Under the pieces are notes generated by a model. It was not told where the DNA came from. It did not search any database and worked only from the letters and a program-made list of their open reading frames with translations. From contig CAZSRA010000001.1 in NCBI GenBank assembly GCA_964609585.1, positions 156,697 through 220,696 on the forward strand: a stretch of DNA of 64,000 nucleotides, read 5' to 3'. This document shows, in pieces, positions 1 to 64,000 of this stretch (positions are counted from its first letter, which is position 1; each line of letters starts with the position of its first letter). This DNA comes from an uncultured Candidatus Saccharimonadales bacterium (GTDB lineage Bacteria; Patescibacteriota; Saccharimonadia; UBA4664). Both the position numbers and the translations under genes were made by a program.

Positions 1-101
1 TGGCGAGGAATTCACTGACGGTGATAATCTGGGGAGTCATAAAATTATTATAGGCTACTTGACTGGCAAAATGATTGAGATATTGATATAATCAATTAAT
101 T

Positions 102-1235
102 ATGTCCTCGCCATCTTATATTGCAATATTGGGCCGACAGCCAGAGCTTGGCCTTGTGGAGCTGGAATCGGTAGTAGGGCCGGACGATTTGGAGCCGTTT
201 GGGCGGCAGGCGGCCATGCTTGCGGTGCCGGTTGAGATTGATCGTGTTGGTGGCGTGCTGAAATTGGGGGAGGTGTTGTACCGGGGAGCCGTGACATCGC
301 TGCGGAATTTGCCCCTGGATTTGGAGACCTTGCCGGTGCAGGGCTCAAAGACGTCATTTGGTCTTAGCGTGTATGGGACTCGCGATACGCCAAAAATGTT
401 GCTGGCGGCTGGGCTCGATCTTAAAAAACGCCTGCGTGAGCGGGGCTCGGTACGGCTCGTTGTGCCAGCGAAGGGGGTTGCGCTAACGGCGGCTGAACTG
501 CGTCATAACCGGATCGTTGAGGATGGTTTTGAGCTTCTGGTGATAGTGAGCGGTCGCGAAATGGTGATTGCTCGGACAATTGGCGTGCAGGACATTGACT
601 GGTATTCGAAACGTGACTACGACCGGCCGGCTCGAAGTGCAAGAGTGGGAATGTTGCCGCCGAAACTGGCGCAGCTTTTGGTGAATACGACCTCGGCTCC
701 AGTGGTGATGGATCCGTTTTGCGGAACTGGGGTGGTGCTGCAGGAGGCGCGGCTCTTGGGGCGAGCGGCTGTGGGTTCGGATGTGGCGGCGGAAATGGTG
801 GCGGCTACGGAGCAAAACATGGCTTGGTTGGATGGAGCGGTTGAGCGCACACTACCCGAATGGGAGGCTACGCAGGCTGACGCACGCGAAGTTGTTTTGC
901 CAGCTGGTTGTGCGGTGGTGAGCGAGGGGTACTTGGGGCCAAATTTGGTGCACTCCCCTACTCTTTCGGAACTTGGCTCTATGCGTCATGAACTTTTGGC
1001 TCTATATAGCGATAGTTTGAAGAACTGGGCCAAACAGCTTGCTCCTGGGGCGCAGGTGAGTTTGTGCGTGCCGGCTTGGCGGATTGGACATACGTGGCAC
1101 TATCTGGGATTAGTTGACGAACTGCCTCATTTAGGCTACACTCGGAAGAGTTTTCGTGCTGCTGGGACTCCCCTACTCTATGCTAGAGAAGATCAAGTGG
1201 TCGGGCGGCAATTATTGTTACTGAGGAAAATATAA
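102..1235 (+). CDS. Class I SAM-dependent RNA (or DNA) methyltransferase, THUMP/COG0116-like family
   Basis: SAM-binding motif I VMDPFCGTGVVLQEA; paralog of the ORF at 31087-32157, which carries DPMCGSGT and an NLPWG motif. Confidence 0.55.
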   Translation: MSSPSYIAILGRQPELGLVELESVVGPDDLEPFGRQAAMLAVPVEIDRVGGVLKLGEVLYRGAVTSLRNLPLDLETLPVQGSKTSFGLSVYGTRDTPKMLLAAGLDLKKRLRERGSVRLVVPAKGVALTAAELRHNRIVEDGFELLVIVSGREMVIARTIGVQDIDWYSKRDYDRPARSARVGMLPPKLAQLLVNTTSAPVVMDPFCGTGVVLQEARLLGRAAVGSDVAAEMVAATEQNMAWLDGAVERTLPEWEATQADAREVVLPAGCAVVSEGYLGPNLVHSPTLSELGSMRHELLALYSDSLKNWAKQLAPGAQVSLCVPAWRIGHTWHYLGLVDELPHLGYTRKSFRAAGTPLLYAREDQVVGRQLLLLRKI

Positions 1236-1238
1236 GCT

Positions 1239-1523
1239 ATGTCACATACAAAAGCCGGTGGTTCAGTCAAGACTGGCCGCGATAGTCAATCTAAGCGCCT
1301 GGGTGTTAAGCTCTTTGGCGACCAATTTGTCCGCTCGGGCAGCGTGATCGTGCGTCAGCGTGGTACGCGTATGGAGGCTGGTGTGGGTGTGGGTGTTGGA
1401 AAAGATCACACCTTGTTTGCTTTGGCGGATGGTGTCGTGAAGTTTTCAGTGAAGAAGATTCAGAAGTTTACCGGCACAAAGGTACGTCGTACGTTTGTCT
1501 CAGTGGTATCCGACGCTAAATAA
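1239..1523 (+). CDS. rpmA: 50S ribosomal protein L27
   Basis: 94 aa; N-terminus [19 protein letters not shown] and a Gly-rich core typical of L27. Confidence 0.9.
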
Positions 1524-1544
1524 TCCCTTAGCTACCGGTTAAGT

Positions 1545-1581
1545 AAAATCCCCCAGGGCAGTTTGTTCGGGGGATTTTTCT
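1545..1581 (+). terminator. Rho-independent terminator after rpmA
   Basis: 10-bp stem AAAATCCCCC / GGGGGATTTT followed by a T-run. Confidence 0.6.
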
Positions 1582-1647
1582 TGGCAACTGTTTTTCGATG
1601 CTTATTATTGATTTTTGTCTTGCATGGTTTTTGTTTTTTGATATGCT

Positions 1648-2220
1648 ATGAATATGAACAAAAGCCGAACTAATATTCGAACGATTGTCGAGCATATTGA
1701 GCCGCTTGACGCTTTGGAGCGAGCGACAATCGCTAAGGTATTGGCCTGGATTGATGGTGGTGCTGAGCTTTTTCGACGTGTTAAACCGGATGTGCCGAAT
1801 CAACATTTGGTGTCATATTTTGTGCTTGTAGATGGGAAGCGCAGCCAGGTTCTACTGGTGAATCATCGTAAGGCCGGATTGTGGCTTCCAACTGGCGGTC
1901 ATGTGGAGCTGGATGAAGACCCTCATGAAACGGTAAAGCGAGAATTTGCCGAAGAGTTGGGCCTGCGGGCGGCCTCAGAGGCAAGCATAGGGAGTCTGCC
2001 CTTGATGATAACGACAAACGTAACAAATGGAGACGGGCGACACACCGACGTTTGCCTGTGGTATGTGGTGGCGGGGGATGTGAATATGGAGCTTGATCCT
2101 GATCCGGGAGAGTTTATTGGGCATCGATGGTGGACATTCGATGAGGTGTTGGCTGCGGATATTGGTGGGTTAGACCCAGCGACGCACCGGTTTTTGCGTA
2201 AACTGCAAGGGAGGTTTTAG
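1648..2220 (+). CDS. NUDIX hydrolase
   Basis: Nudix box GGHVELDEDPHETVKREFAEELGL. Confidence 0.8.
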   Translation: MNMNKSRTNIRTIVEHIEPLDALERATIAKVLAWIDGGAELFRRVKPDVPNQHLVSYFVLVDGKRSQVLLVNHRKAGLWLPTGGHVELDEDPHETVKREFAEELGLRAASEASIGSLPLMITTNVTNGDGRHTDVCLWYVVAGDVNMELDPDPGEFIGHRWWTFDEVLAADIGGLDPATHRFLRKLQGRF

Positions 2221-2283
2221 ATGTTGGTGGCATTGGTGTTTGCGTGGTTTGATAAGCGCAAGAGAAAATCTTCCGAGATCGAG

Positions 2284-2685
2284 TTAGTTCGTGGAGCCGA
2301 TTTCTTTCAGACCGAGGTGGAAACGAATTCGCTTCATAACGTCGGCAATTACGGCTTGTGATTTTACGAGGAAATCATCGGCGCCGAGATCTTTGGCTCG
2401 TTGTTTGTCTGAAGGTTGAGAGAGGGCGGTTAAAATGATGATCTTTGTATGCGCGGTTTCTTTGGTGTTGCGGAGGATATCGAGTACATCGAAGCCTGAG
2501 ATATTCGGCATCATGATGTCGAGCAAGATCAGATCAGGAAGGTATTCGACGGCTTTTTGCATTGCTTCTTCACCATTCGGACAATGGTAAACATCAAATC
2601 CTTCAGCCTCCATGCGCACTTTGTAGGCTGAGGCTAGCGCTAAGTCGTCTTCGACGAGTAATATGCGTGGTTTTTGGTTATTCAT
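2284..2685 (-). CDS. Single-domain (receiver-only, CheY-like) response regulator
   Basis: ILLVEDD...LILLDIMMP...K motifs; no output domain; 4-bp overlap (ATGA) with the pyrG stop. Confidence 0.8.
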   Translation of the reverse strand: MNNQKPRILLVEDDLALASAYKVRMEAEGFDVYHCPNGEEAMQKAVEYLPDLILLDIMMPNISGFDVLDILRNTKETAHTKIIILTALSQPSDKQRAKDLGADDFLVKSQAVIADVMKRIRFHLGLKEIGSTN

Positions 2686-4328
2686 AGCCCAACTATACTA
2701 CTTTTGGCCGGGGTTTGGGCAATTTGACGGCTGTAGGCGTCGGCCGCTTTCATGAAGCCATCGAACAACGGGTGCGGCCGGTTTGGGCGCGACTTAAACT
2801 CGGGATGGAACTGGCTTGCAACGAAGAAGGGGTGGTCCTTGATCTCGATGATTTCGACAAGACGTTTGTCGGGTGACAGACCGGCCAGAACTAGGCCAGC
2901 GGCTTGAAGCTGTTCACGGTAGGCATTGTTGAACTCGAAACGGTGGCGGTGGCGTTCGACGATTTTTTTGGTTCCGTAGACTCGGGCGCTTATCGAGTGA
3001 GGATCAAGAACGCAGGGGTAGTTTCCGAGGCGCATAGTTCCGCCTTTGGCTGTGACGTCTTTTTGATCAGCCATAATGTCAATTACAGGATGAGTTGTGT
3101 CCGGGTTGACTTCGGTTGAGTTGGCATCTTCGAGGCCAATATGACGAGCAAGGGCGATAACGGCCATTTGCAAGCCATAGCACAAGCCAAGATATGGGAT
3201 GTTATGAGTCATGGCATATTGAGCGGCTTTGATTTTGCCCTCGACGCCACGACCACCAAATCCGCCCGGCACAATAAGGCCGTCGTAGCCGGCGAGGAGA
3301 CTTGGGTCATCATAAATCTTTTCGGCGTCAATCCAACAGATTTCAGGACGGATATGATTCGCCCAGCCAGCGGCTTTTACGGCCTCAAAGACACATAAAT
3401 ATGTATCCTCATTTTCCATGTACTTTGCGACTACGCCAATTCTTAGTCGGTGGTGGTCGGGGTGCTTAATGAGCTCTACGAGGCGTTTCCAGTCGCCGAG
3501 TTTGGCAGCACGGGTTCCAAGACCAAGGTGTCCGGTAACGTAATCGCCGAGGCCGGCTGTTTCGAGCATGAGTGGAACTTCGTAGACGGTTTTGACCGTG
3601 GGCATGGGGATGATGCCACCTTCATCGACATCACAAAAGAGGCTGAGCTTATTGAGTACGTGTTGGCTTACGGGTCTTTCGGAGCGGGCGACAATGACGT
3701 CGGGCTGAATACCAGCTGCTCGTAGTTCGCGGACGGTGTTTTGGGCCGGTTTGGTTTTGATCTCGTGGGAAGCTTCGAGATATGGCAGATAGACAACATG
3801 GATATAGAGGGTGTTTTCGGCACCGACCTTGCGCTTAAACTGGCGGATGGCCTCTAGAAAAGCAAGCGATTCGATGTCACCCACGGTGCCACCAATTTCG
3901 ACAATGTGGAAATCAAAGCCGGTACCAGCTAACTGAATTTGGTGTAAGACTTCGTTGGTGACGTGGGGGATAATTTGGACCGTTTTACCGAGATATTTAC
4001 CAGCACGCTCACCCGCGATAACGTTGGCATAGATGCGGCCGTTCATGAGTGAACTGGACTGACCCAGCTCTTCGTCCAGAAATCGTTCGTAATGGCCAAG
4101 GTCGAGGTCGGTTTCGGCGCCGTCTTTGGTGACGAACACTTCTCCGTGCTCGGCTGGGTTCATAGTGCCGGCATCGGTATTGAGATAGGGGTCGCATTTT
4201 TGAATATTAACTGAAAAACCGCGGGCTTTTAGGATGGTGCCCAAAGAAGCTGCGGTGATGCCTTTACCGAGTCCGGATAGGACTCCCCCCGTTACAAAAA
4301 TAAATTTAGTCTGGCTTTTTTGCGCCAC
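2682..4328 (-). CDS. pyrG: CTP synthase
   Basis: KFIFVTGGVLSGLGKG N-terminus; glutamine amidotransferase C-domain with GICYGLQ. Start chosen at the GTG preceded by AAGGAG rather than the ORF-track start at 4346. Confidence 0.9.
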   Translation of the reverse strand: MAQKSQTKFIFVTGGVLSGLGKGITAASLGTILKARGFSVNIQKCDPYLNTDAGTMNPAEHGEVFVTKDGAETDLDLGHYERFLDEELGQSSSLMNGRIYANVIAGERAGKYLGKTVQIIPHVTNEVLHQIQLAGTGFDFHIVEIGGTVGDIESLAFLEAIRQFKRKVGAENTLYIHVVYLPYLEASHEIKTKPAQNTVRELRAAGIQPDVIVARSERPVSQHVLNKLSLFCDVDEGGIIPMPTVKTVYEVPLMLETAGLGDYVTGHLGLGTRAAKLGDWKRLVELIKHPDHHRLRIGVVAKYMENEDTYLCVFEAVKAAGWANHIRPEICWIDAEKIYDDPSLLAGYDGLIVPGGFGGRGVEGKIKAAQYAMTHNIPYLGLCYGLQMAVIALARHIGLEDANSTEVNPDTTHPVIDIMADQKDVTAKGGTMRLGNYPCVLDPHSISARVYGTKKIVERHRHRFEFNNAYREQLQAAGLVLAGLSPDKRLVEIIEIKDHPFFVASQFHPEFKSRPNRPHPLFDGFMKAADAYSRQIAQTPAKSSIVGL

Positions 4329-4478
4329 ACGTCTCCTTTCCAACACACTCGTTTCATCGGTAACACCAATTGGTTTTGATAATACCTGAGACGAGCCAAG
4401 AGGGCAAGGAAAATCTTTATGGTTTTTAAAACGTCGTGAGGCGCCCGGGGATTCCCGGACGCCTCTGATGGCGACTGT

Positions 4479-5202
4479 TCAGGTAGGGCTTCTGAGCAGT
4501 CGCCGGCTAATGATTCGTTCAGCTTGCGTGAGCGAATTGATTGGATAGATGTCTCGCCGGCGGGTTGACGCGCGATCTTTCCCGTCTGTCGTGAGATTGT
4601 GGAAAAGAAGGGTGTGCCCCGTGAGTGGGTGGACGGCGAGGACGTTTTGTCCTTTGTCGTCAATGAGGATGACACGTCGGCAGATTCGTCCGTAGACTGA
4701 AGGTCTTCGTTCGTGGGTTGTAGCCGTTTTGGAGCAGCTCCCCTTTGTTGCCCGAGATCACATACACCTGGAGGTCTTTGAGTTCGGGGCAGAATGAAAC
4801 CTTGAACTCCTGGTGGACCGACGCTCCCTTTGTGATAATTATGGGCTGCACTTTTGGGTGGCGCTGAAGGAAGAGCACAAGCTCCTTCGCGCCCGGCCGC
4901 AAGTACGGATGCCCATTTGGGTACTTTTTCTCGACGTAAGCCCTGATCTGAGCCTGTGCATCCGAGATTCCGTACTGCTCGAGGAATCCGAGGACGTCGA
5001 AGTCGCCCATCTTCTCGGCTTCTTGCATGGTGTGGACTGCTTCCAGGCCCTCGAGCTGGGCGAACCACTCCATGACATCGGAAAAGTACAGGCCGGAGTC
5101 GAAGAGCGTGCGATCCAGGTCTAGCACTGCGAGCCAGTCGAGGATTAGCTTTTGGACTCGGGGTCTCACGGACGGAACCGCGGCTTTTATAGTGCAAGCC
5201 AT
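4479..5202 (-). pseudogene. HAD-superfamily hydrolase with an apparent +1 frameshift near 4680-4740
   Basis: Frame A carries motif I LDLDRTLFDS and motif II PIIIITKG and stops at 4660. Motif IV VILIDDKGQNV continues in a second frame that ends at 4479. The start ATG (5200-5202) has an AGGAG RBS. Confidence 0.45.
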
Positions 5203-5318
5203 TTTCCGTCTCCTCTCACTTGTGGATTGATGGCTTCGCGACACGATACCACATTTGTTTTATTTTGTCATTTCTAAATTGTAGTGGCGGCTGGTATATT
5301 TTGAGGGTTTTTGATAAA

Positions 5319-6017
5319 TTAGCGCACTTCGGTAAGGGATGTAATTATTTTAATGTCCGGTCGCCCGGTAACGGGCGGATATTTGGCGTCTTTGCGGACG
5401 ATTTGGTACAGCGTGAGGCCTGGTCGTTTGGTAATGGCACCGATTTGTTCGGCATTGTCTTCAATAACGAAGGCTTCGTCATAGTGTTTGGTGCCTGCTT
5501 GAAAGCCATTGCGCCAGAGCTCGCTTAGGAACCTGCCTTTGTTGTCTTCAATGATCTCTTTGCCTTCGAGAATAATGTGTGGGATGGGAGCGACATAGTG
5601 GCCGAGTCGGCGTTCAAGCTCGCTATGAATAAGCTCTAGCTTGAGTTCCTGGGTTTTTCTCACCCCAACGGTGATAAACCATAGGTCGGTTCCCGCTTGC
5701 TTTAAGAGGCGTTTGAACATACTTACGGCGTCGTCAAATACGAGATTGTGATGGCGCATACCTTCTATTATTTGGGGACGAAGCTCATCGAAGTCGAGGC
5801 CGTATTGCTGCTTGAGGTGTTCCTCGATGTCGTGGCCAAAGCTGCGGCCGTCGGTTTTGAAGTAGAACTCCCCCACTTCTTGATGGAAAATTTTTGCGTC
5901 AATGCGATTTGGGTAGAGTTTCGACATAACTTCCCCGAGGGCATCAACTGCCCTGTAGGTTTGATAGATGCTGCTGTCGATGTCGATTGCGCCGACGCGG
6001 TTGACGGGATCTGTCAT
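5319..6017 (-). CDS. HAD-family hydrolase (second, adjacent paralog)
   Basis: AIDIDSSIY DxD motif near the N-terminus; FVIEDN motif IV; TAGGAGAG RBS. Confidence 0.55.
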   Translation of the reverse strand: MTDPVNRVGAIDIDSSIYQTYRAVDALGEVMSKLYPNRIDAKIFHQEVGEFYFKTDGRSFGHDIEEHLKQQYGLDFDELRPQIIEGMRHHNLVFDDAVSMFKRLLKQAGTDLWFITVGVRKTQELKLELIHSELERRLGHYVAPIPHIILEGKEIIEDNKGRFLSELWRNGFQAGTKHYDEAFVIEDNAEQIGAITKRPGLTLYQIVRKDAKYPPVTGRPDIKIITSLTEVR

Positions 6018-6029
6018 GGCTTTTCTCTC

Positions 6030-7253
6030 CTATTTCAACATATCGAGAGCTTTGTCGAGCTGAGGATCGCGGTTGGCGTTGAAGTCGTCGGCCGTAAGTT
6101 TGATGTCGACGTCGGGCTTGATCCCTTCTTTGTTGATGTTGATACCGCCGGGGGTGTACCAGTGGGCGACGGTAACTTTGAGCTGCGAACCGCCAGGCAG
6201 ATCTTTGATTTCCTGGACGCTGCCTTTGCCGAAGCTTTTTTCGCCTTCGAGCTGAGCGACTTTATTATCGTGAAGGGCACCAGCGACAATTTCCGAGGCG
6301 CTAGCAGATCCGCCGTTTATGAGCACTACGGTTGGCAGGCCGATGAGTTTGCCGCCGGCGCTGGCGGGGAGGGTGTTGGTAGTTTTGCCATCGGTGCGCT
6401 CAGAGACGACTGTTTTGCCTTCAGGTAAAAACTCGCTAGCAACAGATACGCCAGCGTCGAGGTAACCGCCGCCGTTGCCTCGTAGGTCGAGGATGATTTT
6501 GGTGGCACCTTGGCTTTTGAGATCGGCTGCGGCTTGGTCGACGAGACCGGCGGTGTCGGTACCAAAGCGGGTAATGTCGATATAGCCGACATTGCCGTTT
6601 TTGAGGCTCCATTTAACGCTTTTAACGGTAATGTTGGCTCGTGTGATCGTGACATCAAACGCAGCTGGAGTGCCACTACGAATGAGGTTTAGGGTGACTT
6701 TGGTGCCGGCTGCTCCGCGAATTTTCGAAACAGCGGTGTCGACATCCATGCCGGTGGTGTCTTCACCATTGATTTTGGCGATGAGGTCGCCGGTTTTGAG
6801 TCCAGCGGCTGCAGCGGGTGTGTCTGCAATGGGTGAGATTACGGTTAGGACATTGTTTTTGATGCCGATTTCCGCGCCAATGCCAGAGAGTTGGCCGTTT
6901 AGATCGTCCGATAGGGCTTTTGAGGCTTGGGGATTTAAGTAGACGGTGTAGGGGTCGCTGCCAGCTGCAACGAGACCAGCCTTGGCGCCGTCAAGCGCTT
7001 GCTGATCGGTGATTTTGCCATCGAAATTGCGCTGCATGAGTGCATAAATGGTGTTTAAGCTCGAAAAGTCGAGGTGGTGGGCTGGTTTTGCAAAGGGATC
7101 CGGAATGATGCCGGGGTACATGTCGCCGACGTAGAACGATCCGAGTGCGATAACAAGAATGCCTGCGCCGAGAAATATGGGGTTGATCTCGACTTTTTTC
7201 AAACTGACGAATTTATTCAAAATGAATGAACCTTTCTTTAGCGCTGCATTCAT
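6030..7253 (-). CDS. ctpA: C-terminal processing peptidase S41 (tail-specific protease) with PDZ domain and N-terminal membrane anchor
   Basis: PDZ segment GIGAEIGI...GDLIAKING; S41 core ILDLRGNGGGYL. Confidence 0.8.
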   Translation of the reverse strand: MNAALKKGSFILNKFVSLKKVEINPIFLGAGILVIALGSFYVGDMYPGIIPDPFAKPAHHLDFSSLNTIYALMQRNFDGKITDQQALDGAKAGLVAAGSDPYTVYLNPQASKALSDDLNGQLSGIGAEIGIKNNVLTVISPIADTPAAAAGLKTGDLIAKINGEDTTGMDVDTAVSKIRGAAGTKVTLNLIRSGTPAAFDVTITRANITVKSVKWSLKNGNVGYIDITRFGTDTAGLVDQAAADLKSQGATKIILDLRGNGGGYLDAGVSVASEFLPEGKTVVSERTDGKTTNTLPASAGGKLIGLPTVVLINGGSASASEIVAGALHDNKVAQLEGEKSFGKGSVQEIKDLPGGSQLKVTVAHWYTPGGININKEGIKPDVDIKLTADDFNANRDPQLDKALDMLK

Positions 7254-7304
7254 TAGTGTAGCCGATTTGGAGATTTTTTGCCTGAGAATATGAATTTTAG
7301 TTTG

Positions 7305-8408
7305 CTAGCGGAAGTGGATGAAATACAGCGAACTTGTCTGCCATTCGTCGACGGAGTAATGACCGGTGTTGTCGGCGTTGAAGCTCGAGACGATGACAGT
7401 GGAGCTTTTGACCTGCTCAACAATCATGGCATGTCCGAAAGCTCCGCCCATATAGATGGCCACATCACCGATATGGGGCGAATTATCTACAGGGATCCCG
7501 GAGGCTCTGGCGTTACCGGGCCACTGGTTGGCATTGCCGCGTCCGCCCCAATAGGGCATGGTGTGGCCGAAGCGTTCGGCAGTGGCCCAGGCGGCGTAAC
7601 TTACACATTCACGGTTATACATTCCCCACGAATCGGCCATGCTGTCCTGTGGAGAATTGCACCAGACCGCGGGATATCCGCCGCAACCCGACCCGCCGCT
7701 AATGTGGTGGCTGGCGGCGGCGATAGCAATAGCCTGCTCGGATCGTAGCTTGGAAACCTGGGCATTAGAGTCTCGCACCTGCTGATCGGCAGAGGCGGCA
7801 TTTTGGCTGTAGAGTGCGAGTAATTGTGCGGCTTCATTCCGGGTTTTGTCTAGCGCTATTTGCTGACTTTTCTGATCTTCTAGAGTCTTAGCTAAGCTTG
7901 TTTGCTGATCTTCGAGCGACTTTTTTAACTTCTGAATCTCGTCCATAGCTGATTGAATTTTGGTTTTGATGGTTTCTCGGTATTGCTCGGTGTCTAAAAA
8001 ATCGCTTATGTTTTGGCTGGAAGCGAGCATTTCGATGGGAGAAACACTTGAGTCGAAGTACATTGTTTTTACGATGTCGGCGAGGACGGCTTTTTGGTTC
8101 GCTAGCTTGGCCTGTGCGTCGGCTATTTGGGCAATAAGTTTGGCCGACTGGGCTTCGTTCAAGTTGATCTGGGTTTGGAGTTCGCGGATTTGGGCATTGA
8201 GCTGGTTAAGCTTAGTTTGAGCGTCGCTGGCTTGGGCGTGAAAAGTTGCTGCTTGGGCTGCGGCATCGGCAGCTTGTTGTTTGGCGGCGGCAATGGCATC
8301 GTCGAATTGATCGGCGTACACATTGCCGGCTGAGAGCAACAGGATAAGCACGACGCTGAGGCTAGCGAAGATTTTTTTGAAGATTTGAATTTTTTGAACG
8401 CTACGCAA
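7305..8408 (-). CDS. PcsB-like secreted peptidoglycan hydrolase (coiled-coil plus C-terminal CHAP domain)
   Basis: Signal peptide; long Ala/Gln-rich coiled-coil; CHAP Cys (NRECVSYAAW) and His (GHAMIVE); sits directly downstream of ftsX. Confidence 0.75.
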   Translation of the reverse strand: MRSVQKIQIFKKIFASLSVVLILLLSAGNVYADQFDDAIAAAKQQAADAAAQAATFHAQASDAQTKLNQLNAQIRELQTQINLNEAQSAKLIAQIADAQAKLANQKAVLADIVKTMYFDSSVSPIEMLASSQNISDFLDTEQYRETIKTKIQSAMDEIQKLKKSLEDQQTSLAKTLEDQKSQQIALDKTRNEAAQLLALYSQNAASADQQVRDSNAQVSKLRSEQAIAIAAASHHISGGSGCGGYPAVWCNSPQDSMADSWGMYNRECVSYAAWATAERFGHTMPYWGGRGNANQWPGNARASGIPVDNSPHIGDVAIYMGGAFGHAMIVEQVKSSTVIVSSFNADNTGHYSVDEWQTSSLYFIHFR

Positions 8409-8488
8409 AAATCTGGCCCCTCCAGGTTAGCTTTATGTTACGTTACCCGTTTCTTATCTGTCAAACTCGTTCTGGAGGTTCATCGTGC

Positions 8489-9406
8489 TTACAGTTTTAA
8501 ATAGCGGCTCATGGCGAGTAGGCTCGACAAGATGCCAATACACATACCGATCAAGATTTGAGCGCAAATAATGAGAAATGGGTACGATGTGAAGAGAATC
8601 ATGGTGGAATGGACGTTGATGTAATTGCTGAGTTTGGGGCCGACACCAAGGAGAAGTGCATACGCTAGAGCCGTGGCGATGAAGGCGCCGACCGTGCCAT
8701 ATAGTATGGCCTCAAACAGGAATGGCCCGCGTATAAACCATTTTGTGGCGCCGACGAGTTTCATAATTTCGATTTCATCGCGTCGAGTGAAAATAGCCAT
8801 CCGAATGGTGTTAAAGATAATGAGCGTAGATATTACAAGAAAGATCAGACTGGCGATCAACCCAAGCTGGATAACGAAATCTGAACCATGAATGATGTTT
8901 TGAATAGCATCTTTGCGCGAGCCGGAGATGCTAACGGGATGTTGGCTATCGAGCAACGGCTTGATCTGTGGGTCACTTGCGACTTTGATGAGGTCATTGA
9001 GTTTATTGCGATCTTTTAGGTGTACTTCGTAAGATGCCGGTAAGGTGTTGCCGGTAATTTCGATAGCTTCAAGCTGGGTGGGATTATTTTTATTTTGATC
9101 TTTGAAGTGAGCGACGGCGTCGGCTTTTGAAATATAGTCAATTTGCTGAACATTGCCGGTAGCTTTGAGGCGGTCTTCGACGAGCGTTTTTTGTTGATCA
9201 GTAATGGTGTCCTGCAGATAAACGGACAACACGATTTTGTCGGTTAGACCTTTGACGGTGTCGGTAAGAGCGGAATTTGAGATAAACGATATAACGACGA
9301 TCGTGAGCGTGACGGTCATGACGGCTGTGGCGGCGGTAGAAAGCCACAGATTCCGGAGGAAATTTTGGCTACCGGCAAGCAGAACGCGCCATAATTGCAG
9401 CATCAT
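8489..9406 (-). CDS. ftsX: Cell division permease FtsX
   Basis: 4-TM FtsX topology with a large extracellular loop; 4-bp overlap with ftsE. Confidence 0.8.
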   Translation of the reverse strand: MMLQLWRVLLAGSQNFLRNLWLSTAATAVMTVTLTIVVISFISNSALTDTVKGLTDKIVLSVYLQDTITDQQKTLVEDRLKATGNVQQIDYISKADAVAHFKDQNKNNPTQLEAIEITGNTLPASYEVHLKDRNKLNDLIKVASDPQIKPLLDSQHPVSISGSRKDAIQNIIHGSDFVIQLGLIASLIFLVISTLIIFNTIRMAIFTRRDEIEIMKLVGATKWFIRGPFLFEAILYGTVGAFIATALAYALLLGVGPKLSNYINVHSTMILFTSYPFLIICAQILIGMCIGILSSLLAMSRYLKL

Positions 9407-10095
9407 TTGCCGCCCTCGAGGGTGTAGCGGCCTTGCTCTTCGTCTTTGATGATACGACCGCGGTTGATGGTAATGACGCGGCGTTTGAGGGCGTTGACGA
9501 TTTCTTTATTGTGCGTGGTGAGGAGAACGGTAGTGCCGAAACGATTGATTTTGAGCAAGAGCTCAATAATTTCCCAAGCGTTTTTGGGGTCGAGATTGCC
9601 GGTGGGTTCGTCGGCGATGAGAATTTTGGGTTGGCGAATGAGCGCCCGGGCGATAGCGACGCGTTGGCGTTCGCCGCCGGAGAGCTCGTGAGGGTAGGCA
9701 CGTTCTTTGGAGGCGAGGCCGACCAGGGTGAGCATTTTGGGCACAGCGCGCTTGATCTCGCGGCCTCTGGCACCCGAAACTTCGAGCGCGAAGGCCACGT
9801 TTTCGCCGACTCGTCTGCCCGGGAGGAGCTTGAAGTCTTGGAAAACGACACCGATGCGGCGGCGAACAAGTGGGACGTCGCGGGGACGGATGGTGTCGTA
9901 GTCGAGTCCGCCCACAATGAGCTTGCCGGAGGAGTGCACTTCTTCGCGGGTCAGAAGTTTGATGAGGGTGGATTTGCCGGCACCACTGGAGCCGACGATG
10001 GTGACAAATTCCTTGGGTTGAATATGCAGATTGAGACCGCTGAGAGCGATCATTTGATTTGGGTAAACTTTCGTAACGCGGTCAAAGAGAATCAT
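9403..10095 (-). CDS. ftsE: Cell division ATP-binding protein FtsE
   Basis: Walker A GSSGAGKST, signature LSGGERQRVAIARA, Walker B ILIADEPT. Confidence 0.85.
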   Translation of the reverse strand: MILFDRVTKVYPNQMIALSGLNLHIQPKEFVTIVGSSGAGKSTLIKLLTREEVHSSGKLIVGGLDYDTIRPRDVPLVRRRIGVVFQDFKLLPGRRVGENVAFALEVSGARGREIKRAVPKMLTLVGLASKERAYPHELSGGERQRVAIARALIRQPKILIADEPTGNLDPKNAWEIIELLLKINRFGTTVLLTTHNKEIVNALKRRVITINRGRIIKDEEQGRYTLEGGK

Positions 10096-10124
10096 TTGGT
10101 ACTAGTTTATCATATGAGGGGTTT

Positions 10125-11228
10125 TTAGGCCTTGGGGCCAATTTGACTGTTGAGATAGGCCTCAATGAAGAGCTCGAGATTGCCGTCAAGGACACCCTGG
10201 GCGTCATTCGTTTCAGCACCTGTGCGGACGTCTTTGACCTTGGTGTAGGGGTGGAGGACATAGTTTCGGATTTGGCTTCCCCATTCGGCCGATTTGTCGC
10301 TGGCTCGCAGGTCGGTGAGCTCGGCTTTGTTTTGCGCCTCCATGAGAGTGGCCAGGCGAGATTTTAAAATAGCCATGGCTTTTTCTTTGTTTTGGAGTTG
10401 GGAACGCTCATTTTGGATGGCGACGACAAGGCCGGAGGGAATGTGCGTAATGCGTACGGCTGAGTCGGTAGTGTTTACCGACTGGCCGCCGTGGCCGCCG
10501 GAGCGGTAGACGTCGATGCGAAGGTCTTTGGGATCGATCTCGAGCTCGGGACCAGAATCGATTTGAGGCAAAACTTCGACGAGCGCGAAAGAGGTTTGAC
10601 GTAGGTTGTCGGAATTGAAGGGGCTTAGGCGTACGAGACGGTGCACTCCCCCTTCCCCTTTGAGCTTGCCATAGGCGTAGGGGCCATTAACTTCGAACGT
10701 GACACTTTTGATGCCGGCTTCTTCGCCGGGCGAGGTGGAGTCGATTTCGGCGACAAAGCCTTCGCGTTCGGCCCAGCGCAGATACATGCGCTCAAGCATT
10801 TCGGCCCAGTCTTGAGCATCGGTGCCGCCGGTGCCGGCGTGGATTTCAACGATGGCAGACGAACGATCGTGGGGGCCGGAGAGTTTGAGTTCGAATTTGC
10901 GGCGGTCGAATTCGGTTTGGGCGGTTTCGTAGAGTTCGCGGATTTGGGCACTGAGTTCAGGGTCGTGGCTGTCTTGTTCAAGGCGAGCTAGATCGAGTGT
11001 TTCGCGGGCTTCAGCTCGGAGCCGGGTCCAAGACTCAATATGCCGATTGAGTGCTGCGAGGGTTTTGGAGATTTCGCTTGCGCCTATGGGGTTGGACCAG
11101 AAATTGGGGTCGAGTGTCTGCTCGTGTAGAGCCGTAGCTTTGGCTTGGTCAGTGTCGATATCGAGCTGAATCATAGCGGCACTAATGTCGCTGTCGAGGG
11201 TTTCTAACTGGCGGATTAATTCTTGCAT
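10125..11228 (-). CDS. prfB: Peptide chain release factor 2 (no programmed frameshift)
   Basis: SPF and GGQ motifs; continuous ORF. The true start is probably MQELIR (ATG 11226-11228), because the ORF-track N-terminal extension runs through a terminator hairpin. Confidence 0.85.
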   Translation of the reverse strand: MQELIRQLETLDSDISAAMIQLDIDTDQAKATALHEQTLDPNFWSNPIGASEISKTLAALNRHIESWTRLRAEARETLDLARLEQDSHDPELSAQIRELYETAQTEFDRRKFELKLSGPHDRSSAIVEIHAGTGGTDAQDWAEMLERMYLRWAEREGFVAEIDSTSPGEEAGIKSVTFEVNGPYAYGKLKGEGGVHRLVRLSPFNSDNLRQTSFALVEVLPQIDSGPELEIDPKDLRIDVYRSGGHGGQSVNTTDSAVRITHIPSGLVVAIQNERSQLQNKEKAMAILKSRLATLMEAQNKAELTDLRASDKSAEWGSQIRNYVLHPYTKVKDVRTGAETNDAQGVLDGNLELFIEAYLNSQIGPKA

Positions 11229-11251
11229 ATCGATATTATACCGTGACGAAC

Positions 11252-11280
11252 AAAAAAGACCCATGATTGGGTCTTTTTTG
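11252..11280. terminator. Bidirectional rho-independent terminator between the LPXTG gene and prfB
   Basis: CAAAAAAGACCCA-ATCATG-GGTCTTTTTTG hairpin flanked by A/T runs. Confidence 0.6.
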
Positions 11281-11296
11281 CTTAGCGACAAACGTG

Positions 11297-12016
11297 TTAT
11301 TTGCGCTTGCGAGAGCGAATGTAGGCTACGCTGGTACCGATGATGGCGCTGAGGCCAAGGCCGGTTGAGCCCATGGCGGCACCGGTATCGGGCAGAGTTG
11401 TAGGTTGAATCGAGGTGCCGAGAGTCTCGCCCATACCGGGGGTTGGCGTCGGTACCGGGGTGGGGTTCGGAGTTGGTATGGGGGTTGGAGTAGGCGTGGG
11501 TGTTGGAGTGGGGGTTGGGGTCGGCACCACGACATTCACGTAGGCCACATCACAACCTTTTTGAGGAACTTTATGGTCGATGGAATCGCCCGTAAAGCAG
11601 GCAGTATTTTTGATAAGACCAGCGTTGGTGGCCGTAACTTTTACGGTAACAGTGCGCTGTATAGTCTTTTTCATACCAACGGTGCCTAGGTTGTAGGAAT
11701 CGGCTTTAACAAGCGCGAGCCCGGCGGGCAGGTTGTCGGTGACGAGCGTGTTGATCATCTCATCATTGCTAGCGGTGGCTTGGTTTGAAACTGAGATAGT
11801 GTAAACCAGCGTATCGCCAGGGTGGACGGTGAGGGCGCTGGCCGAAGTGTCGGCAGCAACGTTCGCAGAAGCGGTTGTAACATCCTTAACATTTTTTGTA
11901 ATAATACCCTGTGGATGGCAAGCGGCAGCGATGCCCATGCCCAAGACAGCGAGAGTGCTTGCGGCTACGAGGCCTTGGGTAAGGCGGCGTGCTCGTGTGT
12001 AGTTTGTAGTATTCAT
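11297..12016 (-). CDS. LPXTG cell-wall-anchored surface protein with PT-repeat stalk
   Basis: Signal peptide; (PT)n linker; LPDTG, then a hydrophobic segment, then an RSRKRK tail. Confidence 0.75.
   Translation of the reverse strand: MNTTNYTRARRLTQGLVAASTLAVLGMGIAAACHPQGIITKNVKDVTTASANVAADTSASALTVHPGDTLVYTISVSNQATASNDEMINTLVTDNLPAGLALVKADSYNLGTVGMKKTIQRTVTVKVTATNAGLIKNTACFTGDSIDHKVPQKGCDVAYVNVVVPTPTPTPTPTPTPTPIPTPNPTPVPTPTPGMGETLGTSIQPTTLPDTGAAMGSTGLGLSAIIGTSVAYIRSRKRK
11440..11536 (-). repeat. Hexanucleotide tandem repeat encoding the (Pro-Thr)n linker
   Basis: Repeated GGNGTNGG units on the plus strand, translating to PTPTPTPTPTPTPTPIPTPNPTPVPTPTP. Confidence 0.6.
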
Positions 12017-12156
12017 GGTGTAATAAACTCCTTCACGTTCACTAAATTTGAACGATTAAATACTATACTACAGATTAATGTTTTTGTCAATGATGCTTAT
12101 GGTAAAAAGACGAAAAAGTCGCTTCATACCTGGCTAGTAATGTCGACTGCAAGCGG

Positions 12157-14604
12157 TTAATTGGAGGGGTTTGTATTGGGCATGGGCGGGAATTTGAAGG
12201 GCGGGAAGGTTATAGAGGGTGGGACTGGAAAGGTGGGTAGTCCGGGATCTGTGGGTGTAGTGGGTTTCGACGCTTGGGGTACGAACGTGGCGCACGGTTT
12301 TGTGGGCACGGCGGTTGTCATGAACACTTCGCTATAGCCTAAGTCCCAAGGATTGGCGATACCACCGTCGCTGAAGCAGACTTTGGCGGTAGTAATACCC
12401 GCTGGAGCTGTGAAATTGACGACTGGATCGGCGGCAAGGGCGCCCTGCATGTAATCGTGCCAGATGGGGGCGGCGCCGGTGATGCCGTCGACGTTTTCCA
12501 TGGCGGTATGGTCATTGTTGCCCACCCAGACAGCGGTGACTAGCTGCGGAGTGTAGCCGACCGTCCAGTTGTCGCGAAAGTCGTTAGTGGTACCAGTTTT
12601 GGCGGCTGCAGGACGTCCGGTAAGGGTGAGGGGACCGCCGGCAGGGAATTCTGGCTGACGGGAGCTGTCGTCGGTGAGAATGCTTGTGATCATGAAAGCG
12701 ATGCGAGGATCGAGGGCGGTGGTGGGTTTTGTGTTTTCGGGTTTTGTAATGTCTTTGCCGTAGCGATCGGTGACCTTAAGAATGGCGCGAGGTTCGACTC
12801 GCTGACCGTTGTTGTCGAAAGTGGCGTAGGCGGTAGCCATGTCGATGGGCCGTACTTCTCCCCCACCCAGGACGAGTGCCAGGCCGTAGCGGGATTCGTC
12901 TTGAAGGGTGGTGATGCCGAGGTCGTGGGCTGTTTGAATCGTGTCATGGATGCCGGCAAACTGAAGGGTTTTAACGGCTGGAATGTTGAGTGAGTTGTCG
13001 AGCGCGTGGCGAACCGTGACGACGCCGTGGAAGCGCAAATCATAGTTTTGAGGCGTGTACATGGTGCCATCGCCGTTTGGTACCGATAGGGGTACGTCGT
13101 CGATTGTAGTGGCACCGGTCCAGCCTTTTTTGAAAGCAGTGGCGTAGGCAAAAGGTTTGAAGCTGGAGCCTGGCTGGAGCTGGGAGAGCGTGACATTGAC
13201 ATTGCCAAAGCCGGGAGCGTTGTAGTCGACGCTGCCGACCATCGCGACAATATCGCCGGTTTTGGGTTCGAGCGAAATAAGGGCACCGTTGGTAACATGG
13301 TGGCTGGCGAGAGCGCTGACGCGTGCAGAAACGGTTTGTTCGGCGAGCTCTTGTTTCGAAAGATCAAGGGTAGTTTGAACTTTAATGTTGCCGTTTTCGA
13401 CCATGTCTTCACCGTATTTGGTCCGCAATTGATCTAGGACATAAAACACAAAGTGTGGCGCACGGATCGTAATGGTTTTGGCGTAAACCTGTATGGGTTC
13501 GGCTTTGGCGAGCTTGGCGGCTGCAGAGGTGATTTTCCCGAGGGTAGCCATGCGGTCTAGCACATAGTTGCGACGGCCGGTAGCGGCGGCGAGATTAACG
13601 TTGGGGTCGAGTCTGCTCGGGCCAAGTGGGAGTCCTGCGAGAAGAGCAGATTCTCCCAGCGTAAGGTCTTTTGGCGCTTTGTGAAAATAGGTGAGGCTTG
13701 CTGCTTCCACGCCCGATGAGCCTTCGCCGTAGTAAGTCTCGTTTAGGTACATTTCGAGGATTTGGTCTTTGCTGTAGCGTTGTTCGAGGGCAATAGAGAG
13801 GAGAAGCTCTTGGTATTTGCGCTCCAAATTCTTTTGAGAGGTGAGCAGTGCATTTTTTACCAGTTGTTGAGTGAGGGTTGAGCCACCTTCCTGCGTATTT
13901 TGGTGGGTGATGTCAGTAACAGCAGCTCTCATGGTCCCGCGTAGCGAGAAGCCAGGGTGATCATAAAAAGCCGGGTCTTCGGCGGCAAGCGTGGCATCTT
14001 GGAGGGTTTTTGGCACCTCTGCTAGCTTAACTTGGCCACTCGAACTAGCCCCGTACCCCTCAAATAATATTTGTCCGTTGCGATCGGTAATAATGGTACC
14101 GGTTTTTTTCTTGGCGAGCAGCGCGGCAGGGCTGGAAATATCGCTGGCATAGGTTTTTAGGGTGGTTGTCGCAGTGTTGATGCAGGTAGCTGCGAAAGAA
14201 ACGACCGCTAGGGCGGCTATGAGGGCGTAAGAAATCTTGGCTTTTTTGCTGGACAAAATATGGGCAATGCGTGCGAGAGTGGCGGCGAAATCTTTTGTGA
14301 TTGATGGTGTATAGGTGATTGCGGCTTCGAGGCTATAATGAGAGGCAAATCTCACATTTTGGATGCCGCGCAAGATAGTGTCTGAAGTTGCGAGCCCAGC
14401 TTCAAATGCATAGGCTCTAAGCTGAGTAGCCTTTGGGCGGGCAGTTTGCCATAAGAATTGGCCTATTTCTGTGAATATTTGCCGCACGAGCGGCATTTCG
14501 CCGGCAAGTTGCGAAAGACTAACGGGCGCTGGTGCTGCCGATGATAAGGTCTCGTAAAAGGCTGGTTGGGGCTGACTGCGATGTTTGCGCCTAGTTTTAG
14601 CCAT
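12157..14604 (-). CDS. Class A penicillin-binding protein (transglycosylase/transpeptidase, PBP1A-like)
   Basis: GT51 motifs EDPAFYDHPG and GGSTLTQQL; transpeptidase SxxK/SxN/KTG; Pro/Thr-rich C-terminus. Confidence 0.85.
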   Translation of the reverse strand: MAKTRRKHRSQPQPAFYETLSSAAPAPVSLSQLAGEMPLVRQIFTEIGQFLWQTARPKATQLRAYAFEAGLATSDTILRGIQNVRFASHYSLEAAITYTPSITKDFAATLARIAHILSSKKAKISYALIAALAVVSFAATCINTATTTLKTYASDISSPAALLAKKKTGTIITDRNGQILFEGYGASSSGQVKLAEVPKTLQDATLAAEDPAFYDHPGFSLRGTMRAAVTDITHQNTQEGGSTLTQQLVKNALLTSQKNLERKYQELLLSIALEQRYSKDQILEMYLNETYYGEGSSGVEAASLTYFHKAPKDLTLGESALLAGLPLGPSRLDPNVNLAAATGRRNYVLDRMATLGKITSAAAKLAKAEPIQVYAKTITIRAPHFVFYVLDQLRTKYGEDMVENGNIKVQTTLDLSKQELAEQTVSARVSALASHHVTNGALISLEPKTGDIVAMVGSVDYNAPGFGNVNVTLSQLQPGSSFKPFAYATAFKKGWTGATTIDDVPLSVPNGDGTMYTPQNYDLRFHGVVTVRHALDNSLNIPAVKTLQFAGIHDTIQTAHDLGITTLQDESRYGLALVLGGGEVRPIDMATAYATFDNNGQRVEPRAILKVTDRYGKDITKPENTKPTTALDPRIAFMITSILTDDSSRQPEFPAGGPLTLTGRPAAAKTGTTNDFRDNWTVGYTPQLVTAVWVGNNDHTAMENVDGITGAAPIWHDYMQGALAADPVVNFTAPAGITTAKVCFSDGGIANPWDLGYSEVFMTTAVPTKPCATFVPQASKPTTPTDPGLPTFPVPPSITFPPFKFPPMPNTNPSN

Positions 14605-14693
14605 AGCAAGGAAGCCCCGAGGTTAGTTGTGATTTTAGACAAATATCGTAGCGATTGTTGGCAGATATTACAATACGCAAATTGCCGAGACTG

Positions 14694-17018
14694 TTATGAT
14701 CTCGAAATGCGTTTACGCTTGGATTTTGCAGGGGCGGCTTCCAGGAGGGCGGTTGCTTGTGCGAGATCAATAGCGTCGGGGGTGGTGTCTTTGGGGATTT
14801 TGGCATTTTTCTTACCATCGGTAATGTAGGGGCCAAAGCGACCGTTCAATATGACGATGGGCGAATTTTCGAATGACTTGATGTGTTTGGCGGCATCGGC
14901 GGCGGTTTTTTCGACAATGAGCTCGAGCACACGAGGCAGCGTGATGGTGAAGGGGTCGTCGGGTTTAATAGAGACGTAGCTAGAGCCGTATTTGGCGTAG
15001 GGTCCAAAGCGGCCGAAGTTGACGGCAATGTCTTTGTCGTCGGTGGTTTGACCGATAATGCGGGGAAGTTTGAACATCTCGAGAGCTTCCTCGAGGGTGA
15101 CATCGTCGATGCGGCGACCGGTGGGAACGGGGGCGAATTTGGGTTTGTCGTCGTTGCCGTCTTTGTCTTTGTCAGTGGCGCTGCCAAGCTGAAGCATGGG
15201 TCCAAAGCGGCCGAGGCGCGCGATGATGGGTTTGCCGGTTTTGGGGTCGGTACCTAGCTCGCGGGCTCCGGCGGCTTCGAGGCGGGTGATAGAGTCTGCG
15301 GCCAGCACGGTGTCGTGGAAGGGGCCGTAAAATTCGGCGATCATGGCATTCCAGGTTTGTTTACCGTCTGCGATATCATCGAATTCTTCCTCAACTTTTT
15401 TGGTGAAGTCGTAATCGACGATGGCGGGAAAATGGGCTACGAGGAAGTCGCTGACGAGCATGCCGACTGAGGTGGGGACGAGTTTGTTGCGGTCGGCACC
15501 ATAGGTTTCGGTGGTGTTTTGCTCGGTAATGGTGCCTGATTTGAGCTCAAATTTCTTCACCGGACGCTCTTTGCCTTCGAGGTCACCTTTTACAATATAT
15601 TCGCGGTCTTGAATGGTGGAAATGGTGGGTGCGTAGGTGGAGGGGCGGCCGATGCCCATTTCTTCGAGATTTTTGACGAGGCTAGCTTCGGTGTAGCGAG
15701 GTTTGGGGCGGTCGTACAACTGGACGGCGCGCATAATTTGCAGGTTCAAGTTTTGGCCAACAACCAGCGGCGGCAGTATTCCCTCTTCTTCTGTCTCATC
15801 GTCCGTGTCCTGGGCGAGGTAGAGTTTGAGGAAGCCGTCGAAGATGACGACTTCGCCTTTGGCAGTGAGTTTTTCGGGGCGAGTTGAGGTAGCTACGAGG
15901 GCGGTGGTGCGCTCGAGGCGGGCGTCGGCCATTTGTGAGGCTACCGTGCGCTTCCAAATAAGTTCATAGAGGCGCATTTCGCCGAATTCGCCGGTAATGG
16001 TGGGGTGCTCGAAATGGCTGGGGCGGATGGCTTCATGAGCTTCTTGGGCGCCCGCAGATTTAGTAGTGAACTGGCGTTTTTGGTAGTACTTGTCGCCATA
16101 GGTTTTTTTGATCATGGCGGCTGCAGCATCGATGGCGGTGTCGGACAGATGCACGGAGTCGGTACGCATGTAGGTGATTTTTCCGGCCTCGTAGAGGCGC
16201 TGAGCGAGTACCATGGTTTGCTTCACGCTAAAGCCGAGTTTGCGGCTGGCTTCTTGCTGGAGAGTGGAGGTGGTGAAGGGAGCGGTGGGTTTGCGCTCGG
16301 CAGGCTTGGTTTCAAGGCTTGCTATCGAAAATTTAGCTGGCGCGACGTCTTCGAGGAACTTTTTGGCCTCAAGGTCCGTTTTGAAGCGGGTTGGGAGTTC
16401 GGCTTTGAGCGTAGCGCCGTTTGCATCGAATTCGGCGCTTACTTTGTAGCTAAAGCCACTAGTGAAGTTTTCGATCTCGCGCTCGCGCTCCACGATGAGT
16501 CGTACAGCTACACTTTGCACGCGGCCGGCGCTGAGGCCTCCTTGGACTTTTTTCCAGAGTACGGGCGAGAGCTCGTAGCCCACGAGCCGGTCGAGCACGC
16601 GTCTGGCTTGTTGAGCGTCTACGAGATGCTGGTCGATGGTACGGGGGTGCTTGATGGCACCTTCGATGGCGGGTTTGGTGATTTCGTGGAAGACGATGCG
16701 CTTGGTAGTTTTGGGATCGAGTCCGAGGGCCTGACATAGGTGCCAACTGATGGCTTCTCCTTCGCGGTCTTCATCGGAGGCGAGCCACACGGTGTCGACA
16801 GCTTTAGCGATTTTTTTGAGCTCACTAATGCGTTTTTTCTTGTCGGGGCTAATCTGGTACGTGGGCGTAAAGCCGTGCTCGATGTCGATGGACATGCCGG
16901 ATTTTGGTAGGTCGCGTACATGGCCATACGAAGCTTCTACTTGATAATCTTTACCCAAAAATTGGGCGATGGTTTTGCCTTTGGCAGGGCTCTCAACGAT
17001 AACGAGGTTTTTGCTCAT
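14694..17018 (-). CDS. topA: DNA topoisomerase I
   Basis: MSKNLVIVESPAKGKTI TOPRIM N-terminus; active-site Tyr region; basic C-terminal tail. Start set at MSKNLV rather than the ORF-track extension. Confidence 0.9.
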   Translation of the reverse strand: MSKNLVIVESPAKGKTIAQFLGKDYQVEASYGHVRDLPKSGMSIDIEHGFTPTYQISPDKKKRISELKKIAKAVDTVWLASDEDREGEAISWHLCQALGLDPKTTKRIVFHEITKPAIEGAIKHPRTIDQHLVDAQQARRVLDRLVGYELSPVLWKKVQGGLSAGRVQSVAVRLIVEREREIENFTSGFSYKVSAEFDANGATLKAELPTRFKTDLEAKKFLEDVAPAKFSIASLETKPAERKPTAPFTTSTLQQEASRKLGFSVKQTMVLAQRLYEAGKITYMRTDSVHLSDTAIDAAAAMIKKTYGDKYYQKRQFTTKSAGAQEAHEAIRPSHFEHPTITGEFGEMRLYELIWKRTVASQMADARLERTTALVATSTRPEKLTAKGEVVIFDGFLKLYLAQDTDDETEEEGILPPLVVGQNLNLQIMRAVQLYDRPKPRYTEASLVKNLEEMGIGRPSTYAPTISTIQDREYIVKGDLEGKERPVKKFELKSGTITEQNTTETYGADRNKLVPTSVGMLVSDFLVAHFPAIVDYDFTKKVEEEFDDIADGKQTWNAMIAEFYGPFHDTVLAADSITRLEAAGARELGTDPKTGKPIIARLGRFGPMLQLGSATDKDKDGNDDKPKFAPVPTGRRIDDVTLEEALEMFKLPRIIGQTTDDKDIAVNFGRFGPYAKYGSSYVSIKPDDPFTITLPRVLELIVEKTAADAAKHIKSFENSPIVILNGRFGPYITDGKKNAKIPKDTTPDAIDLAQATALLEAAPAKSKRKRISRS

Positions 17019-17134
17019 GATGAATACGGTAACAGTTCTTGCGCTTAATGGTCTAGAGGATTTTTGGTTTGTCCCGACGAGGGGCACTGGCATGAGACCT
17101 TAGCAAGGTAACTGCTGGGCTGTCAAGAAGCGGT

Positions 17135-18313
17135 TTATTTTGTATACAAGAATTCTCGGGTAAGAGGTAGGTTGTTTTGGGGGCCTTTAGTAAAGACATA
17201 CTGGGAGAGGTCGCACTGAGCGTAACGGAAGCTGGCGGCCGAGCAGGCGAGCCAGAAATGCCACATGCGGTAAAAGGGTTCGTCGAACATGGCAATGATC
17301 TCATCTTTATGAGATTCATAGCGGCGCATCCACTCTTCGAGGGTCAGTGCGTAGTGGATGCGCAGGTTTTCATAGTCGATGAGGCGAAAATTGTAATTTG
17401 GGAGAGCGCGGGTGATTTCGCGGTTTGAAGGCAGGTAGCCACCGGGGAAAATGTATTTGTCGATCCAGGGGTCGTTGGGTTCTTCGATTTGTTGGGTGAT
17501 GGTGTGAAGTACCGAGAGACCGTTTGGCTTGAGGAGGCGGTCGATAGCTTGGTAGTAATCTTTATGATTACCTTGGCCGACGTGCTCAAACATGCCAACG
17601 CTTACAATTTTGTCGAAAGTGAGGCCGCGTTTTGGTAGCTCTTGATAGCCAGTGAGTTCGAAGGTGAGTTTGTCTGCTATCCCCTCTCGGATAGCTGCTT
17701 GTTTGCAATAGGCCAGCTGCTCTTCGCTCAGGGTGACGCCGTGGCCGGTGACGCCGTATTTTTTTACAGCAGTGATGAGTAGTGTGCCCCAGCCCGAGCC
17801 GATGTCGAGCAGGTGTTCGCCGGGTTTGAGTTGGAGTTTGCGAAGGATGTGGTCGATTTTCTGCATTTGAGCTTGCTCGAGAGGGTCATTTTCGGATTTG
17901 AAGTAGGCACAACTATAGAGCATGTTTTTGTCGAGCCAAAGTTTGTAAAAATCGTTGCCGAGGTCGTAATGGTGGGCGATATAGCCTTTTTGTTTGCTAG
18001 CGATGTTGCGATGGCGTTTGGCGAGGCGAAGGGTTTTTTCGAGGCTCGAGAAGGCCGATTGGTTTTCGGCGACGAGGCGCACAACGCCTTCTAGGTCGCC
18101 GGTAATGTCAATGAGGCCGTTGGTATAGGATTCGCCAAGGCCAAGTGAGCGGTTTTTGAAAATAGCGCGAAGAGCTTTGGCGGATTTGATGTGCATGGTG
18201 AAATAGGGCTTGGTAGGGCCATATTTGCGCGTATCGTTATCCCAATACACGACTTGGATGCCGCCGCGGGTGAGTTTCTTTAGAATGGTGTCGAAAAGAC
18301 GTTTTTCGAGCAT
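17135..18313 (-). CDS. cfa: Cyclopropane-fatty-acyl-phospholipid synthase family methyltransferase
   Basis: LLDIGSGWGTL SAM motif and CFA-synthase-like length (about 393 aa from MLEKRLF). Confidence 0.8.
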   Translation of the reverse strand: MLEKRLFDTILKKLTRGGIQVVYWDNDTRKYGPTKPYFTMHIKSAKALRAIFKNRSLGLGESYTNGLIDITGDLEGVVRLVAENQSAFSSLEKTLRLAKRHRNIASKQKGYIAHHYDLGNDFYKLWLDKNMLYSCAYFKSENDPLEQAQMQKIDHILRKLQLKPGEHLLDIGSGWGTLLITAVKKYGVTGHGVTLSEEQLAYCKQAAIREGIADKLTFELTGYQELPKRGLTFDKIVSVGMFEHVGQGNHKDYYQAIDRLLKPNGLSVLHTITQQIEEPNDPWIDKYIFPGGYLPSNREITRALPNYNFRLIDYENLRIHYALTLEEWMRRYESHKDEIIAMFDEPFYRMWHFWLACSAASFRYAQCDLSQYVFTKGPQNNLPLTREFLYTK

Positions 18314-18489
18314 GAGGTCAATATAGCATTTGAGTGAGTAGGGTGGAAGATGGTTCTGATGGATGGATTGATTAATATATCCCTTAATGTTATTACTACT
18401 AGCGTTAATGCAGCTACGACTAAACGCGATAGCTGCGTTTTCAAGTCTATAGCTGCACCTCGCAATCAATCGATCGAAAGGGGCGACTC

Positions 18490-19548
18490 ATGTCGCATCT
18501 CGGATCTCGAAAGCCGCGACTGGCGGGCTGGCTTCCAGTGGTACTCGCAGCCATACTGGCGGCGGGTTGTACTGGCGGTGGCTCGTCGTCCGTGGGCGGG
18601 CAAGTCTCGGCTGCTACCTCGGTGTCGGCTTCGGCGAAGTTGAGCGGCTCAACGCCTTCTGCGGCGACTCCGACTTCTGCGACGAATCCCAGTGTGATGG
18701 TGCTCGGCGACTCGTACTCCTCAGGACTCGGGGTGCAACCCAACCAACAGGTTCTGCAGGGGCCTTCGAGCTGCTATCGTTTGCCGGACGGCTGGGGAAG
18801 TAAGTTCGCTACACCAGCCGGTGTGGTGGCATGTGCCGGTGCCGAAACGGCCGATATATTTTCAGCCAACCAGGCTGTCGGAGTGCCGTCCCAGCTCGAC
18901 CGACTGAAGTCGGATGCGAACGCGAAGATCGTGACCATCACGATTGGCGGCAACGATGCCGGCTTCCTGTCGGTGCTGCCGGCGTGTGTGACTGGTTTCG
19001 GCTCAAAGGGCAGTTCGGACTGCAAGAACCATCCGGCAGACCCGAAGCTTTGGTCCAAGGTCGACGCTTGGCTGACGGCTCTGAGTGGCCCAACGGCTGG
19101 AGAGGCTACCAGTACGCTGACTGCTGATGGCCGGCCGGTGTACTCTCTGAAGGATGTCTACCAGGCAATCTACGAGGCCGATCGGTCTGTCGACCGAATT
19201 CTGGTGGTGGGGTATCCCCTTCCCTTCGATGAGACCAAGGTGGGCGCATGTACGGTTGGTGGCCCTTACCAGGTCAGCGATTCGGACAAGCGCTGGATCA
19301 ACAAGCTCGTGATTCGGCTCAACCAAGCGAGTCAGGATGCCGTGAATGCCCTTCAGCGTAGCGGGGTGCCGATCACCTATGTGTCGTTGGCCCCGTCTTT
19401 TGACGGGCATGGGTTGTGTGGAGCCGAAGCTCCCTATCTGAATGGCGTTAGCATCGTGGCTCTGGCGCCATCTCCTGCCGGCTTCCACCCCGATCCGGCA
19501 GGCCAGGCCGCTATTCTTGCGGCCGTCAAGGCGGCAGCTGGAGTGTAG
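18490..19548 (+). CDS. Secreted lipoprotein, SGNH/GDSL-family hydrolase (high-GC ORF)
   Basis: Lipobox LAAGC; Ser/Ala-rich linker; block I VLGDSYSSG; block III GGND; C-terminal FHPD. Confidence 0.7.
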   Translation: MSHLGSRKPRLAGWLPVVLAAILAAGCTGGGSSSVGGQVSAATSVSASAKLSGSTPSAATPTSATNPSVMVLGDSYSSGLGVQPNQQVLQGPSSCYRLPDGWGSKFATPAGVVACAGAETADIFSANQAVGVPSQLDRLKSDANAKIVTITIGGNDAGFLSVLPACVTGFGSKGSSDCKNHPADPKLWSKVDAWLTALSGPTAGEATSTLTADGRPVYSLKDVYQAIYEADRSVDRILVVGYPLPFDETKVGACTVGGPYQVSDSDKRWINKLVIRLNQASQDAVNALQRSGVPITYVSLAPSFDGHGLCGAEAPYLNGVSIVALAPSPAGFHPDPAGQAAILAAVKAAAGV

Positions 19549-19566
19549 CGGGGCTGTAGACCGAGT

Positions 19567-19599
19567 GCGGACGGACGCCTTTCCTGGGTGTCCGTCCGC
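19567..19599 (+). terminator. Strong hairpin downstream of the SGNH lipoprotein gene
   Basis: GCGGACGGAC ... GTCCGTCCGC 10-bp stem; T-run weak. Confidence 0.45.
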
Positions 19600-19741
19600 C
19601 AGGACGAAATTATTTCTCGGGTAGACAAAAGTGCTTAAGTGTGCTAGAGTTTGTCTAATTGTTGATCGTGAATTGCGGACCTCTTTTTTAGCTGGAACTG
19701 CCAATTTGCGAAGCAGTTTTAACTAAAAATTAGGAGTCCCT

Positions 19742-20986
19742 TTGTACCCATCATCTTCTGTTGGCCGCGGTAACCGTGGCGGTCGTCCGATGTTTTCATC
19801 TAAGAATCACCGTGCGCCTAAGGTCAAAACGATTGACCCAAATAAATTTATTAACAAGGCAGTAGCTCCACTTGAAGAAGTGGTGTTTGAGCCCGTGCAT
19901 AAGTTCGTTGATTTTCAGCTCGACGACCGTTTGCAGTTTAACGTAGAGAGCCACGGCTACGTGTCCCCCACTCCGATTCAGGATGGGGCGATTCCATACG
20001 TGCTCGAGGGCCGCGACATGATCGGGTTGGCGAATACAGGTACTGGTAAAACAGCCGCTTTCCTCTTGCCGGTATTGCAGCGAATGTTGCATCAAAAGGC
20101 CAAGCGTTGTCTGGTGCTTATTCCGACTCGTGAGCTGGCGATTCAGATTGAAGAAGAATTCCGGATTTTCGCCAAGGGGCTGAACCTGTACGCGACGCTC
20201 GTCGTGGGCGGAGCTTCGGTGGGTCGACAGCTGTCGCAACTATCGCGGCGCCCACAGTTCATTATTGCAACGCCCGGCCGGTTGAAAGATTTGATCGAAA
20301 ATTATGGTCAGACCATCGATGATTTTGACGTATTGGTGCTCGACGAAGCCGACCGCATGCTCGATATGGGCTTCATTAAAGACATTCGAACGATTATGGG
20401 ACACTTGCGCGAAGAGCGCCAAACGCTGTTTTTCTCGGCTACGACTACTCCGGAAATCGACCAATTGCTCGCTACTTTACTGAAGGATCCGGCAACGGTT
20501 TCGGTGCGCAAGGGCGAAACGAGTGACCACGTGGAGCAAGATGTAGTGCGCGTGGAAGGCGGCAAAGAGGCCAAGGAAGAGAAGCTCGTGGAGCTGCTTT
20601 CGGGGCCAGACTTTAAGAAAGTGCTCATTTTTGGCGAAACCAAATGGGGCGTGCAGAAGTTGGCCGACCGGTTAGAGAAGCGGGGTCTCAAAGTGGCTGC
20701 GATTCACGGCAACAAGAGCCAGCCGCAGCGCCAGCGCGCTTTGAACGACTTTAAAGCTGAGCGGGTGCAGGCTCTTATCGCCACAGACGTGGCGGCTCGC
20801 GGCCTCGACATTCCCAACGTTTCGCACGTGATCAACTTCGACGCGCCGAAGCAATATGAGGACTACGTGCACCGCATTGGCCGTACAGGCCGCGCTGGGC
20901 AAATGGGCAAGGCTTTGACCTTTGTGAGTACGGGGCCGGCTGCATTTGCAGAAGGCTCGCGTGAAGCTCGCGGGTTTCGGCGGTAA
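19742..20986 (+). CDS. DEAD-box ATP-dependent RNA helicase
   Basis: Motifs GTGKTAAF, DEAD, SAT, HRIGRTGRAG; TTG start with AGGAG RBS. Confidence 0.85.
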   Translation: MYPSSSVGRGNRGGRPMFSSKNHRAPKVKTIDPNKFINKAVAPLEEVVFEPVHKFVDFQLDDRLQFNVESHGYVSPTPIQDGAIPYVLEGRDMIGLANTGTGKTAAFLLPVLQRMLHQKAKRCLVLIPTRELAIQIEEEFRIFAKGLNLYATLVVGGASVGRQLSQLSRRPQFIIATPGRLKDLIENYGQTIDDFDVLVLDEADRMLDMGFIKDIRTIMGHLREERQTLFFSATTTPEIDQLLATLLKDPATVSVRKGETSDHVEQDVVRVEGGKEAKEEKLVELLSGPDFKKVLIFGETKWGVQKLADRLEKRGLKVAAIHGNKSQPQRQRALNDFKAERVQALIATDVAARGLDIPNVSHVINFDAPKQYEDYVHRIGRTGRAGQMGKALTFVSTGPAAFAEGSREARGFRR

Positions 20987-21002
20987 AAATTTAGCCTTAG
21001 CG

Positions 21003-21043
21003 AGAAGAACCCCCGTCACATTGCGACGGGGGTCTTCTTTTGG
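21003..21043 (+). terminator. Rho-independent terminator after the helicase
   Basis: AAGAACCCCCGTC-ACATTGC-GACGGGGGTCTTCTTTTGG. Confidence 0.7.
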
Positions 21044-21073
21044 GAGGGCTGGTTAGGCCCGCGCGGGGTTCGG

Positions 21074-21310
21074 TCAGCAGGGCTTGCGACCGGGCTTGCG
21101 GCCGGACACCAGGCGCCAGAAGAGCCAGAGTCCGGCGCCGACCAGCGCGACGGTCAGGGCGAGGAAGACCACGCCGACGATGATCGCGAACGTGTCGTTG
21201 TGCTTCTGGCCGGTCGCGATCATCGGTATGCCGATGGCGATCCAGGTCCCGAGAACGGCGAGGCAGAACAGGGCGGCGGCGTAGGCACCGAGGGCGCGCA
21301 GGGCGTTCAT
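21074..21310 (-). CDS. Small two-TM membrane protein (high-GC ORF), hypothetical
   Basis: 78 aa with two hydrophobic helices; strong GC3 skew unlike its neighbours. Confidence 0.4.
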   Translation of the reverse strand: MNALRALGAYAAALFCLAVLGTWIAIGIPMIATGQKHNDTFAIIVGVVFLALTVALVGAGLWLFWRLVSGRKPGRKPC

Positions 21311-21464
21311 GTGTATCTCCCAAAAGAGTTCAGGATTATCGTCCGGAGTGGACGACGGTAATACTCTAAACTATAACTGTAATTTTGTCAATTACTTGAG
21401 AAATTCTCCAACTACATTTTTCGCTTCGTGGAGGCATTCGGCGCGAGGAATCGAAAGATAGATC

Positions 21465-23831
21465 TTATGACTGTTGAGTGGCATCAAGGGTAATGGTGTC
21501 GCCTGCGGCAGCTTCACCGCGTAAAATCATGGCGGCAACAGTGTCTTCGACGCGGCGTTGGACCATGCGGCGCATTGGGCGGGCACCGAGGCGGGGATCA
21601 TAGCCAACGGCAACGAGTTCGGCTACGGCGGCGTCGGTGAGAGACACCTGGATTTTTTGGTTTTCGAGGGTTTTGTTGACTTCGGTAATGAGAAGTTTTA
21701 CGACCTGACCGAGTTCAGGCTCGTTTAACGGGCGGAAGAGCACGATTTCGTCGAAGCGGTTGAGGAGTTCGGGGCGGAAGGCGCCGGAATCGATGAGGTC
21801 GTTGGTGAATTGGGTCTCGAAGGTTTCGAGGGTTTCACCAGCCTCAATGTGAGCACGAATTTCGTCGGCACCAGCATTGGAGGTGGCGATGATGATGGCG
21901 TCTTTGAACGAGGTGGCATGCCCTGAAGTGTCGGTGAGGTTGCCTTCGTCTAGGAGCTGGAGGAAGAGATTTAAGATGTTTGGGTGAGCTTTTTCGATTT
22001 CGTCGAACAGGACGACGCAAAACGGAGTTTGGTGGATTTTGGGCAGGAGACCTTCGGGGCTTTGGGCGGCGCTTGCAAGGATGCGATCGACGTCGGCGAT
22101 TTGCTGGTATTCGCTCATATCGAGGCGAATAATGTTGCGCTCGTTGCCAAAATACAAGGCCGCGAGGCTTTTGGCGAGCTCGGTTTTGCCGACGCCGGTA
22201 GGACCGAGGAACAGGAACGAGCCGATGGGACGCTTGGGATTTGCGACTCCAGCGCGGGCGCGGCGCAGGGCGTTGGCGACCACACTAACGGCGCGGGTTT
22301 GATTGATCATGCGTTCGTGGATTTTGTCTTCGAGGTGGAGGAGGACATCGGATTCGGCTGAGGTGGCGGTTTGAACTTTGACACCGAACTGGCTTTCGAT
22401 CGCCTGCTGGACGGATTGTGGCGTAATGAAGCTTCCATCTGGATGGTTCATGGCAGCTTCGAGGAGTTTGAGGGCTTTGCCGGGATAGGCTTCTTCCTGG
22501 AAATAGCGGCCGGCAAGACGGTACGCCTCGAGTAAGGCGGTGTAGGTGGTGATATATTTGCCGTTTTCGAGATAGAGGGCACGGTCGGCGAGTTCGCGTA
22601 GCACATTGGTTTGGTTGGCCTCTGAAAGCACGAGAGGCGTGAGGAGGCTGGCCATGGCGGTATTGGTGGCTTTGAGACGCTGCCAGTCGCCGGGAGTGAG
22701 GGTGAGGATTAATTTGAAGCTGCGAGACTGGATGAGCGGTAGAAGGACTTGGCTGAGATTGACGGCGCCGGTGCCTTGACCGAAGAAGAGCTGGGCTTCG
22801 TCTAGAGCGATAATGATGTTGCCGGCATGGCCAGCTTCGGATAACAGGCTTGTGACGATGCGTTCGATATCACCGGGACGCTCGGCGCCCGCGAGCATCG
22901 TGGAGGCGCTTAGTGAGTAGATTTGATAATGCTTGAGGGAGCTTGTAGTGGTGCCTTGGAGCAAGTGTTCGGCCAGGCCGAGAAGTAGTGCGCTTTTGCC
23001 TACGCCGGGTTCGCCCACGAGCACAACACTACCGGTGGCGGTGGTGAGGCCGGTAACGAGATCTTCGAGCTGATCGGTGCGTTCTTTGGTACTGAGGGTC
23101 CCCCTGGCAGCTTCGATCTGCAGGCTCAGATTGTCGCCAAAGCGGGCGAGCTGTGGGGTAAAACCCGAGGCCCAGTCGCGAGCGATGCCGCCGTAGATGG
23201 GGCGTTTGATGTGGGTGAGTTCGTGCAGGCGTTTAGCCCAGTGAGCACCTTCAATGAGATCGGCGGGAGTAAGTTTGGCTCTGGTCAGGTACCCGGAGAG
23301 CTCGGGTGTAACTGCAAAAATGGCGGCAAAGATTGTGCCGGGCTGCAGCTTCGTAAGCCCTATCTCAGCCGCGATGCTCTCTGCTTTGGCCCAGAGTTGG
23401 TCGATGTCTGTCGTACTATTTGCTAGCAGGGTGGCGACGGAGGCAGAATCGATATTGAACCGATTTGAGATAAACTGAGCTTCGGGAGTATTTGAAACGA
23501 GAGTCCAAAGGGCACTTAGCGTGGCCGGTTCGGGATAGCGGGCAAGCAAGGCCCCTGGCAAGAGGGCATCGAGTTGTTTGGTGATACCGACGGTGGAGGC
23601 CGGCAATTCATAGAGGTCGCGGTGAATCCAAATGATGGTTACAAGTAGTATGAGGCTGATGCCGAGCAGGCTTAGTCCGGCGTGATGGCGCGAAATTATC
23701 AGCAAGCCGCCGGCTACGGTCGTGAAAGCGGCCGCAATACGCGCAAGGAGGAGAATGGGCTTCGGGATGAACCGAGCGAGCCTAGCTTTTACGACGCGGA
23801 TTGAATGAGGGTTAAAGGTGTACTGACTCAT
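21465..23831 (-). CDS. Clp/Hsp100-family double AAA+ ATPase with N-terminal transmembrane anchor
   Basis: Two N-terminal TM helices; D1 Walker A GEPGVGKS; D2 Walker A GPTGVGKT, Walker B VVLFDEIEKA and sensor RPELLNRFDE. No IGF/LGF ClpP loop seen. Confidence 0.75.
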   Translation of the reverse strand: MSQYTFNPHSIRVVKARLARFIPKPILLLARIAAAFTTVAGGLLIISRHHAGLSLLGISLILLVTIIWIHRDLYELPASTVGITKQLDALLPGALLARYPEPATLSALWTLVSNTPEAQFISNRFNIDSASVATLLANSTTDIDQLWAKAESIAAEIGLTKLQPGTIFAAIFAVTPELSGYLTRAKLTPADLIEGAHWAKRLHELTHIKRPIYGGIARDWASGFTPQLARFGDNLSLQIEAARGTLSTKERTDQLEDLVTGLTTATGSVVLVGEPGVGKSALLLGLAEHLLQGTTTSSLKHYQIYSLSASTMLAGAERPGDIERIVTSLLSEAGHAGNIIIALDEAQLFFGQGTGAVNLSQVLLPLIQSRSFKLILTLTPGDWQRLKATNTAMASLLTPLVLSEANQTNVLRELADRALYLENGKYITTYTALLEAYRLAGRYFQEEAYPGKALKLLEAAMNHPDGSFITPQSVQQAIESQFGVKVQTATSAESDVLLHLEDKIHERMINQTRAVSVVANALRRARAGVANPKRPIGSFLFLGPTGVGKTELAKSLAALYFGNERNIIRLDMSEYQQIADVDRILASAAQSPEGLLPKIHQTPFCVVLFDEIEKAHPNILNLFLQLLDEGNLTDTSGHATSFKDAIIIATSNAGADEIRAHIEAGETLETFETQFTNDLIDSGAFRPELLNRFDEIVLFRPLNEPELGQVVKLLITEVNKTLENQKIQVSLTDAAVAELVAVGYDPRLGARPMRRMVQRRVEDTVAAMILRGEAAAGDTITLDATQQS

Positions 23832-24187
23832 ATGAATCCACCAACGATGAGTGCTGGGCCAAGGAGTGGCAAGATGGGCCAGGCAATCAGGAATAGGCCG
23901 CCAAGAACCGTATAAATAACGAGAAGGGCAACGGCGGCGATGAGTGCGAAGAGTCGTACCATAAAACCGACAACTCTTGAGATGAGATTATCGAGTACGG
24001 CGCGCATGTGGTCCTGAAGTGAAGCTCCGGGATAGGTAATGATGCGCCGCCAAGGTGCAAACATGGTACTAAGCAGAATAGGCACTGAAAATGTAAGCAC
24101 AGTTTGGCGCAAGCGAGATGCGAGACGAGCTCCAGCATCTCGCCAGCCCGGGCCATACCACCACTGAATAAACGCCACCAATAGCAT
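23828..24187 (-). CDS. Small polytopic membrane protein, co-transcribed upstream of the Clp-like ATPase
   Basis: 119 aa with 3-4 hydrophobic helices; ATGA start/stop overlap with the Clp ORF. Confidence 0.5.
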   Translation of the reverse strand: MLLVAFIQWWYGPGWRDAGARLASRLRQTVLTFSVPILLSTMFAPWRRIITYPGASLQDHMRAVLDNLISRVVGFMVRLFALIAAVALLVIYTVLGGLFLIAWPILPLLGPALIVGGFI

Positions 24188-24252
24188 AAGAGTATTGTAG
24201 CATTCTCGGCCGGAATGTAGGGTGTTTCTCGAACTTATCTCGCTTATGCTAT

Positions 24253-24280
24253 TGACAAATTTATAACAATGGTATATACT
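24253..24280 (+). promoter_or_regulatory. Sigma70-type promoter for the 24377 gene
   Basis: TTGACA, 16-nt spacer, TATACT (alternatively TGnTATATA), followed by a short leader hairpin GAGACC..GGTCTTTTTT. Confidence 0.5.
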
Positions 24281-24376
24281 ACGCCTCGTTCACTTGAGAC
24301 CTTGTAAATCGGGGTCTTTTTTAGTGAGCAACTTGTTAAACGAAAGGTATATGAGCCGCGCACATTTGCGGCCCCT

Positions 24377-24997
24377 ATGCGTAACATCTCACAGTTTGCA
24401 ATATCTATGGTATTGCTGGCTTCTCAGGTTCACATCCCCGGTATGGGTGATGTGGCCGCCACCGCTGCGGCGTCCGCGTCCAGCAGTGGAGTTTACGAGG
24501 TGAAACTTAATACCAACACTGCCGAGGCGGTTGAGTTGGTTGGCAAAAAGCCGGCCGATTTCGACGCCGAGGTGCTCACTCCGCTCCGGGCTGCGCAGGC
24601 AGCAGCTGCGGCTGCGGCCGCTAAGGCTGAGGCTGCGGCAAAGGCGGCGGCTTACGCTAAAGCTCACCGAGTAGTCGTTTATGCGGCTCCGGCGTTGCAG
24701 ATAGCTGGTAGCCACGCCGACTGGATGCGCGCGGCCGGTATTGCCGAAAGCGATTTCGGTTATGTCGATTACATCGTTGACCACGAAAGTGGTTGGGGTG
24801 TAACCAAGAGCAACTACAGTGGTTCGGGTGCTTACGGACTGGGTCAGGCCCTGCCCGCCAGTAAAATGGCGAAGTTTGGTGCCGACTACCTGACCAACCC
24901 GATCACGCAGTTACGTTGGGCGAATGCCTATGCAGTGGGCTCTTATGGTTCGTGGGCGAATGCTTACAACCATTGGATGACCCGCCACAACTGGTAA
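24377..24997 (+). CDS. Secreted protein with Ala-rich linker and C-terminal transglycosylase-like/lysozyme-like domain
   Basis: Signal-like N-terminus; poly-Ala segment; ESGWGVTKSNYSGSGAYGLGQALPASKMAKFG with a W-rich C-terminus. Confidence 0.5.
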   Translation: MRNISQFAISMVLLASQVHIPGMGDVAATAAASASSSGVYEVKLNTNTAEAVELVGKKPADFDAEVLTPLRAAQAAAAAAAAKAEAAAKAAAYAKAHRVVVYAAPALQIAGSHADWMRAAGIAESDFGYVDYIVDHESGWGVTKSNYSGSGAYGLGQALPASKMAKFGADYLTNPITQLRWANAYAVGSYGSWANAYNHWMTRHNW

Positions 24998-25012
24998 TCT
25001 GCCGCTCGTAAT

Positions 25013-25057
25013 AAAAAATGACTCCAACGCCAACTGGCCGAGGGGTCATTTTTTTAT
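25013..25057 (+). terminator. Rho-independent terminator
   Basis: AAAAAATGACTCC..GGGGTCATTTTTTT. Confidence 0.5.
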
Positions 25058-25208
25058 TTCGTGCGGATTATACCACAAGCATTAATGATTTACGCTAGTC
25101 CTTTTGCTAATTGGTGGGTGGGTTATTTTTCTATCTGATGGGACCGAAATATCGGCTACTTGGGCCTTCATTCCTTGTGCATAAGTTTATGGACTCTTGA
25201 AGAGTTTT

Positions 25209-26375
25209 TTAGGGTGCAACGGTAAATAAATGTCGACCTAGGGTAGCATAGAGGATGGCAACTGCAGCTGTGATAATTCCGAACGCCTGAAATGCGGCCA
25301 TTGTGCCGTGAGACTGGGCTATGAAACCAAAGACGAGATACGTGCCGATGCTAAGGATCTCCATGACAAAACCGCTTACTGAGGTGATGGTAGCTCGCAT
25401 GCGCCCCGTAATGGTGTGCTGGAGCTTGCCGTCATAGATGACCTCGAGCAATTTGGTGACGAAGAAAAAGCTTATCATAAGTACAACGGCTCCTGCGCCT
25501 GCAGGTAGGGTGCTGACGGCTAGCGCAATGCCGCCCAGTGCGAGTAATCGAACAAAGTTTGCGGTGCCGAGAGCTTGGAAGCGATGGGCTACGACGCTTG
25601 CTGCCACCATGGCGAGCACTAGTATTGCTTCAAGGATAGGGATGGTGGGCAAGGGAGCGCCGACAACTTTAAAGAAGATAGCGGTATATTCTTCGAGTGA
25701 GCCGAACATGGCTCCAATGAACCCACCAAGTAGAACGATGCCGAGCATGGCCGGTTTGCGAAAAGCTTCAGTCACAGCCTCGCGTAGGCTTACTTCTTCG
25801 TCTTCTTCGTCCGCGGCCTCCAGAGCTGGGGCCTGCGGAATATTCCATGCAACGAGCGCACCCAGTATGGGAGCAAGGAGGCTAAGTTTTAAAACGGTAC
25901 TGAAACCCAGCTGCACAATGAGTGAGGCGCCGGCTGTGCCCATAAGGTTTCCGGTGAGTTTCCAGCTTTCGGCTCGCCCACGGATACGAATGTAACTTGT
26001 GTGTTTGCCTATGGCCTGGAGTTCATCATATATGAGAGCTTGGAAGGTGCCTGAGTCGAAGGCGCTGCCGGCACCCCAGAGGATAAATCCGAGTGCGAAT
26101 CCCAGGAAGGTTGGCCACAGAAGCCAGGACATGAATCCAGCGGCTTTTATGAGTTGACCTGCGGCAAGGAGGCGTTTTCTGGAGAAGCGATCGGCGAGGA
26201 GGCCAGTGGGGATTTCAGCGGCGAGAGCGGCGAGGCTCCAGATGATAAATAGCCAAGAAATTTGATTAATGTTCAGTCCCCTGGCCAGAAACATAAGCTG
26301 GTAAAGTGGATAAATGAAGATGAAGTCATCGAGGAAAGCGTAGGTATATAGGAGTCGGATGGTACGGGATTTCAT
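25209..26375 (-). CDS. MFS transporter
   Basis: 12-TM-like hydrophobic profile and MFS signature-like loops; start set at MKSRTIRL. Confidence 0.75.
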   Translation of the reverse strand: MKSRTIRLLYTYAFLDDFIFIYPLYQLMFLARGLNINQISWLFIIWSLAALAAEIPTGLLADRFSRKRLLAAGQLIKAAGFMSWLLWPTFLGFALGFILWGAGSAFDSGTFQALIYDELQAIGKHTSYIRIRGRAESWKLTGNLMGTAGASLIVQLGFSTVLKLSLLAPILGALVAWNIPQAPALEAADEEDEEVSLREAVTEAFRKPAMLGIVLLGGFIGAMFGSLEEYTAIFFKVVGAPLPTIPILEAILVLAMVAASVVAHRFQALGTANFVRLLALGGIALAVSTLPAGAGAVVLMISFFFVTKLLEVIYDGKLQHTITGRMRATITSVSGFVMEILSIGTYLVFGFIAQSHGTMAAFQAFGIITAAVAILYATLGRHLFTVAP

Positions 26376-26927
26376 GTGGATATGATAGCAGAATGGGAGC
26401 ATCAGGATTTGGTGCGTCTGGCCGAAACTGATCAAGAGTGGCGGCAGTTGCTGAAAAGCTTCTTGCGAGCTGCCCAAAAAGTTCGGCGGGGTGTGTTGAT
26501 AGACTATGTATATGAGCCACCTAGCCAGATTGTGCCTCAGAGGTTGTACCGATATGACGTGTTTGATGATTATTTGTCCAGGCATCGGGATGATTTTGAA
26601 TTTGGATTTGATTTTATTACGGCTGTGCGCACGATTTCGACGACCCGTAGCTTTGGCGTGTACGTGATCGAGCTGGACGGTAATGCGAACCATGTCTATG
26701 TGGGTCAGACGTGGTATGCGCCATACGAGCGACTAGCGCAGCACAATACGGGGCTGGCGATATTTCATGCAGCTCGGCCTTTTAAGCGAGGAGCTCGAGG
26801 CGTGCTGAGGCCGGATTTATATCAGCATATTGAGCGAGTGAGATCGCAGGCTAGTGCCGAGGCCTTAGAGGCTTCTACGGCCATGACGCTGCGCAGAAAC
26901 GGATTTCGGGTTGAGGGTGGGCATTAG
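26376..26927 (+). CDS. GIY-YIG nuclease-domain protein (true start possibly internal)
   Basis: FGVYVIELDGNANHVYVGQT...ERLAQHN GIY-YIG motif lies in the C-terminal half; candidate internal starts TTG about 26575 and GTG about 26624. Confidence 0.5.
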   Translation: MDMIAEWEHQDLVRLAETDQEWRQLLKSFLRAAQKVRRGVLIDYVYEPPSQIVPQRLYRYDVFDDYLSRHRDDFEFGFDFITAVRTISTTRSFGVYVIELDGNANHVYVGQTWYAPYERLAQHNTGLAIFHAARPFKRGARGVLRPDLYQHIERVRSQASAEALEASTAMTLRRNGFRVEGGH

Positions 26928-26993
26928 GAGATTCGCTAGTTGCAACGTGGTAACGGCCGTGGGATCATGCGTTCAAATTAAGGAGTACGTGCT

Positions 26994-27404
26994 ATGAGTA
27001 AGGTTATGCTAAATCCATATTTGAATTTTAATGGCAATACGGCCGAGGCGATGGAGTTCTACCATAGTGTTTTCGGCGGTAAGCTTGAAATGCAGAAATT
27101 TAGTGACGCCAAAGGTATGGAGGTGCCGGCGGGCTACGAGGATAAAATTTTGCATTCCAAACTTGAAAGTGACGAAGTGGTGCTTATGGCTTCAGAGGGC
27201 AAGCCAGATACGGACGTAGTGTTTGGGGATAATATAAGCATGAGCCTGATGGGATCGGATCACGATAAGCTGGCGGAGATTTTTAACGCTTTAGCTGAAG
27301 GAGGCGAGGTGACGATGCCACTGGCCTTGCAGTTTTGGGGCGACACTTTTGGCGAATTAACGGATAAATTTGGCATTCACTGGATGGTAAACATCACGAA
27401 GTAA
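26994..27404 (+). CDS. VOC/glyoxalase-fold protein (PhnB-like)
   Basis: PhnB-like pattern MLNPYLNFNGNTAEAMEFY...HWMVN; AAGGAG RBS. Confidence 0.7.
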   Translation: MSKVMLNPYLNFNGNTAEAMEFYHSVFGGKLEMQKFSDAKGMEVPAGYEDKILHSKLESDEVVLMASEGKPDTDVVFGDNISMSLMGSDHDKLAEIFNALAEGGEVTMPLALQFWGDTFGELTDKFGIHWMVNITK

Positions 27405-28371
27405 CGGTTGCTCGTGGTGGTTCGTAGTTTTTCAGGATGTCGCGGACTTCGTTTGGTAGTCCTGTTTCCATGAGCTCGGTGCGGAGTTCGGCGGCTCCGG
27501 GCCAGCTGTTGACATAGATTTTGAAGAACTTTTTGAGGGTCTGAAAGGATTTGCTGGTCCCCCATTGTTCGTAGAGGTCGAGGTGTCGCAGGAGAATCTG
27601 GATCATTTCGGTTGGGGTATGATCTGAAGGCGTATGGGCAAAGGTGAAGGGGTCATGGAAGATGCCACGGCCAATCATGAGGCCGTCGACGCCGGATTCT
27701 TTGGCTCGCATAAGGCCGTGAGCATGGTTTTCGATGTCGCCGTTGCCGATGATGAGAGTATCCGGAGCGATATTGTCACGCAGCTTCACGACTTTGGAAA
27801 TTTCGTCCCAGTGTGCCGGCACTTTGCTCATTTCGCGGACGGTGCGGCCATGAATGGTGAGAACGGCGAGGTTTTGGGTAAGGAGAAAGCCGGCCCAGTC
27901 TTCGGTAATGATTTCGCGCAAGCCCAGGCGGGTTTTGACGCTCACCGGTAAGTTTGGCGCGCCGGCCTTTGTGGCCGCGATGAGCTCACCAACGAGGGCG
28001 TTATTGCCAATAGCGCCGCCGCAACAACCGCGAGCTACAATCCCCTTCTCCGGGCAGCCTAGATTGATGTCGATGCCGGCAAATCCACCCATGGTAGCAA
28101 TGTCCTGGGCCGATTTGAAGTAGAGATCGGGATCTTTGCCCCAGATTTGGGCTACGAGGGGCTGAGTTTGATCCGGCTGTATCCGGAGGCGCTCTAGGGT
28201 GCTAACGCGGCCGGCTGATTGGAGCCCATCGGTAGAGACGAATTCGGTCATGAAGACATCCGGCGGACAGGTTTCGGCGACGAGCTGGCGAAAGATGACA
28301 TCGGTGACATCGTCCATGGGTGCGAGCACAAAGAAGGGTTTTGGGAGCTGTTGCCAAAAATTCATGATCAT
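27394..28371 (-). CDS. dus: tRNA-dihydrouridine synthase
   Basis: FVLAPMDDVTD N-terminus and a TIM-barrel FMN-binding pattern. Confidence 0.85.
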   Translation of the reverse strand: MIMNFWQQLPKPFFVLAPMDDVTDVIFRQLVAETCPPDVFMTEFVSTDGLQSAGRVSTLERLRIQPDQTQPLVAQIWGKDPDLYFKSAQDIATMGGFAGIDINLGCPEKGIVARGCCGGAIGNNALVGELIAATKAGAPNLPVSVKTRLGLREIITEDWAGFLLTQNLAVLTIHGRTVREMSKVPAHWDEISKVVKLRDNIAPDTLIIGNGDIENHAHGLMRAKESGVDGLMIGRGIFHDPFTFAHTPSDHTPTEMIQILLRHLDLYEQWGTSKSFQTLKKFFKIYVNSWPGAAELRTELMETGLPNEVRDILKNYEPPRATVTS

Positions 28372-28439
28372 ACCTATTTGGGCAAAATATCCTTTGTATT
28401 TTAGCTAACCACCTAAATTTCAAAAATTATTTGAAACCT

Positions 28440-28740
28440 TGGGTTGTCGCTGAAACCTCGGCCTGGTTGCCGGAGGTCTCAGCTTGGCTGCCTGCTAGCC
28501 GATCACGTGGGTTACCCGTGGTGTTCCCTGTGCACCGTGATGTTGTATGGGTAGGGCGTAGAAGGCTTTCGTGGAGAGACCGTTGATTTTCTCCACGTTG
28601 CCCGTGACGTCGGGGGCGAGCTGCCGCGCCCACTATAGGCCCCGTGTCATTACGTGCGGCCGTGACCACGGTGTGTTTGCACCGAGGCCACCTCCGACGT
28701 CGGGGCGCTCTTGTTGGCACTGTTTTCTCCTTGAATCTCG
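28440..28740. other. GC-rich structured noncoding element (candidate ncRNA or foreign-DNA remnant)
   Basis: No plausible ORF. Hairpin CGTGGAGA..TCTCCACG (28571-28598). Direct repeat GACGTCGGGG(G)CG at 28606 and 28696. Confidence 0.3.
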
Positions 28741-28934
28741 AGCGGATCAGGGAACATTATTATACACTAATAGTTAAATGATTGATAGATATTTTAGCTA
28801 TAACCCCAATTAATGAGAGGGGCGTTCAAACAGTATAGTATTTTTCCAATGGCGCGAGATAACGAAGGCCACGTTCCCCGTAGTACGCTCATGACAGCGA
28901 AATATGAGGGTTACGAGAAATGCCAAAGCCGGTA

Positions 28935-29687
28935 TTAGAGTTTCCCGCCGTCTAAATCTAGGACGCTTCCGCTCATCCACCCTGATTGGGGGGAAGCTAG
29001 GAAGGCTACGAGTGTGGCGACGTCCTGAGGCGTACCCAGCCTTTTTAAGGGATGACGTTGTGCTAATGCTTGTTGTGCGTCAGCTGGGATATGTAATTTG
29101 TTGCTCTCGGTAAGTATGGTTTCGGGCGCTACGCAGTTTATCCGTATCGGTCCATACTGGGCTGCAGCGAGCTGCGTTAGATGGATAATTCCAGCTTTTG
29201 CCACAGCATAGGGAAGGGGTGCGCGTTTCTCGATATACCTACCGGCTGACGAGGCTATAGTGATAACACTGCTGTCGGCAGAACTCGGCATGATGGGTAA
29301 GAAACATTTAAGGGTGAGAAATGTAGCCGTGAGGTTGCCGTCGATTGCACTATCCCAGTCATCTTCGGCTACGTCTGTGAGCGGGGCTGGTGCGGAGAAA
29401 CTTCCGCCCGCACAGGCTACGAGGACGTCTAGCTCTCCAAAATTTTTCTGTATCTGCTCCCGAATATTGATGAGATCATTCCATTTCAGGACGTCGCCAA
29501 TGAGCGCCAAAGCTTTGCCGCCTGCGTTCTCGATGGTCGCTACGGTTTTTTCGGTGGCTTCTGAGTCCCTGCCGTTTACGATAACAGTAGCGCCTCGACT
29601 GGCAAGTTCTTCGGCGATTGCAGACCCAATACCGCCAGAACCACCCGTGATGAGGGCAATTTTTTTACTCAGGTTGTCGTTTTTCAT
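28935..29687 (-). CDS. Short-chain dehydrogenase/reductase (SDR)
   Basis: TGGSGGIGSAIA Rossmann motif; YxxxK catalytic region. Confidence 0.8.
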   Translation of the reverse strand: MKNDNLSKKIALITGGSGGIGSAIAEELASRGATVIVNGRDSEATEKTVATIENAGGKALALIGDVLKWNDLINIREQIQKNFGELDVLVACAGGSFSAPAPLTDVAEDDWDSAIDGNLTATFLTLKCFLPIMPSSADSSVITIASSAGRYIEKRAPLPYAVAKAGIIHLTQLAAAQYGPIRINCVAPETILTESNKLHIPADAQQALAQRHPLKRLGTPQDVATLVAFLASPQSGWMSGSVLDLDGGKL

Positions 29688-29925
29688 ATACCTCCTTTAA
29701 GACTTGAGCTTAATTTGAGATATTCTTGCCATTCGTACAAGCAAACTCAAATAAGCACATTTAGTATGCTACTTGAGTCCTGCGATTCGGAGTTTGGCTG
29801 CTCCTAGATAGAGAATTGCATTACGGCGAATGAGCAATTCTTTTCAGAAGTCGTTTAGCGACTTCCTAGTTCAGTCCTCGGTTTCATTAAAGCAGCGAAT
29901 TACATAATCGGCAATGGCTTTCGAA

Positions 29926-30786
29926 CTAGCGTACGACCCAGTTACCGGCACCGAGGTTGCGGACTTTGCCGGTGATTTCCATGAGACTAATGATGTTGGC
30001 AAATTGCGCGGCCGAGAGCTTGCTTTGTGCGATAAGCTCTTCGCTGGAGCTCGTGCCTTGGCCGAGCAAGCGGATGATGAGAGCTTCTTCGGCACTTTGA
30101 GCCGACACGGGGACGGCTTCGCGGGCGTGGAAACCGAGGGCGACGATAGCGTCGGCGCTCGAGGTGATGGGCGTAGCGCCGGTGCGGATGAGATTGTTGG
30201 GGCCGGCCGAGTATTGCGAGGTGATGTTGCCCGGGACAGCCATAACCGTGCGGCCAGCGGCAATCGCGTCTCGGGCCGTGATGAGGGCGCCGCTTTTTTC
30301 CGCGCATTCGGTGACGATGACGGCGGCACATAGGCCGGCGATGAGGCGGTTGCGGGCGACGAATTGGTGTGGGAGGGGCGGCGTGCCAGCGTCGTATTCA
30401 GACAGGAGGGCACCGCCGGTGGCCAGGATTTCCTGCGCAAGGCCGCGGTGGCGAGGCGGGTAAATGCGGTCGAGGCCGTGAGCGAGTACGGCGACGGTCT
30501 TTCCGCCAGCGTCGAGAGCGGCGCGGTGGGCGATTGAGTCTATACCAATGGCCAGGCCACTCACAATAACGGCGCCAGCATGAGCTAGTTCGCTGGCGAT
30601 TTGGTAGGTGACTTTTTCGCCATAAGCGGTAGGCCTCCGGGTGCCAACAATGGCTACAAGTGAATCTTTGGGCAAAGTTCCTAAAACGTTTATGCTCGTC
30701 GGGGAGGGGTCAATTTGCCTCAAACTATCGGGAAAATCAGGAGAATTGTAAGAAATGTTAGAAATTTGCATAATTATTGTTGACAT
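29926..30786 (-). CDS. dprA: DNA processing protein DprA (Smf)
   Basis: SGLAIGIDSIAHRAALDAGGKTVAVLAHGLDRIYP. Confidence 0.85.
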   Translation of the reverse strand: MSTIIMQISNISYNSPDFPDSLRQIDPSPTSINVLGTLPKDSLVAIVGTRRPTAYGEKVTYQIASELAHAGAVIVSGLAIGIDSIAHRAALDAGGKTVAVLAHGLDRIYPPRHRGLAQEILATGGALLSEYDAGTPPLPHQFVARNRLIAGLCAAVIVTECAEKSGALITARDAIAAGRTVMAVPGNITSQYSAGPNNLIRTGATPITSSADAIVALGFHAREAVPVSAQSAEEALIIRLLGQGTSSSEELIAQSKLSAAQFANIISLMEITGKVRNLGAGNWVVR

Positions 30787-31086
30787 AACTCTTAAAGTGT
30801 GTTAGCATCTTAACCATACCTTTGAAGAAAAGGTACGCACCCACCAACATACCACTTATTCGCCTGTAAGAATATCTAAATGCACCCTCCTTTAGAAATT
30901 TATTGCAGGCGGATTAGTCCCTTCACACCCGTCACGCTATATGCGTTTCGCACAAAACACCTCTGAGGTGAGGTTGAAGGGTGTCATAAAGACCCGAGCT
31001 AAACGAGATGCCCACCCATCCCTTATAGTCTCGGGTCTTTATATTTCGGGAAAAAGGGGCGGGTTTTTCGTGTAGGATGAGATTGT

Positions 31087-32157
31087 ATGAAATTTCTATT
31101 AACGACATTTCCAGGTTTGAGCGAACTTGCAAGCGAAGAGCTGGCGAGCAGGTTGAAATTTGGCGTTGTCGATAAGGCCCGGGTGCGTGGTAGCGAGCTG
31201 TTGTGGGTGCAAACGTCGGATCCGGCAGGCTTGCTTGAGCTACGGTTGCCTGAAGACGTGTTTGTGGAAATTGATCGAGTGAAGTTGTCGGGGGATGTGA
31301 GTGATCTTAAGGCGATTGCAAAGGCGTTTGCCCGCCCAGAGGGTATGAACAGTGCTCTGCGGGTGTATGAGCATTTATTGCGACATGCGGTGGCTGCGAG
31401 GACGGTTTTTCGGGTAGTGGTGCAGGCTGACGATAGTGCGTGGCGCAAGTACCGTCGGATTGACATGCAAGTAGCGGTCGAAGCCGGCATTTTGCGGGCG
31501 CGATCTGGTTGGCGGTTGAATTCGGATACGGCACCGGTGGAGATTTGGGTTCATCAGGTGGGGCGGGAATTGGTAGTGAGTTTGCGGCTTACGAGCGCTG
31601 AACACCGGGCTCGAGGTGGTCGGACGATGGAGCGCGAAGCGGCGCTGCGGCCGACGATTGCGGCGGCGATGGTATCGCTTTCGCGGCCACAGGATGATGA
31701 TGTGTTTTTGGACCCAATGTGTGGCTCGGGTACGATCTTGCTCGAGCGAGCATTGGCGGGTCGGCATGGGCTGCTTTTGGGCGGCGATATTGATGGGGCG
31801 GCGGTGAAAGCGACACTTGCGAATTTTGGGCCGCGTCATAAGCCGGTGCGCATTGAACGTATGGACGTGCGGAAATTGCCTTTTGAGGATGCTTCGGTCG
31901 ATAAATTGGTGACGAATTTGCCTTGGGGGCGGCAGATTGGGCGACCGGACGAGCTGCCGGCGTTGTATGCTGGAGTGCTGATGGAAGCGGCGCGGGTGAT
32001 GCGTCCTGGCGGCGTGTTGGTACTTTTAACGAGCGAATGGGAGCTGTTGAAACGGACGCTTAAGGTTGCACGCGGGTTTAAGCTCGTACGGACAGTTTCG
32101 AATATTGAGGTGCTGGGAACGCGGGCGGATTTATTTGTGCTGGGACTTGCGAAATAG
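31087..32157 (+). CDS. THUMP-domain SAM-dependent RNA methyltransferase (RlmL/Trm14-like, COG0116)
   Basis: FLDPMCGSGTILLE motif I; VTNLPWG motif IV. Confidence 0.7.
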   Translation: MKFLLTTFPGLSELASEELASRLKFGVVDKARVRGSELLWVQTSDPAGLLELRLPEDVFVEIDRVKLSGDVSDLKAIAKAFARPEGMNSALRVYEHLLRHAVAARTVFRVVVQADDSAWRKYRRIDMQVAVEAGILRARSGWRLNSDTAPVEIWVHQVGRELVVSLRLTSAEHRARGGRTMEREAALRPTIAAAMVSLSRPQDDDVFLDPMCGSGTILLERALAGRHGLLLGGDIDGAAVKATLANFGPRHKPVRIERMDVRKLPFEDASVDKLVTNLPWGRQIGRPDELPALYAGVLMEAARVMRPGGVLVLLTSEWELLKRTLKVARGFKLVRTVSNIEVLGTRADLFVLGLAK

Positions 32158-32679
32158 CTCAGGGTTTTTGAACGGGATTAGGGCGTAGATGATGGGCTCG
32201 ACGTAGTAGGTGGTGCGGTCGATGATGCCACCGGTGAGCGTCCCGACGGTGCCACCGGCTTGTTTTGAATTTTTGGTGTTAAAAATGATGTCGTGGGCTT
32301 CGCCGAGCTCTTTACCTTCGGCTATGAGTTTGGCCATTTGAGGCGGGAGGTAGAATATACCGGTTTTGCCTCGGCCGGCTTGGTTGTCTTTGGACTGTAT
32401 TACTACCCAAGCATAACAAGCGAGTTCGTTTGACTGTTGCTCGACGCCACCTTCGATGCCGACCCAAAAATCGGCTTCTGGACGGGCGAGGCGAGCATTT
32501 TTGACGCGGTTTTCGGCTCCCTGAAGGGTTTCGATGTCTCCAAACGGTTGATCTCTTACTTCTGAACCAACTTCAACTCCCGAGATATCAAACTCTTCGG
32601 TTGGGAACATGGTCTTAAAGCCGGTAAGCGTAGCATTGATTTTAACGGGGTTGCGGGAGGCGACGACGATGGTTTTCAT
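32131..32679 (-). CDS. Inosine/xanthosine triphosphatase, YjjX family
   Basis: DQPFG, EADFWVGIEGG and ALIPFKN closely parallel E. coli YjjX; 27-bp convergent overlap with the preceding gene. Confidence 0.85.
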   Translation of the reverse strand: MKTIVVASRNPVKINATLTGFKTMFPTEEFDISGVEVGSEVRDQPFGDIETLQGAENRVKNARLARPEADFWVGIEGGVEQQSNELACYAWVVIQSKDNQAGRGKTGIFYLPPQMAKLIAEGKELGEAHDIIFNTKNSKQAGGTVGTLTGGIIDRTTYYVEPIIYALIPFKNPELFRKSQHK

Positions 32680-32740
32680 GGTCTGATTATACCAAGAACC
32701 GCCCAGATGAGGGCGGCTTTTTAGTCTGTGGTTTTTGGTT

Positions 32741-33706
32741 TTAGTGTTTGTAATTATGGTCGAAGGGCACAAGCTGCTTCCAGCCATCGGGTGAGGTTTT
32801 GTCGGGGACAAGACGGGTCCAGTCTTCGCCCATGATGCTTTCGAGGTTGGCGTCGCGACGATACTCGGTTTTGATGACACCGTCTACGACTGAGCCGATA
32901 GGAAACCCGTTTTTTGAAAGTTGGTTGAGGTCGGCTGGAGGTAAGCCTTCAGTGTTGTAGGGTTGGCTAAGCGCTGTCGTGGAAGTAACGAGGGTGAGGT
33001 TGTCGCCGGATTTGAGGTCTTTGAGCGATATGGGCCGACCTTTTTCGTAGGCTCGTAGTTTTGAGCTCAGGGGTAGGGTGACATTGTTGTAGGCCTGCCC
33101 ATTTAGAGCCGTGTCGAGAGTGATGGTGGTGGGCGTAGCTTTTTCGAAGGTCACATTGATGGGGGTGAAGTATTGTTTTTGACCGGGCGTGAAGGTATAC
33201 GCGGTGCCTTTGGGTGGATATGAAGCCATGACTTCGGGGAAGAGCTGAGGCAGGAGGTCGGCTTCGCAGCTGGCTTTTATGCTTTGGGTGAGTTGCTCGG
33301 GTGTGAGTTTGGAGCCAACCTTGATTTCGTAGTAGCTTTTGGTGGGTTTGGTGGATTCTTGGCCCTGGCAACTGTCGATGTTGACCCAGAAGCGTTTGTC
33401 GCCGTTGGCCAGGGTGGTGATGCTGGAAACATCGAGGGTGGCTTTGGGCTGGAGCCAGAGGACGCCAACTACGGCGGCGCTGGCTGCGAGCGCGATGGGC
33501 GCAAGGCCGAACGCCATTGTGGTAGGTTTGATGAAATTACGCATAGCAATGGTTCCTTGTAGATACGAGGCTAGTCGCGCCATCATCGAGGTGGGTTTTG
33601 GCGGTGTTTGGACGCGGGCTAGTACTTGGGCCGTAAAGTGCGGCGAAAGCGGGCGCCGAGGTTCGGCCGAGGTGAGCTGGTCCAGGCGCTGATCGATGTT
33701 GGTCAT
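32741..33706 (-). CDS. Putative anti-sigma factor (single TM, extracytoplasmic domain)
   Basis: ATGA overlap with the ECF sigma gene; one TM helix after about 80 cytoplasmic residues. Confidence 0.55.
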   Translation of the reverse strand: MTNIDQRLDQLTSAEPRRPLSPHFTAQVLARVQTPPKPTSMMARLASYLQGTIAMRNFIKPTTMAFGLAPIALAASAAVVGVLWLQPKATLDVSSITTLANGDKRFWVNIDSCQGQESTKPTKSYYEIKVGSKLTPEQLTQSIKASCEADLLPQLFPEVMASYPPKGTAYTFTPGQKQYFTPINVTFEKATPTTITLDTALNGQAYNNVTLPLSSKLRAYEKGRPISLKDLKSGDNLTLVTSTTALSQPYNTEGLPPADLNQLSKNGFPIGSVVDGVIKTEYRRDANLESIMGEDWTRLVPDKTSPDGWKQLVPFDHNYKH

Positions 33707-34218
33707 GACAAGACCTCCTTTAATTGTTTTTTGGCGCGGTGAAGCCAGCTACGAATAGAGCTCGTGGGTGCCTGCATCACCTGGCTGATTTCTTCGTAGC
33801 TGTAACCTTGACCGTAATAGAGGCTGATGACGGTCTGGTAATTGGACTTTAACTGGCCGACGGCCACCCAGAGCTCATGGTCTTCGGCCTTTTGAAGCGG
33901 CGAGGGCAGGCTGCTGGGGAGCGTGAGGGCGTCTTCGAGCGGTAGGGTGCGCCGGCGTCGCAAGTGATCAAGGCATTTGCGCGTGGCGATGGTGAAGAGC
34001 CAGGTTTTGAAGCTGCCTTTGGTGGGGTTGTAACTGCCGAGCTTGTGATAGGCGGTAATGAACGTCTCTTGTGCCATGTCTTCGGCCGCATCTTCGTCGC
34101 GAACAATGTAGAAACAATGGCGATACAATTGGTGCTTGTGACGATCCACGAGAGGGCGAAAATCCTCGGGCGAACCGTCCAAAATGCGAGCGATTTGCTC
34201 GATGTCGTCATTGTCCAT
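33703..34218 (-). CDS. ECF-type RNA polymerase sigma factor
   Basis: Sigma70 region 2 (ETFITAYHKL) and region 4 (YEEISQVMQAPTSSIRSWLHRAKKQL); start set at MDNDDIEQ. Confidence 0.8.
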   Translation of the reverse strand: MDNDDIEQIARILDGSPEDFRPLVDRHKHQLYRHCFYIVRDEDAAEDMAQETFITAYHKLGSYNPTKGSFKTWLFTIATRKCLDHLRRRRTLPLEDALTLPSSLPSPLQKAEDHELWVAVGQLKSNYQTVISLYYGQGYSYEEISQVMQAPTSSIRSWLHRAKKQLKEVLS

Positions 34219-34255
34219 ACTATCTATACGAGCCGTAAGAGCCAAAGATTGCACT

Positions 34256-34864
34256 TCAGAGTAGGTCGAAGGTGGATTCTTCGGGGGTTTCGAGCTGGAG
34301 TTGAGCTTGGATAAGGCTTGCGGCTGAAGTGATGAGTTTGGGGAGTTTAGTTTGCTCTTCGGGGTTGAAGGGTTTGAGCACGTAGACTTCGCTGGGCTCG
34401 ACGGTGCGGTCGTTGAGGCTGATGCCGAGGCGCGCATGGACAAAGTTTTGACCGATGGCGCTGGTGATAGAGCGAATCCCCTGCTGGCCGCTGGTGGCAC
34501 CTTGGCGGAGGCGCAAGCGGCCGAAATTGACGTCGACGTCGTCGTAGAGCACCCAAACGTCTGCGGGTTTGAGGCGGTATTTTTGCATCAGGCGCTGCAC
34601 GGCCTCGCCAGAGAGGTTCATCATGGTTTGAGGTTTGGCGAGAATGATTTCATCGCCGGTGAGCTCGATTTTGGCAACTTCGGCTTGGAGTTTGGGCTCG
34701 AGCTTCCAATCTGCGATTTTGAGGCCGTAGATTTTGGCATTGTCTGCGGTATCGGGGCCGGATTTGAAGTGGCGCAGGAGTTCGTCTACGACCATGAAAC
34801 CAATGTTGTGCCTGGTGTGGGCGTAGCGTTTGCCGACATTGCCAAGGCCTACGACGAGTTTCAT
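34256..34864 (-). CDS. pth: Peptidyl-tRNA hydrolase
   Basis: MKLVVGLGNVGKRYAHTRHNIGF. Confidence 0.9.
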   Translation of the reverse strand: MKLVVGLGNVGKRYAHTRHNIGFMVVDELLRHFKSGPDTADNAKIYGLKIADWKLEPKLQAEVAKIELTGDEIILAKPQTMMNLSGEAVQRLMQKYRLKPADVWVLYDDVDVNFGRLRLRQGATSGQQGIRSITSAIGQNFVHARLGISLNDRTVEPSEVYVLKPFNPEEQTKLPKLITSAASLIQAQLQLETPEESTFDLL

Positions 34865-36273
34865 TTGGCAGTAGCGTCCGTTGCTGATGGGCTACTGGGG
34901 TTTTTGCGCAATTTTTCTACTTTGAACCCGCGGCCTTTGCCGCTGCCGCCACCGCGACGGACGTCGTCGCCGTGTTTGTGGCGGAACTCGAGGCGGATGG
35001 GTGTGCCCACGAAATCCCATTCGGCGCGGAGGTTGTTTTCGATGTAGCGGCGGTAGCCGAAATGGATGAGGTCGGGGTAGGTGCAGAAAATGGTGAAGGT
35101 GGGCGGGGTGTGTCCGGTCTGGGTGCCATAGTTAATCTTGGGCAGGCGGCCTTTGAGCCCCGCGGGTGGTTGCTTGGCAACGAGTTTTTCGAGCAGGCGA
35201 TTGAAGGGGCCGGTGGCAACGTCGGTTTTACGGCGTTCATCGATTTGGACGGCGAGTTCCATGAGTTGATTGACGTGCAGACCGTGGGTGGCGGAGGTGT
35301 AGACGAGGGGTGCCCACCAGGCAAATTGAAATTCTTTTTTGATGAGAACGCTGAGGCGGTCTTGGGTTTTTTCGTCTTTTTCCACGGCGTCCCATTTGTT
35401 CATGGCAATGATGAGGCCGCAACCGGCTTCGATGATTTGGCCGGCGAGGTTGAGGTCGCCAGCCACTTGGCCTTCTACGGCGTCCATGATGAGTACGCAG
35501 ACGTCGGCTTCATGGATGGCATTGAGGGTACGCAGAGCGCTGAATTTTTCAACGCCTTTTTCGATGCGGCCGCGGCGGCGGATGCCGGCGGTGTCGAGGA
35601 GTTCGATTTCGCGGCCTTTGTATTTGATGATTTCGGTGGCGACGTCGCGGGTGGTGCCGGGTACGTTTGAGACCACGGCTTTTTGCTTGCCGATAAGAGC
35701 GTTTAAGAGGCTGGATTTGCCGACGTTCGGGCGGCCGATGAGGGCGAGTTTGAGGGGGCGGGTTTCGTCTGGAGTTGTGTCTTCGGTAATGAGTTCGGTG
35801 ATGGCGTCGAGCAAGTCGCCGGTGCCGCGGCCGTGGATAGCGGAGACGCCGATAATGGTGGGGATGCCAAGCCGGCGCCAAGCTTCGAGATCGGCACCAG
35901 CAGCTGTATCGACTTTGCCAAGCGCGAGGATGACGGGCTTGCCGGTTTTGAGGGCGAGTCGTGCGGCGTCTTGGTCGTCGGAGGTGATCATGGTGCTGGC
36001 ATCGACAACGACCACGATGACACTCGCGTTTTTGGCCATTTGCTTGATCTGGTCTTGGGCCTGGAGCTCAATTTCGCCGTCGGCTTTAGATAGGCCGGCA
36101 GTGTCGACGAGCGTGAAATGTTTGCCGGCCCACTGCAATTTGCCGTAATTGGCATCTCTCGTGGTACCTGCGGAGTCGTGGGTGATGGCCTGACGGGTAC
36201 CGATGAGTCGGTTAAAAAGGCTGGATTTACCAATATTGGGGCGGCCGACGATGGCGACGAGTGGTGCGCTCAT
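34861..36273 (-). CDS. der: GTPase Der (EngA), double GTPase domain
   Basis: Two G1 motifs GRPNIGKSS and GRPNVGKSS; KH-like C-domain and basic tail. Confidence 0.9.
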   Translation of the reverse strand: MSAPLVAIVGRPNIGKSSLFNRLIGTRQAITHDSAGTTRDANYGKLQWAGKHFTLVDTAGLSKADGEIELQAQDQIKQMAKNASVIVVVVDASTMITSDDQDAARLALKTGKPVILALGKVDTAAGADLEAWRRLGIPTIIGVSAIHGRGTGDLLDAITELITEDTTPDETRPLKLALIGRPNVGKSSLLNALIGKQKAVVSNVPGTTRDVATEIIKYKGREIELLDTAGIRRRGRIEKGVEKFSALRTLNAIHEADVCVLIMDAVEGQVAGDLNLAGQIIEAGCGLIIAMNKWDAVEKDEKTQDRLSVLIKKEFQFAWWAPLVYTSATHGLHVNQLMELAVQIDERRKTDVATGPFNRLLEKLVAKQPPAGLKGRLPKINYGTQTGHTPPTFTIFCTYPDLIHFGYRRYIENNLRAEWDFVGTPIRLEFRHKHGDDVRRGGGSGKGRGFKVEKLRKNPSSPSATDATAK

Positions 36274-36298
36274 TTGGTGCTTTCCGATTTTTTCATGC

Positions 36299-37216
36299 TT
36301 AGAGCCATTGCCAGGTATGTCCGATCCAATTAGTGAGCGTGGTGGTGGCACCGAAGCGATCACCGGCGTCGAGGACAACGGTGATGACCTGGTGGCCATT
36401 AATACGAGTAAGGCCGACGAAACATTCGCCGGCTGCCTGCGTGTACCCAGTCTTTATACCATAAAAATCTCCTGAAGCCAAGAGGTTGTTGGTGGTGGCA
36501 AGATTGTAGACTCTCCCCTGTCGGCTCGTGATGGTGGCTGAGGCGTAAGAAACGACACGAGCTATGTCGGGATTTTGGATTGCTAGACTGGCGATTTTCG
36601 CAAGAGCGGCAGCCGAGGCGTAGTTGCCGGTGTCTTGAAGGCCGCTGGCGCTGGCGAAATGAGTGTCTGTGATGCCCCACTGAGCCATTTTGGCATTCAT
36701 TTTGGCGGCGAATTTCGGAATGGAGCCGGCTGTGGTGATGGCCAGCGTGTCGGCGGCATCATTGTAAGAGGGAATGAGGGCGGCTTCGATGAGATCGCCG
36801 AGATGGAAGCTGTCGCCGGGTGTGAGCCCCATAGTTTCGGCTTCGATTGGGTAAGCTGGAAGAGTGGGGACGGTAATAGTTTCCTTTGGATTGTGTTCGG
36901 ATAGCACGACGAGAGCAGTGATCATTTTGGTGACGCTGGCAATGGGGCGGCGAGCACCAATGTTTTTGGCGTAAAGAACGGTAGCGGTGGCGGGGTCAAT
37001 GGCGATGGCGCTGGTTGCTTGAAGATCGAGCGAGGTGGTGGAGACACGGATGGGGGGCGAAACGATCTGGGTGGGTGTGGCTACGGGATTGGCTTCGACT
37101 GTGTTCGGCGTGCTGGATGCGACGCTCACAAGCCGGGAGCGCGTTGAGGTGGAGACGTGTGGCCAAAGGCTTGTAGCATGAAGGCCGAGAATTAGTATGA
37201 GGACTAAGGTCTTCAT
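36299..37216 (-). CDS. D-alanyl-D-alanine carboxypeptidase (S11, PBP5-like)
   Basis: Signal peptide; SVTK (SxxK) motif. Confidence 0.8.
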   Translation of the reverse strand: MKTLVLILILGLHATSLWPHVSTSTRSRLVSVASSTPNTVEANPVATPTQIVSPPIRVSTTSLDLQATSAIAIDPATATVLYAKNIGARRPIASVTKMITALVVLSEHNPKETITVPTLPAYPIEAETMGLTPGDSFHLGDLIEAALIPSYNDAADTLAITTAGSIPKFAAKMNAKMAQWGITDTHFASASGLQDTGNYASAAALAKIASLAIQNPDIARVVSYASATITSRQGRVYNLATTNNLLASGDFYGIKTGYTQAAGECFVGLTRINGHQVITVVLDAGDRFGATTTLTNWIGHTWQWL

Positions 37217-37887
37217 TGGTTATTTCCTGTAGGGCTAACTGGGCGCCAGTGTCCGCTTTCGAGCTCTGCGAGCTTGAAAGGGCCAATATTCGTGCGGTGA
37301 AGGCGTTCAACATGATACCCAAGAGCACCAAAGGTGCGGCGTAGTTGCCGGTTGCGACCCTCCTCGAGGGTGACAGTGACGGTTTTACCATGAGTATCTA
37401 TGACGGTGACGTGGCTGAGGCCGTCGCGCAGGGGGATACCCTCCTCGAGTTTTTGGAGGTCGCCTGGGGTGAGGGTGCCGGATAACGTGAGCTCATAGCG
37501 TTTGGTCTTGCCGTGTGAGGGGTGGGTGAGGTTTTGAATGAAATCGCCGTCGTCGGACAAGAGGATGAGGCCGCTGGAGTCGAGGTCGAGGCGGCCGGCA
37601 ATGCGTAGGGCATGAAAGTGACTTGGGATGAGGTCGTAGAGGGTGGGGTTTGCGTCTTGTTGAGTGCGACTGGAAACGTAGCCCGTGGGTTTATTGAGCA
37701 TAAGGTAGGTGTGATGGGTTTTTAGGGTTACTATCTGGTCGTCGAGGGTGACGGTGTCGCTAGGATTGACGGTTCGGCCTAGTGCTACGGGCGTTCCATT
37801 TAGTTTGACGCGACCAGCAGCGATGGTGGTGTCGGCGGCCCGGCGCGAGAGACCGGTAGCTGCGGCGAGAAATTGATTAATTCTCAT
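37213..37887 (-). CDS. Pseudouridine synthase, RsuA/RluB family
   Basis: S4 domain plus GRLDLDSSGLILLSDDG catalytic motif. Confidence 0.8.
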   Translation of the reverse strand: MRINQFLAAATGLSRRAADTTIAAGRVKLNGTPVALGRTVNPSDTVTLDDQIVTLKTHHTYLMLNKPTGYVSSRTQQDANPTLYDLIPSHFHALRIAGRLDLDSSGLILLSDDGDFIQNLTHPSHGKTKRYELTLSGTLTPGDLQKLEEGIPLRDGLSHVTVIDTHGKTVTVTLEEGRNRQLRRTFGALGYHVERLHRTNIGPFKLAELESGHWRPVSPTGNNQ

Positions 37888-38392
37888 TAAGATCTTTCGG
37901 TAAGGGCGGCAAGTCTTTTGCGCTCGTAAGACCAAAGTGCTGGAGAAAGCCGTGACTAACGGCGAAGACGGCTGGCCGGCCAGGTTCCGAGCTATGGCCG
38001 GCTTCTTCGATGAGGCCACGAGCTATTAAATTTCGCACCATGATCTCAGAGGCTACTCCCCTAATGTGCTCGATGTTAGCTTTGGTGATGGGTCCGCGAT
38101 AAGCAATGATTGCGAGTGTTTCGAGCGCGGACTTGGTGAGGTCCTGGCGACTTTGATCTTCGAGGAATTGATTCAGGACATTTGGAGCTTCGGGTGCGGT
38201 AACGAGCCGGTACGTGTCGCTAGCTTTGGCTAGGCGAATGCCATGGGTGAGGCGGGTTTCGAGAACCTCCAGGGAGCTTTCGACTTCATTTTTGGGCTCG
38301 CCGGTAATTTTTGCGAGTTTTGTGGCTGAGAGTGGCTCGCTGGCGGCAAAAAGGATAGCCTCGAGTAGGCTGGGTAGATCAAGCTTGGGCAT
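37877..38392 (-). CDS. scpB: Segregation and condensation protein B
   Basis: LEAILFAASEPL...GRPAVFAVSHGFL winged-helix repeats. Confidence 0.85.
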   Translation of the reverse strand: MPKLDLPSLLEAILFAASEPLSATKLAKITGEPKNEVESSLEVLETRLTHGIRLAKASDTYRLVTAPEAPNVLNQFLEDQSRQDLTKSALETLAIIAYRGPITKANIEHIRGVASEIMVRNLIARGLIEEAGHSSEPGRPAVFAVSHGFLQHFGLTSAKDLPPLPKDLNEN

Positions 38393-39071
38393 GCGATGAC
38401 TCCACGAGAATGGGCTGGAATTGGCTCATTTGCGTAACGCGTGCGACTCCAGAGCGGATAAGCTCAAGTAGGGCGAGGAAGGTGACGATGATTTCGAGGC
38501 GGTCGCGACATTCGACGAGGATGGTTTGGAGCTCGAAGCTGGCTGGCAGGCGGCTGCGCAAGCGGCGGACGACGGATTCAAGGCTTAGGTGCGTAGTAGT
38601 GGAGATTTCTCGGGGTGCGGGTTTAGCGTAAGCTAGGGCGGATGCGAAGGCGGCGCCGAGCTGTTCGAGCTTGATATTGGGCAGGGGGAGTTGGCTCATG
38701 TCTGGGCGGGGGGCGACTGGTTTGGTCCAGGTGCGGTTGGTGGCGAGGTCAGATAGGGTTGTGGCAGCGGATTTGAATCGTCGGTACTCGATAAGATCGT
38801 GACTAAGACGGGCGAGCTCCAAAGTTTGTTCGTCGTTATTTTCCTGAGGCAAGAGTGCTAGGCTTTTGATGTAGAGCAGGCGGGCGCCAAGCTCAATAAA
38901 TTCACTCAGATCCTCGGCCGAGTTTTGAGGGAGGTTGCGAATGTAGGTTATGTAGTCGCTGGTAATTGCCCCGACCGAAATGGCTGACACCTCGAATTTG
39001 CGGTGCTCAACGAGCTCAAGCAATGCTCCGAGCGGACCTTCAAACTCCCCTACTGCGACAGTATGGCTCAT
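38379..39071 (-). CDS. scpA: Segregation and condensation protein A (kleisin)
   Basis: FEGPLGALLELVEHRKFEVSAISVGAITSDY N-terminus. Confidence 0.85.
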   Translation of the reverse strand: MSHTVAVGEFEGPLGALLELVEHRKFEVSAISVGAITSDYITYIRNLPQNSAEDLSEFIELGARLLYIKSLALLPQENNDEQTLELARLSHDLIEYRRFKSAATTLSDLATNRTWTKPVAPRPDMSQLPLPNIKLEQLGAAFASALAYAKPAPREISTTTHLSLESVVRRLRSRLPASFELQTILVECRDRLEIIVTFLALLELIRSGVARVTQMSQFQPILVESSHAQA

Positions 39072-39098
39072 GCTTTACACCTTGGTCGTACGTGAAAA

Positions 39099-39482
39099 TT
39101 AACTGGTAGCGGCGAGAGTTTCTTTGACGGAATTGACAACGTCTTCGAGCGTTACCTGGGACTTGATCAAATATTTATTGGCGCCGAGGCTTTCACCGCG
39201 TTGGCGGTCGGATTCCTGGCTGAGGGCAGTCATCATGATGACTTTGGTTTCTTTGGTCTCGGGAGTGGAGCGCAAGATGTCGAGTACGTCAAAACCAGAG
39301 ATTTTTGGCATCATGACGTCGAGGACGATAAGATCCGGGCGCTCACGGACAGCAGTCGCTAGAGCTTCTTCGCCATCGGATGCGGTAATGACTTCGTAGG
39401 ATTCGGCGGCGAATCGGGCGGAGTAAATTTCGCGTAAGTTTACGTCGTCTTCGACTAGAAGGATTTTTGCCATTGAGAGCAT
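39099..39482 (-). CDS. Single-domain (receiver-only) response regulator, paralog of 2284-2685
   Basis: KILLVEDD...LIVLDVMMP...K; no output domain. Confidence 0.8.
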   Translation of the reverse strand: MLSMAKILLVEDDVNLREIYSARFAAESYEVITASDGEEALATAVRERPDLIVLDVMMPKISGFDVLDILRSTPETKETKVIMMTALSQESDRQRGESLGANKYLIKSQVTLEDVVNSVKETLAATS

Positions 39483-39529
39483 TTTATCTTAAGCGCATTG
39501 CGGTTGGCAAGGGCTTTAAGTGCGGAATG

Positions 39530-41371
39530 TTAATTAATGCGTCGTGAGCCACTCGTTTTAACAGGTCTGAGGCCAGGTTTTACGAGGACGGTAGCCGTAA
39601 TGGGTGTGCCATCGGCGTTTATGGCTGGGCCAATGGTATCAAGTGCGGTGGGAGTTGAGATGGACCCCGGAGATGCGGCAGCGGCAGGTGCGGCCGCTTG
39701 GGCTTGTTGCATTTTTTCGACTTCGGTTTGGGGCAACCGGGGTAGAGTGAATTTAAAGGTACTCCCCTGCCCCGGTTTTGATTCGACCCAGATCCGACCG
39801 TTGAATGACTCGATGAGTTGGCGGCACAGATACAGACCAAGGCCGGTGCCTCCGATGGTGCGCGTGGCTGAGTTGTCGATACGGTAGAATTTTTGGAAAA
39901 GGTGGACAGCGTCTTCGGGTGCAATGCCAACGCCGGAGTCGCTAATGCCGACGGTCACTTCTTTCTCATTGCCCTCTAGGATGGCTTTGACGCCGCCTTC
40001 GGGCGTGAATTTAATGGCGTTGTCGATGAGGTTGGTGATGACCTCGCGCAGACGTTCGGGGTTGGCGGCCACGTAGTATAGGGGCGCAATAGCTTTGCCA
40101 GATTGGCCGCCGATCTGATAGACGAGGGTGAGGCCTTTTTTCTGAACGGTAAATTGCATGTCGTCGATGGCGCTTTCTAAGAGTTTGCCGAGGTTTACGG
40201 CTTCGGTGCGACCGCCCAGGTGGCCTTCTTCGGCTTTGGTAACGGAAAGGAGGTCGCGGAAGAGTTCGCCGAGATGGCCAATGGTGTCGTGGGCTTTGGT
40301 GAGGTATTTCATAGCGCGGTCGTCGATGGTGGCCACGTTGGCGTTCATCGCGAGCGATATATAGCCTTCAATGGCTGCGACGGGGGTGCGCATTTCGTGG
40401 CTGGCGGTGCTCACAAATTCATCTTTTTGGCGTTCCACTTCTTTTTCGCGGGAGATGTCGCGGAAGAGGGCGATGGCGCCACTAGGCTGACCAGAAGCAT
40501 CGAAAATAGGTGAAATGGAGAGGTTGAGCTGGACTTTGTGACCACCTCGAGTGGTCATTACAAGATCGTCCCGCACGACTTCGGATTGCTTTTTCCAAGC
40601 TTCAGCAAAGGGGTCGTTGAGATCGGTGAGAGCTTGGTCTTCGGCGGTTTTGAGTTGAAGGACGAGGTTGTAATCGATGCTTTGAGCGCTGGTCTGATCC
40701 CAGCCGGTGAGCTCCTGGGCGGCTTTGTTGAAGAGCTGGATGCGCCTCATGCTATCAACTACCATGACCCCTTCACCGATGCTCGACATGATGGCATCGG
40801 CCTTGAGCTGCTCGGTGCTGAGCTGGCCGGAGAGGTTTTCGAGCTTGGTGGTGGCGGCATTGGCTCTACGACCACGCAGGTGAATCCAAAGAGCGAGGCC
40901 GGCGGTAGCTAGGGTGATGCCGAGCTGTACGAAGTGGTCGTTCATGTACGGGGCATGGAGCCCTTTGATTATGAAGCTGGCGAGGTAATATACGAGCGTT
41001 AGGCTCATTACGACGATAATTTCGGTCAGACCAAAAAGCCCGGCGATAACGATGGCGAGTAGCCAAAATGAGTAAAATGGTGAATCGAGGCCGCCGGTGG
41101 CGGTGATGATAAGGACGAGATTAATAGCCGTAATGATGCTCAGTACAAGAGTGGAGAGTGCGAGGTGCCTATGCCTGAGTACGAGATGAAGGGTAACAAA
41201 GTAAACAGCGGCGATGGCGCCTAGAATGGCAGCGGCGAGGGACAAACTAGTGTCGAGCAGAAGATTTGGAGCTAGGGCGTAAAAAGCGAAAACAGCAATA
41301 GCAATAGCGCCGCCGATGGCGGCTTCAAGACGGGCTAGTATGATGAGACTGCGGGTCCTTTGATCTAGCAT
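39530..41371 (-). CDS. Sensor histidine kinase (multi-TM, PAS, HisKA, HATPase_c)
   Basis: About 6 TM helices; H-box STASHEMRTP; G-box GLGLYLCRQL; Pro/Ala-rich C-terminal tail. Confidence 0.85.
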   Translation of the reverse strand: MLDQRTRSLIILARLEAAIGGAIAIAVFAFYALAPNLLLDTSLSLAAAILGAIAAVYFVTLHLVLRHRHLALSTLVLSIITAINLVLIITATGGLDSPFYSFWLLAIVIAGLFGLTEIIVVMSLTLVYYLASFIIKGLHAPYMNDHFVQLGITLATAGLALWIHLRGRRANAATTKLENLSGQLSTEQLKADAIMSSIGEGVMVVDSMRRIQLFNKAAQELTGWDQTSAQSIDYNLVLQLKTAEDQALTDLNDPFAEAWKKQSEVVRDDLVMTTRGGHKVQLNLSISPIFDASGQPSGAIALFRDISREKEVERQKDEFVSTASHEMRTPVAAIEGYISLAMNANVATIDDRAMKYLTKAHDTIGHLGELFRDLLSVTKAEEGHLGGRTEAVNLGKLLESAIDDMQFTVQKKGLTLVYQIGGQSGKAIAPLYYVAANPERLREVITNLIDNAIKFTPEGGVKAILEGNEKEVTVGISDSGVGIAPEDAVHLFQKFYRIDNSATRTIGGTGLGLYLCRQLIESFNGRIWVESKPGQGSTFKFTLPRLPQTEVEKMQQAQAAAPAAAASPGSISTPTALDTIGPAINADGTPITATVLVKPGLRPVKTSGSRRIN

Positions 41372-41538
41372 GAGCTCACTTTGCTTGGATATCTCGACAA
41401 CATTATGCTTGTGGTTAGATTATGCTCGTTTGGGGAGTTTGGCGCAAGTTTTGAGTAAGATCGGATTAGGGGCCGATACGAGGGTTTGTACGTGGACAAA
41501 AGGCTCTATTTCTGCTATATTCGTATAGTTTTAGACGT

Positions 41539-41614
41539 GGTCCTGTCGTCTAGTGGTTAGGACATCCCCCTCTCACGGGGAAGATCAGGGGTTCGAATCC
41601 CCTCAGGACTACCA
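41539..41614 (+). tRNA. tRNA-Glu (anticodon CUC), CCA encoded
   Basis: 76-nt cloverleaf with 7-bp acceptor GGTCCTG/CAGGACT, anticodon loop CTCTCAC and T-loop GGGGTTCGAATCCCC. Confidence 0.85.
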
Positions 41615-41655
41615 TAAGTTGCTCTTTAGAACCGTAATCAGTAAAAAATTGCGGG

Positions 41656-42263
41656 TTACCCAAAACAAGGCTTTCGGCCTTGTTTTTTGGTTGCACAATG
41701 AAGTGGTTGGCGAGCGTTTTTATGGCGCGGTATGGTTCGGCCGTCCACTTCTTCGAGCGTGTTGTGGTAGCCGATGGCTGCCCTGTTAACGGTACCGCCT
41801 GACTTGGCTTTTTGGATCATGCCTTTGGCGACTTCGTTGGCTAGGTTGCCGGAATGGAACTCGGCGATGGTAGCCATGATGCCGTGGAGGAGCTTGCCGG
41901 ACGGGGTCTCGTCAATGTTCTCGGTAGCGGATACTAGCTTGGCTCCAGCGGTATGTAAAGCCAGGTTGGTGTAAACGTCATCTTCCCTGTTGCGGGCAAG
42001 GCGGTCGATTTTGTGAACGATGACGTAATCTATGGTTTTCGCTTCTTTGAGTAAGGCGAGCATGGGCTTGGAGCTGTGGTCGGTCGGCGGAGCGGGCAGA
42101 CTCTCCCCTATCGATTAACTCGGCGGTAACTTCTGCGCCTAGGCTTTCGGCTTTACGGGTACAGGCTTCGCGCTGGGTGGGGATTGAGTAGCCTTCGGGG
42201 TCGCGGTCTTTCTCTGCTTGGCCGGGGGGTCGAAACCCGGAGATATATAACAGCTTGCTTCAT
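41656..42263 (-). pseudogene. Serine recombinase (resolvase/large serine recombinase catalytic domain), frameshifted and 3'-truncated
   Basis: ATG with AAGGAGGTG RBS gives MKQAVIYLRVSTP; the frame is lost at a G6/C6 homopolymer (42223-42228), resumes with ...DRLARNRED... in a third frame, and the ORF finally reads through the terminator hairpin. No C-terminal DNA-binding/recombinase domain remains. Confidence 0.7.
41660..41690. terminator. Bidirectional terminator hairpin downstream of the tRNA
   Basis: CCAAAACAAGGC-TTTCG-GCCTTGTTTTTTGG. Confidence 0.6.
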
Positions 42264-42372
42264 ACTGGCACCTCCTTCGTGTTAGTCCAGGAGAGGATAC
42301 CAGATGTTTGCCGAATCACGGAGGATAAAACATCATCGGCTTTCCCGGCTGTTTAGTCGTCAGAAGAGAAAT

Positions 42373-42391
42373 ATGTAATTGAAAATTACAT
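42373..42391. promoter_or_regulatory. Perfect inverted repeat upstream of the recombinase remnant (candidate recombinase binding or res subsite)
   Basis: ATGTAATT-GAA-AATTACAT. Confidence 0.3.
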
Positions 42392-42666
42392 AGAGTTGCC
42401 TGCACATTGGGGACGATAATGTGTCTGGTAAAGCTAAATCACGACAAATTACGTGACAGCGATCTAGCGGACGAAACAGCAGGTGATCTAATATTTCCAT
42501 GCCAGGAGAGAGTTAGACTAATAGGCTTTCAGCTTCATAAGTCGCTCCCTAAGTAGTATGTATATAATGGAGTTGTCGGATTTAACGGCCATAGGCTTGG
42601 GGAAAGCATTTCGGGTGATTTGAGGGCTACATCAGTTGAATAGCGAAGTGAAAATTATTCTTAACC

Positions 42667-42701
42667 AAAAAAACTGCCAGTATTTAACTGGCAGTTTTTT
42701 T
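42667..42701. terminator. Bidirectional rho-independent terminator
   Basis: AAAAAAACTGCCAG-TATTTAA-CTGGCAGTTTTTTT. Confidence 0.65.
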
Positions 42702-42711
42702 GGTTAAAGCT

Positions 42712-43023
42712 TTAGCACTCGGGAAGTTTGAGCAGGTTATTCTGATCAGTTGCATCGGGGCGAGTCTGCAAGAACTTTGTTCCGTTGGCGCTAGTGTTCA
42801 CGTAGCAGTATGCTCGAGGGCGTACTCGTTCAACGTAGGCACGTACTTCAAAACCTAGGCTCCCGTTAAGATAGCTCACAACGGTCTCTCGCGTACTAAT
42901 CACATTTTTGCTTACTCTACCATCGGGCTCATATTGCACCCATTGGTAGTGGGTTGCTGCCTCGTGGGGGTTAGAATGGTTCCCGTTATCTTTTCGAATA
43001 CCAACTATTTCAATTTCTGCCAT
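42712..43023 (-). CDS. Small hypothetical protein (103 aa), second gene of a two-gene island operon
   Basis: ORF immediately followed by a terminator; no recognisable catalytic motif. Confidence 0.45.
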   Translation of the reverse strand: MAEIEIVGIRKDNGNHSNPHEAATHYQWVQYEPDGRVSKNVISTRETVVSYLNGSLGFEVRAYVERVRPRAYCYVNTSANGTKFLQTRPDATDQNNLLKLPEC

Positions 43024-43181
43024 TGCAAATCCTTCAGATATGTTACATTGTAATTATTATCCAAATCTGCTACTGTAGCAGGTGATCCGGAAATTCGGCT
43101 GCCAGGCCATTGTTTTCGGTTTAAAGAGTCTCGGTAGCGAAACCTGTCGAGCCTCTTTTTATTTGCCTACATTCCGCCCTC

Positions 43182-43649
43182 CTAAAATGGTATGTCACCC
43201 AAGTTTATTTTTCCCTCGTCCTCACTTGTGTTGTCGGTGTCCGTTGTATCTGGTTCTTTTGTGAATTCTTTCTCTTTGAGCTGGATTACGTAAGCATCAC
43301 CCTCAGAGTTAATTCCTAATATGCGTAGCGGTACTTTCTCAAAATTGTCGTACCTGCCACTGTACTTCGATGTATCAATATTCTTGATATCAAAAAACGA
43401 ATTCGCCACGATAACACCGCCTTGGGTATCGTTCGGAATTCGTACCTTTAAACCATATTTTGCATCCGCGAGAGTGAAATGAAGCGCAATTTTTTGATTT
43501 TCTCTGTCATACAAGAGAATGGCCTTGTGCTGGCTGGTGATATTTTGTTTTCCGATGAACGCACGGGGCAAGCCGAATGCCTTATTCTCGGTGATTGAGA
43601 TATATTCTTTGGTCCTAACCCCAACGTCTTTAAATATCTCGAAAGGCAC
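43182..43649 (-). CDS. Hypothetical protein with acidic disordered C-terminal tail ending DIPF (SSB-C-terminus-like)
   Basis: C-terminus EPDTTDTDNTSEDEGKINLGDIPF; N-terminal two-thirds is beta-rich and of unknown fold. Confidence 0.45.
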   Translation of the reverse strand: MPFEIFKDVGVRTKEYISITENKAFGLPRAFIGKQNITSQHKAILLYDRENQKIALHFTLADAKYGLKVRIPNDTQGGVIVANSFFDIKNIDTSKYSGRYDNFEKVPLRILGINSEGDAYVIQLKEKEFTKEPDTTDTDNTSEDEGKINLGDIPF

Positions 43650-44329
43650 TTTTTCTACTCCGACTCCGAATGATTTTATTGATATTGTTATCGTATTCCC
43701 CTTGCTCTCTTAATGCAATACCTCCCCTTGTGAACTCTTATTCTCACTCTTTGTGGTGTAAATGGGCTGCCGGGTTTGAACATTTAGATGGTAGTAGATA
43801 CAAAAAACCAAAGATCTAGCCCCATAGTTCTTATGGCTTAGTAAATTACTTGTATTTTTCCTGCTAATAAATATCTCCTTGTAATATTGATATTGTCACG
43901 TTGTTTCTCTTTAAATACGCAGCGAGCTGTTCTTTGTGTGGCTAAACACAATATGCGGCTATAGTCTGCTTCGGCTAAGACTGTCGTATGGCCACTGACT
44001 GAGTAGACATATATGTTCAATCGTTCTGAAGCCGACAGAACAGGACTACCAAAGGATTTATTTGAGTGTGCTCCCGGAAAAGTCGGCAAGAAAGATGCTG
44101 GCTTTTTGGCTCTAGCCAAATACCAGCAAGGGCGAATATGAACATCACAAAAGCGAGGACGGTATTATAATTCATGGCCTCAGCGCGTCAAAACCCTTGC
44201 TATAGCATATATGTACAACTGATATCATGTATGAAAGTTTTGTGTGCGCGGGAATTTGCACTTGTTGTCACGCCAGGGGGATGCTTGTGCATACCAATTT
44301 GGGGCGGCATGGGACGGTTTTATCCGAGC

Positions 44330-44338
44330 TGATATAAT
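44330..44338 (+). promoter_or_regulatory. Extended -10 promoter element (TGaTATAAT) for the 44388 gene
   Basis: TGATATAAT lies about 50 nt upstream of the ATG; AGGAG RBS at 44378. Confidence 0.45.
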
Positions 44339-44387
44339 GGCTCATTAACGCGTACTCTCTGTCGTATCACTGAGGATAGGAGCTACA

Positions 44388-44987
44388 ATGCTTGATTGGA
44401 TCATCACCATTATTAAATGGCTGGGTGTTGATTGGACCGCCTTAATCACAACTGTATCTGGCGCAATAGTGGCCTTGGCTACCGCCGGTGGTGTCGTGGC
44501 GGCATGGGTTGGGCTGGACACATGGAAGAAGCAGCTTCGTGGGACTACGGAGTACGAATTGGCAAAACGGGTACTCATGAGTGTTTATGGGGTTCGTGAC
44601 AGCATGAGAGCTGTAAGGGATCCCTTTATATCTCCAGGGGAGGCCGACGATGCTGCCGAGGGGGACTGGGAGCTCTCGGCGTATCAAAACCGTTGGGGTA
44701 AGTTTGTCGAGGTTGCCAGAGAATTGGACGTTGGACTGCTTGAGGCTGAGGTCGTTTGGGAGAATAATCCTCTCAGGGGCTATCGAGCCGAGTTGAACAA
44801 GCCGATTGCCGGACTTGTGATCGCCATAAGGCACCTTACTCAGGATAAAAGAACGCTACGCTCAACTTTATTTTCCGAGAAAGACGAGAAAGTATTGTAT
44901 GCCGAAGGGGATGATGACTTCGACAAAGAATTAACCAGGATTGTTGGTAAATTTGAGGATTTCATACGACCTCATTTGAAGAAGTGA
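44388..44987 (+). CDS. Hypothetical membrane-anchored protein (N-terminal TM, cytoplasmic acidic domain)
   Basis: Hydrophobic N-terminal helix; no known motif. Confidence 0.45.
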   Translation: MLDWIITIIKWLGVDWTALITTVSGAIVALATAGGVVAAWVGLDTWKKQLRGTTEYELAKRVLMSVYGVRDSMRAVRDPFISPGEADDAAEGDWELSAYQNRWGKFVEVARELDVGLLEAEVVWENNPLRGYRAELNKPIAGLVIAIRHLTQDKRTLRSTLFSEKDEKVLYAEGDDDFDKELTRIVGKFEDFIRPHLKK

Positions 44988-45227
44988 GGTTGATGGTGGC
45001 ATTTATTTTGCATCATGTCGTGCTGGTGGTGATGTTGACTCAAAGTGTAGTGAGATGATTCCCTAGACTCTCTGGAGCTTAAGTCACCTTATTTTTGTAA
45101 TTATCTTTACGGTTATGATAAGGCGTAGCTATTTATTTGTATTTTAATGATAATTATGTTATAGTGTTCTAATCGTTGATCTCGAGATTTTTTGAGACGA
45201 CGACGCGATCTTGACTATCACAGCTAT

Positions 45228-45246
45228 TGAGCGTGATGAACGCTCA
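45228..45246. promoter_or_regulatory. Palindrome overlapping the putative promoter of the cold-shock-domain gene
   Basis: TGAGCG-TGATGAA-CGCTCA located between TTGACT and the GAGGAGG RBS. Confidence 0.3.
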
Positions 45247-45260
45247 GTGAGGAGGCCGTA

Positions 45261-45914
45261 ATGGCTGGTACCGCACGCCCCCGTTCCGCTGGCCAGTCGG
45301 GCGGCCAGAGTACGGTACGGGTGGTCTTCGTGAGGGTGGTTGGGTACTTCTCCGACCGCGGCTTCGGCTTTGCCGAGATCATCGGCGAAACCAGTGGACC
45401 CACAAAGGTCTTCTTCCGCATCGAGAAGCTCTGCATCGTGACCGGCTCCTATGAGGAGCCGAAGTTCGCCGACCCTCACCCGAACCCGGCGGAGATCAAC
45501 CCGCTCCAGATCGAGGCCGGAAGGCAAGTCGTGATGGAGGTGGAATCTACCACTAAGGGCCTGCGGGCACGGCGTTGGGGAATAGCCCCTGTGTTCTCGC
45601 CGATCACCCAGCTTATTCGCGAGAAGGTGCTGGACGGCTTCATCGGTGGGCATGTGGGCATATACCAGAACGGCAGGCGGTTCGTGGCGTACCCCAAGGG
45701 GACATTCACGGGCTATGAGCTCACCGAAAGTGAGCTTACCGTGTACTTCACCTGGGAGGACTTCGGTGACTCGGTCCTGGAGGGTTACCAGGATCACCGG
45801 CAGTACTACTTCACTGGGCCCGCCTGGCGACTCGGCTTTGGGGGACTGCTCGAACTCCATCCCTCGGACCACTCCGATGAGCTGATCATGTTCTGGCCTC
45901 CGGACCAGAAGTGA
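45261..45914 (+). CDS. Cold-shock-domain (CSD) fusion protein with unknown C-terminal domain (high-GC ORF)
   Basis: VRVVGYFSDRGFGFAEIIGETSGPTKVFF matches the CspA RNP1/RNP2 pattern; about 150 further aa of unknown function. Confidence 0.5.
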   Translation: MAGTARPRSAGQSGGQSTVRVVFVRVVGYFSDRGFGFAEIIGETSGPTKVFFRIEKLCIVTGSYEEPKFADPHPNPAEINPLQIEAGRQVVMEVESTTKGLRARRWGIAPVFSPITQLIREKVLDGFIGGHVGIYQNGRRFVAYPKGTFTGYELTESELTVYFTWEDFGDSVLEGYQDHRQYYFTGPAWRLGFGGLLELHPSDHSDELIMFWPPDQK

Positions 45915-45923
45915 GCTCGCGAC

Positions 45924-45975
45924 GCCGGAGCCCCGGAGATTGGCGCGCATTACGCGCGTCCTCTGGGGCTCCGGC
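45924..45975 (+). terminator. Long nested GC-rich hairpin downstream of the CSD gene
   Basis: GCCGGAGCCCCGGAG ... CTCTGGGGCTCCGGC enclosing GCGCGCATTACGCGCG. Confidence 0.45.
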
Positions 45976-46222
45976 CTCAGACTAAGTTCTCAACTATGTT
46001 GAGAGTTTAGAATGAGTTGATGGATTTGGGCTGGATCTCTTACGATGCGCAGTTGTAACAAGTTAGCAGTCTCTATACTCAAGAACTTAACTTGCTTTAT
46101 AACAAATTTAGTGTTATTACTATATATAGTTCTTTTACATCGTTAGTGGGGAGCTAGTTGTTTGTCTTGGGTTGGTGAAGATTGACAGTTAGCTCTACAA
46201 GCTGCCGCGGAGAGAAGGCGTC

Positions 46223-46735
46223 ATGTTAGATGGCAGCCAAAACCCCAGGAGGTTTTCAGTGAGCACCGAACTGCACTTCGATCCGGACAACTTTCCGCCT
46301 GAGCTCTTGCCGTTCGCAGAGTTGCGTGACGGTTTCCTGTGCTACGTGAGACAGGATGTTCTGATCGAGGTTCCCGAGGGCTTCGCTGGCGCAACGCTCA
46401 TTCACGTCATCCTCACCCAAGACGTCAACTCTGATCTCGGTGAGGGCATCGTCAAGCAGGGCGGCGCTACTGCGACCGTGAAGGTCGCGACCTGCAAGAT
46501 CCACGAGACGACCATCATCGTGGGGGTACCGGATCTCGATCAGGCGAATGCGCTCCTTCGGGACGTCGTGGCTGGTACCGTCGACTTCACGACGACGATC
46601 CGACCGCGGCCGGAGGAGACTGGAGCGTCAACTGCGGCGGGCCGGCTGGCAGAATATCTGGGCTGGGTCGAACACGACACTCAAAAGGCCGCTGCACTGC
46701 TCGGCGAGGGTCTGAGGCGTCTGTTCGGCAAGTAA
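46223..46735 (+). CDS. Hypothetical protein (high-GC ORF)
   Basis: ORF with a GAGAGAAGG RBS; no known motif. Confidence 0.4.
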   Translation: MLDGSQNPRRFSVSTELHFDPDNFPPELLPFAELRDGFLCYVRQDVLIEVPEGFAGATLIHVILTQDVNSDLGEGIVKQGGATATVKVATCKIHETTIIVGVPDLDQANALLRDVVAGTVDFTTTIRPRPEETGASTAAGRLAEYLGWVEHDTQKAAALLGEGLRRLFGK

Positions 46736-46813
46736 CGGGGAGCATCATGGGCGGGTGGCCTGGGCGAGAAATCGCCCGGGTCACTCGCCCGCTTCCTGTT
46801 TTAGGGATCGGAA

Positions 46814-48841
46814 TTATTTAGATGTCCTGGCCGACACGGGTGCCATGAACTGGCTATTGTACAGCGAAGCGTAAAACCCTTTTTGTTTCAGCAATTGATC
46901 GTGTGTCCCCTGCTCCACAATGTTGCCGTCTTTCATCACTAGGATGAGGTCGGCGGTGCGGATGGTGGACAGACGGTGAGCTATGACGAAGCTGGTGCGG
47001 CCTTTCATGAGGCGCTCCATGGCGGCTTGGATAAGGGTTTCGGTGCGGGTATCTACTGAGCTCGTGGCTTCGTCGAGGATGAGCATGGGGGTGTCTGCCA
47101 GCATGGCACGGGCGATGGTAATGAGCTGCTTTTCGCCGGCGGAGACGTTGTCGGCTTCTTCGTTGAGCTGCATTTGGTAGCCGCCGGGTAGGGCGCGGAT
47201 GAAATGATCGGCGTGAGCGGCCTTGGCCGCTGCTACTACTTCGGCATGGGTAGCGCCGGCTTTGCCGTAGGCAATGTTGGCCTTGATGGTGCCGGTAAAG
47301 AGCCAGGAATCCTGGAGGACCATGCCAAAGAGGCGGTGAACGTCAGCGCGTTTCATGTCGCGGATGTCGACGCCATCGAGCTTGATGCTGCCAGAATTTA
47401 CGTCGTAGAAGCGCATGAGGAGGTTGACGACAGTGGTTTTACCAGCGCCGGTGGGCCCGACGATGGCGATACGGTGGCCGGGTTTTATACGCGCGGTAAA
47501 GTTTTTGATAATGGTTTTTTCGGGGGTGTAGCCGAAGACGACGTTGTCGAACTCGACCGCACCTTTGACGGCCGGTAGAGTGATGGGATCGGTTTTTTCG
47601 GCAATTTGGTCGGGCTCATCCAGGAATTCGAAGACGTGCTCGGCGGCTGCGGCGGTAGATTGCAGTACGTTGGCGACGTTGGCGGTTTGCATGATGGGCT
47701 GGGTGAATTGGTTCATGTACTGGATAAAGGCTTGGATATCGCCAATATTGACACGGCCATTGACTGCCAGCCAGCCGCCAAGCACGGCAACGGCGACGTA
47801 AGCGAGGTTGCCTACAAAGGTCATGATGGGCATCATGAGGCTCGAGAGAAATTGGGATTTCCAGGCGCTGCCATAGAGCTGTGTATTAATAGTGCGGAAG
47901 GTGGCGACGGAGCGCTGTTCGCCATTGAAAGCTTTCATGACGGTGTGGCCGGAGAACATTTCTTCGATGTGGCCATTGATGCTTGCAAGCGAAACCTGTT
48001 GCTGCACGAAATAGCGCTGGGACCGGCCCACGATGAGCTTGATAAGCACAAGACTCACGGGCAAAACGAGTAGTGCAACAATGGTCATTTGCCAGCTAAT
48101 GGTGAGCATGATGATGAGAATGCCGATGATGGTAGTGATGGAGGTGACGATTTGGGCGAGGCTTTGATTGAGTGTTTGGCTCACGGTATCGACATCGTTG
48201 GTGACGCGGCTGAGGACTTCGCCGTGGGTGCGAGTGTCAAAATAGCTCAAAGGGAGGCGGCCGATTTTGAGCGAGATGTCGCGGCGGAGGTTGAAGGTGA
48301 TTTTCTGAGAGACACTGGTCATGATCCAGCCCTGAATGTAGCTAAAGAGGGCGCTTGCGAAATACAGACCTACGAGTAATTCGGCGAGTTGGCCGATGCC
48401 AGTAAAGTCGATGCCGGGACGCTTGGATAGGTCGAGTTGTTTGATGGTGTTTAGGCTTGCGGCTGGGATTTTTTGGACCTGGCTGGCAGGGAGCTTAGCG
48501 AGCAACTGGGCACCCGTGGTGCCGGCCGGGAAATGAGTGCCGGCGGGAAGCGTCTTCATGAGGTTGTCGTAGGTTTTTTCGTGAATGTAGCCGGTAACGA
48601 TTTTGTTGGTGGCGTTACCTAGGATTTTGGGGCTGACGATGGCAAACACGGTGCTGGCCATGGCAAATACGAGCACGGCGATGATCGAGAGTTGGAACGG
48701 CTTTAAGTACTTCAAAAGCGTACGCATGGTGGCTTTGAAATTTTTGGGTTTGGCGACGGGACCACCGGCCATCATACCGGGGCCGCGTCCCATCATGCCG
48801 GGACCTATGGCGGGTCTTGAGGTAGAACGAGTTTCGCTCAT
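46814..48841 (-). CDS. ABC exporter, fused permease-ATPase (half of a heterodimeric multidrug-type exporter)
   Basis: 6-TM domain plus NBD with GPTGAGKTT, LSAGEKQLITIARA and ILDEATS; Gly/Met-rich N-terminal extension. Confidence 0.85.
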   Translation of the reverse strand: MSETRSTSRPAIGPGMMGRGPGMMAGGPVAKPKNFKATMRTLLKYLKPFQLSIIAVLVFAMASTVFAIVSPKILGNATNKIVTGYIHEKTYDNLMKTLPAGTHFPAGTTGAQLLAKLPASQVQKIPAASLNTIKQLDLSKRPGIDFTGIGQLAELLVGLYFASALFSYIQGWIMTSVSQKITFNLRRDISLKIGRLPLSYFDTRTHGEVLSRVTNDVDTVSQTLNQSLAQIVTSITTIIGILIIMLTISWQMTIVALLVLPVSLVLIKLIVGRSQRYFVQQQVSLASINGHIEEMFSGHTVMKAFNGEQRSVATFRTINTQLYGSAWKSQFLSSLMMPIMTFVGNLAYVAVAVLGGWLAVNGRVNIGDIQAFIQYMNQFTQPIMQTANVANVLQSTAAAAEHVFEFLDEPDQIAEKTDPITLPAVKGAVEFDNVVFGYTPEKTIIKNFTARIKPGHRIAIVGPTGAGKTTVVNLLMRFYDVNSGSIKLDGVDIRDMKRADVHRLFGMVLQDSWLFTGTIKANIAYGKAGATHAEVVAAAKAAHADHFIRALPGGYQMQLNEEADNVSAGEKQLITIARAMLADTPMLILDEATSSVDTRTETLIQAAMERLMKGRTSFVIAHRLSTIRTADLILVMKDGNIVEQGTHDQLLKQKGFYASLYNSQFMAPVSARTSK

Positions 48842-50601
48842 GCGGCTTCTCCCAGTAATGGAGTCTTTATGGCTCTTTCGAGCTCTTCTTCTGATAGCTG
48901 GGATGAGGCGATTTCGCGGTAAACGGGGCAGGTGCGCAGTAACTGGCTATGCGTGCCTTGGCCGACAATGCGGCCGGCATCGAGAACGACGATTTTTTCG
49001 GCTCCGACAATGGTGCTAATGCGTTGGGCCACGATGAGGACGGTTTTGCCTTTAGTTTCTTTTTGGAGGGCCTGGCGCAGTTTGGCATCGGTGGTGAAGT
49101 CCAGAGCTGAGAAGCTGTCATCAAAAATGTAGATTTCGGGGTGTTTGGCAAGTGCGCGGGCGATGGCAAGGCGCTGTTTTTGGCCGCCGGAGATGTTGGC
49201 ACCGCCCTGGGCGATGGGGCTTGCCATCCCCTTTTCGAGCCGCGCAATGAATTCGGCGGCTTGGGCGGTGCTGGCGGCATGGTCGATTTCTGTGGTAGTA
49301 GCTTTCGGGTCGCCGTATTTGATGTTATCCTCGACACTTCCCGAGAAGAGCACAGCTTTTTGCGACACATAGCCAATTTTGGCACGCAGATCGGCTTGGC
49401 GCAGCGCGCGTAAGTCCATGCCGTCTATGAGGATGGCGCCTTCGGTTACGTCGTAGAAGCGGGGAATAAGGTTTACGAGGGTAGATTTGCCGCTGCCGGT
49501 GCTGCCGACGATGGCGGTGGTTTGGCCGGGCACAGCGGTGAATGATAGGTCGTGAAGTACTGGTTCTTCGGCACCAGCATAGGTGAAGGTAACGTTTTTG
49601 AATTCGATAACGCCTTGGCTGGGTATGGCTTTGGCGGGATGCTCGGGATCTTTGATGGCGGCGTCGGTATCTAGGACTTCGGCGATGCGTCCGGCCGACA
49701 CCGAGGCGCGCGGCACCATAATGAAGATCATGGAGATCATAAGGAAAGCAAAAATGGACTGCATGGCGTATTGCATGAAGGCAAGCATGTCGCCGATCTG
49801 GAGAGTGCCGACGTCGATGTGGCGAGCTCCCACCCATACGATGGCGATGGAGGTGATGTTTAAGATGAGCATCATAGCTGGCTGGAGGATAACCATCAGG
49901 CGGTTTACGAACAGGTTGGCATCGGTAAGGTCTTGGTTTGCACTCTTAAATTTGTGCTCTTCGTACGATTCTTTGTTGAAGGCGTGAATGACGCGCAGGC
50001 CGGTGAGAATTTCGCGGGTGACGAGGTTGAGCCGGTCGACTAATTTTTGCAAGCGGGTGAAGCGCGGAATGGCAATCATAAATAAGGTAGCGATGATGAC
50101 GATGAGAATGGAAATGGCGACTGCCATAATCCAGGTCATGGAGGGCGCTAGTTGATAGGCTTTGATGATGGCACCCACTCCCATGAACGGCGCCATGAGC
50201 GCAATCCGCAAGAGAATGGCAAGGACGGTTTGGATTTGTTGGATATCGTTGGTGCAGCGAGTGATGAGGGAGGCGGTGGAGAATTTGTTGAACTCGAGTA
50301 GCGAGAAGCTCTCGACTTTGGTGAAGAGTTGAGCACGTAGTTTCATGGCATAGCCAGTGGCAACTCGTGAGGCCAAATAGCCGACACCGATCATGCACAG
50401 GCCGCCCAGAAATGTGATCAGGAGCATGGTGAGGCCGTTACGGTAGATCATGCTGCCATCGCCTGCGATAATGCCTTGATTTACGATTTTTGCCATGTAG
50501 TCGGGCAAGGTAAGGTTGGCGGTGGTTTGGCCGTAGGTGAGCACGAGCATGAACACGAGGAGGCCGAGATAGGGAGTGAAGGTTTTGAGTAGTTTTTGCA
50601 T
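48838..50601 (-). CDS. ABC exporter, fused permease-ATPase (partner subunit)
   Basis: GSTGSGKST, ISGGQKQRLAIARA and IFDDSFSALD; 4-bp overlap with the partner gene. Confidence 0.85.
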   Translation of the reverse strand: MQKLLKTFTPYLGLLVFMLVLTYGQTTANLTLPDYMAKIVNQGIIAGDGSMIYRNGLTMLLITFLGGLCMIGVGYLASRVATGYAMKLRAQLFTKVESFSLLEFNKFSTASLITRCTNDIQQIQTVLAILLRIALMAPFMGVGAIIKAYQLAPSMTWIMAVAISILIVIIATLFMIAIPRFTRLQKLVDRLNLVTREILTGLRVIHAFNKESYEEHKFKSANQDLTDANLFVNRLMVILQPAMMLILNITSIAIVWVGARHIDVGTLQIGDMLAFMQYAMQSIFAFLMISMIFIMVPRASVSAGRIAEVLDTDAAIKDPEHPAKAIPSQGVIEFKNVTFTYAGAEEPVLHDLSFTAVPGQTTAIVGSTGSGKSTLVNLIPRFYDVTEGAILIDGMDLRALRQADLRAKIGYVSQKAVLFSGSVEDNIKYGDPKATTTEIDHAASTAQAAEFIARLEKGMASPIAQGGANISGGQKQRLAIARALAKHPEIYIFDDSFSALDFTTDAKLRQALQKETKGKTVLIVAQRISTIVGAEKIVVLDAGRIVGQGTHSQLLRTCPVYREIASSQLSEEELERAIKTPLLGEAA

Positions 50602-50603
50602 GG

Positions 50604-51026
50604 CTATAGGGAATCCTGTAAAACGCCAAGAATGCGGTCGAGTTCGGCCAGATCGTGCGAATTTAGATGGTCTAACATGCGGCTTGAGTGCTGCATTCTT
50701 TGTTTTAATATTTCGTCGAGTTTGCGGCCAGTTTTGAATGAGACTTCGAGATAGACGCTGCGGCGATCGTGGTCGTCCTGAGTGCGGGTGAGCCAACCTG
50801 ATTCTACCAAGCGATCGATGAGCACGGTAGTAGAGCCGGGCGAAATACACAGTTCTTCAGCCATCTGATTCATACGAACGGGTTGATGGTGTTTTATAAA
50901 GAACAACGCATGTATCTGATGCATGGTGAGATTTTCGGCGCCGAAATTTTGCATACTATGCTGGCGCAAGTAGCGGCCGATGTGATTGAAATGGGTAAGA
51001 ATAGATTCTTTGATCTCGTTTGGCAT
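50604..51026 (-). CDS. MarR-family transcriptional regulator
   Basis: Winged-helix MarR pattern; directly upstream of, and co-oriented with, the ABC exporter genes. Confidence 0.8.
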   Translation of the reverse strand: MPNEIKESILTHFNHIGRYLRQHSMQNFGAENLTMHQIHALFFIKHHQPVRMNQMAEELCISPGSTTVLIDRLVESGWLTRTQDDHDRRSVYLEVSFKTGRKLDEILKQRMQHSSRMLDHLNSHDLAELDRILGVLQDSL

Positions 51027-51054
51027 GCGAATAGTTTGATTATAGAAATAATAT

Positions 51055-51080
51055 AGTTGAGTTCTCGGGAAGAATCAACT
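51055..51080. promoter_or_regulatory. Inverted repeat in the marR promoter region (candidate MarR operator)
   Basis: AGTTGA-N14-TCAACT. Confidence 0.3.
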
Positions 51081-51171
51081 GTGGATGTAAGGTATTATTG
51101 ACTAGTCATGCATTATATCTCATGATATGGATCTTAGTCGCAACCTGGCGACTTGCACCCAAGGAGATTCA

Positions 51172-51786
51172 GTGAGTGTTTTCCGTGGGCAGAGGCCCAC
51201 TCCTGGCCCGTCCCCCGCCCAAGTTCTGGCAGCGGCTCGGGTTAAAGGTTTCAAGGCTGCAGTTGACGCTCGTGTGAGGGAGTTCGGCCTCAGTCCGGAT
51301 CTTCCCGAGATCCTGAGCCTTAAGCATGGTGCGACTTCGTTGCTTGAGGGCGCGTCGTGGAAGGATGCCTGGGATACATCCCTGAGCAATCTCGACCCGA
51401 AAAAGGACGCCCTTTGGTCGCCGGCTGATCGGCACCTGACCGTTTGCCAGTGCCTGACGGGCTTTGTACTTACCCCTCAGTCGCTGATCAATTTCTTCTT
51501 CGCCGAGCCTGAGGTGCGATCGTTCAGCCGTATCCGTTTGGATGCCGACGGTATCCGTATCTACGACAAGCGTGGGGAGCGGGTGCATTACCACGCTGGC
51601 GCTCCCGGGCTTCACGAGCTCCCCGGTCCGAACGGCGTGCAGAACGCGGCGATTGTTGTCAATTTCTTCACCGGCCTTGATCTGAGCTGGGAGGTCCTCC
51701 GATGCTTTGTTTGGGCTGAGTTCAAGCTCGTCGGTGGTCTCAGCTGGGTTGCTGAGTACGGTACGGAGCCTGCCGCCACTTCCTGA
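51172..51786 (+). CDS. Hypothetical protein (high-GC ORF)
   Basis: GTG start preceded by AAGGAG; GC-rich codon usage unlike its neighbours. Confidence 0.4.
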   Translation: MSVFRGQRPTPGPSPAQVLAAARVKGFKAAVDARVREFGLSPDLPEILSLKHGATSLLEGASWKDAWDTSLSNLDPKKDALWSPADRHLTVCQCLTGFVLTPQSLINFFFAEPEVRSFSRIRLDADGIRIYDKRGERVHYHAGAPGLHELPGPNGVQNAAIVVNFFTGLDLSWEVLRCFVWAEFKLVGGLSWVAEYGTEPAATS

Positions 51787-51836
51787 CCTCCCCGCCAAGC
51801 AACGGCGCATCGATCTTTCGGTGACCCCGCTGCTGT

Positions 51837-52565
51837 TTGGCGGGGTTTATCGTTTTTGTTATTGTGGAAGCTATGAGAAAACAGCAAGAAATTTGGCTCG
51901 CTGAGCATACTGAGCAGACAACTTTGCCGACGATGGCGAATGTGGAACCGGCAAGCGGCGTGGTGCTGTTTGCTGATTATTTGAGCAGGCAGAGCATGGC
52001 CGTCGGTGGTCGTGCGGTGGACATAGGTGCTGGTAAGGGGCGAAACAGTGTTTATCTGGCGTCTTTGGGGTTTGAGGTTTGGGCGCTTGAGTATATTGAG
52101 CCAGCGCTCGAAGCTTCGAAAGTTCTGGCGAAGCAACGTGGTGTGGAGGCCAAGCTTCATTTCGAGTTGGCTGAGATCGATAAACCGTGGCGATTTGACG
52201 ATAACTTTTTTGATGTGGCGATTGACTCGTTTGCTTCGATCGATATTGAGACGAGAGCTGGTCGCGAGGTGTATCGAGATGAAATGTATCGAACGCTCAA
52301 ACCAGGCGGGTATGGACTCGTGATGGTTTGCTCTGTTGAGGATGAATGGGAAAAGGAGCTTATCGTGGATCACCCTGGTCCGGAGCTAAATAGTACTGTG
52401 TGGCCGCAGAATGGGAAATTTCAGAAGGACTACGATAAAACAGAACTGCGTGAATTCTATGGCGATTTTGAGATTTTAGAGTTAAAGACAATTCGCAAGT
52501 CAGCCCATAAGCTTGGCCGATATGGAACGGCGACAAATTTTTGGATGGTTGTGCGCAAAACCTAA
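51837..52565 (+). CDS. Class I SAM-dependent methyltransferase (TehB-like)
   Basis: VDIGAGKGRNSVYLASLGFEVWALE motif I. Confidence 0.7.
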   Translation: MAGFIVFVIVEAMRKQQEIWLAEHTEQTTLPTMANVEPASGVVLFADYLSRQSMAVGGRAVDIGAGKGRNSVYLASLGFEVWALEYIEPALEASKVLAKQRGVEAKLHFELAEIDKPWRFDDNFFDVAIDSFASIDIETRAGREVYRDEMYRTLKPGGYGLVMVCSVEDEWEKELIVDHPGPELNSTVWPQNGKFQKDYDKTELREFYGDFEILELKTIRKSAHKLGRYGTATNFWMVVRKT

Positions 52566-52611
52566 ATTTTCGGGGCTGGCGTGAAGCAAAGATTCTGGTA
52601 TTATTGACCTC

Positions 52612-53136
52612 ATGAAGATCCTTTTTATTCAAACCGGAGGGACATTAGATAAAGAATATGAAGCGGGCGCTAAGGCCTACAGTTTCATTATTACGACACC
52701 AGCAGTAGAAAGAATTTTGGCCCAAGTTAATCCGTCGTTTCAGTTTCGGATTCTGTCGGTAGCGCGCAAAGACAGCATGGATTTGACGGACGTTGACCGA
52801 CAGGCGATCGTGACGGCTTGCCAAGAAGCGCCGGAGGATCGGATTGTGATTACTCATGGTACGGATACGATGAGTAAGACCGGAGAGGCGCTCAGTGTTA
52901 TTAAGAACAAGCGCATCGTTTTGACGGGGGCGCTACGGCCAGAGCGATTTTATAACTCGGATGCGACGTTTAACATTGGTACGGCGATTGGTGGTGTGCA
53001 GTCACTGCCGAACGGGATTTATATTGCTATGAGCGGCCTGATTTTTTCGTGGGATCAGTATTTGAAGCACCCGAAGACGGGGCAATTTTTGCCGGTTGAG
53101 GCGACTCAACAATCAGTTGAGCCAACATTGCTTTAA
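52612..53136 (+). CDS. Asparaginase N-terminal-domain-only protein (half-size L-asparaginase-like)
   Basis: TGGTLDK, ITHGTDTM and TGALRP motifs; about 174 aa, no C-terminal domain. Confidence 0.6.
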   Translation: MKILFIQTGGTLDKEYEAGAKAYSFIITTPAVERILAQVNPSFQFRILSVARKDSMDLTDVDRQAIVTACQEAPEDRIVITHGTDTMSKTGEALSVIKNKRIVLTGALRPERFYNSDATFNIGTAIGGVQSLPNGIYIAMSGLIFSWDQYLKHPKTGQFLPVEATQQSVEPTLL

Positions 53137-53162
53137 CGCTCAAATCGTGGCATATTAAATAT

Positions 53163-53663
53163 ATGCATATACGATTCATCATTGCTGGTGGAACGATCGA
53201 TAAGACCTACAACGATCTTACGGGTGATTTGGCGTTTGGTGATACTCATTTGAATCAGATGTTGAAGCAAGCTCGGTTTGACGGTCAACTTACGACCGAG
53301 CACATTCTCATGAAAGATAGTCTCGATATGACTCAAGAGGACCGTGATAAGTTGGCAGAGGCTTGTTTTGACGCGAAGGAAGACAAGATTGTGGTGACTC
53401 ACGGGCTCGATACCATGATTGAATCGGCGCAGACAATTGAGCTGGTGCTTCGTGATAAGGCGAAAACAGTGGTGATGACGGGAGCCATGGTTCCTTATAG
53501 CTTGGGTGCATCTTCGGACGCGCTATTTAATTTGGGAACAGCTCTGGCGTTTGTGCAATCGCTTCAGCCAGGAGTATTTATTGCGATGAATGGGCATTTT
53601 TTCCGAAGCGACCAAGTACATCGCGATAAGGATGGGGCGTTTAAGGCTCGTAGCGAGGCGTGA
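53163..53663 (+). CDS. Asparaginase N-terminal-domain-only protein, tandem paralog
   Basis: AGGTIDK, VTHGLDTM and TGAMVP motifs; about 166 aa. Confidence 0.6.
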   Translation: MHIRFIIAGGTIDKTYNDLTGDLAFGDTHLNQMLKQARFDGQLTTEHILMKDSLDMTQEDRDKLAEACFDAKEDKIVVTHGLDTMIESAQTIELVLRDKAKTVVMTGAMVPYSLGASSDALFNLGTALAFVQSLQPGVFIAMNGHFFRSDQVHRDKDGAFKARSEA

Positions 53664-54037
53664 TCGCCGTATCGGACGAGGAATTTCAGGAGCTTGTGGA
53701 GGCGGCAGTGGCGGCGATTCCAGAGCGGTTTGCGACTCATTTAAATAATGTGGCTTTTATGGTGGCAGACGTTCCGACGCGTCGTCAGATGGAGGCTGGC
53801 GGTGGGTTGCATGGGGGTGGGATGTTGCTGGGACTATATGAGGGCATTCCCCTGCCTCGGCGCAACGGCGGTTATAGTGGCGTGGTGCCGGATGTGATTA
53901 CAGTATTTAAGCAAGCTCACGAAATGATGGCCAGAGATGTTTCTGAACTGGGTCGCAATGTACATCAAACGGTTTGGCACGAAGTTGCACATTATTTTGG
54001 TTTGGATCATGGACAGATTCGGGCTTTGGAGCATTAA
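53660..54037 (+). CDS. Zincin-like metallopeptidase-fold protein (HExxH)
   Basis: HEVAHYFGLDHG; start overlaps the preceding stop. Confidence 0.55.
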   Translation: MIAVSDEEFQELVEAAVAAIPERFATHLNNVAFMVADVPTRRQMEAGGGLHGGGMLLGLYEGIPLPRRNGGYSGVVPDVITVFKQAHEMMARDVSELGRNVHQTVWHEVAHYFGLDHGQIRALEH

Positions 54038-54064
54038 CGTTAACGAAGCAGCACCTAGGGTTTT

Positions 54065-54679
54065 TTGAGTTATACTGTACAAATGTTTACTGGAATTATT
54101 AGTGACGTGGCCGCCGTGCTAAAGCATTCTTCGGTTGCGGATGGTATCACGATGAGCTTTGAACGGCCAGCAGGGTGGACGGACCTTAGTTTGGGTGAGT
54201 CGATTGCGACGGATGGGGCGTGTTTGACGGTGTCGGCACTGCGAGACGACGGGTATGATTGTTTTTTGATGAGCGAAACGCTTCGTAAGACCACGTTTGG
54301 TACCGCCATGCCGAAGCGCGTTAATTTGGAGCGGGCGATGAGGGCGGGCGACCGGTTTGGAGGCCATATTGTGCAGGGACATGTGGACGAAGTGGGAACG
54401 GTGGTGGGTATCGATGAGTCGGCTGGCTGGGTGATGCGCGTGCGATTTGGGCACGAACAGGCGGGGCTCGTGATGTATAAGGGTTCGATTTGTATCAATG
54501 GTGTGTCGCTGACGGTAACGCAGGTACGTGACGACGAGCTGAGTGTGGCCCTGATTCCTCACACCCTTGAACATACGACTTTGGGGGACCTTAAAGCTGG
54601 TGACCGGGTGAATTTGGAATTTGACACAGTTGGTAAATATATTGCAAATATCATGGAGGCAAGGCATGCAAAAAGCTAA
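54065..54679 (+). CDS. ribE: Riboflavin synthase alpha subunit
   Basis: MFTGII N-terminus and two lumazine-binding repeats. Confidence 0.85.
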   Translation: MSYTVQMFTGIISDVAAVLKHSSVADGITMSFERPAGWTDLSLGESIATDGACLTVSALRDDGYDCFLMSETLRKTTFGTAMPKRVNLERAMRAGDRFGGHIVQGHVDEVGTVVGIDESAGWVMRVRFGHEQAGLVMYKGSICINGVSLTVTQVRDDELSVALIPHTLEHTTLGDLKAGDRVNLEFDTVGKYIANIMEARHAKS

Positions 54680-55127
54680 TCGGGCTGATTTTCGGCCGTT
54701 TGACGCGAGTGACTGGAAGATAGGGATCGTGGTGGCGGAGTTTAATCACGAGATTACCGAGCAGCTATACGCTGGCGCCGTGGCACGGGCAGCGGAGTAC
54801 CGGATAGCGCCTGCCAGTATCACGACGATTCGAGTAGCGGGAGCAATCGAGATTCCAGTGGCATTGCAGGTACTAGCTCGCGAGGGCGGATATGCGGCAT
54901 TACTGGCTGTGGGGTGCGTGATTGAGGGTGAGACACCGCATTTTGCCTATGTATGCAAGCTGGTGACGGAAGGGATTTTACGATTGCAGCTTGATCATCA
55001 TTTGCCAATTGGGTTTGGAGTGCTCACATGCGGCACGCCGGAACAAGCGCAGGCGCGGGCAGGGCTTGGCGGTGAACACCTCGATGCAGCGTTGCAGCTG
55101 GCTGGAGTGCTGGCGGCTAAAAGGTAG
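54666..55127 (+). CDS. ribH: 6,7-dimethyl-8-ribityllumazine synthase
   Basis: IGIVVAEFNHEIT...VAGAIEIP...GCVIEGETPHFAYV. Confidence 0.85.
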   Translation: MQKANRADFRPFDASDWKIGIVVAEFNHEITEQLYAGAVARAAEYRIAPASITTIRVAGAIEIPVALQVLAREGGYAALLAVGCVIEGETPHFAYVCKLVTEGILRLQLDHHLPIGFGVLTCGTPEQAQARAGLGGEHLDAALQLAGVLAAKR

Positions 55128-55138
55128 ACACAACAAGC

Positions 55139-56005
55139 GTGAATATTTCATTGTCTATTGTGTTTGGACTTCTCTCAATGCTTGGCTATGGCTTTGCGAA
55201 TGCGTTTTCGCAAAAGCTTGTACGCTCGCTCGGGCCGGCGCTGATGTTGTTTTGGCGGGGTCTTGTAATGGTGGTGGTGCTAGCAGTTGGGGCCGTGGTT
55301 GATTGGCATCATTTGGGGTCGTGGCCGGTGGTGCTGGCGGCTGTTGGCCTCGGTATGGCAGGTTATTTGCCGGTGTTGGCGTTTTCGCATGGCCTGAAGG
55401 AGAGCCGGTTGGGCGTTGTGGCACCGATTGCTGGTACTTCTCCGCTTATTACGGTGCTGCTGGCGGCGGCGTTTTTGGGGTCGCCGGTAGCGGTGGTTCA
55501 ATGGGTGGCGATTGGACTGGTGGTGATCGCAAACATTGCGGTGTCGGTGGACGTACGCAATTGGCGCGATTCGAAGGTACTGCAGCGTTCGAGCGGCATT
55601 GCTTATGCGCTGGCGGCGGCGGTGGGTTGGGGCATCTTTTTCTTTGCAATGGTGCCGTTGTCGCGGGCGCTAGGACCATGGGTGTCGGCGTGGGCGGCGG
55701 AAGTGGGGGTGACGGCGGCGGCGGGTTTGCATTTGCTGGCGATGCGGCCACTGGTGCGGACGGGAGTCGTGAACTGGCGAGGGATTGTAGTAAACGGGCT
55801 TCTGACCTGTGTGGGGACGGTGGCGTTTACCGTGGGGGTGCGGTATTTCAATGTGGAGATTGTGGCAGTTTTGGGCAACTCAACGGCACTTGTGGGTGTG
55901 CTTCTGGGTTCGCTGCTACTCGGTGAACGGCTTCATCTGAAGGAGAAGGCGTCGGTGGTGGTGATGATGGTGGGAGTTGCGATTATTTCGCTGTTTCGGG
56001 CTTAA
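55139..56005 (+). CDS. EamA/DMT-family transporter
   Basis: 10 TM helices in two EamA-like repeats. Confidence 0.7.
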   Translation: MNISLSIVFGLLSMLGYGFANAFSQKLVRSLGPALMLFWRGLVMVVVLAVGAVVDWHHLGSWPVVLAAVGLGMAGYLPVLAFSHGLKESRLGVVAPIAGTSPLITVLLAAAFLGSPVAVVQWVAIGLVVIANIAVSVDVRNWRDSKVLQRSSGIAYALAAAVGWGIFFFAMVPLSRALGPWVSAWAAEVGVTAAAGLHLLAMRPLVRTGVVNWRGIVVNGLLTCVGTVAFTVGVRYFNVEIVAVLGNSTALVGVLLGSLLLGERLHLKEKASVVVMMVGVAIISLFRA

Positions 56006-59000
56006 CATACTCCTGCCAGGATTTGATTGGGACGTTTTCAAGCTTGATCTCGCTTAAGGCACGCAAGAGGATGACGCCGATTTCGGCATTGGTGACGAGC
56101 GGAATGTGGTTGTCGATGGCGAGGCGGCGGATGTCGCGGGCGTCAGCGTCGTCTTTGGTGCTCGAAGGGATGTTGATCATGAGGTTGATGTGGTGAGCGG
56201 CGATAGCGGTTTGGACGGTAGGCTCTTTGTGCTCGCGGAGTTTATATAGGGGTTCCGAGGCGATGCCGTGAGCTTTTAAATAAGCGTGAGTACCGACGGT
56301 TGTGTAGATGTGCCAACCGGCGTCAGCAACCCGAGCGGCTGCCTCGGTGATTTTGGCTTTTTGCTCATCTGGGACGCTCAGGAACAAACGTTTGCCGACT
56401 AGGGGTTGGTCGGTGGAGAGCCAGGAATTGTAGAAGGCTTCGAGTAGGTTTCCGCCAATGCTTGCGACTTCGCCGGTGGAGGCCATTTCTACACCGGCGA
56501 CGGGATCGGCACCTTTGAGGCGGTTGTAGGAGAACTGGGGGCTTTTGACGCCGACGTAATCGAGTTCGAGGGTTTCGTAGTGGGCGGGTTTGTAGGTACC
56601 GAGCATGACTTGGGTTGCGATGGTGATGAAATTGTGGCCAGTGACCTTGGAGACGAACGGGAAGGAGCGGGAAGCGCGGACATTGGTTTCGATTACTTTT
56701 AGGTCATTGTCTTTGGCGATGAATTGAATGTTGAAGGGTCCGGTGACCTTAAGCTCGGCGATGATTTGAGCGGTGATTTTTTTGGCACGGCGGATGGTTT
56801 CCAGATAGAGGCGTTGAGGTGGAAGGACAACAGTGGCATCGCCGGAGTGAATGCCGGCGTTTTCGATGTGCTCGGAAATGGCGGAGATGATGATTTTACC
56901 GCCATTTGCGACGCCGTCGATTTCAAGCTCTTTGGCGCCTTCGATGAAGCGGGAAATCACTACGGGATGGTCGGGCGAGAGTTTAGTAGCGCGGGCGAGA
57001 TAGCCGGCGAGTTCAGTAGGGCCTGTGACGACACTCATGGCCCCGCCGGAAAGCACATAGGAGGGCCGAATGAGTACAGGGTAGCCGACTTTTTTGGCAA
57101 AGGCTTGAGCTTTTTCAAGGGTGGTGACTTCATCCCACTCGGGCTGATCGATGCCGAGACTACCCAGCATGGCCGAGAAATGGCGACGATTTTCGGCTTG
57201 GTCGATGGAGCTGGCAGTGGTGCCTAGGATGTGGTAGCCGGCGTTTGCGAGCGGGACCACGAGGTTGTTGGCGATTTGGCCACCGACCGAAATGATGATG
57301 TCGGCGGGGGTTTCGAAATCGGCGATATCGCTGAGGCGTTCGAGCGTGAGTTCTTCGAAATAAAGGCGATCAGAGCGATTGAAGTCGGTGGAGACGGTTT
57401 CGGGGTTGGAGTTTACGATAATGGTGCGGCGGCCGGATTCGCGCAGCGTGCGGGCAACGCCAACCGCGCACCAATCGAACTCAACGGATGAGCCGATGCA
57501 ATAGGGGCCGGAACCAAGGACAATGACGGGCGTGTCGGACAAGGGTACAACATCATTTTCGGTGCCGTGATAGGTGGTATAGAGGTAGTTGGTGGTGGCG
57601 TCGAATTCGCCGGCTAGGGTGTCGATTTGTTTGATGACGGGTTTGACGCCAAGCCTCAGGCGCAGTGTGCGAATGGTATCTGGGGTGACGCCGGTGAGTT
57701 TTGCGATGGTTTTGTCGGAAAAACCAGCTTGTTTTACGGTGCGCATAAACTCAGGGGTGAGATCGGATGTAGGAATTTGAGCTTCGAGATCTGCGACGCG
57801 CATGAGTTGATGCAAAAACCAAGGGTCGATGCCGGTTTTGGCATGCGCCTCGGTAACGTCGCCGGTGCTTTTGAGATATTCGTAGAGCGCGTAAAGGCGG
57901 TGATCGGTGGCGGGAGCAATTTCTTTGATGGGATCGGGGTAGTCGAAGGGATGGTCGGTGAGGCCATCGGCGCCGGTGTTGGTCATGCGGATGGCTTTTT
58001 GGAGTGCTTCGGGGAAGGAGCGGCCGAGCGCCATGACTTCGCCGACGCTTTTCATTTCGGAGCCAATGGTTCGGTCTGAGGCACCGAGTTTGGTGAGGTC
58101 CCAGCGTGGCATTTTGATGGCGAGGTAGTCGAGAGCTGGCTCGTAAAAGGCGCTCGTGGTGCCGGTGACGCTATTTTTAAGTTCTGGCAAGTTGTAGCCG
58201 AGCATGAGTTTGGCGGCCACAAATGCTAGTGGGTAGCCGGTGGCCTTGGAGGCTAGCGCACTGGAGCGGGATAGGCGGGCGTTTACTTCGATTACACGGT
58301 AATCGCTGGTTTTGGGGTCGAGCGCGTATTGGATGTTGCACTCCCCCACTATGCCGAGGTGGGTGATGGTTTTGATAGCGACTTCGCGCAGGCCATGGTA
58401 TTCGGCATTGGTGAGCGTTTGTGAAGGCGCTACCACGATGCTTTCGCCGGTGTGAATGCCCATGGGGTCGAAGTTTTCCATGTTGCAGACGGTAATAACG
58501 TTGCCGGACGAGTCACGCACGACTTCGTATTCGATTTCTTTCCAGCCGCCGAGGAATTCTTCAATGAGGATTTGTTTGGTAGCTTGGAAGACTTCGGTGG
58601 TGCGTTTTTTGAGTTCGGCTGGGGTGTTGATGCGGCCGGAGCCAAGACCGCCGAGGCTGAAACCTGAACGCATCATAATGGGATAGCCGATTGTAACTGC
58701 GGCTTTCAGCGCTTCTTCAACGCTGTAGGTACTGATGCTGCGGGCGGTGTGGACGCCGATTTGTGTTAGGGCTTCTTTGAATTTTTCGCGGTCTTCGGTG
58801 GTTTCAATAGTGGCAACGGGGGTGCCGAGGACTCGGATATTGTATTGTTTGAGGATACCGCTACTGGCTAGAGCGAGGCCGAGGTTGAGGGCGGTTTGGC
58901 CGCCGAAGCTCAGGGCGATGGCGTCGGGCCGCTCTTTTTCGATGATGCGGGTGACGGCATTTTGGGTGAGGGGCTGAAAATAGACGGTGTCGGCCATATC

Positions 59001-59180
59001 GCCATCGGTTTGAACGGTGGCGATGTTGGGATTGATGAGGACGGTGGTAATTCCCTCTTCTTTCATGGCCATAATGGCTTGAGAGCCGGAATAGTCGAAT
59101 TCACCGGCTTGGCCAATTTTTAAGCCGCCGGAGCCGAGGATGAGAACTTTTTGGGGTTTGGAGGGGTTTTGCGCGTTCAT
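55983..59180 (-). CDS. carB: Carbamoyl-phosphate synthase large subunit
   Basis: 1065 aa with duplicated ATP-grasp halves and MGS-like C-terminus. Confidence 0.95.
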   Translation of the reverse strand: MNAQNPSKPQKVLILGSGGLKIGQAGEFDYSGSQAIMAMKEEGITTVLINPNIATVQTDGDMADTVYFQPLTQNAVTRIIEKERPDAIALSFGGQTALNLGLALASSGILKQYNIRVLGTPVATIETTEDREKFKEALTQIGVHTARSISTYSVEEALKAAVTIGYPIMMRSGFSLGGLGSGRINTPAELKKRTTEVFQATKQILIEEFLGGWKEIEYEVVRDSSGNVITVCNMENFDPMGIHTGESIVVAPSQTLTNAEYHGLREVAIKTITHLGIVGECNIQYALDPKTSDYRVIEVNARLSRSSALASKATGYPLAFVAAKLMLGYNLPELKNSVTGTTSAFYEPALDYLAIKMPRWDLTKLGASDRTIGSEMKSVGEVMALGRSFPEALQKAIRMTNTGADGLTDHPFDYPDPIKEIAPATDHRLYALYEYLKSTGDVTEAHAKTGIDPWFLHQLMRVADLEAQIPTSDLTPEFMRTVKQAGFSDKTIAKLTGVTPDTIRTLRLRLGVKPVIKQIDTLAGEFDATTNYLYTTYHGTENDVVPLSDTPVIVLGSGPYCIGSSVEFDWCAVGVARTLRESGRRTIIVNSNPETVSTDFNRSDRLYFEELTLERLSDIADFETPADIIISVGGQIANNLVVPLANAGYHILGTTASSIDQAENRRHFSAMLGSLGIDQPEWDEVTTLEKAQAFAKKVGYPVLIRPSYVLSGGAMSVVTGPTELAGYLARATKLSPDHPVVISRFIEGAKELEIDGVANGGKIIISAISEHIENAGIHSGDATVVLPPQRLYLETIRRAKKITAQIIAELKVTGPFNIQFIAKDNDLKVIETNVRASRSFPFVSKVTGHNFITIATQVMLGTYKPAHYETLELDYVGVKSPQFSYNRLKGADPVAGVEMASTGEVASIGGNLLEAFYNSWLSTDQPLVGKRLFLSVPDEQKAKITEAAARVADAGWHIYTTVGTHAYLKAHGIASEPLYKLREHKEPTVQTAIAAHHINLMINIPSSTKDDADARDIRRLAIDNHIPLVTNAEIGVILLRALSEIKLENVPIKSWQEYVKPETAK

Positions 59181-60403
59181 AATTTGTCCATAAAATCTTT
59201 AAAGAGCCAGGCGGTGTCGGTGGGTCCTGGAGCGGCTTCGGGGTGGAACTGGACAGCGGAGAAGGGTTTGGTAACGTGAGCGATGCCTTCTACGGAATTG
59301 TCGTTGAGGTTGCGAAAGGTCACGCGCCAGTCGCTCGGGAGAGAGTCTTCGGCTATCGCATAACCATGGTTTTGACTGGTGATGTAGCCGCGGCCAGGCG
59401 AATATCGGAGTTCGCGCACTACGGCGTCGCTGTCTGCGGTTCTCGCGCGCCGTACGTCTGAGTACGTCTTGCTGCGGTCCTCGTCATCTCCTTGCATTGC
59501 ATCAATCTCCGATGTTCGCGCACTAAGCACGGGCTGATTGTGGCCGCGGTGGCCGAAGCGAAGTTTGTAGGTGGTGGCGCCGGCGGCAAGTGCCATGAGC
59601 TGGGTGCCGAGGCAGATGCCGAAGACGGGTTTATTTTGAGACATGGCTTTTTGGAGAACCGCGATGGTTTCCTGGTAATCGGTGGGATCACCGGGTCCGT
59701 TGGAGATAAAGACGCCGTCGTAGGTTTCGGCGGTGTAGTCGTAGTTGTGCGGAACACGTTTTACCGTGAGGCCGAGGCCGGTGAGATGACGCAGGATGTT
59801 CTCTTTCATGCCGCAGTCTACGGCAATGATGGTTTTTGGTTTTCCGGGATTTAAGATTTGCGGTTGGTCGATAGAGACTTTGATAGTTTTGAGCGCGGCG
59901 TTCTCAAGGTTTGGCGCCGTTTCGGAGCTCGAAATAACGCCAGCCATGGTGCCGCGGGTACGCAAGTATTTGGTGAGGGCGCGGGTATCGACACCGGTGA
60001 TAATGGGGACATTTTGTGCGCGGAGCCAGGCACCCAGCGACCTCAGGCTACCTTCGTGGCTCCAATTTTCGGTGAGCTCGCTCACGACGACTCCGCGCAG
60101 ATGGATTTTGGCTGATTCCCAGGTTTCTGGACCGGGCACGCCATAATTGCCAAGCAGTGGGTAGGTGAAGACGAGGATCTGGCCGGCATATGACGGGTCG
60201 GTGAGGGTTTCTACGTATCCGGTCATGCCGGTGTTGAAAACGGTTTCGCCGATGAGGCTGTCGGATTGCCACTCAGGAGCCATTCCTTCATAACTTTGGC
60301 CTCCGGCAAGCACTAATTTGGTGGGTTTTGTCACAAAAAAATCGCCCCCATCGGGACGACCGCTTGCATTTGTAGTTTGAGTTGTGACATCTGGATTTTT
60401 CAC
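59177..60403 (-). CDS. carA: Carbamoyl-phosphate synthase small subunit (glutamine amidotransferase)
   Basis: VFNTGMTGYVETLTDPSYAGQ; GATase triad region GICLGTQ; 4-bp overlap with carB. Confidence 0.9.
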   Translation of the reverse strand: MKNPDVTTQTTNASGRPDGGDFFVTKPTKLVLAGGQSYEGMAPEWQSDSLIGETVFNTGMTGYVETLTDPSYAGQILVFTYPLLGNYGVPGPETWESAKIHLRGVVVSELTENWSHEGSLRSLGAWLRAQNVPIITGVDTRALTKYLRTRGTMAGVISSSETAPNLENAALKTIKVSIDQPQILNPGKPKTIIAVDCGMKENILRHLTGLGLTVKRVPHNYDYTAETYDGVFISNGPGDPTDYQETIAVLQKAMSQNKPVFGICLGTQLMALAAGATTYKLRFGHRGHNQPVLSARTSEIDAMQGDDEDRSKTYSDVRRARTADSDAVVRELRYSPGRGYITSQNHGYAIAEDSLPSDWRVTFRNLNDNSVEGIAHVTKPFSAVQFHPEAAPGPTDTAWLFKDFMDKL

Positions 60404-60769
60404 ACTTTTAAAAGACTAACAAATGTCTTGTGCATGCGCAAGAGGGAATTTTTACAAGTTAATATTACCCACCGTTTGTCTATGATGATTTTTTACCCAC
60501 AAAACCTCATTGTGACACTTTAATAATTATTTTTCTATATATTTATAACATTTTTTGAATTTAAGTTAATACTTATAAACGTAAGCGGTATACGTACAGA
60601 TTTTAGGCCTTCCTCTATATTTAGGAATTAATTAGTGAATTATTTTTATAACCTTGCACTATTGCACGGTTTTTTATTTCCTGTAGGGTTTCGATCTGTG
60701 TGAGACATAACGGTCTTCGGTGGGTGAAATAAGCCAGATGGGCATTTACCCCCGAACCTAAGGAGGTAT

Positions 60770-61411
60770 TTGTTCGTGGGCAAAAGAATCTTTTTAATGC
60801 TAGGGTGTCTGGTGATGATTTCGAGCCTAGCAAGTCCAGTATTTGCTGCGGCAAAACCCCCGAAAGAAACTCTCAAATCAGTAAAACCACAGAAAGCGGC
60901 GTTGGTACCACCGAAAGTTGTGGTGCCGCCACCGAAAATTCACATTGTGGCTAGTGGCGATAGTTTATCGATTATTGCAAGTGAAGAGCAGCTGGATAGC
61001 TGGCGTCCGTTGTGGAATGCCAATCCGAGCTTGGAGAATCCGGATCTGATTTATGCGGGTGAGCAACTGCTGGTGCCGACTGCGCCGGTACCTGATCGTC
61101 CGCTCCCTGGAGGCTCAATCGAGCCAGTGTCGAGTGTTGTGCAGCCTGTGGTTCGGCGGACCGCGCCAGTAAATTATGCTGATGGAGTTAGTGGAATTTT
61201 GGCGCGGGTGCGCATGCGTGAGTCTGGTGGCAATTATGCCACTAATACGGGTAATGGGTACTACGGTGCATATCAATTTAGTCTCGGCACCTGGCGCGGT
61301 GTAGGTGGGAGCGGGCTGCCATCGGACGCAAGCCCGGCTGAGCAAGATATGCGGGCACAAATGCTATATAGCGCTCGGGGATGTAGCCCCTGGCCACATA
61401 CGTGCTACTGA
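60770..61411 (+). CDS. Secreted LysM plus transglycosylase-like (Rpf-like) domain protein
   Basis: Signal peptide; LysM (HIVASGDSLSIIAS...LIYAGEQLLVP); C-terminal RESGGNYATNTGNGYYGAYQFSLGTW; AGGAGG RBS. Confidence 0.7.
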   Translation: MFVGKRIFLMLGCLVMISSLASPVFAAAKPPKETLKSVKPQKAALVPPKVVVPPPKIHIVASGDSLSIIASEEQLDSWRPLWNANPSLENPDLIYAGEQLLVPTAPVPDRPLPGGSIEPVSSVVQPVVRRTAPVNYADGVSGILARVRMRESGGNYATNTGNGYYGAYQFSLGTWRGVGGSGLPSDASPAEQDMRAQMLYSARGCSPWPHTCY

Positions 61412-61464
61412 CAAATCGTCCCGAGTGAGTTTGCACGCGAATGTCTTGTTGCTATCATTAACCT

Positions 61465-61833
61465 ATGAAGGTATATTTATCCCATTCAAGCGGCTACGCA
61501 TACGAACCTGAATTATATGTGCCACTTAAGGCTTCGCTCGCGAAACAATATGACATATTTTTTCCGCATGATGACAAGAATGGGGGTTCGAAATCCAAAG
61601 ATGTTATTGCTAATTGCGATGTAGTCTTAGCTGAGGTGTCGTATCCTTCTACCGGACAAGGCATTGAGTTGGGTTGGGCTGATACATACCATGTTCCCAT
61701 TGTCTGTTTCTACAAGTTTGAATCTAAACTATCGAGTTCGTTGCCATTTATTTCGGATACGTTTCTTGAGTATGAATCGCGCGAAGATATGGTTCAGAAG
61801 CTGGGTGTGTGGTTGGATAAGAATACGCTATGA
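61465..61833 (+). CDS. Nucleoside 2-deoxyribosyltransferase-like / SLOG-fold protein
   Basis: KVYLSHSS...AEVSYPSTGQGIELGWA pattern, reminiscent of the NDT/YtoQ/LOG Rossmann-like family. Confidence 0.4.
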   Translation: MKVYLSHSSGYAYEPELYVPLKASLAKQYDIFFPHDDKNGGSKSKDVIANCDVVLAEVSYPSTGQGIELGWADTYHVPIVCFYKFESKLSSSLPFISDTFLEYESREDMVQKLGVWLDKNTL

Positions 61834-61853
61834 GCAACATTAATAGAGATTTG

Positions 61854-63182
61854 TTACAAGACGTTCACGCCTGCTTTGAATTGGTTGCCGCGGTCCTGAT
61901 AGTTTTTAAACATGTCGAAACTGGCGCAGGCGCAGGATAAGAGCACGACGTCGCCAGGGTGAGCGGTTTTCTGAGCGGTGGCAATAATTTCGGTCATGCT
62001 GGGGCCGTTTGGTTTGACGAGTGAGATGAGGTTTGTGATGCCCTGGGCACGCAAGGCGGCTTCAATTTTGTGCGTAACGGTCGGGAATGCTGAGTTGGTA
62101 GTATTGCCGATGAGGATAACCTGTCGAATGTCGGCGTTTTTAATGGTGGCCGCAAGTTCGTCAAACTTGGTGCCTTTGTCGGAGCCGCCGAGAATGAGAA
62201 CTTTTGGCTGAGTGAAGGCATCAATTGCGACTATGGTAGTTTCGGGGGTGGTGCCAAAGGAATCATCGTAGTATTTGACGCCATCTACTTCGCGCACGAG
62301 TTCGAGGCGATGTTCGAGACCGGAGAAGCTGGTGAGGACGGCTCGTATTGGCTGGACCTCTTGAGTTGCTTGCCAGACGGCAGTGACCGCGGCGCAGGCA
62401 TTTTGCCAGTTGTGTTTGCCGAGGAGTTTGAGATCGTCGGTTGAGCAAATGGTGTGACCATCGATGACTATTTGACCAGCTTCGATGTGAGCTCCGGGTG
62501 AAGCAAAGTATGGCAATTTGGTGCCCGGACTGTGATCTGTAATGCTTTTAGAATAAGGATTGTTCGCTAGGAAAATGGCGATGTCGTCTGGGGTTTGGTG
62601 GCTAAAGAGTTGAGCTTTGGCATTGGTATAATCGGCCATATCACTGTGCCAGTCGAGGTGTTCGGGTGCAATCATCAGGCAGACAGCAATATGGGGACTG
62701 CGGGTAAGGTCGTAGAGCTGAAAACTTGATAGTTCGAGCACGACCCAGCTTTCGGGAGCGAGAGCACTGAGGAATTCGAATGGCGGCAGGCCGATGTTGC
62801 CGCCCGTGAATACCTGTTTGCCAGCGGCCTCGAGCATTTTTGCAATGAGGGTGGTCGTGGTGCCTTTGCCTTTGGTGCCGGTGATGCCGATGATGTTTTT
62901 GGTGGGGCTTATTTTCAAGAATTCGTTGACGAGGGTGGTTATTTTGGCTTTGACACGGGGATTTTTGGCAAGAATGAGGTTTGGATTGACGCCGGGGCTG
63001 CGGACGATGAGATCAAAACCGTCAAGGTCTTCAAGATAGTTTTCTCCGAGTTTGGCGGTGGTGTTTGCTGGCGTCTCAAGGCTCGTGCGCACGTCGCAAA
63101 TGGTGATGTTGGCGTGTTGCGCCTGATAGTATTTTTCGGCCGACTTACCCTCGACGCCGTATCCGATGATGGCAATTTTCAT
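61854..63182 (-). CDS. murD: UDP-N-acetylmuramoylalanine--D-glutamate ligase
   Basis: MKIAIIGYGVEGKS N-terminus; GITGTKGKGTTT P-loop. Confidence 0.9.
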   Translation of the reverse strand: MKIAIIGYGVEGKSAEKYYQAQHANITICDVRTSLETPANTTAKLGENYLEDLDGFDLIVRSPGVNPNLILAKNPRVKAKITTLVNEFLKISPTKNIIGITGTKGKGTTTTLIAKMLEAAGKQVFTGGNIGLPPFEFLSALAPESWVVLELSSFQLYDLTRSPHIAVCLMIAPEHLDWHSDMADYTNAKAQLFSHQTPDDIAIFLANNPYSKSITDHSPGTKLPYFASPGAHIEAGQIVIDGHTICSTDDLKLLGKHNWQNACAAVTAVWQATQEVQPIRAVLTSFSGLEHRLELVREVDGVKYYDDSFGTTPETTIVAIDAFTQPKVLILGGSDKGTKFDELAATIKNADIRQVILIGNTTNSAFPTVTHKIEAALRAQGITNLISLVKPNGPSMTEIIATAQKTAHPGDVVLLSCACASFDMFKNYQDRGNQFKAGVNVL

Positions 63183-63245
63183 AATGATGATTATACATCG
63201 ATTTCTGGTTTGACTGTCGCTAGTAATTGTGGCATTGTAGTTGTG

Positions 63246-63998
63246 ATGAATGTTGAGCTAAAAAATAATCGGGTAGTGGCGATCGACGGCGGCACGGCTA
63301 CGGGCAAGGGTCGACTTATAGATGAGCTGGCGCAGCTGCTTCGAGGCAAGGGCGTGCCGGTGATTCATGCTTCTACGGGTTCCCTTTACCGAGCCGTGGC
63401 GTATGTCGCGATCGAGGCGGCGTCGATGGATGTGGAAAACAAAGATAGCTTGAGTGCGTCCGAAATTAGCCATAAGGCTCTAGTATTAGTGCGCGAAATG
63501 AGCTCAGAGCGTTTGCTTGAGCTTGCTTTCGCGCGGCGCATTGAGATGCACGGCGGGGCGGTGTGGATTGACGGTACTGCGGCCGATGTGGATGGGCAAC
63601 TGAAGGCGCCGGCCGTGGGGATAGGAGCATCAATTGTGGGCGGGGTGCTTCCGGTGCGACATTTGGTGAATGATATAACAAGACGCCAGATTAATGAGTT
63701 TGATGGTTTTGCGCTCATTGATGGGCGCGATATTGGTCATGGAGTGGTGCCGGACGCTCCGCTGAAGCTTTTGCTGGTGGTGGCACCAGAAGTGGCTGCT
63801 ACTCGGTCGCGGGAGCACACGCTGGAAGAGATTGTGGCCCGGGATCATAATGATAGGTCGCGCGCTTTTGGTCAGCTGCGGCATGCCGACGATCCGGGCG
63901 AAGGGGTGATCGTTGTGTCGACGGATCATCATACGCCGGAATCGTTGCGCGATGAGGTGTTTGAGCTGATGCGGGGAGTGTTTCCGGGTCTGTCGTAA
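63246..63998 (+). CDS. cmk: Cytidylate kinase
   Basis: VAIDGGTATGKG P-loop and CMP-binding pattern; ORF ends at the window end with a stop codon. Confidence 0.8.
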   Translation: MNVELKNNRVVAIDGGTATGKGRLIDELAQLLRGKGVPVIHASTGSLYRAVAYVAIEAASMDVENKDSLSASEISHKALVLVREMSSERLLELAFARRIEMHGGAVWIDGTAADVDGQLKAPAVGIGASIVGGVLPVRHLVNDITRRQINEFDGFALIDGRDIGHGVVPDAPLKLLLVVAPEVAATRSREHTLEEIVARDHNDRSRAFGQLRHADDPGEGVIVVSTDHHTPESLRDEVFELMRGVFPGLS

Positions 63999-64000
63999 TT

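Follow-up and report, generated by a model that had tools for sequence, protein, structure and literature searches.

The segment between 41.6 and 46.8 kb of the window (the whole 64-kb stretch of DNA that was analysed) is best described as an immobilised relic of horizontally acquired DNA that occupies a variable zone on the downstream side of tRNA-Glu(CUC) in the chromosome of a tiny-genome member of the Saccharimonadia (TM7, Patescibacteria), a reading to which we give a probability of about 0.75. The preliminary description of this DNA had proposed foreign DNA with an inactivated serine recombinase beside tRNA-Glu, and this is borne out: the block is a tetranucleotide outlier, has lost the GC skew of its surroundings, and is absent from related loci. 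The features of the region are as follows.

41539–41614, + strand: tRNA-Glu(CUC) (ARAGORN; Rfam tRNA, 66.9 bits), a conserved chromosomal landmark
41659–41690 (approximate): GC-rich hairpin with A/T runs on either side, read from the sequence, with the palindrome AACAAGGC-N5-GCCTTGTT at 41664; probably the tRNA terminator
41731–42263, − strand: large-serine-recombinase pseudogene (Pfam Resolvase, PHROG 95, homology to L085/P0006)
42064–42066, − strand: frameshift 2, CCC versus CC in the closest homologue, a +1 insertion and the single blastn gap against L085
42224–42229, − strand: frameshift 1, six C residues (G6 on the + strand) in place of C5, a +1 insertion
42372–42392: perfect palindrome TATGTAATT-GAA-AATTACATA, ~110 nt upstream of the start of the recombinase gene
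42661–42707: hairpin with a perfect 21-bp stem and flanking A/T runs, after the DUF3892 gene
42712–43023, − strand: stand-alone DUF3892 protein, 103 aa, GC 48% (Pfam PF13031; phrog_8224)
43182–43649, − strand: p155, GC 42%, no detectable family
44388–44987, + strand: p199, GC 50%, with a transmembrane helix at the N-terminus and then a four-helix bundle
45261–45914, + strand: p217, GC-rich ORFan, GC 61.5%, GC3 78%, with a GC-rich hairpin downstream (45921–45978)
46223–46735, + strand: p170, GC-rich ORFan, GC 60%, GC3 72%, with a 20-pair hairpin downstream (46748–46791)

A histidine kinase gene (39530–41371) is linked to tRNA-Glu, and the same order is found in ~25 related loci; despite this conserved linkage, the gene content beyond the tRNA is different in every relative. 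Direct repeats of the tRNA 3′ end are present at the same locus in the relatives L005, L011, and L019, which marks the tRNA-Glu site as an integration hotspot. No tRNA-derived direct repeat was found in the window, including the partial copy near 46.8 kb for which a search had been suggested; a serine integrase is not expected to leave one in any case. Searches for attachment sites, flanking repeats, and element ends likewise identified none. Among ~160 related Saccharimonadia loci, which are only loosely syntenic and whose flanking kinases share at most 77% amino-acid identity with that of the window (77% in the best relative), none encodes any of the six products (the recombinase and five cargo proteins), and in none does a gene of the block adjoin tRNA-Glu. 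Conserved genes return only from ~53.6 kb, so that the variable zone is longer than the compositional island and the right boundary at 46.8 kb is defined by composition alone.

The recombinase pseudogene follows the tRNA on the opposite strand, as originally noted. It begins with an ATG at 42263 preceded by an AGGAGG ribosome-binding site and encodes the N-terminus MKQAVIYLRVST; once the frame is repaired, the product matches Pfam Resolvase with an E value of 1.4e-32 and the PHROG 95 integrase with an E value of 5.7e-41, in agreement with the strong ribosome-binding site and intact catalytic N-terminus described previously. Its closest solved relatives include the catalytic domain of TP901-1 integrase. 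The motif VSTPGQA of the homologues requires five C residues where the window has six (42224–42229), and the second insertion lies ~160 nt downstream, matching the reported loss of frame at a G6 tract and a further shift about 150 nt on. The pseudogene retains the catalytic resolvase domain and the first ~20 residues beyond it, and the recombinase and zinc-ribbon domains are absent. Its similarity to L085/P0006 (86% nucleotide and 93% amino-acid identity) ends sharply at 41731, a clean 3′ truncation at 41731/41730, and P0006, the closest relative, runs on past this breakpoint into a Recombinase domain and then a Cys-rich region resembling the start of a zinc ribbon. The residual ORF (41656–42063) reads through the hairpin at ~41659–41690 to a stop at 41656, so the earlier observation of an ORF that passes through the tRNA terminator and lacks the C-terminal half was correct. 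Related recombinases are also decayed, L082 being cut by an IS element and L085 being truncated at both ends.

The lesions in the recombinase gene are real, as seen in separately assembled Logan contigs of run SRR9179560. One of these, L086, is 100% identical to the window over 41575–44360 and spans both frameshift homopolymers and the truncation junction, which makes a homopolymer error in the G6 tract, a point raised earlier, very unlikely.

The interval 42.0–47.0 kb is the strongest compositional outlier of the 64-kb window. The tetranucleotide distance reaches the window maximum at 42.0–45.0 kb, remains raised to 47.0 kb, and is at baseline again in the ABC operon, and the GC skew, ~+0.2 window-wide, drops within the block to values from −0.1 to 0; the anomaly thus stops at the marR-ABC exporter operon, where the block had been said to end. 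GC content along the block runs from 40–46% through 51–56%, 37%, 61%, and 44% to 58–63%, and these swings uphold the alternation of AT-rich and GC-rich genes. GC3 amounts to 61% in the recombinase, 47% in DUF3892 and p155, 52% in p199, and 72–78% in p217 and p170, compared with 61–70% in native genes, so that block genes deviate in both directions. Three or more compositional classes in 5 kb of DNA speak for several acquisitions and against one coherent element.

The perfect palindrome upstream of the recombinase is present as described and may represent an operator or the remnant of a recombination site; five perfect palindromes whose arms are 8 nt or longer occur in the region versus 0.58 expected. 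The proposal of a dedicated promoter and terminator for every gene stands only in part. Strong hairpins follow three genes (DUF3892, p217, and p170), the one after DUF3892 resembling a bidirectional terminator, but neither consensus promoters (10 versus 6.0 ± 2.4 in shuffles) nor consensus terminators (8 versus 6.1 ± 2.7) are enriched.

As the preliminary description held, the five small genes have no housekeeping match. Searches of the window proteins against NCBIfam and the PDB returned nothing, the block contains no phage structural, lysis, or replication genes, and there is no tyrosine integrase among the ORFs scanned. The DUF3892 protein matches PF13031 (E 2.5e-9; 37.9 bits versus a cutoff of 22.3) and phrog_8224 (E 1e-5). 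In the literature, DUF3892 is predicted to bind RNA or the ribosome in conflict systems, and computational work links it to defence and conflict operons. Family searches with p155 gave no matches; its body, β-rich in a low-confidence model, is accompanied by an acidic linker and by a C-terminal tip of SSB type, INLGDIPF, which shares seven of eight residues with the genuine SSB tail INLDDIPF. The motif is rare in a ~2.4-Mb six-frame translation, and the tip might serve as a docking point for proteins that partner with SSB. Both GC-rich ORFans matched only themselves, p217 among 5.8 billion proteins and p170 in a protein search. Codon-position GC is 0.61/0.45/0.78 and coding-like for p217 and 0.66/0.43/0.72 for p170, which has an alternative GTG start at 46259.

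p199 is a member of a large family of proteins of ~200 aa that carries no name, and its homologues occur in unrelated genomes within integrative elements at 35–46% identity. Homologues lie in a ~4.5-kb element with an intact serine integrase of 531–539 aa, HTH_17, and HTH_3; another is flanked by a Peptidase_S24 repressor and PIN_12, with Replic_Relax close by; and a further one is two genes from HTH_17 and a tyrosine integrase. In L173–L175, a PIN_12 gene begins 6 nt downstream of the p199 homologue, a 1320-aa helicase-methylase is encoded ~0.8 kb beyond PIN_12, and a DUF2188 gene is nearby. By analogy, and with low confidence, this integrase/excisionase/repressor neighbourhood may be that of superinfection-exclusion and abortive-infection genes. 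One of 52 family members matched the PADLOC AbiC model (E 6.9e-6), and the match could not be traced among ten members rescanned. Foldseek returned weak matches of p199 to an HP1 int-C1-region ORF and a mycobacteriophage protein (probability 0.92–0.99, E ~0.1); p199 itself gave no significant sequence or structure match to characterised exclusion proteins. As with prophage genes for superinfection exclusion or abortive infection in the integrase-repressor region (such as lactococcal Sie2009, AbiC, and the HP1 int-C1 ORF), p199 is a small membrane-anchored protein with relatives beside integrase, excisionase, or repressor genes, but its four-helix-bundle fold is generic, and the likeness would be one of function, for p199 alone.

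In terms of known systems, the block resembles the serine-integrase elements (TP901-1, phiC31, Bxb1, and the Ccr recombinases of SCCmec) in its N-terminal resolvase-type catalytic domain with a YxRVS motif and in the position of the recombinase gene at the edge of a small accessory-gene block. It differs from them in that the gene is dead, with two frameshifts and nothing after residue ~177, in lacking a definable attL/attR as well as phage structural, lysis, and replication genes, and in its adjacency to a tRNA, which is atypical for serine integrases and is here probably due either to a deletion or to the general hotspot character of the locus. With tyrosine-integrase tRNA islands it shares a position directly downstream of a tRNA, deviant composition, accessory cargo, and a decayed recombinase, and relatives show the tRNA-Glu 3′-end repeats at the same locus; the window, however, has neither a tRNA-derived repeat nor a tyrosine integrase, and its relic is of the serine family. 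The nearest intact analogue found, the L169/L170/L171 element, is likewise a compact block (~4.5 kb, between housekeeping genes) that is bordered on one side by a serine integrase and holds a p199-family gene (41% identity) along with small hypothetical genes. Its integrase, in contrast, is intact at 531–539 aa with a zinc ribbon and has no tblastn similarity to the window relic, its HTH_17 (excisionase-like) and HTH_3 (repressor-like) genes are missing from the window, and no cargo besides the p199-family gene is common to the two.

A possible but doubtful account has a single integrative element bring in the recombinase together with all five genes and then decay where it had inserted. The genes are contiguous and bordered on one side by the recombinase, an arrangement also seen in intact serine-integrase elements such as L170; such elements typically carry p199-family genes, and the compositional anomaly is unbroken over 42.0–47.0 kb. 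Against this stand four GC3 classes within 5 kb (61%; 47%; 52%; 72–78%), the absence of the cargo genes from the contigs bearing the closest recombinase relatives, and the lack of identifiable element ends. The original reading of an integrated element therefore survives in its foreign DNA, dead recombinase, and p199 family found in integrative elements, and is weakened by the compositional classes. The speculation that the cargo is a defence or anti-host module gains no direct support: the hints are the literature links of DUF3892 and the one AbiC match, and PADLOC on the window proteins gave a single DruH match, which lacked significance and fell on a 93-aa ORF that is itself doubtful. An active islet in which DUF3892, p199, and their neighbours act jointly, the dead recombinase being irrelevant, is unlikely; the PIN_12, helicase-methylase, and DUF2188 genes of L173–L175 would favour it, yet the block genes do not form an operon but are transcribed separately, from both strands, and divided by terminators, partners seen elsewhere (PIN_12, S24 repressor, a CapH/CapP-like pair) are missing from the window, and the AbiC match concerns a single family member of 52, not traced among the ten rescanned.

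It is more improbable still that there is no island, only five fast-evolving lineage-specific Saccharimonadia genes beside an unrelated recombinase pseudogene. CPR genomes are rich in ORFans, all relatives show little synteny past tRNA-Glu, ordinary metabolic genes included, and no attachment sites were found, but no other part of the window is so strong a compositional outlier, the block has lost the host GC skew, its GC3 departs from native values in both directions, and p199 homologues reside in the integrative elements of unrelated genomes. An assembly or sequencing artefact, in which homopolymer errors or a chimeric join at 41731 conceal a recombinase that is really intact elsewhere in the genome, is scarcely credible. 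Both frameshifts fall in C/G homopolymers and the assembly is metagenome-derived, yet L086 is identical across both homopolymers and the junction, a CC-to-CCC error is improbable in short-read data, and the DNA-binding half is missing even without the frameshifts.

The immobilised relic can be rationalised as follows. An integrative element using a large serine recombinase would have inserted at this locus, and a later deletion took away the 3′ two-thirds of the recombinase gene together with the adjacent element end, so that recombinase codon ~177 now joins the tRNA flank. The frame was also broken, afterwards or in parallel, by two +1 insertions in homopolymers, and the element is therefore no longer able to excise or move. 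What is left is five small accessory genes, putatively independently transcribed, in a block whose compositional classes make an origin in more than one acquisition most likely. Since the cargo is not shared with the contigs of the closest recombinase relatives, its association with the relic is a candidate one, and we suggest with low confidence that the cargo genes resemble typical accessory or conflict genes of mobile elements. The relic itself is a genuine but ordinary immobilised remnant of an integrative element, of a known kind.

Beside tRNA-Glu(CUC) lies an integrative element or genomic islet that has decayed, an object of a well-known kind. The gene adjoining the tRNA encodes a serine recombinase, and five cargo genes lie beyond it.

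Features of the block, in window coordinates
41539–41614, + strand: tRNA-Glu(CUC), found by ARAGORN and Rfam
42263 down to 41731, − strand: large-serine-recombinase pseudogene
42712–43023, − strand: DUF3892 protein (PF13031, 37.9 bits, cutoff 22.3, covering profile positions 1–71 of 71)
43182–43649, − strand: p155, no family match, SSB-type tail
44388–44987, + strand: p199, member of a large nameless family of ~200 aa
45261–45914, + strand: p217, ORFan, with a GC-rich hairpin after the gene
46223–46735, + strand: p170, ORFan, with a GC-rich hairpin after the gene

On the strand opposite to tRNA-Glu(CUC), an ATG at 42263 follows an AGGAGG site and starts the peptide MKQAVIYLRVST. Three-frame translation then continues in a second frame from a C6 run (42224–42229) and in a third from a CCC run (42064–42066). 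When the three pieces are joined, residues 4–156 of the frame-repaired product match the Pfam Resolvase domain (PF00239, E = 1.4e-32), and the product matches a PHROG serine-integrase family (E = 5.7e-41). The IYLRVST motif is present, and with it the resolvase catalytic domain and its nucleophilic serine, a domain that is legible only once the two frameshifts are removed. Both frameshifts are +1 insertions. The VSTPGQA motif of homologues requires five C at 42224–42229, where the window has six, and the closely related gene on contig L085 (86% nucleotide identity; its protein, P0006, is 93% identical) reads CC against CCC in the window (42064–42066), the sole gap in a 494-nt alignment.

The alignment with L085 stops sharply at window position 41731, after ...GYHNTLEEVDGRTI. 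Beyond that point, P0006 continues with KTVAIDPERAPL... and matches the Recombinase domain (PF07508), and it also has a Cys-rich region resembling the start of a zinc ribbon. The PF07508 domain is missing from the window relic, in which homology ends at 41731, and the zinc-ribbon and coiled-coil DNA-binding/synapsis domain is not present in the window; only 116 nt, which include a hairpin, separate the truncation point from the tRNA. Two Logan contigs of run SRR9179560, assembled separately, are 100% identical to the window, one (L086) over 41575–44360 with both frameshift insertions reproduced and the other (L081) over 44380–47152, so that the lesions and the truncation junction are not errors of a single assembler. 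The gene is thus what is left of a large serine recombinase, cut short at its 3′ end and carrying two +1 frameshifts, as the preliminary description had proposed from the sequence, and the translation, the L085 alignment, and the L086 identity all bear this out. Because its reading frame is broken twice and its DNA-binding half is gone, the recombinase is nonfunctional.

When L085 1–118 is set against window 42224, homology starts exactly at the edge of the C6 run, with unrelated sequence upstream in L085; chance, a chimeric contig, or a breakpoint used repeatedly could explain this. The Logan contigs of SRR9179560 end at 41575 (in the tRNA), at 44360/44380 (just upstream of p199), and at 47152 (in the first ABC gene); these ends may be branch points arising from strain variants in the sample.

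The block is set apart by its composition. Tetranucleotide distance from the mean of the window, computed strand-symmetrically, reaches its maximum for the 64 kb at 42.0–45.0 kb, is still raised to 47.0 kb, and is at baseline inside the ABC exporter genes. GC skew, ~+0.2 window-wide, lies between −0.1 and 0 at 42.65–44.0 kb and at ~0 at 45.2–46.7 kb. GC3 is 47% in the DUF3892 gene and p155, 52% in p199, and 72–78% in p217 and p170, compared with 61–70% in the native flanking genes. As these three independent measures agree, we regard the stretch as an island. The palindrome noted in the preliminary description is real (42372–42392), and the region has more perfect palindromes than expected (5 versus 0.58). 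Paralogy among the island genes was not detected.

The + strand skew of ~+0.2 holds throughout the window even though most genes lie on the − strand, such that coding strands are C-rich here; because + strand genes at 52–54 kb show the same skew, it tracks the DNA strand rather than the coding strand. A second GC-rich stretch (59–60%) lies at 51127–51810, just past the marR-ABC exporter operon, with overlapping ORFs of 219 aa (+) and 213 aa (−); neither has an NCBIfam match, and codon-position GC does not discriminate the coding strand.

The window genome belongs to the Saccharimonadia (TM7, Patescibacteria), and related loci were sought with the histidine kinase encoded at 39530–41371, beside tRNA-Glu(CUC). 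Its relatives come mostly from Saccharimonadia/Saccharibacteria MAGs or MAGs with a broader label, with a few lower-ranked hits from other phyla, and the best identities are 73% (GTDB genomes) and 77% (JGI metagenomes). These scans returned no conspecific, and an exact-protein look-up of the kinase was also empty. The linkage of kinase and tRNA-Glu(CUC) is kept in ~25 related loci, and neither the recombinase nor any of the five cargo proteins has a relative encoded in the ~160 related loci. Beyond the tRNA, gene content varies by genome and includes an aldehyde dehydrogenase, a class II aminoacyl-tRNA-synthetase-like gene, a type IIG-like methylase, an inositol monophosphatase, a phosphotransferase, and ORFs without a family; homologues of window ~53.6–54.0, 60.9–61.4, and 61.9–64.0 kb reappear several kb further on in relatives.

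Direct repeats of a tRNA 3′ end are the classical footprint of tyrosine-integrase islands. Three relatives carry such repeats of the tRNA-Glu 3′ end: L005 has a 19/22 repeat 2.8 kb downstream of the tRNA (968–989), L011 has a 19/22 repeat 108 nt downstream (9691–9712), and L019 has two, of 21/22 and 19/22 (8588–8609 and 7669–7690). Together with the variable gene content, these repeats mark tRNA-Glu(CUC) as an integration hotspot across the clade. A partial repeat of this kind had been anticipated in the window as well; the 23-nt tRNA tail, however, occurs only once in the 64 kb at up to 3 mismatches, and the block is not flanked by meaningful direct or inverted repeats. This is as expected, since a serine integrase leaves no tRNA repeat and one end of the element would have been deleted.

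By synteny with four relatives (L002, L004, L006, and L008), the variable zone spans 41.6–53.6 and 54.0–60.9 kb and so exceeds the compositional island. The marR-ABC exporter operon, a methyltransferase, two asparaginase-like genes, riboflavin genes, and carAB are absent from this locus in relatives.

The recombinase itself has 780 homologues at E ≤ 1e-20, among them Saccharimonadia (P0003, 73% identity) and Actinomycetota (Microthrixaceae, Thermoleophilaceae, and Rhodococcus, ~65% identity). The nearest solved structure by sequence is 3guv, a resolvase-family site-specific recombinase (E = 7.5e-10), and the catalytic domain of the TP901-1 integrase also matches. The three closest copies are all damaged: in a Saccharimonadia contig (L082, 4218–5759) the gene is cut by an IS element beside a Replic_Relax gene, in L083 (6863–8646) it is split into two ORFs next to genes for a Peptidase_M78 and a GH25 lysozyme, and in L085 it is truncated at both ends, lacking the catalytic N-terminus and the C-terminus. 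Such damage suggests either that this integrase lineage decays rapidly or that assemblies break where the element is multicopy. The contigs with the closest recombinase copies have no cargo in common with the window.

Other known kinds of element account poorly for the block. Phage_integrase-type tyrosine integrases are absent from the island ORFs. Prophage structural, packaging, and lysis genes were not found, PHROGs returning integrase/invertase for the recombinase and families of unassigned function for the DUF3892 protein, and IMG/VR and GenBank phages hold no close relatives. The possibility of a defence-type module, raised in the preliminary description, found no support in PADLOC-DB 2.0, which recovered none of the six products at E ≤ 0.1; its sole match, DruH (E = 0.024), falls on a doubtful 93-aa ORF. 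The block therefore conforms to neither a functional serine integrase, a tyrosine-type tRNA island, a prophage, nor a catalogued defence system, and the only assignments that it sustains are those of a resolvase-domain relic, a DUF3892 protein, and the nameless p199 family. A literature search returned nothing on serine recombinases or islands of Saccharibacteria that bears on this locus.

Each gene had also been described as having its own promoter and terminator. Strong hairpins do end at least three genes; counts of consensus promoters and terminators, however, are not above those of shuffled sequences. An integron-cassette reading of the post-gene hairpins was rejected, there being no IntI-type tyrosine integrase and, on inspection, no attC-like core sites. 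In Rfam searches the tRNA alone scored above threshold in the region, with no other non-coding RNA. The best promoter-like sites face apart at 44139–44191, TTGACG-16-TATAAT (11/12, −) and ATCACA-16-TATAAT (+), and separate two doubtful − strand ORFs (the 93-aa ORF and one of 52 aa with a hydrophobic N-terminus) from p199.

The likely course of events is that the variable zone beside tRNA-Glu received an element that carried a serine integrase, that a deletion then removed the 3′ part of the integrase gene and the adjacent attachment site, and that the remaining genes would have persisted as separate transcription units. The whole block could have arrived as a single mosaic element, a reading that we favour less than serial acquisition at the hotspot because the genes fall into at least three or four compositional classes.

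The cargo genes can be considered one by one. The product of 42712–43023 scores above the PF13031 gathering threshold and is a DUF3892 protein. This family has been tied computationally to defence/conflict operons, with an RNA- or ribosome-binding fold suggested (bioRxiv 10.1101/2022.04.27.489752 and 10.1101/2025.01.14.632903); the gene stands alone here.

The neighbouring p155 has no detectable relatives in sequence, profile, and PDB searches (Pfam, NCBIfam, PHROGs, and PADLOC included). The OB-fold of PF00436 is not matched, no Pfam match appears even at E ≤ 10, and the PDB holds no sequence match; the single-sequence AlphaFold model (pLDDT 37) is too poor to assess a very divergent OB fold. 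The C-terminus of p155, ...DTTDTDNTSEDEGKINLGDIPF (given also as ...EDEGKINLGDIPF), is an acidic tail with the tip motif of bacterial SSB. A genuine SSB on L169 (277–729) ends in ...EPINLDDIPF, to which the p155 tip is identical at 7/8 positions, and in a six-frame translation of the window plus 176 loci, these two are the only ORFs with such an end. The SSB C-terminus is an established docking site for SSB-partner proteins. Given this docking tip, p155 could be an SSB encoded by the element and very divergent in sequence, or else a mimic of the SSB tail.

The two GC-rich ORFans, p217 and p170, each matched only itself among 5.8 billion proteins, and nothing was found for either in IMG/VR, PDB, Pfam, NCBIfam, PHROGs, or PADLOC. 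Three products of the region, p217, a 158-aa form of p170, and a 135-aa recombinase ORF, have database records from an NCBI assembly and from the SRR9179560 Logan contigs. GC at the three codon positions is 0.61/0.45/0.78 in p217 and 0.66/0.43/0.72 in p170, a pattern that supports the + strand ORFs as real genes and makes it improbable that they arose by chance in GC-rich DNA. Their high GC3 points to a donor of higher GC than this genome, for which an actinobacterial host or an element thereof is an attractive guess. Residues ~20–100 of p217 (45261–45560) contain the cold-shock-like motifs VGYFSDRGFGF, VFFRI, and IEAGRQVVMEVESTTKG, collinear with CspA. Two short collinear BLASTP matches to CspA have E values of 0.03 and 0.06 and Pfam CSD is not matched, such that a cold-shock domain in p217 is a lead only.

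The p199 family is large. At E ≤ 1e-3 it comprises 1736 cluster representatives (clusters at 50% identity), of which 634 reach E ≤ 1e-10; nearly all are of ~200 aa. The 634 relatives align end to end, with W46, R77, and E119 and the motifs GLxTWxxQL, VRxPF, LLEAEVxW, and PHL conserved over the whole length of p199, which places p199 within this nameless family. An AlphaFold model made with the family alignment (pLDDT 94.6) predicts a transmembrane helix at the N-terminus that continues as part of a four-helix bundle. Neither Pfam, NCBIfam, PADLOC, nor PHROGs match p199 itself, its profile gives nothing significant against the PDB, GenBank phages contain no homologue, and plasmids contain one weak match in an uninformative context. 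Foldseek matches in BFVD, at probabilities of 0.92–0.99 with weak E values of ~0.1, include a mycobacteriophage protein and an HP1 ORF whose annotation places it in the int-C1 intergenic region. Three family members each match three PHROGs of unassigned function, and one matches PADLOC AbiC (E = 6.9e-6), a match not recovered among ten members rescanned.

Homologues of p199 recur on mobile elements. One lies in an element of ~4.5 kb with an intact serine integrase of 531–539 aa, HTH_17, and HTH_3, between ychF and trp genes. A second is flanked by a Peptidase_S24 repressor and by a PIN_12 gene that follows after 6 nt, with Replic_Relax, DUF2188, and a 1320-aa helicase-methylase nearby. A third is two genes away from HTH_17 plus a tyrosine integrase, and a fourth is found among small ORFs of no assigned family, 2.9 kb from tRNA-Trp. 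On the basis of these settings, we infer that p199 is element cargo of an integration/immunity region, and its most likely role, by analogy, would be exclusion or abortive infection. The Foldseek, PHROG, and AbiC matches are weak hints in the same direction.

In L173 (7001–8607), and likewise in L174 and L175, the p199-family gene is followed 6 nt on by PIN_12 and preceded by the Peptidase_S24 repressor; a 1320-aa T5orf172/ResIII/Eco57I protein begins ~0.8 kb downstream of PIN_12. The p199-family gene and PIN_12 may form a two-gene module in a defence-island-like setting.

The combined proposal, in which p199 represents a new exclusion/abortive-infection family and p155 an SSB-tail decoy, is in our estimate improbable. 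If it were true, p199 would stand for a family not yet described but widespread (1,700 or more clusters at 50% identity), whose membrane-anchored four-helix-bundle proteins are borne in the integration/immunity region of elements and act in superinfection exclusion or abortive infection; p155 would be a mobile-element protein whose host-type SSB C-terminal tip recruits or titrates SSB-partner proteins; and the relic would be a small conflict toolkit kept in a minimal-genome episymbiont.

The locus does not alter current understanding: it is a mobile-element fossil of a routine sort, in which the recombinase is best annotated as a pseudogene and the five cargo genes as accessory. Most worth pursuing are the p199 family, which is large, confidently foldable, and repeatedly found on mobile elements, yet nameless, and the SSB-type tail of p155, which offers a concrete, testable handle. 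Serine-integrase elements reach Saccharimonadia genomes but appear to decay quickly, the three closest relatives of this recombinase being disrupted too. In genomes as small and host-dependent as those of the Saccharimonadia, any trace of gene flow shows how accessory functions are gained.

What the first reader, a model, noticed from the sequence alone, without database searches (positions are those of the whole stretch)
42712..43649. Two-gene island operon encoding a protein with an SSB-like acidic DIPF C-terminal tip
The 155-aa product ends in a low-complexity acidic tail, ...TKEPDTTDTDNTSEDEGKINLGDIPF. Bacterial SSB proteins end in an acidic disordered tail with the consensus tip D-D-D-I-P-F, which is the docking site for many replication and repair proteins. 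The N-terminal 120 aa do not look like an OB-fold SSB, so this could be an SSB-tail mimic, for example a phage or plasmid factor that competes for SSB-interacting proteins. It is co-transcribed with a 103-aa protein of unknown function. A long AT-rich leader with promoter-like elements lies upstream, and a perfect bidirectional terminator (42667-42701) closes the operon.
Basis: partly seen in the sequence, partly recalled or inferred. Interest (0 to 1): 0.6.

Follow-up and report, generated by a model that had tools for sequence, protein, structure and literature searches.

The report
SSB docking tail on non-SSB protein

Summary
ORF-A (43182-43649, minus strand, 155 aa) ends in ...INLGDIPF after a 28-residue acidic stretch. 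A DUF3892 gene and a perfect 22-bp terminator follow it.

The tail is not chance. All close homologues end in [DE][IV]PF. Some carry VIEDIGDEPINLDDIPF, which matches a housekeeping SSB in an rpsF-ssb-rpsR operon (…VVIEDIDDKPIDLSEIPF). The same tail sits on 14 sequence clusters of phage-contig proteins that the two SSB seeds did not detect. A second branch of the ORF-A family also carries the tip; its nearest listed relatives lack it.

The body is not an OB fold. The AlphaFold2 model (pLDDT 90.7) gives two beta-beta-alpha-beta-beta units. Its likeness to AbrB is weak. The family has no Pfam model and at least 178 clusters, most without the tail.

Close relatives lie beside conjugative coupling ATPases, relaxase-like genes and serine recombinases. 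The window copy lies in a low-GC remnant next to tRNA-Glu.

My best reading is a nucleic-acid-binding protein that docks onto SSB partner proteins, as an adaptor or as a competitor. This is inferred, not shown.

Separately, a roughly 160-nt structured intergenic element after ORF-A is better conserved than ORF-A itself and matches no Rfam family.

The parts
43182..43649 (-). ORF-A, 155 aa, GTG start preceded by GGAG. It has a basic N-terminal domain and an acidic tail ending in DIPF.
   Evidence: It belongs to a family with no Pfam, PHROG, PADLOC or NCBIfam model. There are 4 close homologues among 5.8 billion proteins and 178 distant relatives among 1.84 billion cluster representatives.
43269..43649 (-). 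N-terminal domain (residues 1-127). Predicted as two tandem beta-beta-alpha-beta-beta units. pI is 9.3. It is not an OB fold.
   Evidence: AlphaFold2 with a 93-sequence alignment gave mean pLDDT 90.7. Elements: E17-19, E24-27, H29-35, E42-48, E53-59, then E67-70, E78-81, H83-88 ... E118-123. There are weak AbrB-family hits for the first half only (E = 0.1). Half-against-half hhalign gave E = 0.0011.
43185..43268 (-). Acidic low-complexity tail (residues 128-155). The SSB-type tip INLGDIPF is at 43185-43208, and DIPF is at 43185-43196.
   Evidence: The same extended motif occurs in a housekeeping SSB and in phage SSBs.
43021..43186 (-). Conserved structured intergenic element. It contains an SD-like GGAGG; an ATG-TAG 'start-stop' (43172-43167); invariant hairpin H1 (43158-43123); small hairpin H2 (about 43108-43097); hairpin H3 (about 43092-43059); and then the SD and ATG of the DUF3892 gene.
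   Evidence: The DNA is better conserved than ORF-A coding sequence (0.69-0.73 against 0.58-0.65; flanks 0.34-0.46). A 21-mer is identical in 9 metagenome contigs. nhmmer and the covariance model find it once per locus. In 8 of the 9 metagenome contigs carrying the 21-mer it follows an ORF-A-family gene. Compensatory changes occur in H3. There is no Rfam match.
42712..43023 (-). ORF-B, 103 aa, a DUF3892 protein.
   Evidence: Pfam PF13031, E = 2.5e-9. Identity is 64-80% across loci. The literature describes DUF3892 as uncharacterised, predicted to be defence-linked, with a dsRBD/HPF-like fold.
42661..42707 (.). Perfect palindromic intrinsic terminator with A and T runs on both sides, so it is bidirectional.
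   Evidence: 20 pairs counted; 22-bp stem, -31.9 kcal/mol, z = -9.8.
41656..42063 (-). Fragment of a large serine recombinase, truncated at both ends.
   Evidence: It matches Pfam Resolvase profile positions 55-144 of 145. It aligns to residues 80-202 of the 456-aa recombinase of locus L005. Upstream frames are broken.
41539..41614 (+). tRNA-Glu (CTC), which flanks the island.
42200..44300 (.). Low-GC patch (0.40-0.46) with reversed GC skew. This is the foreign segment that carries ORF-A, the intergenic element and ORF-B.

Best explanation
ORF-A is a small, basic protein of a nucleic-acid-binding type. It belongs to an unannotated family predicted to fold as a tandem beta-beta-alpha-beta-beta pseudo-dimer that resembles AbrB only loosely. 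In a sub-branch carried by integrative and conjugative-type elements, this protein has acquired an SSB C-terminal docking peptide (SSB-Ct). It is not an SSB paralogue.

Proposed mechanism. The disordered acidic tail, with its terminal Ile-Pro-Phe carboxylate, inserts into the pockets on replication, repair and recombination enzymes that normally receive the SSB tail. The N-terminal domain holds the protein on the element's DNA or RNA. The element thereby recruits host SSB-partner enzymes to its own nucleic acid, for example during establishment or replication after transfer. The gene is followed by a conserved structured leader that controls a small downstream gene, here DUF3892.

What is shown: the tail's identity, its conservation, its presence in two branches of the family, the non-OB predicted fold, and the mobile-element context. 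What is inferred: nucleic-acid binding by the N-terminal domain, docking to SSB partners, and recruitment rather than competition.
For: 1. The tip is conserved in all close homologues. The locus L005 homologue from a Candidatus Saccharimonadales MAG ends in EDIGDEPINLDDIPF.
2. That 15-17-residue peptide matches true SSBs. P0283 (PF00436) ends in ...DDVVIEDIDDKPIDLSEIPF and lies in an S6-SSB-S18-EF-P operon. Of the 120 best SSB relatives, 116 end in -IPF.
3. The tail peptide is identical across unrelated proteins while the coding DNA is only 56-76% identical, so selection acts on the peptide.
4. The tip occurs in two separate branches of the family. The nearest listed relatives of P0159/P0075 (37-52% identical) lack it.
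5. The same tail is attached to 14 N-terminal sequence clusters of viral-contig proteins that the E. coli and B. subtilis SSB seeds did not detect.
6. The N-terminal domain is basic (pI 9.3, charge +3.7). Tail-less relatives have a median pI of 9.3.
7. The confident model is not an OB fold.
8. Relatives lie directly after a TraD/VirD4-like coupling ATPase and near Replic_Relax, serine recombinase and RadC genes. No OB-fold SSB is encoded in the stretches of those loci that I hold.
9. Established knowledge: the SSB-Ct hexapeptide to nonapeptide recruits at least 17 partner proteins (PMC10018359, PMC5872125).
Against: 1. No binding of any kind was tested.
2. The window's own tail is a degenerate version (SEDEGKINLGDIPF). 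It has one acidic residue directly before IPF, where the consensus has two or three.
3. This copy sits in a decayed island, so it may no longer function.
4. Most of the family lacks the tail, so the basic function of the domain does not need it.
5. The AbrB and DNA-binding link is weak. PDB profile hits reach only E = 0.1 and cover the first half only. No Pfam hit was found in 93 members. The best Foldseek PDB match has E = 0.18.
6. The organisms that carry the housekeeping SSB (L138) and ORF-A could not be shown to be the same lineage.
7. A C-terminal LPF can also act as a ClpXP degradation signal (PMC5143411).
Confidence: 0.45

Rival explanations
1. Decoy or competitor. The protein does not need to sit on DNA. 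Its tails, possibly several per oligomer, occupy the SSB-Ct pockets of host enzymes and keep them away from SSB-coated DNA. This could protect incoming element ssDNA from nucleases or recombination, or blunt a defence that depends on SSB.
For: The evidence about the tail is the same as for the best explanation. The context is a mobile element whose neighbours are typical of establishment or anti-defence regions: RadC, toxin-antitoxin genes, Thoeris, and restriction-modification genes nearby.
Against: A pure decoy would not need a conserved, basic 127-residue domain that it shares with many tail-less relatives. No toxicity or inhibition data exist. The tail-bearing viral proteins include many true SSBs, whose tails recruit partners.
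Confidence: 0.2
2. Local regulator or antitoxin. ORF-A is an AbrB/MazE-like DNA-binding protein that controls the downstream small gene (DUF3892 or DUF1508). Its acidic tail binds that partner, as the MazE tail binds MazF, or serves as a C-terminal degradation signal. The likeness to SSB would then reflect shared recognition by a protease.
For: ORF-A-family genes, with or without the tail, are linked to the conserved intergenic element and a small downstream gene in all 13 loci where nhmmer or the exact motif search finds the element, except L135. Hairpin H3 is an inverted repeat (TTCCGGAT...ATCCGGAA) just upstream of the downstream gene. The first half gives weak AbrB-family hits. ClpXP recognises the LPF end of SsbA in Streptococcus mutans. 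DUF3892 has been predicted to be defence-linked.
Against: The 158-nt structured spacer is unlike the tight coupling of type II toxin-antitoxin pairs. There is no known toxin domain and no PADLOC hit. The downstream gene is swapped or absent in some loci while ORF-A keeps its tail (L002, L005). This idea does not explain why 15-17 residues match SSB rather than only the last three.
Confidence: 0.2
3. Relic. In this window the gene is a decaying passenger of a dead element, and its tail is drifting, so no current function exists here.
For: The recombinase is truncated at both ends. About 600 nt between the recombinase fragment and the terminator has no open frame. The tail deviates from the family consensus.
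Against: Both ORFs are intact and have ribosome-binding sites. The intergenic element scores as well as in other loci (156 bits). The terminator is perfect. An identical copy was assembled independently from a sequencing run (L001).
Confidence: 0.1

Closest known systems
Bacterial, phage and plasmid SSB (PF00436, an OB fold with a disordered linker and the SSB-Ct tip)
   Same: It has a disordered acidic C-terminal region that ends in the docking tip. Relatives share about 17 tail residues with a housekeeping SSB. It is carried by mobile elements, as plasmid and phage SSBs are.
   Different: The N-terminal domain is not an OB fold and has no sequence or fold match to SSB. ssDNA binding is unknown. 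Most family members have no tail.
Phage T7 gp2.5 (an ssDNA-binding protein of a different family with an acidic tail ending in Phe; from my own knowledge, and PMC10359462 listed)
   Same: It is a protein outside the canonical SSB family that uses an acidic C-terminal tail with a terminal aromatic residue to contact replication proteins.
   Different: gp2.5 has an OB-like core and demonstrated ssDNA binding. ORF-A's predicted core is a tandem beta-beta-alpha-beta-beta fold, and nothing has been demonstrated for it.
AbrB/MazE/SpoVT/MraZ/PhS018 swapped-hairpin barrel proteins
   Same: Each half has the beta-beta-alpha-beta-beta order. The three best PDB sequence hits are AbrB-family regulators, aligned in the canonical register. 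PhS018 (2glw) has the highest probability among the top 50 Foldseek PDB matches listed (0.41). MazE also has an acidic C-terminal tail (my own knowledge).
   Different: None of these matches is statistically significant. There is no PF04014 hit in 93 members. The second half has no match. Membership is unproven.
Short docking motifs shared by many proteins, such as the beta-clamp-binding motif (my own knowledge)
   Same: One short C-terminal peptide is attached to many unrelated domains to reach one hub. Here there are 14 N-terminal clusters in viral contigs, plus two branches of the ORF-A family.
   Different: I found no description of the SSB-Ct as a portable motif on non-SSB proteins in the searched literature. 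Those searches were limited.

Membership tests
SSB (PF00436) | N-terminal OB-fold ssDNA-binding domain | tested here: not met
   There is no Pfam or NCBIfam hit. The AF2 topology is two beta-beta-alpha-beta-beta units. There is no SSB among the top 50 Foldseek PDB matches listed, and the best E-value is 0.18.
SSB (PF00436) | Disordered linker followed by an acidic C-terminal tip ending in hydrophobic-Pro-Phe | tested here: met
   The protein ends in ...SEDEGKINLGDIPF. The tail charge is -7.2 and block-mean pLDDT is 64-74.
SSB-Ct docking motif | Terminal Phe at the very C-terminus, Pro at -2, and Ile/Leu/Val at -3 | tested here: met
   The window has DIPF followed by the stop codon. Homologues have DIPF, EIPF and DVPF.
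SSB-Ct docking motif | A run of acidic residues directly before the tip (DDD in E. coli) | tested here: inconclusive
   The window has L-G-D before IPF, so only one acidic residue. Relatives have L-D-D or L-S-E, as does the housekeeping SSB P0283 (L-S-E).
SSB-Ct docking motif | Match to the SSB tail of the same biological setting | tested here: met
   The tails compared are VIEDIGDEPINLDDIPF (P0002, P0011, L005), VVIEDIDDKPIDLSEIPF (P0283, in an rpsF-ssb-rpsR operon) and VVLEDIDDKPINLDDIPF (a phage SSB). I could not prove that these come from the same lineage.
SSB-Ct docking motif | Binds the SSB-Ct pockets of partner proteins | not testable with these tools
   This needs peptide-binding assays or co-folding of complexes.
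AbrB/MazE/SpoVT swapped-hairpin superfamily | beta-beta-alpha-beta-beta unit, two units forming one barrel | tested here: inconclusive
AbrB/MazE/SpoVT swapped-hairpin superfamily | Significant sequence or profile match to the family | tested here: not met
   There is no Pfam hit in 93 members. The PDB profile hits have E = 0.1-0.47 and cover the first half only. The second half has none. hhalign against AbrB gave E = 0.079 and probability 0.7%.
DUF3892 (ORF-B) | Pfam PF13031 match above the gathering score | tested here: met
   37.9 bits against a cut-off of 22.3, covering 71 of 71 profile positions.
Type II toxin-antitoxin pair | Tightly coupled gene pair with a recognisable toxin | tested here: not met
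   The spacer is a 158-nt structured element. There is no toxin family and no PADLOC hit. The downstream gene is interchangeable.
Integrative conjugative or mobilisable element | Intact recombinase, relaxase and coupling protein | tested here: not met
   The window holds only a recombinase fragment beside tRNA-Glu. The feature is met in the related loci L003, L004 and L005: a TraD/VirD4-like ATPase, Replic_Relax and a serine recombinase.
Known RNA families (Rfam 15), for the intergenic element | Covariance-model match | tested here: not met
   The only matches are chance hairpin hits on the terminator, all below the gathering scores.

The most novel reading that the evidence does not exclude
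In an uncultured bacterial lineage and its phages and conjugative elements, the SSB C-terminal peptide behaves as a portable docking module. Mobile DNA attaches it to many unrelated proteins to tap or jam the host's SSB interaction hub. It occurs on 14 N-terminal clusters in viral contigs and in two branches of the ORF-A family. In this reading ORF-A, the conserved structured intergenic RNA with its SD-ATG-TAG 'start-stop', and the small DUF3892 or DUF1508 gene together form a previously undescribed establishment or conflict cassette.
Probability: 0.3. Interest if true: 0.8.

Novelty: new variant of a known kind. Interest (0 to 1): 0.6.

Why it matters
The SSB tail is the central recruitment handle for bacterial replication, repair and recombination enzymes. 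Suppose mobile elements and phages copy that handle onto proteins that are not SSBs. This would reveal a general way for foreign DNA to borrow or block host genome-maintenance machinery.

It would also give a simple sequence signature (…PI[DN]L..IPF at the C-terminus) for finding such factors in uncultured bacteria. The unannotated family of about 127-residue domains, with at least 178 clusters, would gain a first functional lead.

The conserved 160-nt intergenic element is a separate candidate for a new regulatory RNA, or for a DNA site of the element.

Tried and rejected
**Family and collection searches**
- Pfam, PHROGs, PADLOC and NCBIfam gave nothing for ORF-A.
- tblastn of ORF-A and of two tail-less relatives against INPHARED phages and PLSDB plasmids found no match.
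- There are no relatives in IMG/VR. The ORF-A branch is therefore not seen in viral contigs or in sequenced phages and plasmids.

**Fold searches**
- Foldseek against PDB was not significant.

**Short-peptide searches**
- phmmer of 23-25-residue tails against PDB sequences was uninformative.

**SSB paralogue**
- Rejected; see the membership test.

**Recent DNA transfer of the tail between genes**
- Rejected. Synonymous sites differ, and DNA identity is only 56-76%.

**AbrB membership**
- The second half of the domain and a direct comparison with AbrB gave nothing.

**Naming the organism**
- Cluster look-ups returned no names.
- Only locus L005 is labelled, as a Candidatus Saccharimonadales MAG.
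- No shared genes link the SSB contig to the ORF-A contigs.

**att repeats**
- None is convincing.

**DUF3892 structure**
- The single-sequence model had pLDDT 45.7, so I ran no fold search on it.

**A called gene that is not real**
- A '156-aa gene' called on contig L001 between ORF-B and the recombinase fragment is not an open frame in genetic code 11.

**Hairpin H1 as a terminator**
- H1 does not qualify as a canonical intrinsic terminator on the sense strand, because only three U residues follow it.
Full report
**What is in the window**

On the minus strand, a 155-aa ORF (ORF-A, 43182-43649) starts at a GTG preceded by GGAG. It ends ...TKEPDTTDTDNTSEDEGKINLGDIPF. A 103-aa ORF (ORF-B, 42712-43023) lies 158 nt downstream. 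A perfect palindromic terminator closes the pair. Its 22-bp stem lies within 42661-42707, with a folding energy of -31.9 kcal/mol and z = -9.8.

ORF-A is the only open frame of at least 50 codons, in any frame of the 64-kb window, that ends in [ILVM]PF. ORF-B is a DUF3892 protein (Pfam E = 2.5e-9).

The segment from 42.2 to 44.3 kb has GC 0.40-0.46, against about 0.55 elsewhere, and its GC skew is reversed. It lies next to tRNA-Glu (41539-41614). It also lies next to a 135-aa fragment of a large serine recombinase (41656-42063). That fragment covers only Resolvase profile positions 55-144 and aligns to residues 80-202 of a 456-aa recombinase from a related locus.

The setting is a small, decayed island of foreign DNA. 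The promoter part of the finding is not above chance: 5 sites were found against 4.1 expected, and the best one is 515 nt upstream.

**The tail is a real SSB-type C-terminal peptide**

Only four proteins among 5.8 billion are close to ORF-A. All have an acidic tail ending in DIPF, DIPF, EIPF or DVPF. A fifth relative, in a Candidatus Saccharimonadales MAG, ends in EDIVIEDIGDEPINLDDIPF.

I back-translated P-I-[ND]-L-x-[DE]-I-P-F-stop and scanned viral contigs. More than 600 and more than 1000 annotated phage SSB records confirmed two of them.

A search with one of these SSBs found 1252 PF00436 proteins. Of the 120 best, 116 end in -IPF. The commonest endings are PIDLSEIPF (50), PIDLSQIPF (12) and PINLDDIPF (9). 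One of them, P0283, ends in ...SDDVVIEDIDDKPIDLSEIPF. It is encoded between ribosomal protein genes S6 and S18 and is followed by EF-P, which is the classical housekeeping ssb position.

The tails of ORF-A relatives (NTVIEDIGDEPINLDDIPF in P0002, and the same motif in P0011 and L005) therefore match a housekeeping SSB tail over about 17 residues. The window's own tail (SEDEGKINLGDIPF) is a shortened, less acidic version that keeps I-N-L-x-D-I-P-F.

The peptide is identical in unrelated proteins, but the DNA encoding it is only 56-76% identical. Selection therefore maintains the peptide, and recent DNA exchange does not explain it.

From the literature: the SSB-Ct (DDDIPF in E. coli, DDDLPF in Firmicutes) recruits at least 17 partner proteins (PMC10018359, PMC5872125, PMC5531588).

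**The body of the protein is not an SSB**

A profile search of 1.84 billion cluster representatives found 178 relatives (E <= 1e-3). Most are 120-150 aa long and have no tail. There is no Pfam hit in 93 members.

With a 93-sequence alignment, AlphaFold2 gave a confident model (mean pLDDT 90.7, pTM 0.75). Its elements are E17-19, E24-27, H29-35, E42-48 and E53-59, and then E67-70, E78-81, H83-88, E98-100, E104-107 and E118-123. These form two beta-beta-alpha-beta-beta units. This is not the beta1-3/alpha/beta4-5 order of an OB fold.

Foldseek against PDB found nothing significant, and no SSB appears among the top 50 matches listed. The match with the highest probability there is PhS018 (2glw), at probability 0.41. 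Against predicted viral structures it matched uncharacterised phage proteins at probability 1.0 and TM 0.4-0.65, for example Lactococcus phage KSY1 gp105.

The family profile hits three AbrB-family regulators in PDB at E = 0.1-0.47, on residues 18-66 and in the canonical register. The two halves align weakly to each other (E = 0.0011). The second half alone, and a direct comparison with AbrB, give nothing.

I therefore describe the fold as 'tandem beta-beta-alpha-beta-beta, AbrB-like at best' and do not file the protein in that superfamily.

The domain is basic (pI 9.3, charge +3.7) and the tail is acidic (charge -7.2). Tail-less relatives have a median pI of 9.3.

**The tail is an add-on found in two branches**

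Among the family, the tip occurs in the ORF-A branch (P0001-P0006, P0008, P0011, L005). It also occurs in the P0075/P0159 pair, which ends in ...RVEDIPF. The nearest listed relatives of that pair, at 37-52% identity, all lack the tail. Either gain happened twice or loss happened repeatedly.

Some members of the ORF-A branch keep only an acidic tail with a terminal Phe (…NPEF, …NTSF, …EADF).

In the viral-contig sample, 48 tail-bearing proteins were not detected by the SSB seeds. With their last 30 residues removed, they fall into 14 sequence clusters. Representatives of ten of these clusters have no Pfam hit. Only one has a marginal PHROG 'SSB' hit (E = 0.00097). Some may still be very divergent ssDNA-binding proteins.

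**Genomic context elsewhere**

In L003 and L004, ORF-A directly follows a TraD/VirD4-like coupling ATPase and precedes DUF3892. A Replic_Relax gene, a serine recombinase, HTH regulators, an M78 peptidase and Thoeris genes lie nearby.

In L002, ORF-A lies among ParE/RelB, PLD-nuclease, HTH, RadC and Replic_Relax genes.

In L005, it lies between a serine recombinase and Replic_Relax on one side and a tRNA-Leu that starts 34 nt after its stop codon on the other.

No OB-fold SSB is encoded in the stretches of these loci that I hold.

No relative occurs in IMG/VR, INPHARED or PLSDB.

Tail-less relatives that carry the same intergenic element lie next to restriction-modification genes or in other variable regions.

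This is the opposite of a housekeeping context.

**The spacer is a conserved structured element**

Between the window, L003 and L004, the 158-nt spacer is 69-73% identical. ORF-A coding DNA is 58-65% identical and the flanks are 34-46% identical.

A 21-mer (TACCGAGACTCTTTAAACCGA) is identical in nine metagenome contigs. In eight of them the upstream gene is an ORF-A-family member, mostly tail-less and only about 30% identical to ORF-A. In one (L135) it is an unrelated 270-aa protein.

The downstream gene is DUF3892 in seven loci, where it is 64-80% identical. It is DUF1508 in L002 and apparently in L135, judged there from its N-terminal sequence. It is another gene in L130/L136.

nhmmer and a covariance model find the element once per locus and nowhere else in the window or in the other loci I hold.

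Its parts, in order:
- An SD-like GGAGG.
- An ATG-TAG/TAA 5-8 nt later. In tail-less relatives this is the in-frame end of the ORF ('…EM*'). In tailed ones, ORF-A stops just before GGAGG.
- An invariant hairpin H1, with 12 pairs that never vary.
- A small hairpin H2.
- Hairpin H3 (TTTCCGGAT…ATCCGGAAA) with a conserved loop (ACTGT.ATTGTAGCA). It shows compensatory C:G to T:A changes in three sequences, and two G:U pairs on the sense strand in the window.
- The ribosome-binding site and ATG of the next gene.

There is no Rfam match.

I read the element most simply as an mRNA leader that couples or gates translation or transcription of the downstream gene. A DNA-level role, such as an operator, an origin of transfer or a single-strand origin, is not excluded. 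Co-transcription of the two genes is plausible but was not tested.

**How it most likely works**

Shown:
- A conserved, selected SSB-type docking peptide.
- A confident non-OB basic domain.
- Occurrence of the tip in two branches of the family.
- Residence in mobile elements.

Inferred:
- The tail docks into the SSB-Ct pockets of host enzymes.
- The N-terminal domain binds nucleic acid.
- The protein therefore acts as an adaptor that brings SSB partners to element DNA (confidence 0.45).

Rivals:
- A pure competitor or decoy (0.2).
- A local regulator or antitoxin whose tail binds its partner or acts as a ClpXP-type degradation signal, as shown for the LPF end of SsbA in Streptococcus mutans (PMC5143411) (0.2).
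- A functionless relic in this particular window (0.1).

DUF3892 itself is uncharacterised. It has been predicted to be defence-linked and to have a dsRBD/HPF-like fold of a three-stranded meander plus a helix. A low-confidence single-sequence model shows the same order of elements.

**Comparison, novelty and limits**

The protein works like an SSB tail carrier but is not an SSB. The closest analogies are plasmid and phage SSBs, and T7 gp2.5, which has a different core but an acidic tail ending in Phe.

My literature searches found no description of the SSB-Ct on non-SSB proteins. Those searches cover only open-access text.

I rate the finding a new variant of a known kind, with interest 0.6. 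The signal is clean and generalises beyond this locus. However, the function is untested, and the window's copy is a degenerate one in a dead island.

Limits:
- The organism of the window was not identified.
- Identity of lineage between the housekeeping SSB contig and the ORF-A hosts was not shown.

Noticed in passing
window 43021-43186 (-); also L002 10483-10644, L003 3995-4157, L004 10480-10646, L129-L137: A roughly 160-nt intergenic element is better conserved than the flanking ORF-A coding sequence. It contains an SD-like GGAGG plus an ATG-TAG 'start-stop', an invariant hairpin, and two hairpins with compensatory changes. It always lies just upstream of a small gene (DUF3892, DUF1508 or another). 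It has no Rfam family. The H1 loop (GCTAC) is complementary to the H3 loop (GTAGC), so a loop-loop contact is possible.
   Followed up: partly
viral-contig loci L006-L125: The C-terminal peptide …[VI][VI][IL]EDI[DG]D[EK]PI[DN]L[SD][DE]IPF ends 67 OB-fold SSBs. It also ends 48 proteins that the E. coli and B. subtilis SSB seeds did not detect. Those 48 fall into 14 N-terminal sequence clusters. Representatives of ten clusters have no Pfam family.
   Followed up: partly
window 41656-42063 (-) and 42064-42660: A serine recombinase fragment lacks its catalytic N-terminus and its whole C-terminal part. It abuts tRNA-Glu and is followed by about 600 nt without any open frame. A public gene call of 156 aa on the identical contig L001 is not an ORF in genetic code 11.
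   Followed up: yes
window 43677-43703 and 43885-43911: A 27-nt imperfect direct repeat (74% identity) lies upstream of ORF-A. On the sense strand both copies share ACAATATCAATA. A similar ATATATCAA[TG] lies just after hairpin H3 in the intergenic element of several related loci. It could be a promoter or an operator.
   Followed up: no
window 45159-45950: A high-GC patch (about 0.61) just beyond the island holds two long ORFs that overlap almost completely on opposite strands (263 aa on the minus strand, 217 aa on the plus strand). Of these two ORFs only the 217-aa one was searched, and it has no Pfam or NCBIfam hit. The neighbouring 170-aa ORF (46223-46735) has only a sub-threshold TetR_C match.
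   Followed up: no
window 52612-53136 and 53163-53663 (+): Two adjacent short ORFs (174 and 166 aa) both match the N-terminal domain of asparaginase (profile positions 1-154 and 2-160). They are tandem truncated paralogues rather than one split gene.
   Followed up: no
L005 10487-10593: In the Saccharimonadales MAG, the ORF-A homologue is followed 34 nt after its stop codon by tRNA-Leu (GAG). The stretch in between keeps only the first part of the intergenic element (GGAGG…ATGTAG). The module is therefore cut off at what may be an element boundary.
   Followed up: partly
window 1-64000: GC skew is positive in every 1-kb bin of the plus strand (0.06-0.33) except at 43-44 kb, inside the island, where it turns negative.
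   Followed up: no

Follow-up and report, generated by a model that had tools for sequence, protein, structure and literature searches.

The window analysed here, a stretch of 64,000 nt from the genome of an uncultured Candidatus Saccharimonadales bacterium, carries an accessory island of about 5.2 kb (41615-46813), with tRNA-Glu(CTC) on one side and a conserved ABC-transporter pair on the other (Table 1). The pseudogene of a serine recombinase starts 42 nt downstream of the tRNA; a 135-aa piece of it matches Pfam Resolvase (5.4e-17), and its translation continues across three frames (MKQAVIYLRVST..., then ...GQAEKDRDPEGYSIPTQREA..., then ...MLALLKEAKTIDYVIVHKIDRLARNRED...). The island also holds a DUF3892 gene and an AT-rich ORF of 155 aa, the latter with no family match in Pfam, NCBIfam, PHROGs or PADLOC. 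Three genes, g1, g2 and g3, make up its far end, the distal half. The composition of the whole is a mosaic, from 41% to 62% GC, and an Rfam scan of the window returned tRNA only.

Table 1. Genes and sequence elements of the tRNA-adjacent island and its left edge (positions counted from the first letter of the window).
Feature	Position	Strand	Basis
tRNA-Glu, anticodon CTC; island left edge	41539..41614	+	ARAGORN; Rfam tRNA 66.9 bits
Serine recombinase (resolvase-type) pseudogene, three reading frames, truncated 3′ end	41656..42263	-	Pfam Resolvase; three-frame translation
Perfect 21-nt inverted-repeat terminator after the DUF3892 gene	42661-42707		inverted repeat I1; terminator scan
DUF3892 gene, island cargo	42712..43023	-	Pfam DUF3892 2.5e-9; PHROG 8224 1e-5
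AT-rich 155-aa ORF, island cargo, GC 0.42	43182..43649	-	ORF list; composition z = -3.0
Extended -10 promoter element TGATATAAT, upstream of g1	44330..44338	+	sequence reading
g1, 199 aa, N-terminal membrane anchor and helical, mildly acidic domain	44388..44987	+	ORF list, hydropathy, pI
Best g2 promoter candidate, extended -10 TGTTATAGT	45157..45165	+	sequence comparison, inference
TTGACT hexamer, -35 proposed earlier	45211..45216	+	sequence reading
Inverted repeat TGAGCGT-GATGA-ACGCTCA, 7-bp stem, 5-nt loop	45228..45246	+	sequence reading, fold
g2, 217-aa CSD-fusion protein	45261..45914	+	ORF list; 23 homolog clusters; AF2 model
g2 cold-shock domain, residues 22-105, insertion of ~20 residues between strands 3 and 4	45324..45575	+	family profile, structure
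g2 C-terminal domain, residues 108-217, predicted two short helices and seven strands, acidic	45582..45911	+	AF2
Long nested GC hairpin after g2, arms 45921-45938 and 45961-45978	45921..45978	+	inverted repeat I3
g3, orphan ORF, 158 aa from GTG 46259 (earlier ATG 46223, 170 aa)	46259..46735	+	ORF list, SD
g3 terminator, 20-bp GC hairpin and T-rich tail; island right edge	46748..46791	+	terminator scan

The layout recalls known tRNA-adjacent islands and integrative elements, which share with it a site at the 3′ end of a tRNA, a tRNA-proximal recombinase, atypical mosaic cargo and small hypothetical genes that each have their own promoter (“moron”-like units). It departs from them in two respects: the recombinase is of the serine (resolvase) type rather than a tyrosine integrase and was inactivated by frameshifts and truncation, and flanking direct repeats were not found, the repeat search returning no att-type pair on either side of 41.6-46.8 kb but just two-copy families that are short and of low identity. 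A reading of the hairpins as attC sites of integron cassettes was set aside, as no integron integrase is present and the hairpins look like terminators. Taken alone, this is an accessory island of the ordinary kind, stocked with hypothetical genes, and its interest comes via g2.

We favor the view, to which we give a probability of about 0.6, that g1, g2 and g3 are intact, unrelated accessory genes in a decayed tRNA-adjacent island, with g1 as mobile cargo, g2 as a putative regulator based on a cold-shock domain (CSD) and g3 as an orphan. The preliminary description had listed three plus-strand ORFs devoid of catalytic motifs. All three are present in those places, and Pfam, NCBIfam, PHROGs and PADLOC gave no significant match for any of them (PADLOC none at E <= 1). 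The spacers between them measure 273 and 344 nt; g2 and g3 each have their own Shine–Dalgarno (SD) sequence and a strong terminator-like hairpin, and g1 has its own extended -10 element. Since g1 is without a clear terminator (the hairpin after it has z = +0.77), read-through from g1 into g2 is possible. The remote-homology and structure searches that had been proposed for each product recovered a family and a CSD for g2, homologs for g1 and none for g3.

For g1, the initial reading of composition, membrane anchor and expression signals was confirmed. The gene is not GC-rich (GC 0.50, GC3 0.52), and its product has a single, strongly hydrophobic N-terminal segment at residues ~19-43 (19-residue Kyte–Doolittle maximum 1.92) followed by a mildly acidic remainder (pI 5.2; D+E 29 vs. 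K+R 24). Both expression signals were found as well: the extended -10, one of five TGnTATAAT sites in the whole window on both strands, and AGGAG at 44378-44382. The C-terminal end is a conserved motif, ...E-D-F-I-R-P-H-L-K. One full-length metagenomic homolog, P0004, is 31% identical in pairwise comparison (E 8e-25) and aligns end to end, the IRPHLK motif included. Distant homologs (E 3e-6) occur on Burkholderiaceae megaplasmids of Paraburkholderia and Caballeronia, as 208-aa proteins of Paraburkholderia sabiae pPs24235_2 and Caballeronia pSBC1_4, and 27 positions are invariant when these join the comparison. There they form part of series of small hypothetical genes, all read in one direction, close to toxin–antitoxin modules, traH and IS elements. 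Although g1 and these plasmid proteins form one full-length family, their identity to g1 is 20-24%, and the window copy is chromosomal and in an unrelated lineage. It is reasonable to suppose that g1 would be a membrane-anchored helical protein carried as mobile-element cargo, because its other known members are found on large plasmids, surrounded by small accessory genes. A reading as HEPN (RiboL-PSP) RNase was rejected: two plasmid homologs alone match, scoring 13-15 bits where 28.4 is the cut-off, and the sole conserved R/H pair of the family is the C-terminal R-P-H, not an R-x(4-6)-H motif. No meaningful PDB match to g1 emerged by sequence or fold, and PADLOC on the g1 family returned only Cas8b at E 0.053, which we treated as noise.

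The g2 product consists of an Arg-rich basic N-terminal tail, a CSD with an insertion of ~20 residues and an all-beta domain of ~110 aa. Its AF2 model has a pLDDT of 82.6, with blocks of 89-97 over residues 21-70 and 87-97 over residues 71-110. An RNP1-like RGFGFA lies at residues 33-38 and an RNP2-like VFFR at residues 50-53, where Arg replaces the RNP2 His; the aromatic residues of both motifs are retained. Thus a CSD with the GFGFA...VFF motifs is indeed present, as had been proposed, but it is not canonical: it carries the insertion, and the g2 sequence by itself matches neither PF00313 nor any other Pfam family even at E <= 1, so that the domain is recognizable only via the family profile and the structure model. 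The A1 family profile retrieves Csp structures from the PDB (CspA, CspB and CspD, E 2.3e-5 to 1e-3), and PF00313 is matched by 13 of 24 family members, at best with 3.2e-5. In hhalign, B. subtilis CspB aligns with residues 22-105 at 95.8% probability (E 6.6e-9); the PDB matches are independent of the CspB sequence used there. Foldseek with the AF2 model found the CSDs of Lin28B, CspA, CspB and YB-1 with probability 1.00 and target TM of 0.6-0.78, and the modeled domain has the five-stranded antiparallel beta-barrel (OB) fold.

The C-terminal domain (pLDDT 82.8, pTM 0.74 in its AF2 model) had been put at about 150 aa; it is indeed an unknown domain, with a size nearer 110 aa. It shows no significant fold match in the PDB (best E 0.02, TM 0.3-0.4) and no sequence match there, and the family alignment contains no conserved catalytic-type residues in it.

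Compared with Csp proteins (CspA/CspB, PF00313), the g2 family shares the five-stranded OB-fold, the RNP1-like K/R-G-F-G-F, the RNP2-like V-F-F-H/R and an aromatic residue in strand 1, and presumably also the binding of single-stranded nucleic acid. It differs in length (~210 aa vs. 65-70 aa), in the insertion between strands 3 and 4, which reads R-x-V-T-G-T-x-D-E-P-x-L-T in most members, and in the Arg-rich tail and extra ~110-aa beta domain. With 217 aa and a second folded domain of ~110 aa, g2 is not a single-domain CspA-type protein (65-75 aa, CSD alone), and the earlier view of it as a fusion unlike ordinary small Csp genes is borne out by family alignment, profile and structure model. 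Closer in plan are Lin28, the Y-box proteins, M. tuberculosis CspB (134 aa) and ECA1580, in which the CSD is likewise the nucleic-acid module of a larger protein; the best structural matches of the g2 N-terminal domain are multi-domain CSD proteins such as Lin28. The C-terminal domain, on the other hand, is unrelated to zinc knuckles, disordered Y-box tails and DUF1294. We hypothesize that the CSD would bind single-stranded RNA or DNA in a Csp-like manner, and that the non-catalytic C-terminal domain would provide dimerization or partner contact. From these two presumed activities follows a putative role for g2 as an RNA chaperone or post-transcriptional regulator rather than an enzyme.

The g2 family is rare. 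Exhaustive HMMER searching of 1.84 billion representatives gave 25 proteins at E <= 1e-3, that is, g2 itself, 23 real relatives (clusters) and one repeat-protein false positive. A word-seeded search with g2 had returned the self match only, a null which reflects the sensitivity limit of that search, since exhaustive HMMER then found the relatives. Members are mutually 27-51% identical, with g2 the most divergent, and align over their full length; F51, A103 and W106 are invariant and F35, G36 and F37 near-invariant (at least 90%). To place homologs in their loci, a hand-built degenerate DNA pattern was used, which returned 61 and 70 stretches; hmmsearch confirmed 6 and 3 of these, the rest being chance matches, mostly in GC-rich genomes. 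Named hosts, among six GTDB representatives, are three Saccharibacteria/Saccharimonadia and one Parcubacteria. In the loci fetched, the members are stand-alone genes with varied housekeeping neighbors, and no conserved neighborhood was found among the located homologs. A glyoxalase gene adjoins the g2-family gene in L003 and L140 (the two glyoxalases are 50% identical). Viral contigs, phage records and plasmid records contain no relatives of g2 or g3. Neither Pfam nor NCBIfam has a model for the family, no source gives it a name, and we found nothing relevant to it in the literature. It therefore represents, as far as found, an undescribed CSD architecture in which a CSD is joined to a novel beta domain. 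So far it has been seen only in candidate-phyla bacteria with small genomes, a group whose RNA biology has hardly been studied.

As to base composition, the preliminary description took g2 and g3 to be GC-rich genes amid AT-rich spacers and suggested separate acquisition from a high-GC donor. The per-ORF comparison proposed with it confirms the first part: GC3 is 0.79 in g2 and 0.72 in g3, against 0.58 +/- 0.06 in 49 reference ORFs (z = 3.3 and 2.3), the two being the strongest outliers of 55 ORFs, and the g1-g2 spacer has 39% GC. Karlin's codon-bias B against the pooled reference was non-discriminating (z = 0.7-0.9). Because third positions are skewed in opposite directions on the two host strands, the comparison was made with strand-aware NNC/NNG fractions instead, and g2 and g3 rank first and second of the 55 ORFs for joint NNC/NNG use. 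C3/G3 is ~0.5/0.14 for minus-strand and ~0.13/0.4 for plus-strand host genes; this strand-specific skew is absent from g2 (0.43/0.36) and g3 (0.38/0.35). The codon usage of g2 would thus mark a gene not equilibrated with host strand bias, without identifying a high-GC donor.

The idea of recent, separate imports, with GC-richness as the unameliorated signature of a high-GC donor, is the most serious competitor, and we regard it as doubtful. Besides the outlier rank and the missing skew, the tRNA-adjacent island with its recombinase remnant speaks for it, as do the divergence of g2, its lack of the leader common to most homologs and its place away from the glyoxalase-linked position of relatives. 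However, in 15 of 15 located loci the family gene is GC3-rich (0.62-0.96) in hosts of 45-63% GC, none of them high-GC, and lies 4-17 GC points above its surroundings; relatives only 27-51% identical exclude a single recent source, and phage, plasmid or viral-contig relatives were not found. The excess over host GC3 is 0.1-0.4, reproducible and ORF-confined, and 9 of 10 g2-family genes tested have NNC of 0.69-1.0 and NNG of 0.81-0.97. In the window, enrichment is likewise limited to ORF plus terminator hairpin, stopping at the ORF boundaries (spacers overall 39-47% GC), and GC1 (0.61) and GC2 (0.45) of g2 are host-like. The glyoxalase neighbor shared by L003 and L140 also argues for long residence with high GC3. 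Since every located homolog is equally GC3-rich, GC-richness is a trait of the g2 family; on its own it can tell neither when nor from where a gene was acquired in the window, and a high-GC donor is not supported. Some horizontal arrival of genes is nevertheless likely, because of the tRNA-adjacent island with its dead recombinase and the absence of the host third-position skew.

These observations weaken the routine equation, in island calling, of a GC-rich ORF with a recent high-GC import, and they raise the question of what keeps such genes GC-rich. One speculative answer, which we consider unlikely, is that the g2 family and the unrelated orphan genes often found next to it would form a class of genes in bacteria of the candidate phyla radiation (CPR) type, whose synonymous sites would be held near GC saturation by mRNA- or translation-level selection rather than reflecting foreign origin; most members would be leader-controlled and the window copy would be a leaderless xenolog. 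GC3-rich “companion” genes of different g2-family loci show no homology among them. This undescribed leader would comprise an extended -10 promoter, a strong SD and, after these, a uORF of 15-17 codons (M-x-W/Y...); next would come an arm rich in pyrimidines, the conserved hairpin GGUGCGGG...CCCGUACC, which could pair in alternative ways, and a small hairpin at the SD. Rfam gave no match to the homolog leaders, and this conserved uORF-containing leader is a candidate new cis-regulatory RNA.

The flanks of g2 had been interpreted as a TTGACT promoter overlapped by a palindrome, TGAGCG-N7-CGCTCA, and hence as probable repressor control. Hexamer and palindrome do exist, side by side, and a perfect 7-bp inverted repeat is somewhat unusual, the 6-bp expectation being ~0.14 per 60 nt. 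It is only mildly so, given that perfect 6-bp inverted repeats occur about once per 441 nt in the window. No usable -10 follows TTGACT at a spacing of 16-18 nt, the promoter scan did not report the site, and no regulator gene is adjacent. A better extended -10, TGTTATAGT, lies 50 nt upstream and shares its type with the TGnTATAAT promoters that precede g2 homologs. The palindrome ends 3 nt before the SD of g2 (AGGAGG, 45250-45255), the centroid fold of the putative 5′ UTR retains its hairpin, and in the homologs L003, L055 and L123 a hairpin likewise abuts the SD. Transcription of g2 from TTGACT under a repressor bound to the palindrome is therefore improbable. The extended -10 with a 5′-UTR hairpin fits better, and the palindrome is more likely such a hairpin than an operator; the local fold around it scores no better than shuffled sequences do (z = -0.7 to -1.55), which gives neither reading strong support. 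The long nested GC hairpin described after g2 is real (-50 kcal/mol, z = -6.35) and terminator-like, and was missed by the terminator scan because no U-tract follows it; most g2 homologs have a hairpin at the corresponding position.

For g3, a plus-strand ORF is present as described, but the 170-aa product is probably 158 aa: GTG 46259 is the more likely start, since AGGAGG (46247-46252) lies 6 nt before it and the public annotation has 158 aa. The predicted protein is acidic (pI 4.7), and we picture it as a small, soluble, lineage-specific orphan. The word-seeded search of 5.8 billion proteins returned the self match only, the PDB gave no meaningful match by sequence or fold, and phages, plasmids, viral contigs and the fetched g2-homolog loci contain no relatives. 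Such a result could mean that g3 is a chance open frame, as GC-rich DNA keeps several frames open; the 263-aa antisense ORF across g2 (45159-45950), which we rejected as a gene, is open because g2 has no TTA, CTA or TCA codons, and such a frame opens whenever the sense gene avoids these three. We hold this to be quite improbable for g3. The missing match is weak evidence, because none of the g2 relatives had been recovered by word-seeded searching either; the composition follows a coding-type pattern (GC1 0.66, GC2 0.43, GC3 0.72), the SD is perfect, and 13 nt after the stop comes a terminator of -55.7 kcal/mol (z = -8.45) whose stem is followed by CTTCCTGTTT. The probable coding status of g3 is thus read from four features, namely ORF length, periodic GC3, SD and terminator.

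We hold it highly improbable that g1, g2 and g3 work together as a single module, such as an anti-phage or conflict system built from a membrane effector, a nucleic-acid sensor and a partner protein. In favor of this idea, the genes lie side by side in one island and point the same way, and CSD/S1 domains are found in conflict systems; one g2-family member weakly matches S1CSD-TOTE-2 (E 0.41), a Cmr6-CSD chain came up in the search with the family profile (E 0.53), and g1 relatives lie near toxin–antitoxin genes on plasmids. Against it, PADLOC has no matches for any of the proteins or the g1 family, g2 homologs never stand beside g1-like or g3-like genes in the loci fetched, spacers of 273 and 344 nt separate the genes, g2 and g3 are each followed by a terminator-like hairpin of their own, and the three genes differ in composition. 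The neighborhood check suggested under a defense-island logic accordingly came back negative, with no conserved neighbors, PADLOC matches, or phage or viral relatives. As regards the host itself, its putative link to CPR bacteria draws on a glyoxalase 69% identical to one in an unclassified metagenome-assembled genome and on a similar strand skew.

The three plus-strand ORFs at 44388-46735, here called g1, g2 and g3 (199, 217 and 170 aa), are independent units and not a system. The second, g2, adds a new domain architecture to a known family and is set in an ordinary accessory island. As an observation, the preliminary description of this segment largely holds, but neither its account of why the genes are GC-rich nor its model of their regulation stands up.

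Curated libraries (Pfam, NCBIfam, PHROGs and PADLOC) held no match to g2, and a word-seeded homology search recovered only the query itself. Exhaustive phmmer against 1.84 billion representatives (E ≤ 1e-3) retrieved 25 proteins, namely g2, 23 real relatives and one repeat-protein false positive. The relatives, of ~190-290 aa, form a full-length alignment (A1) with the conserved blocks [KR]GFGFAE, VFFH, R-x-V-T-G-T-x-D-E-P-x-L-T, IVM-x-V-x4-KG-x-RA-x2-WG-x2-P, IGG and a C-terminal RI-x-F-x2-P. Among PDB entries, cold-shock proteins matched the family profile (E 2e-5 to 1e-3), the Pfam cold-shock domain (CSD) was reached by 13 of the 24 members (best 3.2e-5), and hhalign against CspB gave 95.8% probability over the entire CSD, in which an insertion of ~20 residues separates strands 3 and 4. 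In an AF2 model built on A1 (pLDDT 82.6), the N-terminal ~90 residues superpose on the CSDs of Lin28, CspA, CspB and YB-1 (probability 1.0, TM ~0.6-0.78) and also on phage CspD. Profile and model thus both identify the N-terminal domain of g2 as a cold-shock domain.

Modelled alone, the C-terminal domain is predicted to form two short helices and seven strands (pLDDT 82.8, pTM 0.74). The PDB offered neither a credible fold match (best E 0.02, TM 0.3-0.4) nor a sequence match, and the domain is, as modelled, novel. An enzymatic role appears unlikely from the alignment, since only one Pro and one Gly are near-invariant. The parts of g2 differ in pI (tail 12, CSD 8.1, C-terminal domain 4.85). We hypothesize that g2 binds single-stranded nucleic acid through its RNP1 and RNP2 face and that its C-terminal domain mediates protein contacts, so that the protein would act as an RNA chaperone or regulator. 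At one homolog locus (L003), the full-length family gene is immediately preceded on its 5′ side by a 128-aa partial paralog (hmmsearch 7e-9), which has kept the WG-x2-P block and has a degenerate RNP1.

The family was placed at 15 distinct loci. The six GTDB representatives that carry it are two Candidatus Saccharibacteria, one Saccharimonadia, one Parcubacteria (a complete 1.19 Mb chromosome) and two unclassified 'bacterium' MAGs, and another member sits on a 1.13 Mb contig (L142); OY970378.1 is among the complete genomes with a family member. Neighbours are varied and of housekeeping type (ATP synthase, MurT, ribosomal protein L28, HisRS), parA and parB flank one copy, and in most cases a long GC hairpin comes directly after the gene. 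None of these loci encodes a g1-like or g3-like protein, and searches of phage records, plasmids and viral contigs turned up no relatives of g2.

That g2 and g3 are GC-rich outliers, as first described, is real and quantitative. GC is 0.50, 0.62 and 0.61 for g1, g2 and g3, respectively, with GC3 of 0.52, 0.79 and 0.72, and the g1-g2 and g2-g3 spacers have 39% and 47% GC. Against 49 non-overlapping reference ORFs (GC3 0.584 ± 0.061, maximum 0.698), this corresponds to z = 3.3 for g2 and 2.3 for g3. Third-position strand asymmetry is extreme in the host: minus-strand genes have C3 of ~0.45-0.56 and G3 of ~0.10-0.17, and bona fide plus-strand genes show the reverse. This skew is absent from g2 and g3 (C3/G3 0.43/0.36 and 0.38/0.35) and intermediate in g1 (0.22/0.30). 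In two-fold codon families, host genes use NNC and NNG at 0.27 and 0.58 on the plus strand and at 0.66 and 0.25 on the minus strand; the values are 0.83 and 0.85 for g2 and 0.71 and 0.74 for g3, which rank first and second among 55 ORFs for jointly high NNC and NNG.

The host skew is also missing from two more plus-strand ORFs, one of 206 aa without Pfam hit (NNC/NNG 0.65/0.73) and one of 352 aa from the GDSL-lipase family (0.56/0.81); they are possibly additional foreign or recently inverted genes. The window has ~54% GC and a strongly positive plus-strand GC skew (~+0.2). With ~70% of genes on the minus strand and a plus strand that is rich in G, coding strands are mostly rich in C, an unusual situation.

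The proposed origin of this GC-richness, separate acquisition from a high-GC donor, fared less well. At 15 of 15 loci the family gene is itself GC-rich (GC 0.60-0.70 and GC3 0.62-0.96, vs 0.45-0.63 for the rest of the locus) and pairwise identity among members is only 27-51%. Recent import from a high-GC donor fits poorly. GC-richness is therefore a trait of the g2 family. On the Parcubacteria chromosome (45% GC), the family gene has GC3 of 0.82 vs 0.37-0.53 for its neighbours and 0.50 for ribosomal protein L28. NNC and NNG are both enriched in family genes, and GC1 and GC2 of g2 are host-like. The enrichment does not extend beyond the ORF and its terminator, the promoter and leader regions being either AT-rich or similar to the host. 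At two loci (L003 and L140) the family gene adjoins a glyoxalase gene, the two glyoxalases being 50% identical, and this shared neighbour suggests long residence of the family gene rather than fresh import. Horizontal arrival in the window is still likely, given the location in an island, the absence of strand skew, how extremely g2 has diverged and the lack of the family leader upstream of it, but the donor need not have been GC-rich. Simple translational selection as the source of the GC3 excess is not supported by the few housekeeping genes at hand.

In several genomes of ~45-55% GC, the family gene is accompanied by other GC3-rich genes (GC3 0.72-0.97), which are mutually unrelated and mostly orphans. 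For the membrane-protein companion at L002, the called frame has GC1 of 0.83 and the opposite ORF has the high GC3; the public gene call is apparently on the wrong strand.

Features in the window and at loci in other genomes with homologs of g2 (L002-L142) or g1 (L143, L144)
Feature	Location	Coordinates	Strand	Details
g1	window	44388-44987	+	
g2	window	45261-45914	+	
GC3-rich companion gene, g3	window	46259-46735	+	GC3 0.72
GC3-rich companion gene	L140	832-1494		220 aa, GC3 0.97
GC3-rich companion gene	L142	5797-6123		108 aa, GC3 0.91
GC3-rich companion gene	L142	6225-7286		353 aa, GC3 0.85
GC3-rich companion gene, Nudix protein	L051	5574-6212		GC3 0.82
GC3-rich companion gene, membrane protein	L002	10028-10675		GC3 0.79
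Partial g2-family paralog	L003	7281-7667	+	
GDSL-lipase family ORF	window	18490-19548	+	
206-aa ORF	window	24377-24997	+	
tRNA-Glu(CTC)	window	41539-41614		
Serine-recombinase gene, broken	window	41656-42263	-	Pfam Resolvase 5.4e-17; immediately downstream of tRNA-Glu
Inverted repeat	window	42661-42707		
g1 promoter element, TGATATAAT	window	44330-44338		1 of 5 such sites in the window
g2 candidate promoter, TGTTATAGT	window	45157-45165		
TTGACT hexamer	window	45211-45216		
Palindrome	window	45228-45246		
g2 SD, AGGAGG	window	45250-45255		
Antisense ORF	window	45159-45950	-	
g3 SD, AGGAGG	window	46247-46252		
CarAB	window	55983-60403		
LysM + Rpf-like protein	window	60770-61411	+	
Leader	L002	7760-8000		
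Leader	L003	7760-8000		
Leader	L007	605-846		
Leader	L055	770-1008		
Leader	L066	3945-4187		
Leader	L123	4600-4838		
Leader	L142	4760-5000		
Distant g1 homolog	L143	5905-6531		Paraburkholderia megaplasmid, NZ_CP125298.1
Distant g1 homolog	L144	5905-6531		Caballeronia megaplasmid, NZ_CP049160.1

A mosaic island of ~5.2 kb adjoins a tRNA gene, and the three genes make up its distal half. Translations of the serine recombinase run through three different reading frames, with at least two frameshifts, one at a C-run right after the RVST motif, and its C-terminal part was lost with a 3′ truncation. Beyond it follow a DUF3892 gene, an AT-rich 155-aa ORF, g1, g2 and g3, and then two convergent ABC-transporter genes. 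A repeat search of the window found no att-like direct repeats around the island. The DUF3892 gene is closely followed downstream by what looks like a bidirectional terminator, a perfect inverted repeat of 21 nt around a 5-nt loop, flanked on either side by A/T runs.

Outside the island, the window carries ordinary chromosomal genes (CTP synthase, PBP1, topoisomerase I, RF, Der, ScpA, RluB, DacB, CarAB, MurD), and it also encodes a protein with LysM and Rpf-type transglycosylase-like (PF06737) domains. CarAB and Rpf-like proteins are untypical of minimal CPR genomes, and although CPR affiliation of the window is plausible, these genes leave doubt. The window glyoxalase is 69% identical to that of MAG GFS_6887, itself a carrier of a g2-family member, and the strand skew resembles that at Saccharimonadia loci.

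A conserved leader of ~200 nt precedes the family gene at 10 homolog loci (L002, L003, L007, L051, L055, L066, L080, L123, L139 and L142) and is absent from the window copy. It comprises, in order, an extended -10 promoter (TGnTATAAT), a strong SD followed by a uORF, a pyrimidine-rich arm, a conserved GGTGCGGG-loop-CCCGTACC hairpin and a small hairpin at the SD. The uORF has 15-17 codons and begins M-x-W/Y (MTYFN, MTWFN, MKWSY); at L142 it has 47 codons and overlaps the main start. An upstream arm could alternatively pair with GGTGCGGG, a pairing with two compensatory changes (GGTACGGG/CCCGTACT at L066 and GGTGCAGG/CCTGCACC at L142). Support from shuffle controls is only modest (per-locus p 0.05-0.76; Fisher combination ~0.01). 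Rfam has no match to the homolog leaders. We regard the leader as a lead for a new cis-regulatory RNA, at present a candidate only.

The repressor-controlled promoter first suggested for g2 is unlikely to hold. The TTGACT hexamer exists, but a -10 element at 16-18 nt is absent and the promoter scan gave no call; TGTTATAGT, of the same type as the TGnTATAAT promoters 5′ of the homologs, is the better promoter candidate. Transcription starts are predicted near 44345 and 45172. The inverted repeat read as an operator is also present (7-bp stem, 5-nt loop, abutting the g2 SD). Since several homologs carry a hairpin in the same position (CTGAGC-TTCG-GCTCAG at L003; also L055 and L123), the repeat is no less likely to be an RNA hairpin than a protein-binding site. 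The region folds no better than shuffles (z = -0.7 and -1.55), and 6-bp inverted repeats occur once per 441 nt in the window. The nested hairpin after the g2 stop is strong (-50 kcal/mol, z = -6.35).

g1 has AGGAG 5 nt ahead of its ATG and no significant hairpin on its 3′ side (z = +0.77, fold vs shuffles). One full-length metagenomic homolog (31% identity) includes the C-terminal IRPHLK, and two hypothetical proteins of 208 aa were picked up by tblastn, one encoded on Paraburkholderia sabiae pPs24235_2 (E 3e-6) and the other on Caballeronia pSBC1_4 (E 2e-3). The plasmid homologs occupy the same relative position, each within a long array of small, co-directional hypothetical genes close to toxin-antitoxin modules, traH and IS elements. 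Because of these arrays and of 27 positions invariant across the four family sequences, g1 is taken as a genuine gene whose small family is associated with mobile elements. Its product has a predicted membrane anchor and helical domain and may be a membrane-tethered accessory protein of mobile elements. PDB and PADLOC returned nothing for g1. A HEPN_RiboL-PSP reading was rejected because the match did not reach threshold and no R-x(4-6)-H motif is present.

In the public annotation g3 starts at GTG 46259 (158 aa), 6 nt downstream of a perfect SD, rather than at ATG 46223 as first described, and it ends in a 20-bp hairpin with a T-rich tail (terminator scan; z = -8.45). It remains an orphan: no relatives appeared in a word-seeded protein search, the PDB, phage, plasmid or viral-contig records, the homolog loci or the companion genes. 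Its periodic composition, SD and terminator are what argue for coding status, and the product would be a small acidic soluble protein.

An antisense ORF of 263 aa spanning all of g2 was discarded as a gene. It reads the g2 codons in reverse, codon for codon, and its frame stays open because g2 has no TTA, CTA or TCA codons, which makes it an artefact of the GC-rich codons of g2. At L055, L066 and L051, naive ORF picking likewise preferred shadow ORFs of this kind to the true gene.
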